Shown here: one piece after another, positions 1 to 64,000 of the stretch
Position numbering within the stretch: the first letter of the stretch is position 1
How the letters are laid out: every line of letters starts with the position of its first letter
Source of the DNA: Octopus vulgaris
Taxonomy: Eukaryota
Direction: 5' to 3'
DNA length: 64,000 nucleotides
Assembly: GCA_951406725.2 (NCBI GenBank)
Contig: OX597817.1
Span: forward strand, 79,484,001 to 79,548,000
Notes under the pieces: model-generated
What the model was told of the DNA's origin: nothing
Seen by the model: only the letters and a program-made list of their open reading frames with translations
Databases searched by the model: none
Made by a program: the position numbers and the translations under genes

Positions 1-103
1 AATAAGGAAACACGTTGAAAAAGCGACGTAGACAAAAAAAGAAAAACAAAAAAACAATAACACACACTCTGGGATATATATATATAAATATGTGTATATA
101 TAC

Positions 104-146
<43 letters not shown>

Positions 147-378
147 TAAATGCATATATATATAAATGCATATAGTCATGCACATGTATGTATGTATGTA
201 TGTATCGATCAATATGTGTGTATGCATGTGTCTTTGTACGTACAATCGTATATAGATGGATGTGTATATATATTATAAATATATATATATATATAGATAG
301 ATAGATAGATAGATACAGAGATGGAGGGAGAAAGAGAGTGAGGGACCGAGTATATATATATATGTATATATATGTATG

Positions 379-412
<34 letters not shown>

Positions 413-469
413 TGCATACATATATATACTAGCGCATAAGATAATCCCCACGCACCTCCACTACCTTAC

Positions 470-857
470 CAAATCTGATCATTAGAACAATGATAAAGTA
501 AAATAGAAAACCAGAGGACAATCTTTTACGTTCATGTGATTATCCATTTAGATGCAGTTTTTAATTAGTTTCTTCTGGTAGAATGCAGCTTGAAATATAC
601 ACGTGTTGTTGGTTTGGTTGGGAATTAGGATTGCATTAACCAATGAAATTCGCTTTGGTTAATTTTGATCAGGGGGAAAATATTCCTTAGAGATGTCATC
701 AGTGTTTTACCAAGCGAATATAAAAGCCGAGTACGTTTTGGAGAAGAGGAAAAATAAGTTCACTTGTGGAAAGCCGCAAAGATATGCAACAGAGTTGAGT
801 GGACTGTGCTTGGAATGACATATGAACAAACATACATGATGTTTTCCGGGTTTAAAA
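470..857 (-). other. Candidate exon (largely untranslated) of a minus-strand transcript that continues past the window start
   Basis: Acceptor tttcccaacag| at 857 and donor TTTG|gtaagg at 470. Unique, non-repetitive sequence with no long ORF. A possible ATG ATC AGA TTT G lies just before the donor. Confidence 0.35.
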
Positions 858-1219
858 CTGTTGGGAAATTGTGGTTACTGTCGTTGTTGTTGTTGCTGTT
901 GCTGTTGTTATTTAGACCATCGTCAATTCAGATTGTGCTGTTCTAATATCAAAAGTATTCCAGCCGTGACTACTTCGTCTTATTTACGACTAGATTATAC
1001 AACGAATAACTTATCTTTTATCCATAATACTCGTTTCAGTCGTTAGACTGCAGCCATGCTGGGGTACCGACTTGAGGAGTGTTTAGTCGAACAAATCGAC
1101 TTTAGTACTTTTTATCAAACCTGGTATTTTTCTATCGGTCTCTCTTGTGGAACTGCTAAGCTACGTGGATGTTAACAAACAACAATAGTTTCCAAGCGGT
1201 GGTAGTGGACACAGATACG

Positions 1220-1359
<140 letters not shown>

Positions 1360-1398
1360 TACGGGTACATATAGGCGGTGGTAGTGGACACAGATACG

Positions 1399-1514
<116 letters not shown>

Positions 1515-1618
1515 ATATATATATATAGGGAGAGTTTACGAAAAAAACAAAAGACGAAGACAAGTGGTGTACAAAACAAACAAATGTATTAGTATAACGC
1601 TCAGGAATAGGAAAAAGT

Positions 1619-1654
1619 TTTTTACGTTTCAAGCCTACGCTCTTCTACAGAAAG
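1619..1654 (-). ncRNA. Minimal hammerhead-like motif (CUGUAGA core variant) in a short Penelope-like element
   Basis: Minus strand reads cttt-CTGTAGA-A-GAGC-GTAG-GCTT-GAAA-CGTA-aaaa. It lies in an element of about 150 bp between two (TA)n tracts and is homologous to 19245 and 31216. Confidence 0.5.
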
Positions 1655-1682
1655 GAACACAGAAAAAACAAGGAGAGAAATA

Positions 1683-1727
<45 letters not shown>

Positions 1728-1730
<3 letters not shown>

Positions 1731-1890
1731 GACGGGCTTCTTTCAATTTCCGTCCACGAAATCCACTCTCATGACTGTGGTCGGCCCGAGATTATAGTAG
1801 AAGACACTTGACCACGGTGCCACACAATAGGACAGAACATGGAACCATGTGATTGGGAAGCAGACATCTTACAACTTAGCCACGCCTGCC
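1728..1890 (-). mobile_element. tRNA-derived SINE, family A (CORE-like), 5' part
   Basis: Reverse complement of ggctaagttgtaagatg...accacatggttccatgttc...caagtgtcttctactata...gtggatttcgtggacggaaattgaaagaagcccgtc, the same family as 23165. Confidence 0.8.
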
Positions 1891-2735
1891 CCTTTATTTA
1901 CTTTTTTAAAGTCTAGTACTTATTCTATAGGTCTTTTGTCGACCCATTAGGTTACTGGGGCATAAATACACAATCAACAAAAATAATGTGACCCCTTAGA
2001 ATATAAATAAACTTATAACAAAAAGGACTCACCGACAAAAGAATGCGACATTAAGTGTAAATTTAGCCTTTTCTATGACATGCCAAAACTTTACAATAGT
2101 GAAAATAAAAAAGGTGAACTATGCAAAATAACCAGAGAGATATTAAGGATATTCCAAATTATCTTAAATTAAGACCAATAATAGTTGGTCCAGTGTAGGA
2201 AAATCGTCATCTGACTAACTTTTTAGACTCAAAGCCATCTCCCATCTTTAGACTTTCTAGACTTAAGGCCATTTCCCATCTTTAGACATCCTAATAAAAG
2301 AAAGCAGCAACCAAACAGGGACGGACATATTCTGTAAACCTACGAAGTGCAAACAATATTTGCTTTCCAATTTGTGCAATTGAAAAATACAACAGAGCAA
2401 ATGTATCTCTCCCACAATCGATGTTTTTCACAACAGTGATCTTTTCTAAAACTCTTTATGAATTCGGGACTTAGATCAAGTTCGAAGGAACAATGTGGTT
2501 TGTGAATGTAGCATGAAAGATAAAAGATTTGCAATGATAAAGCTCAATCCTTATAGACACCTATAAGAGGTCCATAAGAGGGCAAAGGAGTCAGCATTTG
2601 ATGCAGTTATTTTATATATAAGTTTGAATATTTAAGGACACAACTAATACAATATATATATATGTTCGATTGTTTCATCGTTTTTATTCGTTGCACAAAC
2701 TAAAATTGTGAAAAACTATATTTTCTGCGAATAAA

Positions 2736-2806
<71 letters not shown>

Positions 2807-2844
2807 GTATATACACACTGGTGTGTATGATTGTGCATAGAAGA

Positions 2845-3163
2845 GTATATTACTCGAACAAATTCTAACCTTGTCTGATTTTCACGTTTTATTTACAATC
2901 TTATAATAATATAGTATAAGTAAATATTATATAATGAAATGATAGAATATCAACTGTCCTTTCTGATTGATCTAGTACTTTCATGAATTATACTAGGCAA
3001 TCTTCAGGTTCATGTAGTAGTTATGATAGTTATGCTTTACAATTTACAACAGTTGTAAATTTAATATTCTATCATTTCATTATATTATATTATCTAATTA
3101 TATTATATTATAAGATTGTAAATAAAACGTGAAAATCAATGTTGGAATTTCTTTGAGTAATAT
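2845..3163. repeat. Long imperfect inverted repeat (fold-back, Penelope-like terminal remnant)
   Basis: Arms about 2845-2950 and 3064-3163, e.g. tgattttcacgttttatttacaatcttataata / tattataagattgtaaataaaacgtgaaaatca. The loop carries CTGAAGA...GAAA on the minus strand. Flanked by (TA)n. Confidence 0.75.
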
Positions 3164-3168
3164 ATATA

Positions 3169-3237
<69 letters not shown>

Positions 3238-3344
3238 TGTACGTATATGAGTTTGATTCTGGTTAGAGTTAGGGTTAGGTCATCATTTTTCAGTCAATGT
3301 CGGTTTAAATCGGAGAATATATATCATTATTATGACCTGTTATT

Positions 3345-3550
3345 ATGAGGCGGCGAGCTGAGAGTCGTTAGCCCGACGGGCGTAATTATTACTGCTATTT
3401 CGTCTGAGTTCACGTTCTGAGTTCAAATACCGCCGGGGTCGACTTTACCTTTCATTCTTTCGGGGTCGATAAGTTAAGCACTGAGAACGATGTAATCGAT
3501 AGTCCCCGCCTCCAAAATTTCAGGGTTTGTGCCTATAGTAGAAAGGATTA
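3345..3550 (+). mobile_element. SINE family B
   Basis: ggcggcgagctg...ttctgagttcaaat..cgcc..ggtcgacttt.cctttcat.ctttcggggtcgataa motif, which recurs many times in the window. Confidence 0.8.
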
Positions 3551-3575
3551 TGATATGTGTGTGTGTGTTTGTGTG

Positions 3576-3623
<48 letters not shown>

Positions 3624-3624
<1 letters not shown>

Positions 3625-3784
3625 GACGGGCTTCTTTCAGTTTCCGTCCATCAAATCCATTCATAAGGCCTTGGTCAGCCCGAGGCTACAGAAGTAGACA
3701 CTTGCCCAAGTTGCCACGCAGTGGGACTGAACCCGGAACCATGTGGTTTGGAAACATGCTTCTTACCACACAGCCACTTCTGCA

Positions 3785-3785
<1 letters not shown>
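3624..3785 (-). mobile_element. SINE family A, 5' part
   Basis: Reverse complement of the family A head and core, between (TA)n tracts. Confidence 0.8.
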
Positions 3786-3835
<50 letters not shown>

Positions 3836-4001
3836 TGCTATATCCGTTAGTTACAACGAACGAGTGAAAATGTGTTCTATCGCATAGTATAATGTAGTAA
3901 TGCATTTAAGTTGAATGAATAGCCTGTTACACTAGGGGTTTTCTGGCTTGAGTTTAGTCTTTCAGATAAAAGGAACTGGACGGTTGGTAAAGGTACCTTA
4001 C

Positions 4002-4085
4002 CATAATACTGGACAGACAGGAACATACAAAATGATCGAACTCTGAATCAAGGTTTTGTGGTCGGGATTAGCAGTGGACAAGAGT
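4002..4085 (-). other. Candidate 84-nt exon of the minus-strand transcript
   Basis: Strong acceptor cttctattccttcag| and donor ATG|gtaagg. One frame is open (LLSTANPDHKTLIQSSIILYVPVCPVL). Alternatively it is a 5' UTR exon ending in ATG. Confidence 0.5.
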
Positions 4086-5237
4086 CTGAAGGAATAGAAG
4101 CTTTGCAAAATGCATGCACATATACATGCATATGTATGTGTGTGCGTGAGAGAAAGAGATAGAGAGAGAGAAAGAGGGAGAGAGAGAGAAAGTGTGTGTG
4201 AGTGCGCGTCTGCTTTAGTTTTAGTATGAAGAAAGACAAACAAAAAGTGAGGTTGCCGCTCTCAGCATTACATGCACGCATATTCATGCACACACATATG
4301 GACAATCACGCACTGACACACGAATACGATCACACACAGACATGCACACATCCAAAAATACATGCAAACTAATTAGTTTGACGCAAGCCAGCAGTTGGCA
4401 GATGGATGAACTGGTGGAAGGAGATACGGGAGTGAAGCGTAGCGTGGGTGAACAACTGATATACCAAAGTCAACACACACTTTACCTACCAAATATTGGC
4501 ATAGACAGAAGATAGAAAAAGAAAGATGAAATATTTCAAGAAAGAAAAGAGCAAACAAAAAATAGTAAGGAAGGGGCAGTGAAGAACAGAAAGGATAGCA
4601 ATGATGATTTTAAGTTATGGTTGTTCTGTATTACGGTCATACACACACACTCACTCACTCAATCATTCACACACGCACATTTACATACGCATACATAAGC
4701 AAGTAAAGTGGTACTTGTTCACACATCAACTGACACCTAGCATTGCAAGAAGGAGCATAAGATGCAAGAATTGCCAAAGCTAAATTTCCTGGAACATGTT
4801 GTACATGTAATCCACACTATTTTGCATGCAGGATCTAAAATTCCCGTGACCAACAGACTTGCTTACTGATTTTTCGCAGACTTATACCTTGCACAATAAT
4901 AGTTTCAAATTTTGGCACAACACTAGCAGATCCGGGGTAGAGGTTGGTCACATCCCCACTAATGCTCAAGCGGTACTTATTTTATCAACCCCGAAAGGAT
5001 GGAAAACACATCAGCTCTGGTACAGATCGACCTTACAGTAGAGATAATGTAGATATGAAATATTTTGTACTTGAATAATACTGCCAACCGATAATTTAAT
5101 ACGATGTATGGCAATATACAGTACTGTAAATTACAAAAGCAGGTCAATAATAAGAGTATTGGTGGAGGGCATCCATCGTTCAATGATGAGGATTCAGTCG
5201 TTTGATCAACTGAACAACCTGCTTCTGAATTAACTTA

Positions 5238-5447
5238 TACGACGGAATGCTGAAAAGTTCCAAGCTTTGGACAAAAGCAAATACCAGGGCATCGGTTAAA
5301 TATGACATATCCCCTTCTCAGTTTCACCCACTTATTGCAACCGTCCTTCAGTTTTTCTAAGCCCTGTAAAAGAACTTAAAAGTTATCGCCTCCAACCATG
5401 ACTTTCGCGATACTCTTAAAGCCAGGAACTTTCAGCAGCCCCTCGTT
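5238..5447 (-). mobile_element. mariner-derived MITE (internally deleted)
   Basis: TIRs TA-CGACGGAATGCTGAAAAGTTCCAAGCTTT and (rc) CGAGGGGCTGCTGAAAGTTCCTGGCTTT. The interior resembles a mariner transposase C-terminus (QGLEKLKDGCNKWVKLRRGYV). Confidence 0.75.
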
Positions 5448-6124
5448 AGTTGTTGAATATTCCAAAGACACATATGCTCGAAACGTAAATCTCTGGTAGA
5501 AACAGCATGACAGTGCACCATAAAGCTGTACCGTTTGAGTTATGAGTACATCTACTCTCTGGGTTTCTGTGTTGCCACTGTCTACCTAGATTCACTCGAA
5601 AGGTATAGCATACCTGAGGATATCGGAAACAACATTTGCTTAAGCTGCCATTCACTGGCAGCGATTCCGGGGCCTCTTGGTTGCGCATCAATACCACTAA
5701 TGTTCATTTCAAATTTTGGTACAAGGCCAACATTTTTGAAAGAAGTGTAAGTCGATTATATCGACCCAGTGTTCAACTGGTACTTACTATTAATATAGAA
5801 TACTAATCTCAATGCCTGGGAACCAGAATTTTCAGAGATCGAAGTTCAACAGTTTACAAGGCGTTAGCATCAAGGTTCTAGAATACACGATCTCAGCATG
5901 TACAATACGATATTGAGCGAAAATAAGATTTTAACTTATATTTCAAAATTTTAAATTCCTTACAAAGTACTTCTGTTTCTAACCAACACATGCTGAATTC
6001 TCTTTCACAGAACATTAACAAAATTTCATGTAATTGCCTCAACACAAACAACGGACCTTTAGAAATCAAATCCAAACTTCAAGTAAAACATTCACTACCA
6101 GCTAACAATTGAAATACATCGTTA

Positions 6125-6445
6125 AAACATAGATGGGAATCATGGCAACTCCCTTTAACTTAAGGTCTACCAGCGTATGAAGACTTTCTGTAAAGAAAAT
6201 AGAAATAACCACGCATCATTATTCAGATTTTTATTGGACTGAAAAATCCAAAACAAACAGTATAACTTGAAATAAAGATACCCTTATTGGCCAAATCCTA
6301 CACTAGTAATATATTAAAAAAATGTCTAACATATGCACTCCTGAGAGTGATAAAATACTATTTGTTAAAAAGATAGATAAAATAGACAAATAAATGAATA
6401 AATAAATAAAAGAACTTATTGACACACACATCGAATGCATTCCTC
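6125..6445 (+). mobile_element. Degenerate Penelope-like GIY-YIG/C-terminal ORF fragment
   Basis: Frameshifted translation T*MGIMATPFNLR / KTFCKENRNNHASL / NKQYNLK* / KKC..C...ELI fits the YIG..FK.R...H.F...L.....Y.LKW...C..C pattern of Penelope endonucleases. Confidence 0.45.
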
Positions 6446-6687
6446 ATTACCAGAAATGGACATTTAAAACTTTCTAGTATTTAAAATCGTCTTATTTACT
6501 CTACACTGACGTTAAAAACAATATTTTCATGTGACATTTCTTTTAGCTTCCATCTATTTTTCTCGATACTTTCCAACGCAAAATTTTGCTTTCTACATTT
6601 GTTCATCATCTATCATCATAAATTCCTAAACATTTATATCCACATCCATTCTGGGTGTATTTTATCATCCCTTTCTCTTTATATATT

Positions 6688-6761
<74 letters not shown>

Positions 6762-6840
6762 CATATATATATTTTCATATATATATATACACACACATAT
6801 ATATACCTATATATATATATATATGTAATTTGTATGTGTG

Positions 6841-6914
<74 letters not shown>

Positions 6915-7039
6915 CATATATGAATGTGAATATTTTTTATACAAATTTACTATAAAATATATCTATAAAGATATGTATACATATGCATTTATCCATGCAT
7001 CATATACACATATATCACACATATATACATATATGTATA

Positions 7040-7095
<56 letters not shown>

Positions 7096-7445
7096 AAATA
7101 CATTCATGCATATATATATATGTGTGTGTGTGTGTGTGTTTGAGAACTAGTGTACCTCTGCATCATTTGTATGAGCTTTTTTGTATTTGTATCAATATAA
7201 ATACATATATTTTTTGTAATCATATTTTTCAAATATTGTATATTTTTTTTTTTTTTGTATTTCTATACGTGTAGATTTATTTATCTTTATCCAAACAAAC
7301 ATCTTCGTTTTGTGTGTAAATAAGATGTTCGTCTGTTTGAATGCATATTAATGCATCTATATATTCCAGGTTGCATGTTTCTCTATGTTATCTTAAATTT
7401 GTTTGTGCATGTGTATCTGTGTAAGTATATTATATGTACATAAGC

Positions 7446-7497
<52 letters not shown>

Positions 7498-8799
7498 CAT
7501 TCGACCTCTCTCTCACTCTGTATGTTTGTATGTATGAATGTATGTATATATGTATGCCTGTATATATGTATGTATTTGTCATATCTATATATCTCTATGT
7601 ATATACATGTGTGTGCTTTAGTACGTATGCATGGATGTTATATACATATATATATATAACATACATATATACATGCACGTATGCACATATTATAAATACA
7701 TATGCATGTGCATATGCAAGTGCATACGCACATGTATTTATATTTGAGTGCATGTGCATATACGTGTGTGTATTTGGATGTACTAACTACGAATGTCATT
7801 AACCTTTAATAATTTCATTTACCTCACAGCTAATTCATTGCTCTGAACTTTCATAATTCATACATAAAACTCAGTTTTTAGCAAAATATTTTAAATTCGA
7901 TTTTAAGCAACTGATTTATCTTTAATTTCATTATCTTCACAGAAACGGTAGAGACCGCTAACTTTTAGTCCAGCGACCATTTCAAGACAGGGTGTTTTAC
8001 ATTGATTTCTATATTAATCTATTTCCTATATTAGCTTGAAATATTTTTCTAATTATGCATCTATCTCACCGAACTTTAATTGTCTGTCTTAAATCCGTTT
8101 AATTTTTACTTATATTGTTATCTAGCTATCTAATCTAGTAAATATCGCCGAAATACAGTTTATATATTTCAATATGGCTTTTATAAGATATGAAATGTAA
8201 TTGCATATGCATATATTAATATATGCGATGACAACAGATAAGTATTATTAAAATCACTTTTAATTTGGTTTCATAAGCATTGCAAAAAATGTGATACATT
8301 ATATCCTCTGTTTTTGGCTTATTCTTTTATTCATCTCTTCTGCATCACCACTCTGTAAAGTAAGCTAATTTTTAAGAGGTCTGAATGTCCTTTGCAGTTT
8401 CTTGTATATTGTCTTGGATGAACGTCCACCCTAGAGTCCGTTGTACGAAACTCCGTTGCACACGACGCCTTTGTTAAGCAAGGTTCTGAAAATTTGATGC
8501 ATTTTCCCGAGATTATGTCTAGTTAAGTTGTGTGTTATGGGAAAGTTTAAACAGAATATCTGTATGTTGAGCGATGGTTTGGTCTGAAGCTGAACGTACT
8601 TTTCAAGATTAGTTGATTGTTTACAAAACAACTTTGAATCTGTTGGTGAATTTGTGCTTTCTTACTTTGCTGGTGATGTTGGGTACTCAATTAAATAAGT
8701 CGTATTTAAATCCCTTAGGTCTTAAATCAATATCTATAGAGCTGAAATGCAAAAAAGTTGTTTGATTTCTTGGTTGTCCCATTTTTGGATGGGAACGGT

Positions 8800-9170
8800 T
8801 TAAGGGGCTGTAGATGGGGTCGGATTGGCGCCAAAATTTACACTGGGGGTAAAATGGGGTGGACAGTGGTGTTAGAAGGGTTGCAAGTCGCTCGGGGCTA
8901 CCGTTTGGTTGCCATGGTGAGGAATATGGGAAAGGCAAAGAAGACGAACAAAAGAAGAAAGGGAAAAGGAGACAACACACACAAAACAACACCACCACCA
9001 AAACCCGAGCAAAGCACGGGTCAAATTTAGCTAGTCTTTCAAGAACTGTTGTAAATAGCGGAAGTGAGGTAGAACGGTAAACCTTTGTGGGTATGCACAG
9101 CAGAGTTCAAGGTCAATCTGTGTCTAGCGGCTTTTCTCTGCATGCTTCAGCTTCGTTACTATGGCAACAG
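8800..9170. promoter_or_regulatory. Probable (bidirectional) promoter with RFX X-boxes
   Basis: X-boxes GTTGCCATGGTGAG (8908-8921) and GTTACTATGGCAAC (9155-9168). Also ETS GCGGAAGTG (9058-9066), forkhead-like GTAAATA (9051-9057) and E2F-like/CCAAT ATTGGCGCCAA (8824-8834). Unique sequence, richer in GC than its surroundings. Confidence 0.6.
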
Positions 9171-9195
9171 TCCGGATACTTATTGATCAGATCAG
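9161..9195 (+). CDS. Possible first coding exon (MATVRILIDQI..) of a plus-strand gene
   Basis: ATG at 9161 followed by donor CAG|gtatgt at 9195. No downstream exon could be identified. Confidence 0.3.
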
Positions 9196-10101
9196 GTATG
9201 TGCGTGTATGCGTGTATGCATCTTTTGTAAAAAGACCGCAGTAGTACACTTGAAGCATTTTGATCCTGAAGAACAAATAATGAAGATGAGAGCTTCTAAC
9301 AATGCGAAAATTGGAAGTTAAGTAACTTTTATATATTTTAGGCATAAAGGCGCATCGTCAGAACTCTTCGGCTTAAAAATGAACGTTTACGTAGAACATG
9401 TCATGCTGATTGCCATACGAACAGTGTTATCTTTTAAAGATTCCAGTCAGAGCCTGTGACCAGTTCCAGGAGTCTTTTCATCCTATAGGATTCTCAAGTC
9501 AAAATATCCGTCATGTATGACGGATTCAATGTAATCAACTGTCTCTAACATTAAATTTTTGCTCTTGTTCACGACTGTAGGACAAGAAAAGAACGATTCA
9601 ACCGTAGGCGAAACTGGGCACACCATCAATTTTGATTTAATCTACATATTTATCGACTCTATCAACATCAGTGACTTCTGTATTAGATAATGCTTGTGCG
9701 TGTATTGTGTATCTGTCTGTATTAGCCTATAAGCCGTAACAATGGTAAAGCACCACTTTCGTTGTTGCTACATTTTTACTAACCCGCCGTTATTGGTTAT
9801 TACAATGGCAATACATTGTCCCCATTTGCATTTTTACCATGTAGTAGGGTCATCTACAATTTCAGATATGTGCATATATATACATTCCTATATATGTATG
9901 TATACTATGTGTGTGTGAGTATGTTTATATATATAGCTAAATACATTAGGATGTTATTTCTTGCAGCTAGAGTGATAACTTGCAGTCTCCCACTTTAGTT
10001 TATCCCCTAACCTAGTAAAGTGTTGCCCAACTTGGGATCTACGAATGCCTGGTGGTCCAGAAAGATAACACTGGGGGTTTGGGAACTAAATTCAAACTTT
10101 C

Positions 10102-10163
<62 letters not shown>

Positions 10164-10222
10164 GTGTGTGTGTGTGTATATATACATGTATATATATGTA
10201 TATATATATATATATATATATA

Positions 10223-10789
10223 CTGGCTTGGACCCGGCGTTGCTCGTGTTTTCCGTGTTGAAGTTAAGCCCACTTCTGACCTTGTATTGAAATCTTCTAC
10301 GTTCCCCGTGCCAACTATTACCCATTAAGATGTTATATCTGGTTCAGCAGGCTGTTGCAGGATGAATAGATGTGTGGCAGGCGAAGGAAAGATGGTCAGA
10401 GCAGGCGACGGAGTTTTGTTGACGGAGCGGAGTTTTGCTGCCGACGGTGTCGTGTTCAGTAGTGCAGAGGATACCAATGTAAATAAGCATTTCCTTAGAG
10501 ACTATTCTATTGATTTTGTTGAAATTTTACACGTGAAAAACTGCAAATGCTGCAGGAAAAATAATATCATTATGGGAATTTCCATTCAAACGCCCGATTG
10601 AGCTCACAAAAATCGATGCCAACTGAGCATTATTGAGTTTTCGAAAAATTCCGGCCTTATTTGAATTTCAGGGCATATGATCTACCTATGAGCCAGAAAT
10701 CCTTAAAATCAGTTGAACGGTGCGGTAAGAGTTAGAGTAACCCCAAACACACACACAGACAGACACCATTACACATTTATGTATATAGA
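10223..10789 (-). mobile_element. Non-autonomous Helitron
   Basis: Minus-strand 5' end A|TCTATATAC with (CTGT)/(GT) repeats, and 3' hairpin CACGAGCAACGCCGGG..GCCAG|T. Same terminal architecture as 32680 and 45664. Confidence 0.7.
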
Positions 10790-11057
10790 TAAGGATAAGT
10801 ATATTTAAAAGGGTCCTGGGAAAACTCATTTAAATAAAAGGGTTGACAACCACTGTTGGGAACCACAGTGAAAATGTTGGGAACCACTGCTTTAATAGTT
10901 TGTTTAATAAATATCAGAAAAATGAAAAATAAAGTGGAACTCAGACGGGTTTAAGCTCAAATCCTGAGCATACGTAAGAAAATATGACCATGAATTTTTG
11001 TCAGAAGCAGAAATAATTTAGGCCTTCAGCCTGCCATCAGACTATTTGGATATATGT

Positions 11058-11103
<46 letters not shown>

Positions 11104-11118
11104 TATATATATAATATT

Positions 11119-11154
<36 letters not shown>

Positions 11155-12272
11155 TATGTATGTATATATATGTATATATATATACACATATGCATTTATC
11201 TATGTTTGTGTGTGTTTGCAAATGTGTGTATGTGGGGGGGTTATGTGTGTTTGTGTGTGCGTATGAATATCAGATTATTGTATGTATTGTTGGGTAACTT
11301 TGAAAGTAGAAACAGATTTAGAAACAGCAGATAGTTTACATATTGTAAAAGAAATACAATGGAGGTAAATATTTATGCTTTATTTCAATAATGACAAGTA
11401 TTTTCACAAGAACAACAACATGAACGTTAATATCATCAAGAGTAACAGCAATAACAATAAAAAATGACGGCTATGAAAATCAACGAACAATAAACAAAAA
11501 GAAATGATAATTCTATGTATGTATATACATATTTATATATACGTATACATATATATACATAAGTATAGAAAAATGTAAATGTATTTACATATACACATAT
11601 ATACTTACATATATATATGGTTATATATTTATATATATATATATATATATATGTTCATTTGTAAATATAGGCATATACATATGCCTATATATACATATAT
11701 ACAAACATATATGACGATGTATGCATAAAATACAATACACAAATATATATGATATAATATAATATTATACATATATATATACATACATATATATATATAT
11801 ATATAATACATAAAACAATGTATATGTATATGAATGCATATATGTGTATGTATATGCATTTCTCAGCTCTTGGACACATACGCGAATACACACATCGATG
11901 TACAGACATACGCATATTGATGTATCGATGTATATGTGTGTTTATGCACACATGTGTGTCTGATGTCAACGCATTCACATGCACGTGTAGCATGTGTCAT
12001 GAATATATAATTGAATTACATAACACATAGCTACAACATTCCAATAATAGTAACACAGAGGGGATGAATTTCTTCTCTTTAACACGAGTGAAGACCTGAA
12101 TCAAACCAATACCACACACATGCATACATATGTAGGTGCATAAATATATATATATATATATATGTATGTATATATATGCATATATACATGTATATACCTA
12201 CATGCATACATACATATACATACATATATATATACATACATACATACATACATACATACATACATACATACA

Positions 12273-12330
<58 letters not shown>

Positions 12331-13092
12331 AAGATATGCATAAATACATACAGACACAAAAAAGATTAAGTGAAGTTGAAGAAGGAAGAGTTGCAAAACT
12401 TTTGACAAAACTCATTTTCTTTGATCTTTTTCTTTACCTTTTTCTTTTTTGTGTGTTTGTTTGCCTGTTGTTTTTGTTTATATTATTGCATAGAACAGTA
12501 TTGTTTGAAATACTTGTTCTTTTCAAAACTCTATTTCCAACCATTTCAACTGTCGAGTTCAAACGGCCTGTATTATGTTTGGGTTTATGTGAGAGTATAT
12601 CTTTGTACGTATGTGTGCATGTATGCTTATGTATATGTGAGTGTGTGTGTGAGTGTGTGCGTGCCTATGCATGTGGCAACGAATGTATGCATGTGTGCAT
12701 GTATGTATAAATATATGTATATATGTTGGTTTGTATAAGTTTATGATTTTGGAGCAATATGGTTACGCATGTATGCATGTATGCCTGTATGTATGTATGC
12801 CCATATGCATCCATATACATGTATGGATACATCTATAGAAGCATTATTCATTTGTGTAGATATGTCGGTGTACGAGTATATATATTTCATATTGTTTCTT
12901 CTCACTCATCTATCATATGTATATATATATGTGTGTGTCTGTATGTGTATGTATGTGTGTGTGTATGTATGTGTGTATGTGTATGTATGTGTGTGTATGT
13001 ATGTGTGTAAATATGGATAGATGGATTGAATCATACATATATATATAACATATATATATACACAGTTAGTTAGATAGATAGATAGATGGATA

Positions 13093-13137
<45 letters not shown>

Positions 13138-13851
13138 CAGATAGCTAGATATAGATGTACACACACACACATACACACACATATATATATATATATATTC
13201 AAATACGCCAGCTAAGTTGAACTGTCTAAAGTCGAAAGACGCCTGTTGTTTTTGTCCTATTATTATTATTGTTTTTTGTATTTATATTCGTGTAACATCG
13301 TCCGTTTTTCTGTCCTTGTTTCGTATACATTCGAACCTTCTTCCAAGAAATCTAATACTCGTAGCTTAGTTTTTCCTTGGGGTTGGCCAGATCGGAGCAA
13401 TCTCTAATCAGTCGAAATTGCGAGGATGATCCGGTTCTTGACTGAAAATTAGAGGCTTCGAATGACCCGTCCGTTTTTTGTATCGTTTATTTGAATGTTT
13501 TGCGTTCCTGTCCCATTTTGTATTTTTATATATATTTTTTATACATATATATGTATGTATGTATGAATGAATGTATGTATATGTATGTATGTGTTGATAT
13601 ATATACATATATATATATATTGCAATGTTATTGTTACACTCTATTTTAATCTGAATTTTGCTGTTATCCTCATATCATATGACGGCGATACTCTTAAGGC
13701 TCACAGAAGTAACAGAGTAAATGTTAACATTTTATTAACAGCAATGAATAAATAACAGTCCGTCACAGAATTACTTATTTTTGTCACCCCGAGCATATAC
13801 AAGATGTTTTTTTACCTGTGTATTATTTAACTATATATATAATTAGTTTCA

Positions 13852-14050
13852 GTGGAGGCGCGTGGCTTAGTGGTTAGGGTGTCAGCATCATGATCGTAAG
13901 ATTGTGGTTTCGATTCCTGGACCGGGCGACGCGTTGTGTTCTTGAGTAAAACACTTCATTTCACATTGCTCTAGCCCACTCAGCTGGCAAAAATGAGTAA
14001 CGCTGCGATGGACTGACGTCCCGTCCAGTTGGGGAACACATACGCCGAAC
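13852..14050 (+). mobile_element. tRNA-derived SINE family C
   Basis: Pol III A box TGGCTTAGTGG and B box GGTTTCGATTCC, followed by a cttgagtaaaacacttcatttcac core. Related copies at 29805, 41490 (-) and 48180 (-). Confidence 0.8.
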
Positions 14051-14309
14051 CACTAAGTTTCGGGGAATCAGACACACCAATATTGGTTGTCAAGCGATGG
14101 GTGGGGGATGGGTGTAACAAATACAGACACAAACACAAATATACATGTGAGTGTATTTTATCCCATGGAGGGTTGCACTTACAACCCCTATCTCAATATA
14201 TATATATATAAATTAATAATAAAATACTAGGGAATAAATCCAAACTTACAGGGAAAAATCAGATTTAGGATTAAATCCAATTTTATAGTAAAATATATTA
14301 TATTATATT

Positions 14310-14732
14310 ATATTAAATTAGAGATAAAACCACTATTAGGCAAATCAAACAATGAAAAACATAAGCCAATACATAAAATTAATTAATTTATATTATTTAA
14401 AATATATATCAAAAGTATTAAAAGTTTAATAAAAGATAAAGAGTAAAACACTACGATCGTTTCATGGCTGTACAATTCGTAATAATTCGAGTTATTCATT
14501 GCTAAACCTCGCTAAAATAAATATTTCAATTAACCTGAAGATTGATTGTAACCATAACTCGAATTATTACGAATTGTACAGCCATGAAACGATCGTAGTG
14601 TTTTACTCTTTATCTTTTATTAAACTTTTAATACTTTTGATATATATTTAAAATAATATAAATTAATTAATTTTATGTATTGGCTTATGTTTTTCATTGT
14701 TTGATTTGCCTAATAGTCGTTTTATCTCTAAA

Positions 14733-14740
<8 letters not shown>
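14310..14740. repeat. Near-perfect inverted repeat, ~186-bp arms and 58-nt loop (Penelope-like inverted termini)
   Basis: 14310-14495 is the reverse complement of 14554-14740 with only a few mismatches. Flanked by (TA)n. Confidence 0.9.
14530..14602 (+). ncRNA. Hammerhead-like motif with a damaged stem I
   Basis: CTGAAGA (14535-14541), stem II tgattgta/tacagcca, then GAAAC-GATC-GTA (14586-14597) with a palindromic stem III. Stem I pairs poorly (ttaac vs gtgtt). Confidence 0.5.
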
Positions 14741-14810
<70 letters not shown>

Positions 14811-15197
14811 ATGACGGGCTTCCTTCAGCTTCCGTCTACCAAATCCACTCACAAGGCTTTGGTCGGTCCGAGGCTATAGTAGAAGACACATGCTCAAGGT
14901 GCCACGCGGGAGGACTGAGATTGAACTCGGAACCATGTGGTCGGTAAGCAAGCTACTTTCCATACAGTCAAGGATAAAATCTATATAGGATTTTATCAAG
15001 TAGCTTGCATATAAAAACCATTTTGGTAAAAATTAGTACAAAATATTTAATTATATAGGCGTGGCATATAGAATAAGTACAGGGTTTGAAAATAAGTCCT
15101 GTGGTTGAATTGTTCAACAAAAACACTTTAAGGCAGTGCTCCAGCATAGCCGCAGTCGAATGACTGAAACAAGTAAAAGAATGCAATAATATATACA

Positions 15198-15582
15198 GAG
15201 GAGTGGCTGTGTTGTAAGTAGCTTGCTTCCCAACCATATGTCCCTGCGTTCAGTCCCACAGCGTGGCACATTGGGCAAGTGTCTTCTATTATAGCTTTGG
15301 GCCGCCTAAAGCCTTATGATTTGGTAGACGGAAACTGAAAGAAGGCCGTCGTATATATATACATATATATTTATGTGTGTGTGTATGTTTATGTGTCTGT
15401 GTTTCCCTCATCGCTTGACAACCGATGATAGTGTGTTTACGTCCCCGTAACCTGGTGGTTCGGCCCCAAGAGACCGATAGAATAAGTGCTAGGCTTACAA
15501 AGAATAAGCCCTGGGGTCGATTTGTTCGACTAAAGGTGATGCTCCAGCATGGCCGCAATCAAACAACTGAAACAAATAAAAG
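15198..15582 (+). mobile_element. SINE family A, near full length
   Basis: gaggagtggctgtgttgtaagtagcttgc...ttgggcaagtgtcttc...internal (TA/TG)n...gctccagcatggccgc..actgaaacaa tail. Confidence 0.85.
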
Positions 15583-15916
15583 GAAAAAAAATGAAAAGAC
15601 ACGACACACATATACACACACACATGTTTGCTTATATAGATACAACTTGGGATATGCTCACATACACACGCGCGCCAGCATATACACATGCACACACACA
15701 TATGCATACAAACACACACACACATACACACGTGTACACACGTATACATACACACTTCATTCCATGGAATGCTGCTTACATCTGAGCCGATACTTTCCAT
15801 AATTCTCAGTCATGGAAGGTTTTTTTGTCATTCTTTCCTTTTTGTTTTCTATTTTTGTTTGTTTTATTTGCTTTACAGTTTCCCTCTTGCTGACTTAACC
15901 CCTTTTCCCTCTCTTT

Positions 15917-16006
<90 letters not shown>

Positions 16007-16722
16007 TTTCTCTAAACCCTTTCCTCTCAAATTCTGCTATTTCACTTCCTACGAAACAATATAATTTGCTTCACTAGTTTTCTTCAAAATGACACAGGAA
16101 TATAAATAGCACGATGGACATTCGGACGCTGACACACGCATACACACACACACACACACGCACGCACACCCAGAAAAACACACGCACAAATGCACACACA
16201 AAGAGGGAAGAGAAGAAAGAGAGAAAAAGAGATAGAAATGACTGGACATAAAGATGGATCAACAGACAGGAAAACAAAATTTGTATGGAGACATAGAATC
16301 AATGGACGGAATGTCAGTAAGACGCGCAGTGAGGCAGACAGGTAAGACAAACGGACATGAAAGAAACAAAGACAAAAAGAAAGAAAAGGAGTGAGACAGA
16401 CGGATGGATGGATGGATGGATGGATGGATGGATGGATGGGTGGGTGGATGGATGGGTGGATGGATGGATGGATGGAGGGGAGGCATCAAAGAGATCTAAA
16501 AAGTGGATTGAATAACAGAAAGGTGGTATCAGAATGTGTGCGTGTGTGTGTGTGTGTGAGAGAGAGAGTTTGAGTGTTTGTGTGTGTGTACGTGTGTGTG
16601 TGTGGGTGGGTCGGTCGGTTTGTGAGAGTATGTTTGAGTAAATAGATCGATAGCTAGATAGTCAGATAGATAGATCGATAGATAGGTAGTTAGGTAGGTA
16701 GGGAGGTAGGTAGGTAGGTAGG

Positions 16723-16724
<2 letters not shown>

Positions 16725-16792
<68 letters not shown>

Positions 16793-16866
16793 TGTTTGTG
16801 TGTGTGATGGAGAGAGAGAAAGAAAGAGAGAAAGGATGAGAGAGATGTACAAAGCGATGAAGATAC

Positions 16867-16937
<71 letters not shown>

Positions 16938-17010
16938 TGTTTGTGTGTGTGATGGAGAGAGAGAAAGAAAGAGAGAAAGGATGAGAGAGATGTACAAAGC
17001 GATGAAGATA
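16725..17010 (+). repeat. Recent direct tandem duplication anchored on (GATA)n
   Basis: Two identical copies of tgtttgtgtgtgtgatggagagagagaaagaaagagagaaaggatgagagagatgtacaaagcgatgaagatac, each preceded by (GATA)n. Confidence 0.85.
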
Positions 17011-17492
17011 CAAATAAAGATTTTTTTAAAATAAAGTATGAGAAAGGGTTGAGTGAGGAGAGATGAAAACGGATAGATGGTCGAAAGAAAAGGGGATTAG
17101 GAAGGGAAGATACAGAGATAAAAGACAAGGAAGAGAGAGAGACAGAGGGGGTGAGAGGAAGAGAAGAATGGAATGGAACAGGTGGAGGGAATGGAGAAGG
17201 AGATAGAGGAGATGGAGGAGAAGAAGAAGAAGAAGAAGAAGAACAAGAACAAGAACAAGAACAAGAACAAGAACAAGAACAAGAACAAGAACAAGATCAA
17301 GAACAACGAGAAGAGGAGGAAGAGAAAAAGCAGAAAGAAGCAGGAAGAAGAAGAAGAAGAAGAAGAAGAAGAAGAAGAAGAAGAAGAAGAAGAAGAAGAA
17401 GAAGAAGAAGAAGAAGAAGAAGAAGAGACGGTAAGTATTTGTGTGTAGGGGTTTTGGATTGATTAACGGACCAGAGAATGCAGACGCAAAGG

Positions 17493-17747
17493 TTAGACAT
17501 TCCAGTCTTCTGGTTTTGTAGGAAAGTCCTCAGTTTTGTAAGAAACCTGAGGACTTTTCCTCTCATTTTTCACACCATAACTAACTGTCGACAATGGTGC
17601 CGTTGTCATAGCCTTTGTCTCTGTCATCATCTTCGTTGTCGTCACCATTTTCTCTACCATTCTGTTCATCATAATGTGGAAAATCGTTTCTGACTCGAGC
17701 ATAGACCCACAAATCTCAGGGCAAGGAGATATTCCATTAAATCGATC
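17493..17747 (-). CDS. Last coding exon of the uncharacterised three-exon gene
   Basis: Weak acceptor aatctaaaacaag|, phase 0 matching exon 2. Open for 84 codons DRFNGISPCPEICGSMLESETIFHIMMNRMVEK...PEDWNV*. Confidence 0.55.
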   Translation of the reverse strand, partial: DRFNGISPCPEICGSMLESETIFHIMMNRMVEKMVTTTKMMTETKAMTTAPLSTVSYGVKNERKSPQVSYKTEDFPTKPEDWNV

Positions 17748-17789
17748 CTTGTTTTAGATTGCAACGTTGAAAAGCGAAAGTTGCTATTG

Positions 17790-18388
17790 GTAATGATAAT
17801 GATGGTGATGATGATGATGTTGATGATGATGATGATGATGATGATGACGATGACGACGGTGAGGAGGAGGAGGGCGACGACGACGGCGACGAAAATGATG
17901 ATGATGTTGCTGCCGACGACGACGATAATGATGACAATGATGTTAGGTATAATGACAGTGAAGATGTTGATGATAATGACGACTACGACGACGATGATGA
18001 TGATGATGTTGGCGACGATGTTGATTTTATTGCAGATGATAATGGTGGTGGTAGGAGTGATGGTGAAAATGATGATAGTAATGATGACGGCGATGATGAT
18101 GATGATGATGATGACGACGACGACGACGACGATGACGATGACGACTAGGAAGAGGACGACGACGACGACGGTGACAAAAAAGATGATGATGTTGCCGACG
18201 ATGACGATAATGATCACAATGATGTTAGGTATAATGACAATGAAGATGATTGTGAAGATGTTGATGATAATGACGACTACAACGACGACGATGATGATGA
18301 TGACGATGATGACGATGATGACGATGATGACGATGATGATGATGATGATGATGACGATGATGATGATGATGATGATGACGATGATGAC

Positions 18389-18420
<32 letters not shown>

Positions 18421-18505
18421 CGATGATGATGACGATGATGATGACGATGATGATGACGATGATGACGATGTTAACGACGATGATGACGATGATGACGATG
18501 ATAAC

Positions 18506-18600
<95 letters not shown>

Positions 18601-18610
18601 CGGTGATGAC

Positions 18611-18658
<48 letters not shown>

Positions 18659-18672
18659 AAACATGATGATAG
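17790..18672. repeat. ~880-bp compound (GAT/GAC)n tract filling most of intron 2 of the minus-strand gene
   Basis: Directly visible. Contains an internal duplication (gatgttaggtataatgaca at about 17938 and 18221). Confidence 0.95.
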
Positions 18673-18781
18673 TGACAGAAACAAGTAGAGAGGATATGTA
18701 TTAAAATTGTATTAGTCTAAATCCAACTTGCAAGGATGAACGTCTTTCGTTTCTCTTTACAACTGATAAAGTCTTACTTAC

Positions 18782-18954
18782 TTTATACAGCTGATGCCTT
18801 GAGAATTGGTGGGCAACAGTGACCTGGGCTACACATTCACAATATGCTAAGTCCTCCTCACTTATCCAGAGTGTTTGTAAGCCGGTGCAGAACAAATATT
18901 GCAAGGGACGCCGTTCGAAACGCATCAAATTTTCGTCGATGGCGGCATCATTCT
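18782..18954 (-). CDS. Internal coding exon (173 nt) of the uncharacterised gene
   Basis: Acceptor ccatgtag| and consensus donor AAA|gtaagt. Phase 1 to phase 0, open: ENDAAIDENLMRFERRPLQYLFCTGLQTLWISEEDLAYCECVAQVTVAHQFSRHQLYK. Confidence 0.75.
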
Positions 18955-19244
18955 CTACATGGACGAATGTATAACTATTCATATACATCTACATACATAT
19001 CTTTATACACATCTATATGCATATATTCAATCCAATCATACGTAAAAATGTATATAACTACATATATTGTCATCATTTTACGTCTGTTCTCTATGCCGGC
19101 ACGAGTTGGGTGGTTTGATAGGATCTGAGTCAGTTAATATTGGAGCTACATCATCTAAAGCTTATAGCTTGCTCATATACTGCCATACTCGACCTCCAAA
19201 TCTACATTTTTTTTCATTTTCTCTCTGTTTATTTTCTTTTATTC

Positions 19245-19280
19245 CTTTCTGTTGAAGAGCGTAGGCTGGAAACGTAAAAG
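19245..19280 (+). ncRNA. Minimal hammerhead-like motif (CUGUUGA core variant)
   Basis: cttt-CTGTTGA-A-GAGC-GTAG-GCTG-GAAA-CGTA-aaag, with one stem II mismatch. Part of a dispersed element of about 190 bp (19180-19367). Confidence 0.5.
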
Positions 19281-19404
19281 ACATTTTCATTTTCCCAAGT
19301 GTCAAACTAAAACACCTGCTTGTTCACACACCTGTCTTCATCTTTTGTTTTACCATAAATTTCAACCATATATATACATATGTGTATATGTGTATATATA
19401 TATA

Positions 19405-19479
<75 letters not shown>

Positions 19480-19523
19480 GGTAGCTATTCGCATTTTGCA
19501 GCCAAAAAGCAGGAGTTCAATTT

Positions 19524-19755
19524 TCACTAAAGTGACTAAGTGTGCAACTCAACACCAGCATGCTAGAAATAGGAGTCAAAACAACTCTTAGATACGAGCA
19601 AGCACTTATCTAATGACTGACAAGGGAGACAAGCTCCCTACAACAAGTGAGATAGCGTCAGTCATTAGATAAGCTCTTCCCCGTGGTTAAGAGTTGCTTT
19701 GACTCTTATTTCTAGCGATGCTGGTGATGACGTGCACGCTTAGTGACTTTAGTGA
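19524..19755. repeat. Palindromic MITE-like element (nested hairpin)
   Basis: Outer arms of about 68 bp (tcactaaagtgactaag...aactctta), a perfect inner 17-bp pair cttatctaatgactgac/gtcagtcattagataag, flanked by (TAT)n on the left and (ATA)n on the right. Confidence 0.8.
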
Positions 19756-19783
19756 CGATTGTACTTATATAATAATAATAATG

Positions 19784-19862
<79 letters not shown>

Positions 19863-20838
19863 TAATAATAAATATATATATAGGTATAGGACGTCACCAA
19901 CTGAGTAAACAACATGAAATACGTAGACAAACGAGTTAAATACATAAACTACGAGAGAAACAAATGGAAACACTGAGAAAGGATCCTTCATCAGTTGTTA
20001 ACTGCCTATCTACTCCTAATTTCGATCATTCGACGACAATATGAGTCTTCAAAGTCTGTTGCTCCCATAAATTCTAAAATAAAATTTAGGATTTATGGAG
20101 GGACAAAGTTGGGAACAAAAACAGGACAGTGGAGACATATAAGGAAACCAAATGAAAACAAATGTGGAGGGTCGTTAAACCAGAACGAGAGGAAAATAGT
20201 GAGTGCTGAGAGAAATATTTTCTTTGAAAAGAGAACAGATAGAAGAGAGAGAGAGAAAAAGTCCAGTCCTTTTAACGTCTGTACAGGAAAAGAAAAATTG
20301 TCGCATGAGGAAAAGAAAGATGGATGATGGTTATGTTTGAGCAACGTAAGAGGGAATAGAGAAAGAGGAGGAGTGAGAGATAGAAAACGGTGAAAGAAGG
20401 AGGGGAGAAAATGGAATTAGAGACGGATGAAGGAAGAAAAGAGTATAGAGTCGAGTCATCAAAAAGGTGAAGACAAACTTGGAAATGGATGCGTATACAC
20501 ACACGCGCGCACGCGCGCACAAGCACACACATATATACATAAATATATATTTATGTGTGTCTATGCACTATTCTTTGAAATTGTTTAAAGGGATATACAA
20601 ATTTTATATAAGTCAAAGGAGAAAGTCAGAATTTCGAATAATTATTTATTTAACGTTTTCATCTCGCCAACAACATACAATTCGCGCTGGTAAGAATAAA
20701 GACTCTAAAACGAATAACGCAATTCGAAAGGTTGCTCATATCTCATATCTCATATCTATAGAAGATGGGATTTCGAATCCCATAGGCAGCCTTCAACATT
20801 TTTGATCCGAAAATTTTTACAACCTAATATTTACATGC

Positions 20839-20917
<79 letters not shown>

Positions 20918-21148
20918 GACTTTGCACAGCTTCTAACACTGGAGATATACTACAGTGTCAGTTGTTCACTACCAGTGATCTAAGGTAACACTGGGTATGC
21001 TATATCTATGATCCAGCATAGTTTGTTTTCTTTCTCAATTAAGACTATGTCTGGCTTCCTATTCTCTATCACATTGTCGCACTGAATCATAAAATCCCAT
21101 AGGATCTTTACATTTCTATTTTCGACGATGCCTTCAGGTTTGTGGTTG
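20918..21148 (-). mobile_element. 3' fragment of an RLE-type non-LTR retrotransposon (R4/Dong-like) in (TAA)n
   Basis: HKPEGIVENRNVKILWDFMIQCDNVIENRKPDIVLIEKENKLCWIIDIAYP contains the PD..D restriction-like endonuclease motif. A short 3' UTR follows. Both sides are (TAA)n. Confidence 0.8.
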
Positions 21149-21159
21149 TAATAATAATA

Positions 21160-21289
<130 letters not shown>

Positions 21290-21349
21290 GTTATCATCAT
21301 CATCATCATCAGCAGCAGCAGCAGCAGCATTATCATCATCATCATTATT

Positions 21350-21760
21350 AAGGCACGAGCTGGCAGAATCGTTAGCGCGCCGTTCTGAGTTCAAATTCCG
21401 CTGAAGTCGACTTTACTTTCATCATTTCAGGGCCGATAAAATAATTACCAGTTGAATACTGGGGTCAATATAATCGACTCATCGCCTCCTCCAAAAACTG
21501 CTGCCCATGTGACAAAATTTTAATTATTCATAGCTTTATTAATACGGTGAGCTGGCAGAACTGTTAATACACCGGGCAAAATGCTTAGCGGTATTTCGCT
21601 ATTCTTTCTGTCCTGATTTTAAATGCCAACGAGGTCGACTTTGCCTGTGATCGTTTTGCGGTCTTTAAAATAAGTACCAGTTGAACTCTGGGATCGATGT
21701 AATCTACTTTCCACCGACCCCAGAATTGCTGGCCTTGTGGCAAATTTTGAAACCATTATT
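21350..21760 (+). mobile_element. Two tandem SINE family B copies
   Basis: Two repeats of gagctggcagaa..gtta...gtcgacttt...aa.taccagttgaa.ct ggg.tc.at.taatc.act. Confidence 0.75.
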
Positions 21761-21881
21761 TATTGCTTTTATCTACTACGAATTTCACACTTCTAGCAAA
21801 GAATTATTTTCCGTTCTCTCGAAATTTCTAAATGATTATGACGTTAATATATATATGTGTATGTATTAATATATACATATA

Positions 21882-21936
<55 letters not shown>

Positions 21937-22041
21937 TCACGTGACCGACCAGACCATCTGATGTTGTTACACATCGTTGTCACAATGCGTTCGCATTGTT
22001 TTAGCCTTCGAATGACGCCACCCCGCTGGCTAAGCGAGCAG

Positions 22042-22075
<34 letters not shown>

Positions 22076-22101
22076 GTATGTATATATATATTTATATATA
22101 T

Positions 22102-22518
22102 TTTATAAAAATAGGGTAAAGTAAAATAATTTACTTTACCACATACCGAGCTTTTTAGAAATAGCAGCCAAAAATTTGGCTATTTCTTCTACTGCAAGAA
22201 AAGTCTCCCAGACAATGCATACTCAGAAATAACTCACATAGGTATAAGGGAAAAACAACGAAGAAGAAATATCTGAGCTGATGAAGGAAATGTTGGCGTT
22301 TAGTCAACTAATCCAGAAACAGGCTTGTCCTCGGGTGATCTCATATGGATGTGATCTTTCGTTGTTTTTCCCTTATACCTATGTGAGTTATTTCTGACTA
22401 TGCATTGTCTGGGAGACTTGTCTTGCAGTAGAAGAAATAGCCAAATTTTTGGCTGCTATTTCTAAAAAGCTCGGTATGTGGTAAAGTAAATTATTTTACT
22501 TTACCCTATTTTTATAAA
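22102..22518. repeat. Near-perfect inverted repeat, ~163-bp arms and 90-nt loop
   Basis: 22102-22264 is the reverse complement of 22355-22518 with only a few differences. Adjacent to (TA)n. Confidence 0.92.
22271..22336 (+). ncRNA. Type I hammerhead ribozyme
   Basis: Stem I ATCTGAG/CTCGGGT (7 bp including G-U), core CTGATGA (22278-22284), stem II GGA..GTTGGC-gttta-GTCAAC..TCC, GAAA (22316-22319), self-complementary stem III ACAGGCTTGT, and cleavage triplet GUC (22327-22329). Confidence 0.8.
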
Positions 22519-22654
22519 GTAATATTTCAAATATACCGTAAATGGTCGTTTTACATACCGAACACTGCTCGGTCGAATTAATTAATAATTAATTAATTTT
22601 ATCCTTTTTTATTGACAATATATTTATATATATATATTTAATTTATACATATAA

Positions 22655-22689
<35 letters not shown>

Positions 22690-22779
22690 TGTATGTATGT
22701 ATGTATGTATGTATGTATGTGTGTGTGTATGTATGTATGTATGTATATGTGTGTGTGCATATATACATACGTATGTGAG

Positions 22780-23541
22780 GCGGTGTGGTAAGTAGCTTGC
22801 TTGCGAACCACATCGTTCCCGGTTCAGTCCCGCTTCATGGCATCTTGGGCACGTGTCTTCTACGATAGCCTCGGGAAGATTAAAGTCTTGTGAGTGGATT
22901 TGGTAGACGGACACTGAAAGAACCCGTCTTATGTGTATGTGTGTGCGTGTGTGTGTGTGTGTGTGTTCGTCTATCACCACTTGACAACCGGCGTTGGTGT
23001 GTTTATGTCCCCATGACTTAACTGTTCGGCAAAAAAGACAGAATATGTACAAAAATAAGTCTTGGGACCGATTTATTCGACTAAAACCCTTCGATGCGAT
23101 GTTCCAGCATGGCCGCAATCAGATGACCGAAGCAAATAAAAGAATAAAATAATGTATACACATAAGTAGCTTGCTTACCAACCACATGGTTCCGGGTTCA
23201 GTCCCACTGCGTAGCACCTTGGGCAAGTGTCTTCTACTATAGCCTCGGGTCGACCAAAGCCTTGTGAGTGGATTTGGTAGACGGAAACTGAAAAAAGCCT
23301 GTCGTATATATGTATATATATATGTGTGTGCGCGTGTGTGTTTGTGTGTCTGTGTTTGTCCCCCTAACAGTGCTTGACAACCGATGCTGGTGTGTTTATG
23401 TCCCCGTCACTTAGCGGTTCGGCAAAAGAGACCGATAGAATAAGTACTGGGCTTACAAAGAATAAGTCCCGGGGTCGAGTTGCTCGACTAAAGGCGGTGC
23501 TCCAGCATGGCCGCAGTCAAATGACTGAAACAAGTAAAAGA
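22780..23541 (+). mobile_element. Two tandem SINE family A copies (22780-23145, 23165-23541)
   Basis: Both show the tRNA-like head, cttgggca.gtgtcttc core, internal microsatellite and ccagcatggccgca tail. CpGs are retained. Confidence 0.85.
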
Positions 23542-23943
23542 GTATATATATATATATACTTACATTTTATTAAGAGCTATTTCTACAAGTAAACGCCCCA
23601 TGCTGTAAGAGTGAAGATTGGAGAGCATATTATACATGCTGACCAGGAAATCATTATTGGTATACGCCTAAATCTGTTTCTAAAGGGTAGCTTCCATGTT
23701 GCATTCCCCCGCTTTCGTTGCCCCGAATATTTATTGAAGTAGTTTTACTTTAGAGTCCCATTACAGCGTGAGGCGTTTACGTGTAGTAATAGCCCTTAAT
23801 ATAATTAATGTGTTTATATTTAAAAGAAAAATTATATACTTTGTATTAATTTTTTCATCCTAAACTGGTTCTTCACGCTGGCAACTTGATAAATTCTTAT
23901 ATAGATTTTATCCTTATATTATATATATATATATGTGTGTGTG

Positions 23944-24089
<146 letters not shown>

Positions 24090-24117
24090 CACACACATAC
24101 ATACATACATATATATC

Positions 24118-24445
24118 GTCGTGGCATTCCGTCGGTTACGACGACGAGGGTTCCAGTTGATCCGATCAACGGAACAGCCTGCTCCTGAAATTGACGTGCA
24201 AGTGGTTGAACACTCCACAGACTCGTAGTTCTTGAGAGATTCAGCGTGACACAGTGGCTCTTTTATATACAGGTATATACGTGACAAGCTGTTCCATTGA
24301 TATACAGGTACAACGGAAACAGAGAAAGTTGTGGTGAAAGAATACAGCAGGGTTTGCCACCATACCCTGCCGGAGCCTCTTGGAGCTTTAGCTGTTTTCG
24401 TTCAATAAACACTCACAACGCCCGGTCTGGGAATTGAAACCGTGA
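24118..24445 (-). mobile_element. tRNA-derived SINE (family C/D chimera-like)
   Basis: Shares gtttattga.cgaaaac.ctaaagctcca with family D and caggctgttccgttgatcggatcaactgg with the copy at 30010. Confidence 0.65.
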
Positions 24446-24448
24446 TCT

Positions 24449-24501
<53 letters not shown>

Positions 24502-25199
24502 GTGATAAGCCTATACACAGTTTACGTAATTCTACGTTACTGGTCAAACCAAGGCCATGGTAGAGAATACAGGATTAATTTTCTTAACAGCTGTATCAAC
24601 CAAGAATCACATGGCTGCGAAGCAAAATTTAAAACCACACAGCCCATTCGAAAACATCACATTCGTGATTTCTTTTTTTGTCAATCGTTGATATAATCAG
24701 GAGTAAAAGTGCGGTTAAAAAGTTTGCAACCACTGCATGGTATCTCGGGCAGCTCACTTATACTTTAGTATTGCGTCGATTAATTCCTAGTATTCTATGT
24801 ACACACTTAACCTTGTCTTTGAAACTGCTATCTACTAACGAACTATTATGATGTGGACCCTCTTTCTCGAACATACCTTTATTAGAGATCACAAATTCTT
24901 CTGCTAATGTTGTTGACTATATTTTTGATAATTGGTGGGTCCGTGTCAAGTTTTAATATTAATATAAATGTTCTTTCTCAGTGGATTTGTTATGAGACTA
25001 GTATGATCTGTATGACTTGATGTCGTTGTTAATATTCTTATCAAAGATCTTTGCTAGGGTGCGATGGGTACATTGCCAGCATTTTATATTCTTAATTTCG
25101 CGCATGCGCATTGTTTGTTTTCGATTTTGTCGATAACACAGTACAGTAGTTATCGGACACGTCTGAGTAGTTAACACAGTACAGTAGTTATTGGACACG

Positions 25200-25917
25200 T
25201 CTGAGAGAAAACCAGCACTATGACGCAATTCACTCTTGGCATTCGCGACGGAAGCTCCAATACGAACGTTTCAGAGTGTTTGGGTTTCAATCTGAGGACA
25301 GTGCAAAATCAGGATATGTACCGAGATTGATAAAAATCAAACATCCGATCAACATCATGATGTGTGGAGTGATCACTAGTTATACCTCCATTCATCTTCC
25401 CACACGGCCTCAGATTCAACACGGAGGCCTACATCAAGTGTCATGAGGAGGTAGTGCTGCCCTGGGTATGGGGGTGGCTGCTGGAAGACCCTATGTCTGG
25501 CAACAGGACTTTGCACCATGCCACACCGAAGAACACAGTTGTGGCTGTCAGACAATTTGTGCGACCAGATCACCCCTAACATCTGGCCACCTAACTCCCC
25601 AGACTGCAATCACCTTGATTATTATGTGTGAGACACAGTTGAGAGGCCAACAAAACTCTTTGCACACCAAAGATGAATTGAAGGCAAGGATTATGGCAAT
25701 ATCCACTAACTTAAACAAGGAGACCGTCCTGAAGACTTGCAGGACATTCCGAAGTCGTCTGGAGGCCGTGGTTGAAGCTAATGGCGATTTTATTGAATAA
25801 ATTTACCCTTTAGTATTTCAAGATATTTTCATGTAATTTTGGTGAATATATCTGCTAAAATGAGATGTCAGTTTTATTTTTGCGTAATTTAGACGATTAT
25901 TTATTCATCACACTCTG
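25200..25917 (+). mobile_element. Degenerate DD37D/maT-type Tc1/mariner element (3' part)
   Basis: GRPYVWQQDFAPCHT and, after a frameshift, WPPNSPDCNHLDYYV; C-terminus CRTFRSRLEAVVEANGDFIE*; terminal CACTCTG-TA. Confidence 0.8.
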
Positions 25918-25924
25918 TAGTACT

Positions 25925-26550
25925 AGTTTCTTATTTCTTTACGGCCCACAAGGGGCTACACACAGAGGGGACAGACAAGGACAGACAAACGGATTAAGTC
26001 GATTATATCGATCCCAGTGTGTAACTGGTATTTATTTAATCGACCCCGAAAGGATGAAAGGCAAAGTCGACCTCGGCGGAATTTCAACTCAGAACGTAGC
26101 GGCAGACGAAATACCTATTTCTTTACTACCCACAAGGAGCTAAACACAGAGGGGACAAACAAGGACAGACAAACGGATTAAGTCGATTATATCAACCCCA
26201 GTGCATAACTGGTACTTAATTTATCGACACCGAAAATGAGAGGCAAAGTCGACCTCGGCGGAATTTGAACTCAGAACGTAACAGCAGACGAAATACCGCT
26301 AAGCATTTCACCCGGCGTGCTAACGTGCAACGGTGGTGCCCCAGCATGGCCGCAGCCTTCGGACTGAAACATTTTTAAGAATTTAAGAATATATATCGAT
26401 CCCAGTGCGTAATTGGTACTTATTTAATCGACCCCGAAAGGATGAAAGGCAAAGTCAACCTCGGTGGAATTTGAACTCAGAACGTAATGGCAGACGAAAT
26501 ACCGCTAAGCATTTCACCCTGCGTGCTAACGTTTCTACCAGCTCGCCGCC
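25925..26550 (-). mobile_element. Cluster of three SINE family B copies or fragments
   Basis: Three repeats of cgaccccgaaaggatgaaaggcaaagtcgacctcggcggaatt.aactcagaacgta. Confidence 0.85.
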
Positions 26551-27379
26551 TTTTGTTAAAGGTGTTTTGACGCGTTTTTTTTTTTTAATTATATAAATAT
26601 AAATGCATTTCTAGTGACTTGTGGTGTAACGGTCAATCAGTAATCAAACTTACTTGAGTTGTGATTTTGCTCTTTAAAACGTCCGGTTTTTATAGACCAA
26701 TGCATTCACTTATATCTACACTATCGAACTACCTATACTGATCAAAAATGTATCTGTTAAGTTAGGTGGGGGGGGGGTTTTCATATCCTGGCTGAGTCGC
26801 TATCAGAAGAAAGTCTTTCAAGTGTAGACAATGATTTCGCTGTCTATGTCATTTCTATTGTTATGTCATTCAGTAAGACATACTAAATGGATCTGTTATC
26901 GTCCGAAGCAAATTGCCAATGTCATGTCTGAGAATTTAAAATCCTGTTTGATATTTATGTTATTAAGCCAGCTTATTATTATATTATTGTTGTTCCATTA
27001 TTGTTGTCAAGACGCTGTCCCAAATTGTCGTTAATTTTATCTGGGACATTTTCACTGACTAGTCCTATCCTTGTCTTAGTTGTGCTTATAGGATAATGCC
27101 TGGGATTAGGGGTAAAGCTTTATGATCTTTAACTGTCCAGTAGGTCTCTCACTTAACTAGATATTCTCCTCTGCTGTCTAATTTAGTTTTGTGGACTCAT
27201 CAGTAATACCATTATCTTTGTTTGCTGTCTCACTTTGCTCCCTTTCACCTGTGGTCGAGTAAGTACCAGGCCTACTTGTAGCGATCAACGCTGTTCTTTA
27301 GTCCGCAGTTCATGTTTTATGTGTCGATGTTCAATAAGTCCTACTTTTCAAGTTAAATCATGTTGATAACTGCATTCTT

Positions 27380-27725
27380 CGTCGAGGGATGATCGAGTAG
27401 TCCTTCGGCTAGGGTTTCGTTTCTCAGAGAAGGGAGAACACGATAAAAAAAAGAAGTGGGAAAACAGATAGTGACGCTACGTTTTTGCCTGTAATATCTC
27501 GTCCTATTTTTCAAGAGAAGGCGCGAGAGTGGGGCAGCAACGTTTGCGCGTAACTGTCCCGCTCTCCGACAGAATCTTGAAGACGAAATCCAACGCTCCA
27601 CAAGAGCAATCATCGAAAAGGAAAAAAAAGAGACAGACATACAGACAGACACAGTAACTATATAATTGACTATCATGCAGATATGCAAGTGAACACTAGT
27701 GGTCCTCAAGAGATGCGAAAGAGAG
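27380..27725 (+). promoter_or_regulatory. CpG-rich unique segment, candidate promoter or first exon of a plus-strand transcript
   Basis: Cluster of CpGs (GGCGCGAGA, TTTGCGCG, TCCCGC) followed by a strong donor GAG|gtaagg at 27725. Confidence 0.35.
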
Positions 27726-28116
27726 GTAAGGTGTAGACATGACGAAATTGGAATTTTTCTAATTTTATTTCTATCTTGTTTCACATTCAGTGGTGAAGAA
27801 AGAGGGAGAAAGGGACAGAAAGAGAAAGCGAGAGAGAAAGTGGGAATGAGATTGAGAAAAGAGAAGAAGAAAAAAAAACAGAGAAGCGAGAGAGGAACAG
27901 ACTGAATAAGTGAAAACTTTAATTCTGATAAAGAGAAGGAAGAAACAATATATGAGAAATTGAATTGTTGTGAAAAGACTGAAGAGGGAACGTATAAAAC
28001 CAAGAGACATACAGAGATGGAGTGAGCAGAGACGAGAGAGAATGAGTAAGAAATAGATGTGAGAGAAGTAAACACAGAGACAGTGACAGACTTACAAAGA
28101 TATATGTGTATGTGTT

Positions 28117-28209
<93 letters not shown>

Positions 28210-28271
28210 ATATATGGGTGGATGAATGGATGTACGTATGTATGCATGTATGTATATATATATATACGTAT

Positions 28272-28312
<41 letters not shown>

Positions 28313-28474
28313 CATACATACATATATATTGACACGCACATATTCACACCTTCACATACTACGTATATATATATATATGCACATATGATATATATGTTAG
28401 TGTCAGTGTGTATACATAAACATATATAAGTGTGTGTATGTGTGTGTGTGTGTTTGTGTTTGAAAAGAGTGATT

Positions 28475-28535
<61 letters not shown>

Positions 28536-28766
28536 GTCCAGTAAATAATTCTTCTTTTAGCGTAAGGCGACCAACCAACCGACTGTTCTCCTGTCAAGTC
28601 AACGAAAAACAATGGCTGCTGACTGGTCAGAACAAAAAGACTGGAACAGTACTGACCATGTGTAACCTCCAGCAATAGCATAATTTATCATGAAACTACA
28701 CTGCTGTTCTTTTGCATGTCAGCAGTTACTAAGCTCACTGGCTATCTGACAGGACAGATCTCTTAC

Positions 28767-28845
28767 CTAGATATATATACACTGAACTGGGATTACGTAT
28801 CAGGTCAGGAAGGGAGCTGCCCTCCACCAGCGGAACAAAGGACAT
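28767..28845 (-). CDS. First recognisable coding exon of the uncharacterised gene (MSFVPLVEGSSLPDLIRNPSSVYIYL)
   Basis: ATG at 28845 and donor TAG|gtaaga at 28767, phase 1, joining exon 2 as G|AG (Glu). Candidate acceptors at 28860 (ttgttcccatttgcatag|) or 29029. Confidence 0.65.
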
Positions 28846-29254
28846 CCTGGTCAGTTCTCTCTATGCAAATGGGAACAAGAACAACACGTGTCGATACAGC
28901 GATGTAGTAAAGCGGCTTTGGCATCTGTGCTTTAACCTTTTTCCATGACCGTGAACTGAACTTGTTAGATTTTGGCTATGTGTGAATAGCATGGGGCGGT
29001 CGAGTAACATTTCGAATCTATTGGCCAACCTATGCACACAGAAACTCAAACACACACACACACACACACAAACACACGCACACACATAAACACACACATA
29101 CACACACATGCACACACACACACATATATATATATGCATCTCCGTATATATATATGTATATATAAGTATATATACGTGTGTGTATATATATATATATATA
29201 TATACATATGCACACACATCTGTATAATATAGATATATATGTATATAATATGTG

Positions 29255-29322
<68 letters not shown>

Positions 29323-29740
29323 TGTATATGTGCGTGTGTAAGTACATGTGTGTGTAAGTACATGCGTGCATGCGCGCAGTGGCGTGCTTAAATCTGCATT
29401 ATTATGAAGAATGTGTCCATTCGTAATAATGTCTCCTGCTTATGAGAAAAGTTCACAAATTTGCCAAGTTCGTTGGCTGTGGTTGCAAACTAATGTCGAT
29501 TCTGACCTTTTGACGAAAACCCCTTCTTGGCAAGAGAATCATATGTTTGGTGTTTAGGGTATCCACTGAGTTAAGAAATTGTTCGGGTGCAAATACTTAT
29601 GTGCAAACGGGTGTATTTTGGATATAATAGGGTGAATCGGGTTATTTATCCATTGCATTGCAGGATACATGCATGCATATGTGTGTGTATGCATGTCAGT
29701 GTGTGTGTGTTTTGCGTTAGTGTGAGTGTATCTGTATCTG

Positions 29741-29778
<38 letters not shown>

Positions 29779-29804
29779 TAAACACATACAAGCATATTGT
29801 TAAG

Positions 29805-30068
29805 GCATGGGTGTTATTGGTTGGGGTATTCGGCTTACGGTCGTAATATCGTGGGTTCGATTTCTGGCGGCGTGATGTCTCCTTAAGTAATTTCATTTCA
29901 CATTGCTCCATTCTAATCACCTGCTAAAAATAAAACGTGCCTGTATTTCAAAGGGCCAGCCTTGTCACGTGTCTGTGAAGTGCTCAGCCATATGAGCGTT
30001 AATTTTACGAGCAGGCTGTTCCGTTGATTGGATCAACTGGCGCCTTCGTCGTCTAACCGACGGAGTTG
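29805..30068 (+). mobile_element. SINE family C
   Basis: tRNA-like head with GGTTCGATTTC, catttcacattgctcc core and cctgtatttcaaagggccagccttgtcac tail. Confidence 0.7.
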
Positions 30069-30181
30069 CATATACTAGGTATGTTTAAAAAGTATCCGAT
30101 TTTATTTTTTCCCCGTTGAAACTAATGCTGCAAGGGCAAAATCCTTTGGGTGGGAGATGAGAGAGATAAGCCACCCTGCGG

Positions 30182-30842
30182 ATGTATGAAAACAGGAGGT
30201 CACGTCAAATTTTTATGTTCAAGGATATGGTTCCAAATGCTCAACGCTTTTCCAAGATTATGGGGGCTTGTTACGAAGCTTTTGCTCCTAATAACATAAT
30301 CCTTGAAGAAAAGAAGACAGTTCAAGGAACTCTCAAACAGTTTTGTTTTAAGCGCATCAAACAAGAACAGCCAGAATCTCTGTTGATGTTGACGAGCCAC
30401 AGTCATCTGCAATCGCGATGTAAGCCACCAAACTTTATGTACGTATTGGTAAATTTAAAATAATTTGGTTTCTTTTGCTGTTGCAAAATAATAATAATTA
30501 CTGAATTTGTTTTTATTTTACCATTATTTTTATTTTACCATGTATTATTGAAAACCACATTCATAAATAAAGCTTCCGCGAGGTACAGTAAACACTGCCA
30601 AATTGTATTCTTGAATTTAGATTTTTACTGCACTGTATTAAAAAATAAAATTATTTGTTTGTAAGTTTAAAATAGGTTTTTATTAACCATATATTATTGA
30701 AAGTGCATTCATAAATAAAGTACAGAATTGGGAATGGTCATTATCGGTTTCGCCTAAAGACAAGTTAATTCGACTTGAGTCGTTTTTCGATTTAAGTCGT
30801 GTCACCTGGAACCAATTAACGACGTAGGGTGAGATACGCCTG
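30182..30842 (+). mobile_element. 3' end of a pogo/Tigger-like DNA transposon
   Basis: FKDMVPNAQRFSKI...IILEEKKTVQGTLKQFCFKR resembles Tigger/TIGD1-type C-termini (MDPN.ERFS...YDEKK..Q..D.FLK). The terminus reads TA-CAGGCGTATCTC on the reverse strand, a Tigger-like TIR. Confidence 0.65.
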
Positions 30843-30943
30843 TATCTCTGTGTGTGTGTGTGTGTGTGTGTGTGTAACTACATGTGGATCATTGACGATT
30901 TTTTCTTCCGTCTTCCTCTTCTTTTAGACTTATCCCTGTCTCC

Positions 30944-30980
30944 TGTTTCTGAAGAAGAGCTTTGCTCGACACGTAAAACA
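30944..30980 (+). ncRNA. Minimal hammerhead motif with one core mutation (GAAA to GACA)
   Basis: TGTTT-CTGAAGA-A-GAGC-TTT-GCTC-GACA-CGTA-AAACA; stems I and II are perfect. Confidence 0.6.
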
Positions 30981-31215
30981 CTCTTTCTTTCCCTGGGCGT
31001 CTTATTAATATTTTGCTTGTATCACGTCCTCACACGCTGTTGTTTTTTTTTTTTACTTTTTATTTTTTCCATTTTTTGTATTAATCATATATGTACGTAT
31101 ATATATATATAGATATATATACATGTCACAAGTCTTTTTTTCCAACCAGTTGCCTTACTTGACCGCTAAATCCACAAGTTTCTTTTATTCTCTCTCTGTT
31201 TATTTTCTCTTATTC

Positions 31216-31251
31216 CTTTCTGTTGAAGAGCGTAGGCTCGAAACTTAAAAG
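31216..31251 (+). ncRNA. Minimal hammerhead-like motif (CUGUUGA core variant)
   Basis: cttt-CTGTTGA-A-GAGC-GTAG-GCTC-GAAA-CTTA-aaag, in the element at about 31150-31343 homologous to 19180-19367. Confidence 0.5.
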
Positions 31252-31341
31252 ACATATTCACTTTCCTGACCGTCAACTTAATACACCTGCTTGCTGTTCA
31301 TACACCTATCTTCGTCTTTTGTTTTTCTATAAATTTCAACA

Positions 31342-31374
<33 letters not shown>

Positions 31375-32679
31375 GGTGTGTGTGTGTGTGTTTATACATA
31401 CATATAGTAGGGAATATAATGTTTATTTAATTTATTGATTCTTTTGAATAATATTTATTATAGTATATTTAAATTTTTTCTGTATAATACAGATAATGTC
31501 TTTTACTACTGAATTGCTTAATAGAGGTTATTTCTCTTAATTATATACATATATATATATACACACACATACATACATATCTAAACCTATACATTTTGTT
31601 TATGCCATAGGATTTGAAAAACTTCAAAGGACATAAAATGATTGGGTTTTTTACAGTGAAACTCAATCTTTTGCCTGTATACTTATATACCTATTTTGTA
31701 TTTCATACGCAAACTACTACTTTTAATATATGTAATTTCTTTATCCATATAATTGGCTATATATATATACCTATGTGTCAGAAATTTCTTATACTTGCTG
31801 CAATCTTGCAGTCTGTTAGGCTGCTAAATCAATTAGAATCATTGCTTAATGATACGTCTAGCAAAACAGGTAATTTGATAAGAGGATGTTTGAATTATTG
31901 TTAAAGGTATTGTAAAGACTATAAAATTATTTTCTTTGAACTAATTTTAATTTTCAGGTGTCTGATATCCAAAGATATGATGAACACAGGACTAATGAAT
32001 TATGATAGTTGTAATAGAACATCTAATTATTTTGCAATAATATCATCAGTGATTGGTCCTTCTAAACAATTGAACCACCTTACTTGGACAATGTTTTAAA
32101 TTGTTTCATGTAATATTGTTATGTAATGCTTTAGACAACTCTTTAAGCAAAGGTCTAAATTCTGGCATTTTTGTGACACCAATTCTAGTAAAGTCCAGTA
32201 CCATCTTAAGGCTTTTGAACTCTGGACAATTGACCAGGATCCTCATGGGTTTAAGGGCACAGTTCTGAGCTATTTATGTTTTGACTTTCTGCCAATAAAT
32301 ACAGTAGGGCCCAGTTCACTGATTTCCCAGGGAAGCAATGTGGGGCATATAATGCTACTAAGACAGACCTGGCAAAGTCACCAAGAAACTTACATGACAA
32401 CTTAAATTAGAATACTAACAATGGTACAAATATCCTCTTCTGGGGTTCAGGAGAAGAGTTTAAACTCAAGATTACCAAGTAATAACTAACAAAGTATTCA
32501 GAGTTGCATTTAGTCAGTGGTTCGCTTTTATAGCTGAGCAGACTGAGCCAAAGAAAATCATTTGATATTCTCATCAGCTGAGTACATTATTGGTGAGAGA
32601 ATACAAACTATTGCTCCATGAACAAGTAGACTAAATATATTTATAAAAAACCAAACTATCCATGATATTTCCAACATGT

Positions 32680-33068
32680 TCTATCTCTCTCTATATAAAC
32701 GGCAGTTTGTCTGTGTGTGTTTCTGTGTGTCTGTTAGGTTGTACCCTCACCCTGACCACGGCTTTCAACCGATTCTGATGAAACTTGACACACACATAGC
32801 CCAATGTCATAATTCAAAACTAACGCAGCGAAAATTTTGAAAAGTTCCCCCAGTTCCGAAAAAAATCGATAAATTCGACATGGGGTCGAGAATCAGAAAC
32901 ACAAACCACAGACTGTCTAGGGGACGCAACTCCACCTTTTTAACTCTCAAAAATAAATTTACCATATTTTTTTTTCCATTTTTTTGCTATTTTTTGGCTA
33001 TAACTCTCTAAAAATGCTTTATAGCTATTTCCTTTACAAACCCGAGCAACGCCGGGCGATACTGCTAG
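32680..33068 (+). mobile_element. Young non-autonomous Helitron
   Basis: 5' TC, CTGT/GT repeats, CCGATTCTGATGAAA motif, 3' hairpin CCCGAGCAACGCCGGG and CTAG|T terminus. CpG-rich inside CpG-poor flanks. Confidence 0.85.
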
Positions 33069-34234
33069 TCAATACTAAAGCTATATCTTGAGTAGATATA
33101 TATTCGTATGTTTACAGTAAGATATTGTAATGGGATAAAACTTGAATTTGAACTAATCAGTTACTGAACTATGGTATTTTCCATTCTCATTAGAATCTCC
33201 TCAGGCTTAGTATGCTTGAGTCACATGTTTATGCTTATTAGATTTCTGTTATGAGATGTTGCTTTGATTAGCAGCCAGAGATTAATTATACAGTTACACT
33301 ACACAACATATGAAATAATTTATTTTCTAGATATGGAAGGGATAGCTGTGTGGTTAAAAAGCTATATTTGCAAACACATGGCTTAGCATTTGGTCTCACT
33401 GCACGGAACCTTTGGCAAGTATCTTCTACTTTAGCCCAAGGCCAGCCAATATCTTGAGGGCTCTGGTTCTGAGTACTTTGTTACTTTGAGGCCCTGTGTT
33501 CTTTTCTTCTTTTGAACCACAGAAGGGGATATTTGTGTCATTAGTAGCAATATTTCAACCTAAGACACATTAAAAAAAAAATCAAAGGTAGGGTAGTTTT
33601 GTTGTGGTGATTTACATTCAAGCCAGCCCCAATCAATTGACATATAAACAAAGACATTCCAGCAATAGCATATCTAGGAGTGCACTGCATAATGTGATTG
33701 TCTTTTAACAAGGAGGTAGTGTGCTAGTTGAAGGAGATTTAGTTGTTATTTCTAGCAGGTTGAGTAATTGTATGGAGGGTTCCTCATAAGTAACAAATAT
33801 TGGTTTTAAATTTTGGTACAAAGCAAATAGGTTTGGGGAAGGGGCTAAGTGATTTAAATCGATCCCAGTGTTCAACTGGTACTTTCAGGGTTTTATCAAC
33901 CCTGAAAGGATGAAAAGTGAACTCAGCCTTGGTAGAATTTGATCTCAGTATCTACAGACAAACAAAATGCCACTAAGCATTTTGCCTACCATGCTAATGA
34001 TTCTACTAGCTCACCACTTTAGTAACAGGAGCAATATTAAAAGAGATAACTATATTTTACCAATATATTTAATACTGTGGTAAACCTCATGAAACATAGT
34101 GAAATAAGAATTGTTGTAAGTGTTTTAGGTAAAGAGAAAACTGAAGACTTGTTGCAACAATAAATAATTCCATTCTGTTTAGTTGTGAATCCATTGCTGA
34201 ATGAAAGCTTCAGTATACTAGTTTGTTATTGCTG

Positions 34235-34527
34235 GTTGTTGTTGTTGTTGTTAAGCAACAAGACGGGTAAGGGTGATTTCCCTGCGTCCGTTATGTGGGT
34301 TGGGAGACGTCTGGCAGGTCGGGAGCGGAAGTCCACTTTTCCCAGATCCGGAGGACAAGGAGAGGGTCACTGGCCAGAGTGACTGGGGTGGGGTTGGCAT
34401 TTGCGGCGTGCGATGGATCCATGGACAGTTGTAGATGACATGCTTCGCCGTCTCCTCTCCTACTCTGTACTTTCTGCAAGACGACGACTATTGTTGGTTG
34501 TAGACCTCCATGTCCCAACCTGGCCAA
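34235..34527 (-). mobile_element. 3' end of an I/Ingi-like LINE
   Basis: SCRKYRVGEETAKHVIYNCP is a degenerate C-terminal zinc knuckle, followed by a (CAA)n tail. Confidence 0.6.
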
Positions 34528-34755
34528 TTATGGGTTTGATGGACTGGGTGCTTTCATGCTTGGATGATTAGACCTGGACATCACCAGCAATGCAAAGAAC
34601 CACAACGGACAATGTGGTATTCCTAATAAAATCCTGGATTGGTTCTTTATTTCTCAACTCCTAAAGAATAAAGAAAAATTAGATTTTGGATGGGATTTCA
34701 ACCCAGATAACATAGAATGGGAATGTTTACAGTAATCTAATCTATCTGACACTTT

Positions 34756-35058
34756 GTTGTTTGTTCCTTCTAGAGCCAACCCTGGCTCATGAGGGCTGGT
34801 TTCCTGGTTTCCTTGGTGTATAGTTTCCCCACCTGGACGGAACGCTGGTCCTTTGCAGGTGAGCTGCAAGATACAGGAGGAAAGAGTAGAGAAAGTTGTG
34901 GCAAAAGAGTCAGCAGAAGTTCACCATTACCTTCTGCCGGAGCTGCATGGAGCTTAGGTGCTTCGCTCATAAACACACATATCACCCAGTCTGAGATTCG
35001 AACCCACGATCCCTCGACCATGAGTCCACTGCTCTAACCACTAGGCCATGTGCCTCCA
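34756..35058 (-). mobile_element. Full-length tRNA-derived SINE family D with a 14-bp TSD
   Basis: TSD ctatctgacacttt at 34742-34755 and 35059-35072; A box TGGCCTAGTGG and B box GGTTCGAATC. Confidence 0.9.
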
Positions 35059-35599
35059 CTATCTGACACTTTAATGTACTAGAACTTCTATTTCATTTAA
35101 AAAGTAATTTTTGTTTTCATTTCACTTCATGGTGTCCTGAAGATCAAATAAGACATTACAAGAGCACTTCAAATGGAGAGTTTTTTTAGCCACTTTTGTT
35201 TTCATATTTCATTTCAACTAGACTACATTACATCATCCTCATCATCATTATCATCATCATCATTTAACATCTGCTTTTCATACTGGCATGGGTTGGAGGG
35301 TTTGACATGAGTTGGCAAATCAGAAGACTCTGCTGTCTGCTTTTGCATGGATGCCCTTCCCAACTACATTTGTTTAAGTTATTTTGGAAAATAATGAAGA
35401 ATTTAGAAAAGTAAGCTTGTCATAATTAAGATGGTGTCTAGAACATAAATATACATGAAATGTTTATGGAATGTTTTAATTTTCATCATTTTAAAACAGG
35501 AACTTGGTATGAATAGACAAAGGAGTATTCTCAAGTGGGTTGATAGCAAAAAGGCTAAAAATATAACCATGTTTTTAAGTTCAAAGTTTAATAAAATAG

Positions 35600-35980
35600 A
35601 CTGCGACTATGTTGAAGCAGCACCTTAAGGGATCTTTTAGTTGAAGAAATCGTCCAGAAGACTTATTCTTTATAAGACTAGTACTTATTCAATTGGTCTT
35701 TTTTGCTGAACTGTTAAGTTAAAGGAACATAAGCACACCAGCATTGGTTGTCAAGTGATGGTGACAGGGACAGACAAAGACACGAAGACACAAGTATATA
35801 CATATACATATATATATGACGAGCTTCTTTCAGTTACCATTTACTAAATCCACTAATAAGGCTTTGGTTAGTCCGAGGCTATAGTTGAAGACACACATTT
35901 GCCCAAGTTGTCACATGGTGGGACTGAACCCAGAACCATGTGGTTGGGAAGCAAGCTTCTTACCACACAGCCACACCTGC
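35600..35980 (-). mobile_element. SINE family A (CpG-decayed)
   Basis: Family A sequence with TpG/CpA in place of CpG. Confidence 0.8.
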
Positions 35981-36660
35981 ACCATAGTTTACTGGAGTTT
36001 TTTTTTAAAATCATATTTATACCTGACAATAATATAAGTAACATACTCATGAGAATTTTCTCAAGTTTCAAACTGTTACCAATGTCATCATCGTTATTGT
36101 CTTAATGTCTCCCTTGTCCATGCTCTCATAGGTCAAATAGAATGTTTTGAGGTAGATTTTCTATGGATGGATGGATGTTCTTTCTGTCACCAACCTTCAG
36201 CTGTTTTGAAGTAAAGTAATATTTTCCCTTGGCAGGAGATTTTTACATGGGAGATTAGAAATGAATAACACTGCTTGTACAACAGTGAGGCTCATTTACA
36301 ACTATCACACAATGTTAAGATAAGGAGACATAAAGACAAGTTGTTACTGAATGGCACAAGGAACATTCTAGTAAGTTGACATAAAGATACATACATGTGC
36401 ACACATGCTTACACAGATACATAAGCACATACAGATACTCACACAGACATACACACACACACACACATGCCAACATAGGTATATGTACATGCTCACACAA
36501 ATACACACGTCCTCACAGATATACACACTTACTTACACAGATACATACCCACAGATACACACACATAGATACATACCCACACAACACAAACATACACATG
36601 CCCCCTCTCTCTCTCAAATACACGTGCGCACATACGCACACACACACACACACATATATA

Positions 36661-37875
36661 TAGGGGTTTGACAAAATAATAAAAACACCTAGCATCATAG
36701 CATCATAATTTTGAAATATCTATAAAACTGTCAAAAGCTTGTTTATTTTTACGTTTTTTGATTTATTATTAGTGTTGCTTAATATGTTATGCTAAAATTG
36801 CTGTTTCTTTTCAAATATCATCAGAAAAAGGTAATTAAAATTCATTAAAATGACAGATCTATCGGTCTTTCAAAGAGGTCAAATTGTTGGTGCTCGTATG
36901 GCAGGTGCTAGTGTAACAAAAACAGCTGAAATGTTTGGTGTATCAAGAAGTACTGTCTTGAAAGGAATGACAGCCTTTGAGAAAGGGGGGAAAACCTCCT
37001 TGTCGAAACAAAGCTTCTGAAGAAAACCAAGACTTTCAGATAGGGGCCATCGGACTCTTACACGAATTGTTGGAAAGATCACAAAAGTACAGCATCCAAA
37101 ATTACTGCAGAGCTTAATGACCACCTGAAGAACCCAGTTTCCACAAAAACCTGTTTGCTGGGAGCTGCACAAAGCCGGATTTCACAGGAGGGCAGCAATC
37201 AGAAAACCACTACTTTCAAAAACAAACGTTGCAAAGCATTTAGAGTGGAGTAAAAACCTACAGAATTACCCTATTTCCAACAACTGGCCGAGTATATGCT
37301 GGAAACAGCCAAAAGAAGACTGCCTTCTTCCAACTGTTAAACATGGAGGAGGATCTGTGATGATCTGGCAGGGGGCTATATCTTGAAAATCTACTGGCCC
37401 AGTAATTTACCTTCATGGCAGAATTAATAATCAAGACTATTTAAGCATTTTATCTGATCAAATTCATCCTATGGTTGCAGAACTGTTTCCAGAAGCAAAC
37501 ACAGTCTTTCAGGATGATAATGCACCAATTCACACAGCTAAAGTTGTTACTGAATGGCACAAGGAACATTCTAGTGAAGTTGAACATCTTATCTGGCCAC
37601 CACAGTCCCCAGATCTCAATATTATTGAACATTTATGGTGCATTTTAGAAAACCAAGTAAGGAGTCAATATCCTCCACCGACATCACTACAAGAATTGGT
37701 AGACTGTTTTAGCTGAAGAATGGATGCATATTCTTTTGGAAACAATTCAAACTTTGTATGAGTCTATACCTCATAGAATTCAAGCTGTAATTACCGCCAA
37801 AGGCGGTCCTATCCCATATTAAAATAAATTTGTTTGAAATTTTTAGGGTGCTTCCATTATTTTGTCCAGCCCCTG
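36661..37875 (+). mobile_element. Tc1 (DD34E) transposon, inactivated
   Basis: ~29-bp TIRs (TAGGGGTTTGACAAAATAAT / rc CAGGGGCTGGACAAAATAAT). Pseudo-ORF 36850-37822: MTDLSVFQRGQIVGARMAGASVTKTA...PTVKHGGGSVMIW...FQDDNAPIH...WPPQSPDLNIIEHLW, with stops, frameshifts and deletion of the first catalytic D motif. Confidence 0.95.
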
Positions 37876-38274
37876 AATATATACGCATAAATAAATACAT
37901 ACATACATACATAAACATATATATATATATATATATATATAATGTATGTATGTATGCAATAATCTTTCTTCACTTTCCTTCTACCAAATCCACTCAAAAG
38001 GCTTTGCTCACTCAGAGGCTATTGCTGAAAATGTTTACCTATAATGTCACACAGTGGATGTGAACACCAAAACCTAGTGGTTGAGAAGTGAATTTCTCAG
38101 TTCATTTGACTCTGACAGGTTACTAACTTAATACTTATAAATTGCTATGCCACCATCTTTGATTTCATAAACCTCTATGACACCTGTCACTGAAACCTAC
38201 TTCATGACCTCTTAGTCTCACCTCACATTATCTCTGTATAATTAACTACTAGGTTTAGTGAACCCACCGAGGTA

Positions 38275-39525
38275 TGAAGGGTGTTCCTAAGGAGTGGGAT
38301 AAATGAAACTTGGCGTAATTATTAGTCCTTCTGTACATAGCAACTACCAACGGTGACACACTTCTCCCATCACTTTATGCAGCTGTGAAGACTGCATCTG
38401 TAGAAGTCGGTAGGTTGCGTCTGGAGCCAAGACTTTACATTGGAAATAAGTTCATCAGCCTCCAAAAAGTGCTTCCCCTTTTAAAAAAAGACTTCTTAAC
38501 TGGAATGAGGTGGAAGCCAGATGGTGTAAAGTTGGGAGAGTAATGGGGATGTGGAAGGATTTCATAGCTGGAGGGTTGTGCTTTCATCTGGGCAACATGC
38601 ACATTGTGAATTGGGGTGTTGCCTTGGAGGAGGCGAACTCCTTCAGTCAGCATGCCACGCCTCTCTCTTTTGATAGCGTCTAGCAATTTCTGCATCAGAG
38701 AAGCATAATATGCCCCATTAATTGTGGTGCCCTTTACAAGAAAATCCATCATCACTACTCCGCACTGGTCCCAAAAGACTGAGCATCACATTGCTTGCTG
38801 AGGATTGAACGCGAGCCTTCTTTGGAGGTAGGGAGTTATCATGCTTCCATTGCTTTCACTGGACTTTAGTCTCATGATCATGGTGATGGACCCATGTTTC
38901 ATCCTGTGTGATAAATCTGCTGGAATAGTCCTCATTTTCTTGGCACATTGCCAAAAAAGCTTGGGAGCAATTGACCTGTTTCTGCTTCTGAAAATGTGTG
39001 AGCACCCAAGGAATCTATCGTGCAGAAAATTTCTACATGTGCAAATGGTCATAAGTGATTTTTTTCCATGGACCCTTCCCTTATCTTCACTTATTGAGCT
39101 AGTTGCCAAATAGTTATGTGGCAATCTTCCAAAATGGTGCTTTCCACTTTATGGATGTTGTTGGCATCAATTGCAGATTGTGGTTGTCCAGGAACAGGAG
39201 CAGTGTCCACTGATGTCTGACCACGTTTGAACTGGCAATGCCAGTGCTTGACTACATCGTATGATGATGCATCATCATCATAAACTTCTTTCATCACAGT
39301 GAAAGTACCTTTCAAGTATAAGAACCTGATCACTGGTCTGCATTCAACTGCTTCCTTTACAACACCTTAGTCCCCTTCAACAGCATTAACAGACAAACGA
39401 ATTCTAGTAGAAAGCTGTAATTTACAATGTGTCATGTAGAGACATGTAAGATTACACCAGTATAAGTTCTGTTTTCTGCAATCACTGGAAATGGGTCAGA
39501 GGAAATCTTTAACGAACATCCCTCG
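38275..39525 (-). mobile_element. mariner (DD34D) transposon, inactivated
   Basis: TIRs TA-TGAAGGGTGTTCC and TA-CGAGGGATGTTCG. Fragments VKHWHCQFKRGQTS and DFLVKGTTINGAYY...LLQGNTPIH...LPHPHYSPNFTPSGFHL. Confidence 0.92.
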
Positions 39526-40055
39526 TATGCTTGTAATACAAAACATTCTTGACTAGTTATTTTATTCTCAGTTACTTTTGTCCAACCTAGTTTTTGATAT
39601 TAAGTCCCAGGTCACCTGCAGATGTTGCCTAGAGTAGGGATAAGAAAATGAGGGTGAGTTTTTAAATGCCGAACTTTTAGAACAAGTTTTACAATTTATT
39701 TTTCTCTGATCATCTTATAGATCGCATATGCAAATTGAAATGTTAGCTGGTTACTTTCTTTGCCTGAAATCCTTGGACTTTCAACCTTATCTTTTAAACA
39801 TTTACTAATACTTCTAAGGGCATCAATAATTATCTGCATAAATGGGAATTTATATTGATACTTACGTATGCATGCAAGTGTATATTTATTTATTTATGCA
39901 TGTTTGAATGTATGTATACATGTACATGTATGTATGTATGTATGTATGTATGTATGTATGTGTGTATGTATGTATGCATGTATGTGTGTATATATATATA
40001 TATATACACACACACATATACACATTCATACATGTACATATATACAGACATTCAA

Positions 40056-40088
<33 letters not shown>

Positions 40089-40096
40089 AACATATG

Positions 40097-40189
<93 letters not shown>

Positions 40190-40895
40190 GTGTATATATG
40201 TATGTATTTAATGAACATTGACACGGCATTTGAAATTATTCAGAATAAAACCCAGAAAATATGTTCAGTGTTATTATTTTTTATTCTAAATATTTTAGTT
40301 AAATTCATTTCTTGAAGCATGTCTCCTTCATCACAAATAATTATTGATTTCTCACTTGGGCATGAAACCTTAGGCGAGTTTATTTAAATGTTTTGATTAA
40401 AATGTCTCAATATTTAAATAAACAGCTTTGAGCTAAAGTTTAATTCTTGTCTGAAAATTACAGATATTCTCTCATGAAATTGAAAATTTTATATGAATAC
40501 ATTCTTATACGTTCTTTCTTTCTTTTCCTTTCTTTTTTTTTTTTTTTTTTTGCTTTTTCTATTTCTGTGGGGTATTTTGTTTTGTTTTTCTTTTCTGCTG
40601 TTTTCTTCTGCTCAACATTGAGATTACGGATAATCTATATAATAAGCACTATAATCACAATCATCATCATTATAATTTATTCTCATGGTAGTCGACTTTT
40701 TCATCATTGTTACAATTGAGCTAATGTTGTCTTTTACAAACCATATAACTTATTTCTAATATGATTTTTCAATGTATGCTCCATTAAATATGCTAACACT
40801 TACTCAAGTATCAACAGTATTCAGTTACTGATGTTGTTGTTGTTATTGCTGTTACAGATGTTGCTGCTAGTGCCCATAAGGTTTATCATATAGAG

Positions 40896-41116
40896 CAGCA
40901 TTTTTCAACCAGAGTTCCCCGGAACCCTTGGTTTTCACAAAAGGTGCCTAGGGGTTCATCAAGAAAGAGTGAGATAAGCTAATGCTAATTTCATGATTGT
41001 AATATTACTATACATACACAACATATTATTGGTTATTGTAATATTGTAATATAGACATCATCTAACCTATTATGTTATCAAAAACTATAACAACCATATA
41101 TATATATGTATGTATG

Positions 41117-41163
<47 letters not shown>

Positions 41164-41476
41164 TTGTGTGTGTATATATATATATAACGGGAAGCTTTAT
41201 GAAAATAAACAAAAGACGAAGGCAGGTTTACGGAAATAAACAAAAGACGAAGGCAGGTGGAATACAAACAAACAATTGTATTAGTATGGCGCTCAGGAAT
41301 ATATGTATGTATATGTATATATATGTATATTTGTATATATATATATATATATATGATATGTATCCCGTGAACTACGATAAAAAAAATGTGAGAAAGATAT
41401 GGTATATAATTTTTTTTTGTGCAGGGGTTAATTTATTTTAAGGGTTACGCAAGGGTAAAGAGGTTGAGAAACACTG
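40896..41476. mobile_element. hAT-type MITE with an inserted microsatellite and Penelope-like fragment
   Basis: TIRs CAGCATTTTTCAACC and GGTTGAGAAACACTG; 8-bp TSD atatagag/gtatagag. Confidence 0.75.
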
Positions 41477-41489
41477 GTATAGAGCATAA

Positions 41490-41750
41490 AAAAAAAAGGT
41501 AAAGTTACTTTCCCGAGTCATACCGACTCATAGGGACCGGTTTCCCAGTCACATGGTATACGTATTCCCCACCTGGACGGGACACTGGTCCACTGCAGGA
41601 TTACTCATTTTTTCCAGCTGAGTGAACTGAAGCAATGTGAAATGAGGTGTTTTGCTGGAGAACACGAGGCACCACCCAGTCCAGAAATTGAAATCACAAT
41701 CTTACAATAATGAATCCATCACCCTAACCACTAAGCCATGCACCTCCACT
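41490..41750 (-). mobile_element. tRNA-derived SINE (family C-like)
   Basis: Reverse complement of the head gtggaggtgcatggcttagtggttagggtg. Confidence 0.75.
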
Positions 41751-42124
41751 ATATAGAACATTATCACCATCATTATCATCATTTAACATCCATTGTCCAT
41801 GCTGGCATGAGTTGGACGGTTTGACCAGAGCTGAGGGATTGCACCAGATGCAATTCTGATTTGGCATGGTTTCTACTGCTGAATGCTCTTCCTAACACCA
41901 ACCACTCCAAGAGTGTAATGGGTGCTTTTACATGCCACCACGTAGGCACCAATTGCATGACACCAGTGTCTTTCACAACTACAACCACACTTAGTTTAAT
42001 GGGTTTCGACTCAAGCACAGCATATTCTTTTCTACTCTAGGCACAAGTCCTGAAATTTGGGGGGAGAGGGCCAGTCAATTAGATCGACCTCAGTACATAA
42101 CTGGTACTTAATTTATTGACCCCA

Positions 42125-43490
42125 ACACAGATATTTACCAATATTTAGATTTTAGATTTTTCCACCCTCCCCATATAAAAAAAGGATCGTTCTATTCCAT
42201 ATAGCAAGACATATATGCTCAATAGTTACAGACACAAATAGATGAGAGACACAACTGGTAGATCTAAATATGTTCCTTCAAAGACAGAAATACACCAAAT
42301 GCATAATAAGCCATGCCATATCCAAAGCAAAGGAAATCCTAATCATAACCTTATGGAGAAACACTAATACTGAGTATTAAGACAAAAATATAAATACAAA
42401 TATTTCATTGTTGTCACCCATATTCCTAAGAACCACAACATCCTACATTTGGTCAAATGATACCAATTTTACATAAATCTTCAAATTGGTGCAGGCATGG
42501 TTATGTGGTAAGAAGCTGGCTTCACAACAACATGGTTCTAGGTTCAGTCCCACTGCGTGGCACCTTGGGCAAGTGTCTTCTACTATAGCTTCAGGCTCAG
42601 CAAAGCCTTGTAAGTGGATTTGGTAGACGGAAACTGAAAGAAGTGCATTGCATATATATATGTATGCATCTATTTATGTGTGTCTTTATGAGTGTTTGTC
42701 CCCCATCATCACTTGAACTGTTGGTTTGTTTACATCTTCGTAACTTAGTGGTTCAGCAAAAGAGACTGATAGGATAAGTGCTAAGTTTTAAAAAGTCCTG
42801 GGGCTGATTTGTTCGACTAAAACCATTCAAATCAATGCTCCAACATGACCACAGTCAAATTACTGAAACAACTAAAAGAATAAATGAATAAAAGAATATA
42901 TCTACAACAAATACATTAAAAAATCACAAGCCATCAACAGCTGAAGACAACCACCAAATCTCAAGAGATTCCTAACAAAGCTGAAATTTACATAAAAGAA
43001 AAAGATAATGCAGATGACAAACTACGGAGACCCTCATAGTGGGACGCATGAAATAATTCAACAAGGAACAGCCAAAAGATTTAAGAATTGGAAGGAATTG
43101 AAAGTGAATGCAAACATGAATTTCAAAGGAAAAAATCTCATATCATGCCCACAGTGTGATGAGAAATACGTTGGAGAAATAGGAACAAAACTAACCAGTC
43201 ATGTGAACATGAGCAAACAGCAAATTAAGGATTCATCTCTTAGAAATGTTCCATGTGGGAGACATCTAGACATTTGGTAAAACAGAAAATTCAGAATATT
43301 CCTTTTTTACAAAATAAAAGAGGAAAATATCAACTGCAAAATGTAAAAGAAGTATACTTTATAAGAATTCTAAATTCAAAATTGGACTGAAAATAGTCAC
43401 ACCATTATTAAAAACAATTACCCCCATACACATTAGTTCAGCATGGATGTCTTTGAAAAGTTGAACATTGAAAGCGCTTACACATAAAGT
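42125..43490 (+). mobile_element. Penelope-like retroelement 3' part (RT thumb plus GIY-YIG), interrupted by a SINE
   Basis: HPPHIKK..IP..ARHICSIV thumb motif; NLISCPQCDEKYVGEIGTKL...QQIKD..LRNVPCGRHLDI...F.IF.FYK...KE.YFI endonuclease. SINE family A inserted at about 42491-42890. Confidence 0.85.
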
Positions 43491-43649
43491 ACACACTATG
43501 AGAAAATTTCTTCCCGAATAGTTGGTGACATTCTTTTCTCTAAATAATCTTTTTAGATAGTTAACATCTATAAAAATACTTTCTTTAAATATATAAATAG
43601 ATATATGTGTGTATTTTTATGTATATTTATAAAAGTATATAGATATATA

Positions 43650-43803
43650 TAGGCGTAGGAGCTTGTTTACGAACCACATGGTTCTGGGTTCAGTCCCACT
43701 GCATGGCACCTTGGGCAAAGTGTCTTCTACTATAACCTCGGGCCAACCAAAGCCTTGTGAGTGGATTTGGTAGACGAAAACTGAAAGAAGCCCATCGTAT
43801 ATA

Positions 43804-43851
<48 letters not shown>

Positions 43852-44072
43852 TGTGTATATGTTTATATGTTTGTGTGTCTGTGTTTGTCCCTTCAACATC
43901 GCTTGACAACCGATGCTGGTGTGTTTACATCCCAGTAACTTAACGCTTCAACAAAAGAGAACCAATAGAATAAGTACTAGGCTTACAAAGAATAAGTCCT
44001 GGGGTCAATTTTCTCGACTAAGGGCAGTGCTCCAGCATGGCCACACTCACATGACTGAAACAAGCAAAAGAG
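43650..44072 (+). mobile_element. SINE family A
   Basis: Near full-length family A copy. Confidence 0.85.
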
Positions 44073-44889
44073 TAACAGAGAGAGTATATCTTATATATAT
44101 ATATATAGATATATATGTGTGTATGTAAGTATGTATGAATGTGTGTGTGTGTGTGTGTGTACATGTGTGTATGAGTTTGAATATTTCACTCACTAGCCTC
44201 CTTGTTATTTTCTGAGAAGCACTTTAGTGAAACCCAGACTACAGACTAGTCTTACAAGAGAATACTACAAAATATTTATATCTAAACAGGAGACACTATG
44301 ATTCAGATACCATTATAGCTGCTAACTGACCTTACTATGGATCAACGTCATGATATTACTGACCTTGTATCTTCTACTTTGCTTTGCCATTTTTGATACA
44401 TCTGCACCCATTGTTGAAAAAGTTTACAGCTAAACAAAATATTCATGTGAATCTTAACTGATGAGTGACCTCTATATAGGTCAATACCATGACATTACCT
44501 GGTTTCATGCTCACCAATTTTCTGGGAATATTTGTCAAGTTTTCACCATTAGAAGAAAGAGTCAGTGTATAAATAAGACAGCAAGAGATATTCGGCGATA
44601 TTATAGTTGTTGAGTGACATATGTTAAAATTATGATAATTTGTCACTTCTTAGTTTCATTCTCAACTCAAGAAATTCCTCTGCATCTGAGGTCTTCTATG
44701 CTAATATATATATGTATGTAACTATGTACGTATGTATGTATGTATGTATGTATGTATGTATGTATGTATGTATGTATGTATGCATGTATGTATGTATGTA
44801 TATGTCTATGTATATGTGTGTATATATATATATATAAATATATATATGTATATGTATATGTGTCTGTGTCAGTGTATGTATGTATGTAT

Positions 44890-44941
<52 letters not shown>

Positions 44942-44950
44942 ATATGTCTA

Positions 44951-44993
<43 letters not shown>

Positions 44994-45332
44994 GTATACA
45001 TGTATATATATGTGTGTATATGTGTCTGTGTCTGTGTGTGTATGTGAGTGTGTGCATGTGGTTGGGTGTTGGTGTACATATGTATATATGTGTGTATTAC
45101 ATTAAGTAATTCTTGTGGGATATGATACCTTCTATAGTTCTAGTGGCAGAATTTTGTCACTTATCTGATTAAAGATTCAAATTCCTGAAGCAACAATCAG
45201 ACTTGACCACTCCCGTCTTCTGTTGCCTCCCCTTCACTTTCTCATACAGACACAGACATATCTATATTTTCATGCACTTTTATTATATAAATGTGTATAT
45301 GTGTGCATATATATGTATGATATATATATATA

Positions 45333-45603
45333 TACAAAATTTAGAGGAATGATCACTAAAGTGGACACCCTATATACTAAACATAGACGTCAAATCATCA
45401 TTACCAGGAAGAATGTGTTCTCAAGAAAAAGAACACATTCTTTGTGGTAATGACGATTTGACGTCTATGTTTAGCATATAGGGTATCCACCTTAGTGGTC
45501 ATTCCTCTAAATTTTGCATCTAACACTTTTAATCTTCAGATTTTTTAATATGCTAAGCCACTGGTTTTAATTGATTAATATCAATTTCTACCCTTATTAT
45601 TTA

Positions 45604-45605
<2 letters not shown>
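45333..45605 (-). repeat. Fold-back element: ~187-nt hairpin plus an unpaired tail, in (TA)n
   Basis: 45333-45519 is palindromic (ttagaggaatga.cactaa.gtgga.accctata...). The tail at 45520-45600 matches 57568-57650 in the opposite orientation. Confidence 0.8.
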
Positions 45606-45653
<48 letters not shown>

Positions 45654-45663
45654 TATATTTATA

Positions 45664-46676
45664 CTAGCAGAGATACCCAGCATTGCTTGGGATTAAAATG
45701 GCATAGTTTGTATATAATATATTACAGTTATGTTGATACAGGTGATATGGGAAAGTGCAGCATTGACAACAAAACATTTGTTGAGTAAATGATGGGTAAT
45801 TCGACTAAGCAACATGCTCTGCATCCGTTTGGAATATTTCAGGCCCTAACCTGTAATGGAAAATTGGAGGTGGGTGTTATGTGATATTTGAATGCACCGA
45901 AAAGCTGTCAGTCAATATACTCTCTTTTGCAGCAGTCGGGGCCGTGTCTAACACGACCCATCATTTGAAATTTTAGCACCTCCTTCAAGTTTGTTGTCCT
46001 ACATTACTCATAATGTAAATTTGGAGGTACTGTGGTTGTTCATTTGTGGGCAACAGGGAACCAATGAGGTGATAGACTTGCCCTTGAACTTTGATGTCAG
46101 CCTAAATTCATGTTTATCTGTCTTCTTAGATGCACCAAACGATGTCATGTGAAATGCGGAGTTGTATTGTCTGATCTTGAGAGAATCTCATCATTCTTCA
46201 TACTCTTGCCTTCAGTTTTCGACAATCCTCCTTGCTTTATACTTGTTTCTGGTGAGATTACGTCTTTTCTGTGTTTCTCCCACTCATTCCATAAAAATTT
46301 CTTTGAAGCGAGCAGAAATTGAAAGAAGAGAAAGCAAAAAAGGACAGAGAAAGAAAGTAAAAGAAGTATGTACGTCTATATGAAATGGATGTGTGTGTGT
46401 GTATGCTCGCGCATGCATGTGTATGTAAGAGAGAAAGTGAGTGAAGATGTGTGTCATGATGTTTGATGTCTTTTAAGGTACACACACACATATAGAAAAT
46501 GTGACGTCATTGTATAAAATGTTAATGATAGTTGATTTATGAAAAAGATTATAGTGTTAAATTTTTTATATGAAAATATGTGAATGGAAATTAGATTTAA
46601 TTTGTAGGCGAAATAGTACTGAATCTTTTGATACCCCATATGTCAAAATCTGTAACTCAGATTTGGAATGCATCAG

Positions 46677-46733
<57 letters not shown>

Positions 46734-47103
46734 ACAGACTTCTTTCAAACTGAAACTATTATCTCATATTACAATAGAGACATAATACTGAAATAGTGTA
46801 AGAGATAAGAGATTGCTCTGGGCTCGCATTAGGCAAGAAATTCATTTGGCCTTGTTGCTAGCAAAATATTATGTGCCGGCTGTCTGAGCGAACATGTTGC
46901 TTTTAATGGCAGAACAAACAGGACAAAAAGATTACAAAAATAACAATTCTCACTTTGAAACGAACAATTTTGAAAATCTATTTAGATTACAGAGTGCCCT
47001 GCTCTTTCATGTAACCATGTTTAAAATTTCAGCATGATTGGATGAACAATATTCGAGTTATAAGTGCAAAAACAGACAGACAGAACGGATTTTATATATT
47101 AGA
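45664..47103 (-). mobile_element. Internally deleted Helitron retaining a RepHel fragment
   Basis: Minus-strand 5' TC with (CTGT)n, 3' CCCAAGCAATGCTGGG hairpin and CTAG|T. 46092-45976 encodes KVQGQVYHLIGSLLPTNEQPQYLQIYI, the conserved Helitron N-terminal motif. Confidence 0.85.
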
Positions 47104-48498
47104 TATATAAATATCTTCTACATTCACATAGTGGTTGGCGTTAGGAAGGGCATCCAGCCATAGAAACATTGCCAGATCAGACTGGTCCTGGTGCAGCCTT
47201 CCGGCTTCCCAGACCCCAGTTGAACTGTCCAACCCATGATGATGATGATGATGATGAGATATATATATATATATATGTTTGCTATAAGATCATAAATCAG
47301 AAAAAGCATACTGGTTTGTGATATATGCACAAGGCCAGCAAATTTTGAGAAGGTGTTTGTTAATACCATCAACCTCAGTAATAGACAGGTAATTTATTTT
47401 ATGACCCCAGCAGGATGTAAGGTAAAGTTGACCTCAGTAGTATTTGATCTCTATGAAATATATATTACAGTTTCAAATTCTGGCACAAGGTCAGCAATTT
47501 CAGGTAAGGGTGCAAGCTGGTTACATTGACCCTAGTATTAAACTGGTGCTTACTTTATCCACTCCGAAAGGATAAAAGGCAAAGTCAACCCGGATAGAAT
47601 TTGAACCCGAGATGTAAAATTGGAAGCAATGTCGCTAAGCAGTTTGTTTAGCATGGTTACAATTCTGCCAGCTTATAACCTTACAATATATATTGGTTTC
47701 AAATTTTGGCACAAAGCCAGCAATTTCTGGAAAAGAGTAAGCCAAGAACATCAACTGCAGTGCTCAAATGGTGCTTACTTTATCAACCCCAGAATGTTGC
47801 AATGCAAATCAATCCCAGTGGCATTTGAACTCAAAACATAAAGTCTTAAATGATGCCTCAAGCATTTTGTCCAGAAGCAGTCATGACTTTGCCAGCTTAC
47901 AATACATAAGAATAATGGTTTCAGGTTTTAGTACAATGCAGGCAATTTCAGGGAAGCAGGCAGGTCGATTTCATCAGCCTTAGTGCTCACCTGGTATTAT
48001 TTCATTGACTCAAGAAGGCCAAGTCAACCTCAGTGGAGTTTGAACTCAAAATGCAAAGATAGACAAAATGTTACAAAGCATTTTGCCTGACATGCTGATG
48101 AGTCTCTCTGCTTACTGCCATCGCCTTACCATTCATGTGAATAATAACATGCATAGAACTATTTTAATGTAGGTAGGAGCACTCTGTCAGTTACGCCAAT
48201 GATCGGGGTCCCAGCTGATATGATCAACGGAACAGCCAGCTCATGAAATTAATGTGCAAGTAGTTGAGTACTCCATGGACACATGTACCCATTACACAGT
48301 TCTCAGGGAGGTTCAGCATGGCACAGAGTGCGACAAAGCTGGCCCTTTGAAATACAGGTACTTCTCATTTATGCCAGCTGAGTGTACTCGAGCAACATGA
48401 AAATAAAGTGACTTGCTCAAGCTCACAAAGCATCACCAGGAATTGAACTCATGACCTTATGATCATGAGCCAAATAGCCCAACCGCTGAGCCTTTTAA

Positions 48499-48532
<34 letters not shown>

Positions 48533-48726
48533 CATTGCAAACAATTATACATATGAATACAAGGAGGCATTTATACATATGTATTAATGTGAGTATGATA
48601 ATGCCAACATACATATATGGAATATATATATATATATTCTATATTTTACAAGCCTCATGTTAAAATGGCCAAATGAAAAATATATTTCTGCTAGATAATA
48701 GAATAAATAGAAATATATGTGTCCAT

Positions 48727-48769
<43 letters not shown>

Positions 48770-48779
48770 TATATATATA

Positions 48780-48810
<31 letters not shown>

Positions 48811-48959
48811 ATACATGTATATATATATACGCATATATATATTTGCACACACACATAGAATATGCACATGTGTACATATATATATATATATATATATTTG
48901 TATGTTATGTATATGTATATGTACATATATATGTATGTATATGTATATATTGATGTGTA

Positions 48960-49009
<50 letters not shown>

Positions 49010-49659
49010 AAAAAGGTTGACACAAGGCACATATGCTCTTGTATGTTCAAACCTAATGATATAACGATGCATACATACATACGTATGTTTGTATGTATGT
49101 GTATATACATACATACATACATACATGCATACATACATACATACAAATGTATGTACATAGAAACAAACAAACGTATTTTTCTACATTATGATGACCAGCC
49201 AAGAATTTTTGACTTCTGGAGAGCAAATCTAGTTAGTTTTCTTTTGAAACATGCTTGTTGTAATCACTGCCCCATAAGAAAACTCCTGAGAATCTGAAGT
49301 TATGGGAAGAGGCAAGCATAAACTAGTGTTAGGGCCAAAGAAGATGATTTGCAGACTTCTGGAAGTGAAGTTATGAAGAATTATCAGCAAATGAAAAAGA
49401 AGAAAAATTCCAGATGGCACCAGGCATAGTAATAATGTAAGTATGAAGTTTGATAATCTCCCAGATAACTTTGGTAACATGTTTCTTTGACAAATATACT
49501 TTTGAAGAATTTGATGAATGACTGTAAGAGAAAGACCGAAACAGATAGGAAGGAATAGAGGAAATAGAAGACAAAAAATGGTAACTTTACTATGTGTATA
49601 TATGTGTGAGTGTGTATGTGTGTGTATATTTGCATATAAATATAAATATAAATAGCATG

Positions 49660-49694
<35 letters not shown>

Positions 49695-49706
49695 TATATA
49701 TATAGC

Positions 49707-49739
<33 letters not shown>

Positions 49740-50710
49740 GATATATATATACCATATATATAATATATATATATAGCATATGTATATGATATATATGTAT
49801 ATATATTATATATATAGCATGTATATATATATATAAATATATGTGTGTGTATTTGTATATACGTATCATAGTATGTATATGTATATATACATACATATAT
49901 GCAGCTATGTATATGCATGTTTGTGTGAGTGTTTGTGTGTGTATATATATATATATGTATACAAACACTCACACATACAAACACAGGCACATACGCACAT
50001 ACACATATATATATATATTCATATACTTTTCTTATCTAAACAATTTTTATCTGCCTTTCTAGTTTTATTGGTAATAATACTATTACTATCATCGTTATTA
50101 TAACTGTTGTTAGTGTAAATATTGTTTGTATCAGGGTCCTCTTTTTCTTTTATTAATTATTATTCCCTATCATTTTTTTTAATATATTACTTGTGAGTCA
50201 TTAACCAGACTGGAATGGCTGAGGAATACAAAGCCACAGACTGAAAGGAATGGTTTTAAGACATTTCCTAGTAATCTTGCTTTTCAATAGTTACATCTAT
50301 TCTCCTTTTCTTCACTTTCTCTTCAATCCATCTTTTTGTCCTTTATTCCGTTTCTTTTTCTTTGGACACATTTCTAATGCTTCCCTTCTCTTTACTCCAT
50401 ATATCTTTTAGAATTTTAATCCATCTTAGTCTTTATCAATTCTTCTTCCTGTTACTGTGCCACATTCTTTCACTCTTTCTTTCTCTCCCTCTGTCTCTGT
50501 CTCACACTGTAGTCTCTCTCTTTTTTTCTTCCCCTCTCTCTTGCTCTCTCCCCTTCCCTTTTTCTCTTCCTCTCTCTCTCTCACTGTCACTCTCTTTCTC
50601 TCTGCTCCTGTCCCACAGTCTTTCTGGTTGTACCACTACCTCTTAGACTACCTCTCAAAATATATTCTCACACATTCTCTGATGCAATACTGATCTGCAA
50701 ACACATACAG

Positions 50711-50753
<43 letters not shown>

Positions 50754-50929
50754 CGTGTGTATGCATGCACACTCACATAAACACATATTAACTCATGGGT
50801 AGATAGTGATTGATAAGAACAGACACATATACATACCTGTATATGCATGTTTATATATATAAATGTATATGAATTTTTATATACATACATGCATATATAT
50901 ATATATACACACATACATACATACATATA

Positions 50930-50969
<40 letters not shown>

Positions 50970-50970
<1 letters not shown>

Positions 50971-51120
50971 GGCGTTAGGTTTTAGGAAGGGCATCCAGCT
51001 GTAGAAACACTGCCAGATCTGACTGGCCTGGTGCAGCCTTCGGGCTCGCCAGACCCCAGTTGAACCGTCCAACCCATGGAAAGCGGACGTTAAATGATGA
51101 TGATGATGATGATGATGATG

Positions 51121-51122
<2 letters not shown>
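50970..51122 (+). mobile_element. Retroposon 3' tail ending in (GAT)n
   Basis: aggaagggcatccagc.gtagaaaca.tgccagatc...gaccccagttgaac.gtccaacccatg-(gat)n. Other copies at 47130-47255 and 41775-41960 (-). Confidence 0.7.
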
Positions 51123-51182
<60 letters not shown>

Positions 51183-51323
51183 AAAGCCTGCAGCTACCTA
51201 TATTAGTGTGGTTGCTATCAATTATTTATATTTATTGAAGGTAATAATAACAATAATAATATCTATATAAATATTCACTTCTGAATATTTACTTCTTATT
51301 AGTATATATATATTATATACATA

Positions 51324-52887
51324 CAGGTTGCTTCAGTTTTATGAGCTGTTAATTTTCTTCTTATTTTTTTTTCTCCTTTGTTTTCAGATAAATACTTTCA
51401 GATACCAGGTTGACCCAACAAATAAAAAGGTATGCTGTAATCATTGACTGAAAAGCACAGCATAGTGATGCAGAGATAGCTCACTTGCTGAAAGTTGTCT
51501 GATCTTTTGGTGTCGAAGTCAGAGAGGAATTGGATGTTGCTGATGGGATCCAACATGAGCAGCTAAAAGCAAAATGCATGCGTTGGGTCATTATACCATC
51601 AGAACACACGAAATTGGACAATAAGCCCAAGAAATAATTTATACAAACCAGGCAAAATCAATCAGAGCCACTGCAAAATGACCTCGAAGTTTTAGAATGC
51701 ATCACATCAAAAAAGTTGTGCATGAGGACTTCCAGGACAAGTCGTATGTGATGTGGAAGGGTCAGTTTATGCTGGATGTGACAAGAAAGAATCATTCAAT
51801 CCTTGTGAAGCACTTGCTATACAAGTTAAAACAGTGAGAAGCTTGGTTTTTCTTCAAGGTGATAAACTTTGATCAGGACCAAAGGGTAAACCACAGGAAT
51901 GATAGATGGCTATGTAGAGACCCAAATGCGATTCTACATCATGCATACTTTGTTACCAGCAACTGTAATGATGCTGAGAACCATCAACAATGTGAGAGAT
52001 GTTATGCCTCTTCACATTGCTTTACATTGCTGAAGGATCAATGCTGCTGTCTATACAGAAGTGTTGAAAGTTGTGAGGCTCTGGATATACAGAGTATACA
52101 GTAGAAGACTGTACATCTTCCAGCAACTCTGCATAATCTCATAAAGTTATGTCAACCCAAGTATTGGTGCGGGCCAATTGCCATGATCATGTTATCCCAG
52201 ACACATGGCCACATAGCTCCCCAGATCTCGATTCATGTGACTATTACGTATGGGGGAAAGTCAAGAAAGAGGCCAGTCAGCACCCTCATCACTTTCTTTT
52301 TTTTTTTTGGCACCCTTTTCAAGCCTAGCCAGACTCATGGGCCTAGTTTCCCGGTTTCTGTGGTGTATGTGTTCCCCCCAGCTGGATGGGGCGCCATTCC
52401 ATCGCAGCGTTACTCAAGAAACAGGAAGAGAGAGTGAGAAAAAGTTATGGTGAAAGAGTACAACAGAGGTCGCCACCATCCCTGCTGGAGCCTCGTGGAG
52501 ATTTTTTAGGTGTTTTTGCTCAATAAACACACACAATGCCCAGTCTGGGAATCAAAACCGTGATCCTCCAACCACAAGTCCGCTGCCCTAACCACTGAGC
52601 CATTGTACCTCCACCAGCACCCTCATAACATCATATAATCTCCCAAGTCCACCATAACCAGCACTATGTCTAAAAATGATAAAGATCATCTGATTCAGGC
52701 ATGTCACTGCTTCTGGCTCCTTACTGAAGCAGTCATCAATGCTAACAATGGATTCATTAAATAGAAGTGATTAAAAAATTCTCAAGATAATTTTCACAAT
52801 CCCTTTCCAAATACAGCCTTTTTTTGATGAGTTACGCATCTTTTCCTAAATCTATGCAAATGACCTCACAAAAACCGATGCACCTTG
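51324..52887 (+). mobile_element. Degenerate DD37D/maT-type transposon with a nested SINE
   Basis: TIR-like ends TA-CAGGTTGCTTCAGTTTT and rc TA-CAAGGTGCATCGGTTTT; FDQDQRVNHRNDRWL and WPHSSPDLDSCDYYVWG motifs. A family D SINE at about 52292-52614 has TSD cagcaccctcat. Confidence 0.85.
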
Positions 52888-53567
52888 TAATTGTGTATGC
52901 ATGTGTGTGTTTTGTGTAAGATTGTTTGTATTAATGGTTATTTACACATCTATTTCCCCATAAATCTTTTTTAACAACCTGTTTACTTCCCTATTTATTC
53001 ATCTATCCATCTAACCATCCATCCATCCATCCATCCTTTTTTCCATCCATCTATTCATTCATTCATCTACCTATTTTTCTGCTTGTAAATATATGTATGT
53101 ACATAGATAGATAGACAGATAGATAGATAGGTAGATTGGTAGATAGGTAGATAGATAGATAAATAGATAGATAGGTAGGTAGATAGATAGGAAGGTATGT
53201 TGACAGATAGATAAATCAATAGATAGATAGATAGATAGGTAGATATTTCTTTACTACCCACAAGGGGTTAAACACAGAGGGGACAAACAAGGACAGACAA
53301 ACGGATTAAGTCGGTTATATTGACCCCAGTGTGTAACTGGTACTTAATTTATCGACCCCGAAAGGATGAAAGGCAAAGTCGACTTCAGCAGAATTTAAAT
53401 TTGGAATGTAACGCCAGACGAAATACGGCTACGCATTTCGCCCGGCATAGATAGGAAGGCAAACACAAACAGGCATCCCAAAAGACAGAATGATGAACAG
53501 GCAGACTGACTGGCAGATAGACAGACAGACCCACAGACTCATAGATATGTTTCTTTATTAGCCAAAT

Positions 53568-53646
<79 letters not shown>

Positions 53647-53711
53647 GGATGGATGGATGGATGGATGGATGGATGGATGGATGGATGGATGGATGGATGG
53701 ATGGATGGATG

Positions 53712-53749
<38 letters not shown>

Positions 53750-54744
53750 CAAACACACTAACAGACAGCCCATCAGACAGAATGACAAACAGACAGACAG
53801 ACAGAAAAACACACAGGTAGCCCAATAGACAGAATGATGGATAGATGCATAAACACAGAGACAGACACAGATAGACAGATAAAGAGAGATAGAGAAAGAA
53901 ATAGAGAGAGAGACGGACAAAAAATAGAGAGGGAGAGCAAGAGGGTGAGAAAGATGTAGAGTGTAGGTGAGAAGGAGTTATATGAACAGCTATAGATATA
54001 GAAATATCGGTTTAGTGATATTGAACTTCTAACATTGTGCATTTTACAGTGCCAAACAAAAACAAAAAAAAATTTCCACTTCTAGCACATACCAAACCAT
54101 ACACACACATACAAGCATATTCACATGTATATATACCTGAAAATGCATTAATAAACATGCAAAACATCTGGATTTGACTGAATAAAAGAGAAAAAAAAAA
54201 GCCCAGATCAGAACATTAGGAAAATTCCTGAGGCATTAGCTGTGTCTGTGATGGAAGTAAGCAAGCTCTTTTGAAACGGTGGCTTTTTGATAAAAGATAA
54301 AATATCTATTTAGTAATCTTTTTGTTGAGAAACTAAAGAGTTATGAAAATCGTATTTAACATGTGTTCCTTCTGAATATTATCGAATCGAAGAGAAATAC
54401 TTAACTTACAAGACTTTTCCTCCTAATACTAAGATATATATTCTTATATTTTTACAAGCATGTGTATATGTATAATATATAGGTATATGTAAACATAGAT
54501 ATCTCTCTCTATATATATATGTATAAATGTATATATTTATGTATTCTCAGATGTTCATATTGATATTTTTCGATGTGTGTACACCCCCCACTCACCTACA
54601 CACAGACACACACAAACATGTATTAAACATGTATTCAAATCAATACCATACATGCATATTGTTATCTAAAAGTTTTCAATTTATCTCCATATGCATTTAT
54701 GCTTATATATACAATATGCTTGCTGCTGTCTGTGTGTATATATA

Positions 54745-54786
<42 letters not shown>

Positions 54787-55351
54787 CACATTTACACATA
54801 AGTATATAGATATTACATACCATACATATGCATATATATATATATACTTATATACAAATATATATGTGTGTGTGTATACACATACATACATATATATATA
54901 TATATACACACACACATAAATATATACTTATGTACATATATATGTATAAATATCGATATATATATATATATTTATATATATATATATATACATACATATA
55001 TATATATATTTACACACATATATGCATATGTATGTGTGTATTTAGATATAAAGAGATATATATGGACATAGATATAGATATAGATATACATCACTTGTTA
55101 CATGTGTAACTAATTTTCCTCTATGCAAAATTTATCTCTGAGTAAGCATTGACGTAGATATACACACCTACCACTTGTTTAGTTGTCTCATGACACACAA
55201 CCACATATTCACACATACATACACAGGCACACACACACACACTCATGCACAAACATTCACACACACACTCATAAATACACGTATATACATACATGCATGC
55301 AGATATACCAAAATGCATGCTTGTACATTATGTAAACAAAGATTACCTAAG

Positions 55352-55399
<48 letters not shown>

Positions 55400-56295
55400 T
55401 ATTTGTAAACAACATGGGTGTGTATGTGTGTGTTTATTTGTGTAGATGTATTTATTTGTGTGTATACTGGCATATATATCATTGATATATTTTGATTGCG
55501 TACAGAACTGTCAAATGTGTGTTGTCTATCTCGGAAGAAAGGACACCTCATTTGTTTTGGCTTCCAGCTTCATGATTAATCTCTACATCAATGGGACTAC
55601 AACAATAATAACAAGCTCAACAACTACTGCTACAACTACTATAAAAATCAATACATTAACAAAAAAAAAAGGAATAAACAAGAATAAAATCTGTTTAATT
55701 CCGACCACAAATTTCAATGGCTTTTTTTTTTCCTTTCTCAATACTGATTCTGTCAAAGATGGTTTTTACAATTCCACCTCCTATACCAACCTTATTTGAA
55801 AGTTCTCCATCTCTTATTATTAATATTCCATTTAATATTCAATTTATCTATTCCCCATTTCTTTCCACTCCCCAATTCCTCCTTCACCCCCAGCTTCCTT
55901 ATATAATATTTGTATTATGTATGACATAACATCATATATATTAGTCAAACCCTCTTGATATTTTGTCTGTATTTCTTTGGGGTTTGACTCATGTTCTTTC
56001 TGTTGTTGTTTCTTGTATAGCCCTGGTCAGAGGGCATAAAGTTTGCTGAAATAACAACGAATTTCAATCACAGTTTATTGTCAAAATCATATTCCTTACC
56101 ATCTATAATTTTGGAAGCATATCCTTCTAAGATTTTATATTCAAAGCAATCGGTCTTCAATTTAAAGGATTTGGGATGTTTTCTAACAAAAATTTAGCAC
56201 TTCCATAAATTATGACAATCAATGCATGTCTGGTAAGTTTACTGTCATCAGTTCACTGGGTATTTTTCAATAATTTTTAATTATTAATGAATATA

Positions 56296-56444
56296 TTTTC
56301 ATGGTAAACTTTGTGGTGAAATTTTCATGGTAAACTTTGGTAAATTTTCATGGTAACTTTGATAAATTTTCATGGTAACTTTCATGGTAACTTTGGTAAA
56401 TTTTCATGGTAAACTTTGTGGTGAAATTTCCTCATGGTGAATTG
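56296..56444. repeat. Minisatellite of ~23-29-bp units (ttttcatggtaaactttggtaaa)
   Basis: About seven imperfect copies of the tcatggt(a/g)a core. Confidence 0.85.
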
Positions 56445-57114
56445 ATAGTAGTGAACTCTCTAAAAATGAACTGAGCTGCAGAAATAAATTGCAACACCAT
56501 TGATGCCAAGCTGTATCATTCTTTGCCTTGCCCTTCGATAACATGGGTGGCACGGAAAGAAGAGGCTGGTATGCATCAGCAACACTTGATCACCTGTAAA
56601 CGACCTTGTCTGGACTTGTGCTTCAGCAAGTAACTTTCTAGGTGCAATCCCATGATCATTCATGACCAAAGGAATTCTTTAACCTTTTTATATAAAATTC
56701 TATGGTACAATATGACATCCATATTGACGGCAGGTCATAAAAAGGGAGAATAAGTTTCCCCTTCCATCTGCAGACTGAGGCGGTACCTTAGGCAAGTGCT
56801 AGCAACCCTTTAGCTTCTTGTGTCAGGAATACAAAGAGAACATTGACAACAGATCACTGGATAACTGACCAAATGGAGAAGTTCTTGATAAGTAGCTTGA
56901 AGGTTATTGCAGTCAAGTGGAATATCTATACCACCAGACAATATCTGGCTGTCATGCAATAAGTGAGCTGCTACTGTGGGAGTTTCATCATTGACCATGC
57001 TCATTTATTATTTGTGTATTTATGCATGTATGTATATATATCCTGAGTGTCAAACTAATACATTTGCTAGTTGTTCATACACCTGTCTTTGTCTTTTGTC
57101 TTTCTCTAAATTTC

Positions 57115-57145
<31 letters not shown>

Positions 57146-57514
57146 CTACCTATAAGTTCTATAGGTTTCCACTGGGAAATAATTTTTTCCAGTAATACCT
57201 TCTTACAATCAGAGAACAATACAGTTAACAAGTAAACATTCCAGTGTTTTCTTTCAAGGCAAGTCTCTGGCATTTTTGCTTACAGTAGAATGAATGCTGT
57301 ACGTTCATTATACAAGTGAGCTTGGATATTGTTAATTTGAAACTTGGAAATATGTAAAAGCTGCTCTTTTAGCCCTTTTCATATCAAAATACCTTAGACT
57401 GCCCCTGGATTTAAGAAGCACACTTCATGTTTTAAAGTGATCAAAGTTCAAATCTCCCATTAAGATTTCACATTAATTTACGTTCCAAACACCAATTTAA
57501 TAATGCTTTCAAAG

Positions 57515-57564
<50 letters not shown>

Positions 57565-57567
57565 CTA

Positions 57568-57732
57568 ATAAGGGTAAAAAATTGAATATTAATTTGATTA
57601 ATATCATTTAAACTAGTGGCCTAGCATATTGAAAAAATCTAAAGATTCAGAAAAATTATATTATATACATACAAGAGGGATGACCACTAAGCCCACTTAG
57701 TGGTCATCCTTCTTATATGTACGTAATATAAT
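57568..57732 (+). repeat. Second copy of the 45333 fold-back family with a shorter hairpin
   Basis: taagggta.aaattga.att...cagtgg.ctagcatatt.aaaaatct.aaga, then a 37-bp-arm hairpin (57655-57691 / 57696-57732) centred on gaccactaag. Confidence 0.75.
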
Positions 57733-59221
57733 ATTTATAAATATAGATAGACATACATACATGCATGCACACATACACATATGATGATGTTTTTCCATTT
57801 CTGTCCAAGAAATCTTCTGATAAGGCTTTAGTCATCCTTGGCCTAGAGCAGGTGACACTTGCCCATTGTAGCATGCAGCAAGACTGAACCCCAAGCTATG
57901 TGAGTGACAAGGAAGCTTCTAAACCACACAACCATCAATGTATATGGATCTCTTTAAACATGTCCTACGTTACAGAGGAGATAGAAATTGAAAGACAAAC
58001 TTATAACTTACGCATGTGCTTAATGCCATAAGGAAACTGAAATATTTTCATCAGCTTTTGAAACAGCACAGTAGATCTAGCTATGCCAAGAGCTTGCTTA
58101 TTACTCTATGATACTCATCACAATGCTGCCTTGTTATACAATACACTATGATAGGAAACAGATATGAGTTAACAATGTAAAGAAAGCTAAGGGTGTTAAC
58201 TTGGCTCAGAAAGCTGCTATGACTAAAGGGTAGTAGCTGAGTCAGTGTTTGTGCCATTATCCTTAACACCAATTCCTTTCCTCTTTCATTAGTTACAACA
58301 CAACACAGATTTAATGCTGTGCGTTGTTGTACTAAATACTATACTTTAGAGTTTTAAAATATGAAACTAAAGGCAATATCTTGTGAGCAATTAATACACT
58401 GAAACAATTGGAGTGGTTAGTTATTTAACTTAATCAATTCACTGACATGGTCACTATTGAACAAGCCTGATCCGTCAGAGCGGTCAGTTGGCAAACAGAA
58501 GCAATTTACACGCAGTCTTTTCACAAAGTGTGGTGATGATGGAGATGTATTGACAAAAGCTTCAAGCCATAATGATTTTAGGTGATCAGTGAAGGAATAA
58601 ATTTCAAGGAAAATGCCTGACATCCAAGTAACGAGGATATGAAATGTATTGGGAAATTAAGTTGGGGAGAAAGATATAGTTAGAGACAGGTAGATATGTG
58701 TGCATAAATAGAGGGAAAGAGATAGAGATAAGAGTACAGATATAAGATTTGAGAGAGCTAACAACAGAACAGAATAAATGCTAGAGAGAGTAAAAACAAG
58801 AAAGAGAGGAATAGAGAGAGAGAGAGAGATAAAGAAAGAGAGAGAAAGAGAGAATGTGAGAGTGAGGTCAGCTTGCTAGTTGGAGATAATAAAACCACAA
58901 GTTTAATTAGTTGTCTGTACAGGGGGCACTAAACGGGTCTTATCAGGGGAACAGCATCCTAGGGGCATCAAAAGATTCAATTAAGGACTCAATATAAGTA
59001 AGAATTAATTAAATATTTATGAAGATTCAGTTTGTGTGTAATGTGTGTGATTTAACATGTCTTCTTACTTTTCACCAATTCTCAGATTAATATTTTTTCC
59101 TTCTTTCTATCAGATTTTGTTTATCAAAAGATGTAGCACTTCTTATGTATTTGAACATGATTAAGTAATACCATTATCATTATTATTATTATTTTTATTG
59201 TTATTATTATTATTATACCAA

Positions 59222-59437
59222 TTAAGGCAGTGAGCTGGCAGAATCATTAGCTTGTTGCACAAAACGTTTAGTGGCATTTCATTCATCTTTACATTCTGAG
59301 TTCAAATTCCATCAAGGTCAGTTTTGCCTTCCATCCTTTTGGGTTTGATAAATTAAGCCCCAGTTTCGCACTGGGGTCGGTCTAATCGACTGCGCCCCCT
59401 CTGCCAACATTTCAGGCCTTGTGCCTATAGCAAAAAG

Positions 59438-59471
<34 letters not shown>

Positions 59472-59807
59472 ATTATTATCATTATTGTGGAGGTGCAAGG
59501 GCCCAGTGGTTAGAGCATCAGACTCGCAGTCAGGGTATAGTGGTTTCGATTCCCAGACCAGGCATTGTGTGTGTTTATTGAGTGAAAATACCTAAAGCTC
59601 CACAAGGCCCCAGCAGGGGGGTGGGGGGTGGCGACCCCTGTTGTACTCTTTCACCCCAACTTTCTTTCACTCTTTCTTCCTGTTTCTTGAGTAATGTAGC
59701 AGTGGACTGGCATCCCGTCCAGCTGGGGGGAACACATACACTATAGAAACCAGGAAACCGGGCCTATGAGCCTGGCTAGGCATGAAAAGTGCACATAAAT
59801 AAATAAA

Positions 59808-59890
<83 letters not shown>

Positions 59891-60615
59891 CAATTAAGGC
59901 AGTGAGCTGGCAGAATCATTAGCTTGCTGAATAAAAATGATTAGTGATATTTTGTCCATCATTATGATCTGAGTTCAAATTCCACTGAAGTAAACTTTGC
60001 CTTTCATTTTTTTTTCAGGGTCGATGAAATACATACCAGCTGAGCAGTGGGGTCAAAGAAATCAACTAGCTCCCTCTCCTCAAATTTCAGACTTTCTGCC
60101 TATAATAGAAAGCATTATTATTATTCTGATTGAGGTGGTAAGCTGGCAGAATCATAAGTACATCAGACAAAATACCAACATTCTTCTAGCTCTTTATGTT
60201 CTGAATTCAAATTCCACCAAGTTCAACTCTGCCTTTCATTCTTCTAGAGCAGTGTTTCCCAACCATTTTTACCTAGCGACTCCTGTGTTTCCTATTTTAC
60301 TAAGATGGACCCTTGTAGCCATTCAGTGTTTTAAAAAATCTTATCATATCTTTAAAATTAAATATTATTAGGAATTGTATAAAGATAATTCTCTTTTACT
60401 CTTTTTTACTCTTTTACTTGTTTCAGTCATTTGACAGTGTCTATGCTGGAGCACCACCTGTAGTCAAGCAAATCGCCCCCAGGACTTATTCTTTGTAAGC
60501 CTAGAACTTATTCTATCCATCTCTTTTGCTGAACCGCTAAGTTATGGGGAGGTAAACACACCAGCATCGGTTGTCAAGCGATGTTGAGGGGACAAACACA
60601 GACACACAAACATAT

Positions 60616-60673
<58 letters not shown>

Positions 60674-61800
60674 AATACAATGGGCTTCTTTCAGTTTCCA
60701 TCTACCAAGTCCACTCACAAGGCTTTGGTTGACCCAAGTAGAAGACACTTTGCCCAAGGTGCCACACAGTGGGACTGAACCCGGAACCATGTGATTTGTA
60801 AGCAAGCTATTTACCACAATTTATTGCCGATACATTTTAACAACAAAAATCTTATATGGTCCCTTAAGGGCCAAATGGACCCTCTTTGAAAACCACTGCT
60901 CTAGAGTGAGGTAATGGGGGCGCTCTGTGCCAAAATTTGAAACCATTACCATTTTAGTTACTGAAGGAGAAAGATGGTTATGTCTTTTCTGAGAGGCAGT
61001 CAACAAATTATGAAGTTGGTCCATCAAGAGACACCTTCCATTTATAAACAAAGTGGTAAGCACATCATGCAAAATGCTTTCTTGCACTTTTTCCAGTTCT
61101 TTAGATTTCCAGTTCAAATTCCACTATGATCAACTTTGCCTCTCATCCTTTTGAGATCATTAAAACAAGTACCAGTTGAGCACTGGGGATTGATGTAACC
61201 CACTAACTCCTACCAAAATGGCAGGCCTGGTGCCAAAATTTGAAACTGTTAGAATTATCATTAACTATTATAATTATTAAGGTGACAAGCTAGCAGAATC
61301 ATTACCATACTTAGAGGCATTTAATCTGATTTTATGCTCTAACTTCAAATTCCATCGAGGTCGACTTTGCTTTTCATCCTTTCAGGGTTGATAAAATAAG
61401 TACCAGTTGAACACTGGGGTCGATGTAATTGACATACCAACTCACTAAACTTTGCTGGCCTTCTGCCAAAATTTAAAACCATTATTACTACACTTATTAC
61501 AACAATTGTGGAAGCACATGGGCTAGTTAGAGCAGTGATCAAGGGATTGCAGGTTCAAATCTCAAACTGGGCAATGTGTGTGTTTATGAGCAAAACACCT
61601 AAGCTCCATGCGGCTCCGGCAGAAGCAAATGGTGAACTTCTGCTGACTCTTTCACCACAACTTTCTCTCACTCTTTCCTCCTGCATCTAGCAGCTCACCT
61701 GCGATGGACCAGCGCCCTGTCTAGGTGAGGAATCTATACGCCATTGAAACCAAGAAACTGGCCCTTATGAGCCAGGCATGGCTTGAGAAGGAACAAACAA
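59222..61800 (+). mobile_element. Dense array of SINE family B copies with family D insertions, in (TTA)n-rich sequence
   Basis: At least five aagg.g..agct.gcagaatca copies, family D SINEs at 59487-59800 and 61508-61795; all CpG-decayed. Confidence 0.75.
60250..60898. mobile_element. hAT (Charlie-like) MITE containing a family A SINE
   Basis: Ends CAGTGTTTCCCAA and TTGAAAACCACTG; TSD ttctagag/ctctagag (NTCTAGAN type). SINE at about 60410-60818 (-). Confidence 0.8.
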
Positions 61801-62231
61801 TTACAATCATTATCATTATTATTATGGAAGGACAGAAATGGCAGAATACTGTACTAAATGCTAAATAGTATTCAGTTATGGACTTTTCAGTGTGTTCAAA
61901 CTCTGAACAGATCACAGTTGGCTTTCTTATGTCAAGGATTGATAGAACAAGTAATAAGTACCAGTCAGCCACTGGAGTTGGTATATTCAAATGTCCTCCA
62001 CCCCATCAAATTTATGGATTTTTGCAACTATCAGAAAGTTATCTTCATTAATAATAATTGTGGAAAGATGAGGTAATACTTTAGATAATAAGGCTTAGTA
62101 AAGGGATTCAACATTCATCATGAATAATTCATGTCTATGTGGAAGTAAACATGGAGGAACGAGAAAAGAGGTATAAAGAGAGTTGTATATATGTACACAT
62201 GCATGTGTGTGTGTATATATATATATATATA

Positions 62232-62453
62232 AAGAGTTGGCCAAAAGTCACCTGACAGTAAATCAAAACCATCTAATTCCAAGATTTATTTATGTTTAAC
62301 AACTGAATGAATTTAATAAAAGCATCTAGATATGAAACATCATGACAATTGTTCAAACTGAAGTCCTTCTTGAGCAACACCATTTTCCTAAAATTGAGTA
62401 TTAAGTATTTATAGAATTTTGGTTAACTGTCGGGTGACATTTGGCCAACTCTG
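62232..62453. mobile_element. Tc1-like MITE
   Basis: ~37-bp TIRs AGAGTTGGCCAAAAGTCACCTGACAGT and rc AGAGTTGGCCAAATGTCACCCGACAGT, with TA flanks. Confidence 0.85.
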
Positions 62454-62859
62454 TATGTGTGAGTATTAAAACAAAATTTTATATAGAGTTACCCAAGGTT
62501 TCGCACCCACAAAGCAAAGCCATATGGACAGCTCATCATATGGACAATCTAGGGATCTACTTTTTAGAATGTGCTTCTTTCTCATATTTATATATATATA
62601 TATAGATAGATAGATAGGTGTAAAAAAGGTTGAATTTAGATTCGTCCTTTAATTTGGAGGTTTCCAAAAAAGATTCCTAATATTGATTCTTCATATTTTG
62701 CTGGTAATTTACAGGCGTAAATTTGTGAATATGAAAATAATACTTGTATATGGTGTGTTGTGAATTTACGGACAGAAATCCCATAAAACTTAACAATTTA
62801 ACTAAAAATGAAGAAGAGAAGTTGTTAAAATATATATAAGATAATTTTAATATATATAT

Positions 62860-63570
62860 TAATATTTTACAGTAATGAACTGTGTATTCATTTTCATTCT
62901 TAAAACTGTTTAGCAGATTTGAACATAAATATGTTAGTCACTTTTGTATTACATCTTTGAAGAATCCCTTCTTCCTATGGACAATGTGGGCTGAGAACAC
63001 AAAATTCAGTATAGAAACAAGTCTCTAAGATACAGGCATTTTGACATGACTGTGTCCCTTCAGCTAAAGCTATTCCTGGATACCAGATCCAAACAGGACA
63101 TGTGGTCTTTGTTTATAGAATTCAGAAAACATATTTACTCATGTATGCTGGTGCCTGCCAAATCAATATTAGGTTATAGTGAGCTTATAAAGCAGTGAGA
63201 ACGAAAAGCAATGATGTAAATATTCATTTTTAGCATCTTCCTGCAGATTTCAATGTGAATATGTTAACCTCTGTTGTATTTCCCTTTTAGACAACAACCT
63301 CGCCCTTCAGAGGATGTGTGCTAACAACACACACAATCCGATGATGAAGGAAATATTTAAGAGACTAGTGTTTCAACATTATTGTATGTCTTCAGTTGAA
63401 GTTACCTGAATGTCAATAAGCATGGTAGTTCTTGTTTATAGAATTCAGAAAACAAATTATTTGCTGAAATATGCTGATGTCTGTCAAGTCAATGATAATA
63501 TATTATGAGCATGTACTGCAGTAGAAATCAAAATAATGATGTATATATTCTTTGTTAACACTTGTTGGTA
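62860..63570 (+). repeat. Old diverged tandem repeat, period ~330 bp, ~2.2 copies
   Basis: Collinear anchors gcagattt (62913/63243), atgtg.gct.a.aacaca, cttcag.t.aag.ta and tgtttatagaattcagaaaaca (63110/63433). Confidence 0.75.
63291..63383 (+). CDS. Candidate 93-nt symmetric (phase 1-1) exon
   Basis: Acceptor gtatttcccttttag|, donor ATT|gtatgt, open frame NNLALQRMCANNTHNPMMKEIFKRLVFQHY. It lies within the diverged tandem unit. Confidence 0.35.
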
Positions 63571-64000
63571 GCAACAATGATTTTTTTTTTTTTTTTACAA
63601 ATACTACTGCTGATAAGAATGGCTTCCATTTCTATGATTTTACATACCTCTTAAGTCACCTGGGTTTCTTCCTGGCGAGATTAATGCAAAATTATGACAA
63701 AAATTTCATTCAACAAATCTTGCTCCAAGCATATGTTCAAACATCCAGACATACATGCATGAATTTACAAACACACACAAAATATCACACCATTATTAAA
63801 TACTCATGTACTGTTTCAGCCTAAGGGTAATGTTCAGCATACAAGTGCCTCGGGTATACTCAGTCGATTATTCTATAATTCAATGCACAGGAAGTACACT
63901 TGATTGAGCAATTACAATACTCAACAATTCATGGATGAAACAACTCACAATACATTAACTAGCACAGCTTTATGATGTGCAGTGAATGCAGTGTTCAAAT

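Follow-up and report, generated by a model that had tools for sequence, protein, structure and literature searches.

The window examined here, the whole 64,000-nt stretch of Octopus vulgaris DNA, contains a long hairpin with a hammerhead ribozyme motif exposed in its loop, and the question is whether this arrangement is a functional unit in itself or the by-product of the insertion of a larger mobile sequence. The inverted repeat reported in the initial annotation as near-perfect and about 163 bp long is real. Its arms were mapped at 22099-22262 and 22358-22521 (164 nt, 98% identity), and within them a core of 161 bp at 22102-22262 and 22358-22518 includes only 2 mismatches. The loop is 95 nt long, not 90 nt as first given. 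The fold of the hairpin (-287.6 kcal/mol, z = -38.8) was equalled by none of 100 shuffled sequences. The element does not end at 22518, as had been assumed, but family sequence continues for about 100 nt and the full insertion spans 22102-22622. The features of the locus are as follows, S1 and S2 being two fixed sites of the repeat unit at which arms end.

22086-22101, plus strand: candidate target-site duplication of 16 bp, left copy, within (TA)n; identical to 22618-22633 and of low complexity
22102-22262, minus strand: inverted, 5'-truncated arm, repeat-unit positions ~96-256, ending at S1 in (TA)n
22263-22622, plus strand: sense arm, unit positions 1-360, truncated at the 5' side 8 nt ahead of stem I and ending at S2
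22271-22336, plus strand: type I hammerhead motif with a short near-palindromic stem III, from the sequence; predicted cut after 22329
22271-22277 and 22330-22336, plus strand: hammerhead stem I, with G-U at three of the seven pairs
22278-22284, plus strand: hammerhead core CTGATGA
22285, plus strand: bulged A just 3' of the core
22286-22288 with 22312-22314, and 22292-22297 with 22303-22308, plus strand: interrupted stem II
22315, plus strand: additional A directly 5' of GAAA
22316-22319, plus strand: GAAA
22319-22328, plus strand: near-palindrome (stem III)
22327-22329, plus strand: GTC (GUC) cleavage triplet
22358-22518, plus strand: right hairpin arm, the sense-arm stretch of which the left arm is the mirror image, from arm comparison
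22522-22622, plus strand: one-sided 'tail' of about 100 nt between S1 and S2, from copy comparison
22618-22633, plus strand: right copy of the candidate target-site duplication, its first 5 nt overlapping the end of the element

The 16-mer proposed as target-site duplication occurs three more times on the plus strand of the window. The parts of a type I hammerhead lie in the loop at the positions originally assigned to them, with the CUGANGA core, GAAA and NUH in the required order and GUC at 22327-22329. The loose core pattern on its own is not uncommon within the window. The comparison with hammerhead covariance models that had been proposed earlier gave no support, because the Rfam scans matched no hammerhead model, left the loop without any match and returned repeat-driven microRNA matches only. 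The exact pattern of the full hammerhead was found 254 times in the genome, as against 0 times for the reversed control.

A query consisting of arm and loop was compared with the octopus genome itself (2.8 Gb), and 84 BLAST matches were obtained from the 40 scored of 1722 candidates. In most copies the loop is followed by the right arm and the left arm is absent. The sequence common to the copies upstream of the loop closes a head-to-tail unit of about 560 nt with one hammerhead per unit, and arrays of up to about 3.6 units were identified. This mobile unit lacks the long inverted repeat. A natural two-unit stretch has a GC content of 0.345, below 50%, and with a longest open frame of 81 aa is non-coding. 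Non-coding tandem repeats of type I hammerheads have been described in animals as non-LTR retrozymes (PMC7229834), and such retrozymes were proposed to be non-autonomous derivatives of Penelope-like elements (PLEs), one of nine tested dimers being cleaved (bioRxiv 10.64898/2026.07.22.740005). Judged by its sequence, the octopus family is an animal non-LTR retrozyme of the PLE type: head-to-tail units each carry a type I hammerhead at the level of the family, of which the window copy is a fragment. The window locus is a truncated, inverted insertion of this family, and its hammerhead motif is real.

With the retrozymes described in these two reports the octopus family shares low-GC, non-coding head-to-tail units with one type I hammerhead each, dispersed monomers and multimers, a weak palindromic helix III and co-occurrence with PLEs. 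Its unit of about 560 nt exceeds the 170-400 nt of the former report and falls within the 51-972 bp of the latter. It differs by an extra A between C11.1 and G12, and the window copy differs in being a sub-unit fragment with an inverted arm. The sense arm of the window locus is 97.5% identical to its nearest other copies, and therefore the insertion is likely recent. The proposal of a young non-autonomous retroelement of PLE or retrozyme type is supported. Several sister retrozyme families (L147, L156, L196-L208, L166/L175/L182 and L320) share the S1-S2 region, which they match at 70-75%, and the motif held in common with them has 5445 matches in the genome. Their units are about 585-600 nt where measured, and their hammerheads have a long stem II and a palindromic stem III.

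The organization of the copies was analysed in a sample chosen independently of score through a 24-nt motif close to the 3' end; 100 of its 105 matches were resolved into 84 distinct insertions. A total of 40 insertions consist of two arms joined back-to-back (5'-to-5'), 41 of a single arm and three are complex, while none is convergent. Inverted repeats of at least 50 nt are present in 27 of the 40 back-to-back insertions, that is in about a third of the sample (27/84). Among 128 arm ends, 118 are located at S1 (unit position ~256-259; BLAST extends to 273, into TA) or at S2 (~360), the two fixed sites being about 100 nt apart. TA-rich flanks accompany 84 of these 118 ends as compared with 22 of 336 background windows, indicating microsatellite targets. 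Since the flanks are pure (TA)n, target-site duplications are unreadable in most of 27 pairs.

The two ends are not combined at random. In 32 of the 33 back-to-back pairs whose two arms both end at a fixed site, one arm stops at S1 and its partner at S2 (p about 3e-9 under independence of the ends); the remaining seven pairs have one end elsewhere than S1 or S2. The 5' truncation points are scattered and arm lengths vary, the junction gap having a median of -2 nt, in which BLAST overlaps include chance extension. The layout with the ribozyme in the loop is one outcome among many, because it depends on where the two truncated arms stop. In a sister family with a 600-nt unit, 13 of 18 back-to-back pairs combine S1 with S2 and none S2 with S2, in a set chosen by an S2-ended query. 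In a second subfamily, a clean S1 and S2 combination was found for only two to three of 13 back-to-back pairs, most of them combining S1 with another end.

Some copies show further details. A cluster of 5' truncations at unit position 156-158 (9 of 121 arms) lies just ahead of an internal stem-loop, which suggests a pause site of the reverse transcriptase (RT). In the L252 insertion, the short arm stutters several times over a ~35-nt piece before it reaches S1, which would fit repeated restarts of the RT. At L277:1108-1330, about 100 nt upstream of a family copy, a different long palindrome carries another hammerhead-like motif.

PLE insertions are described as 5'-truncated, as partial tandems, often with an inverted 5'-truncated copy and a tail of 30-40 bp at one end, and as favouring microsatellites (PMC8557442, PMC3846280). 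The octopus copies show the corresponding features of a non-autonomous PLE, i.e., 5' truncation, an inverted 5' copy and a one-sided tail longer than described. As a locus the window insertion is ordinary, a retrozyme fragment with the kind of inverted 5' copy that is known from PLEs. The best-supported reading, to which we assign a probability of about 0.86, is a single recent insertion of the ~560-nt hammerhead tandem repeat, likely copied by a PLE enzyme; the mirror arm probably arose in the course of the insertion. What is observed in favour of this reading is the structure of the family, the two fixed 3' ends, the (TA)n flanks, the variable 5' truncation and the back-to-back joining.

The steps of such an insertion may be envisaged as follows. 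A PLE protein with RT and GIY-YIG domains would cut both strands of a (TA)n tract; each DNA end would then serve as primer for the RT on a retrozyme RNA, multimeric or circular, one at S1 and the other at S2; and the two truncated cDNAs would be joined 5'-to-5' with little or no overlap. At the window locus, the S2 arm would have extended slightly beyond the hammerhead and its S1 partner would have stopped about 20 nt short of it, leaving the ribozyme in the loop. The use of one site per arm in 32 of 33 pairs, together with the 17 of 32 pairs of a kind that fold-back cannot produce (see below), indicates that priming from both cut DNA ends is likely. With a purified PLE protein in vitro, both target strands were cut and extended, and reverse transcription began at two internal sites of the RNA between which the tail lies (PMC11167929).

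A broader proposal goes beyond the window locus, namely that the copies record PLE insertion as such, both cut ends priming reverse transcription each at its own fixed site, so that inverted repeats and tail are products of one event, and that the core with the extra A may be a new active form of the hammerhead. As a whole this proposal is tentative, and we hold it slightly less probable than its negation. Counting against the best-supported reading given above are a tail of about 100 nt as opposed to the 30-40 nt described, the less clean pattern of the second subfamily, the lack of a helper match in the loci compared, a unit exceeding the 170-400 nt of PMC7229834, the absence of an Rfam match, and the observation in the in vitro study of no difference in start site between the strands (PMC11167929).

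The state of the ribozyme was evaluated on the 42 copies of the 84-insertion sample that were parsable. Of these, 39 retain an intact core and all 42 the GTC, and all 42 carry the additional A ahead of GAAA, whereas the sister families run straight into GAAAC. The pair 10.1-11.1 does not directly adjoin the core, an A being present on both sides of the G-C (22285 and 22315). The A that follows CTGATGA sits where PLE hammerheads usually have a bulge (PMC4209133). In one more distant copy, the A before GAAA is replaced by T; this T could pair with the first A, and hence an 'A-A pair' is also a fair reading. The doubt about activity that had been raised from the A-A pair at the stem II base is supported. 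As compared with the minimal PLE hammerheads described (PMC4209133), the octopus motif differs in its longer helix I (6-7 bp), a 3x3 internal loop in stem II and this extra A before GAAA.

Stem II remains paired across subfamilies. Stem I covaries: all 72 cells are paired and four of six pairs are changed on both sides among three related families, in a set of nine hand-picked hammerheads in which kinship inflates the score and the structure was taken from the same sequences. The stem III of the sister families is a perfect palindrome of other letters, and their stem I sequences differ as well. In folding calculations, stem III of the window copy as a monomer consists of only 2-3 bp and has a pairing probability of 0.01 in the hairpin, while its palindrome forms a self-duplex of -12.3 kcal/mol, in support of the proposal that palindromic stem III points to activity as a dimer. 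The active monomer fold of the window copy lies 2.6 kcal/mol above the minimum, in which the core CUG is paired with CAG. From these predictions, hammerhead activity likely needs a second copy, which would be offered by the tandem arrays and is absent at the window locus. In tandem source arrays, the likely task of the hammerhead would be to cut multimers to unit length, neighbours pairing through the palindromic stem III, and the lone window copy is probably a dead end whose activity is low or absent.

The family could also move as a PLE parasite with the hammerhead inactive or nearly so in all copies, its core being vestigial. This reading concerns activity only and is compatible with the insertion explanation; we consider it unlikely, though the strongest of the alternatives. 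It draws on the additional A shared by the 42 parsed copies and on the lack of any imprint of cleavage on the insertions. Thus 39 arms continue across the unit junction beyond the cleavage position, and arm stops at unit positions 66-70, where the cleavage site lies, number two against 1.0 expected, with no pile-up. The absence of excess stops together with the read-through arms indicates that the templates were likely uncut multimers or circles. It is also in line with this reading that eight of nine Xenopus retrozyme dimers stayed uncleaved in vitro (bioRxiv 10.64898/2026.07.22.740005) and that ribozyme mutants had no effect on PLE insertion in vitro (PMC11167929). On the other side, a vestigial ribozyme accords poorly with a core intact in 39 of 42 copies, an invariant GTC and a stem II that stays paired across subfamilies, and cleavage persists despite a natural U-U mismatch at the stem II base (PMC7229834, PMC3088659).

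The inverted arm could instead have been formed by self-priming or fold-back of the growing copy, with the same family and the same helper, as head-to-head repeats of PLEs have been explained (PMC3846280). This would be compatible with the window locus, one of 15 among the 32 S1 and S2 pairs in which the shorter arm is nested within the longer one, and two junctions (L244 and L258) fall in internal palindromes. A fold-back copy cannot, however, give two arms each with sequence of its own, and at least 20 nt private to each arm were found in 17 of the 32 pairs, and seven pairs have arms without any overlap. Furthermore, both arms end at defined sites of the element against (TA)n. The probability left for fold-back is accordingly low, and priming of the two arms from the two cut DNA ends is retained as the preferred origin of the mirror arm.

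The idea from which this analysis started, that the hairpin with its self-cleaving loop is the functional unit and that the rod, once opened by cleavage, becomes available to RT priming, editing or Dicer, is now very improbable. The fold is indeed very stable, stem I is paired with a probability of about 0.3 in the hairpin and of 0.0 in the one native tandem context compared, and a nearly identical layout is seen at one further locus, L269. The junction of L269 is nevertheless unlike that of the window, arm lengths and junctions vary among the insertions, and the loop hammerhead is not intact in most of them: an intact hammerhead lies outside the paired part in 10 of the 40 back-to-back insertions, and in the other 30 it is absent, cut through or double-stranded. 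The stem III probability of 0.01 and the absence of a second hammerhead in cis also argue against it. What moves is the ~560-nt tandem repeat, the rod arising anew with each insertion, and the 'ribozyme-hairpin' element opened by cleavage is not supported. With two stops near the cleavage site against 1.0 expected and 3' ends at two other fixed sites, nothing suggests that the cut primes reverse transcription.

Contigs of three presumed-RNA runs and one unclassified run were compared with 21940-22655, and the arm-loop junction of the window locus was bridged by none among the contigs listed. Two presumed-RNA contigs cross the hammerhead but carry A at 22352, as in copy L005. Neither locus-specific RNA nor an editing cluster in the arms was seen among the assembled contigs compared. 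Two A>G differences were not taken as editing, each being present in a single contig and one of them also in the unclassified run.

The motif had been described as antisense to a host intron. Two phase-compatible exon-like segments of the minus strand, 28860-28767 and ~18957-18779, do flank the element, and its location within a minus-strand host intron is plausible, but no homologue backs the segments. Homologue searches with one exon-like segment found nothing real, two matches to repeat proteins being rejected, and Pfam analysis of 138 open frames of the window detected Tc1/mariner pieces only. If the intron is real, its RNA would, according to the fold prediction (-281.3 kcal/mol), form the rod without the ribozyme. 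Broken remnants of Tc1/mariner transposases are located in the window at 36835-37713 (plus strand) and 38438-39366 (minus strand).

A foldback or miniature DNA transposon (MITE) with terminal inverted repeats around a captured hammerhead, which the long near-perfect inverted repeat, the TA context and the Tc1/mariner remnants in the window might bring to mind, can be dismissed almost entirely, as the copies are not uniform units bounded by terminal inverted repeats but contradict such a structure by single arms in 41 of 84 insertions, variable arm lengths, a 100-nt extension at one end and head-to-tail units.

For an insertion driven by a PLE enzyme, a candidate source of the enzyme is present, since the genome contains intact open frames of 781 aa with both RT and GIY-YIG, as expected of autonomous elements, and the 3' ends of these elements likewise abut (TA)n. 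A link in sequence was not found within the sets compared: the unit had no match in the 3' regions of 40 GIY-YIG loci (150 of 6136 GIY-YIG candidates scored), none in 30 copies of a second PLE family except one chimeric junction, and no 3' sequence in common with 20 PLE stretches compared together with relatives of two sister families. PLE pieces adjoining the family copies at L042, L098, L125 and L156 turned out to be separate insertions. At L270:912-1626 (G000:C14:17705070-17708070), an S2-ended arm of the family is joined 5'-to-5' to a PLE of the autonomous type, represented by its GIY-YIG end and 3' region, with no TA at the junction and (TA)n at both outer ends. Its interpretation as a joint insertion was downgraded, the PLE part being at most 88% like sampled relatives while the retrozyme part is 98.5%, and as a lead to the helper it is weak.

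The young 781-aa RT and GIY-YIG elements include those at L111:1245-4668, L114 and L042 and have many intact copies. The 3' regions of these elements and of the second PLE family contain minimal hammerhead-like motifs with a U3-A8 core variant. In the window itself, decayed fragments at 2044-2380 and 42168-43316 resemble the RT and endonuclease regions of PLEs.

The octopus insertions resemble the PLE insertions described in 5' truncation, partial tandems, an adjacent inverted 5'-truncated copy, a one-sided tail, microsatellite targets and a hammerhead near the 3' end, and differ in that the unit lacks an RT or endonuclease frame and the tail is about 100 nt instead of 30-40 nt (PMC8557442, PMC3846280, PMC11167929). 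How tandem and inverted PLE insertions are formed was named as an open question (PMC8557442). The pairing of one arm per site was counted here for the octopus family. In twin priming of LINE-1, two target-primed cDNAs are joined back-to-back through short microhomology, with or without overlap, and the second primer anneals at variable internal places. The back-to-back joining is alike, but the octopus arms end at fixed sites of the element, unlike L1. No twin priming of Penelope with inverted copies was found in a literature search that covered few subscription papers, and it may therefore have been published.

The value of the finding lies in the family rather than in this locus, and the part most worth following is the rule of one arm per site. 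The regular arm ends across copies provide a testable clue to the insertion step of PLEs: the 32 of 33 pattern and the arm pairs without overlap speak for priming at the two DNA ends rather than for self-priming, a point that the in vitro system already published could address. The invariant extra A beside the core lends itself to a simple ribozyme assay. Where transcription passes through its copies, the family could supply double-stranded RNA, as 27 of the 84 sampled insertions contain inverted repeats of at least 50 nt. For the broader proposal, a family with more than 5,000 related ends in this genome, generating long hairpins in microsatellites on a large scale, would form a ready set of templates.
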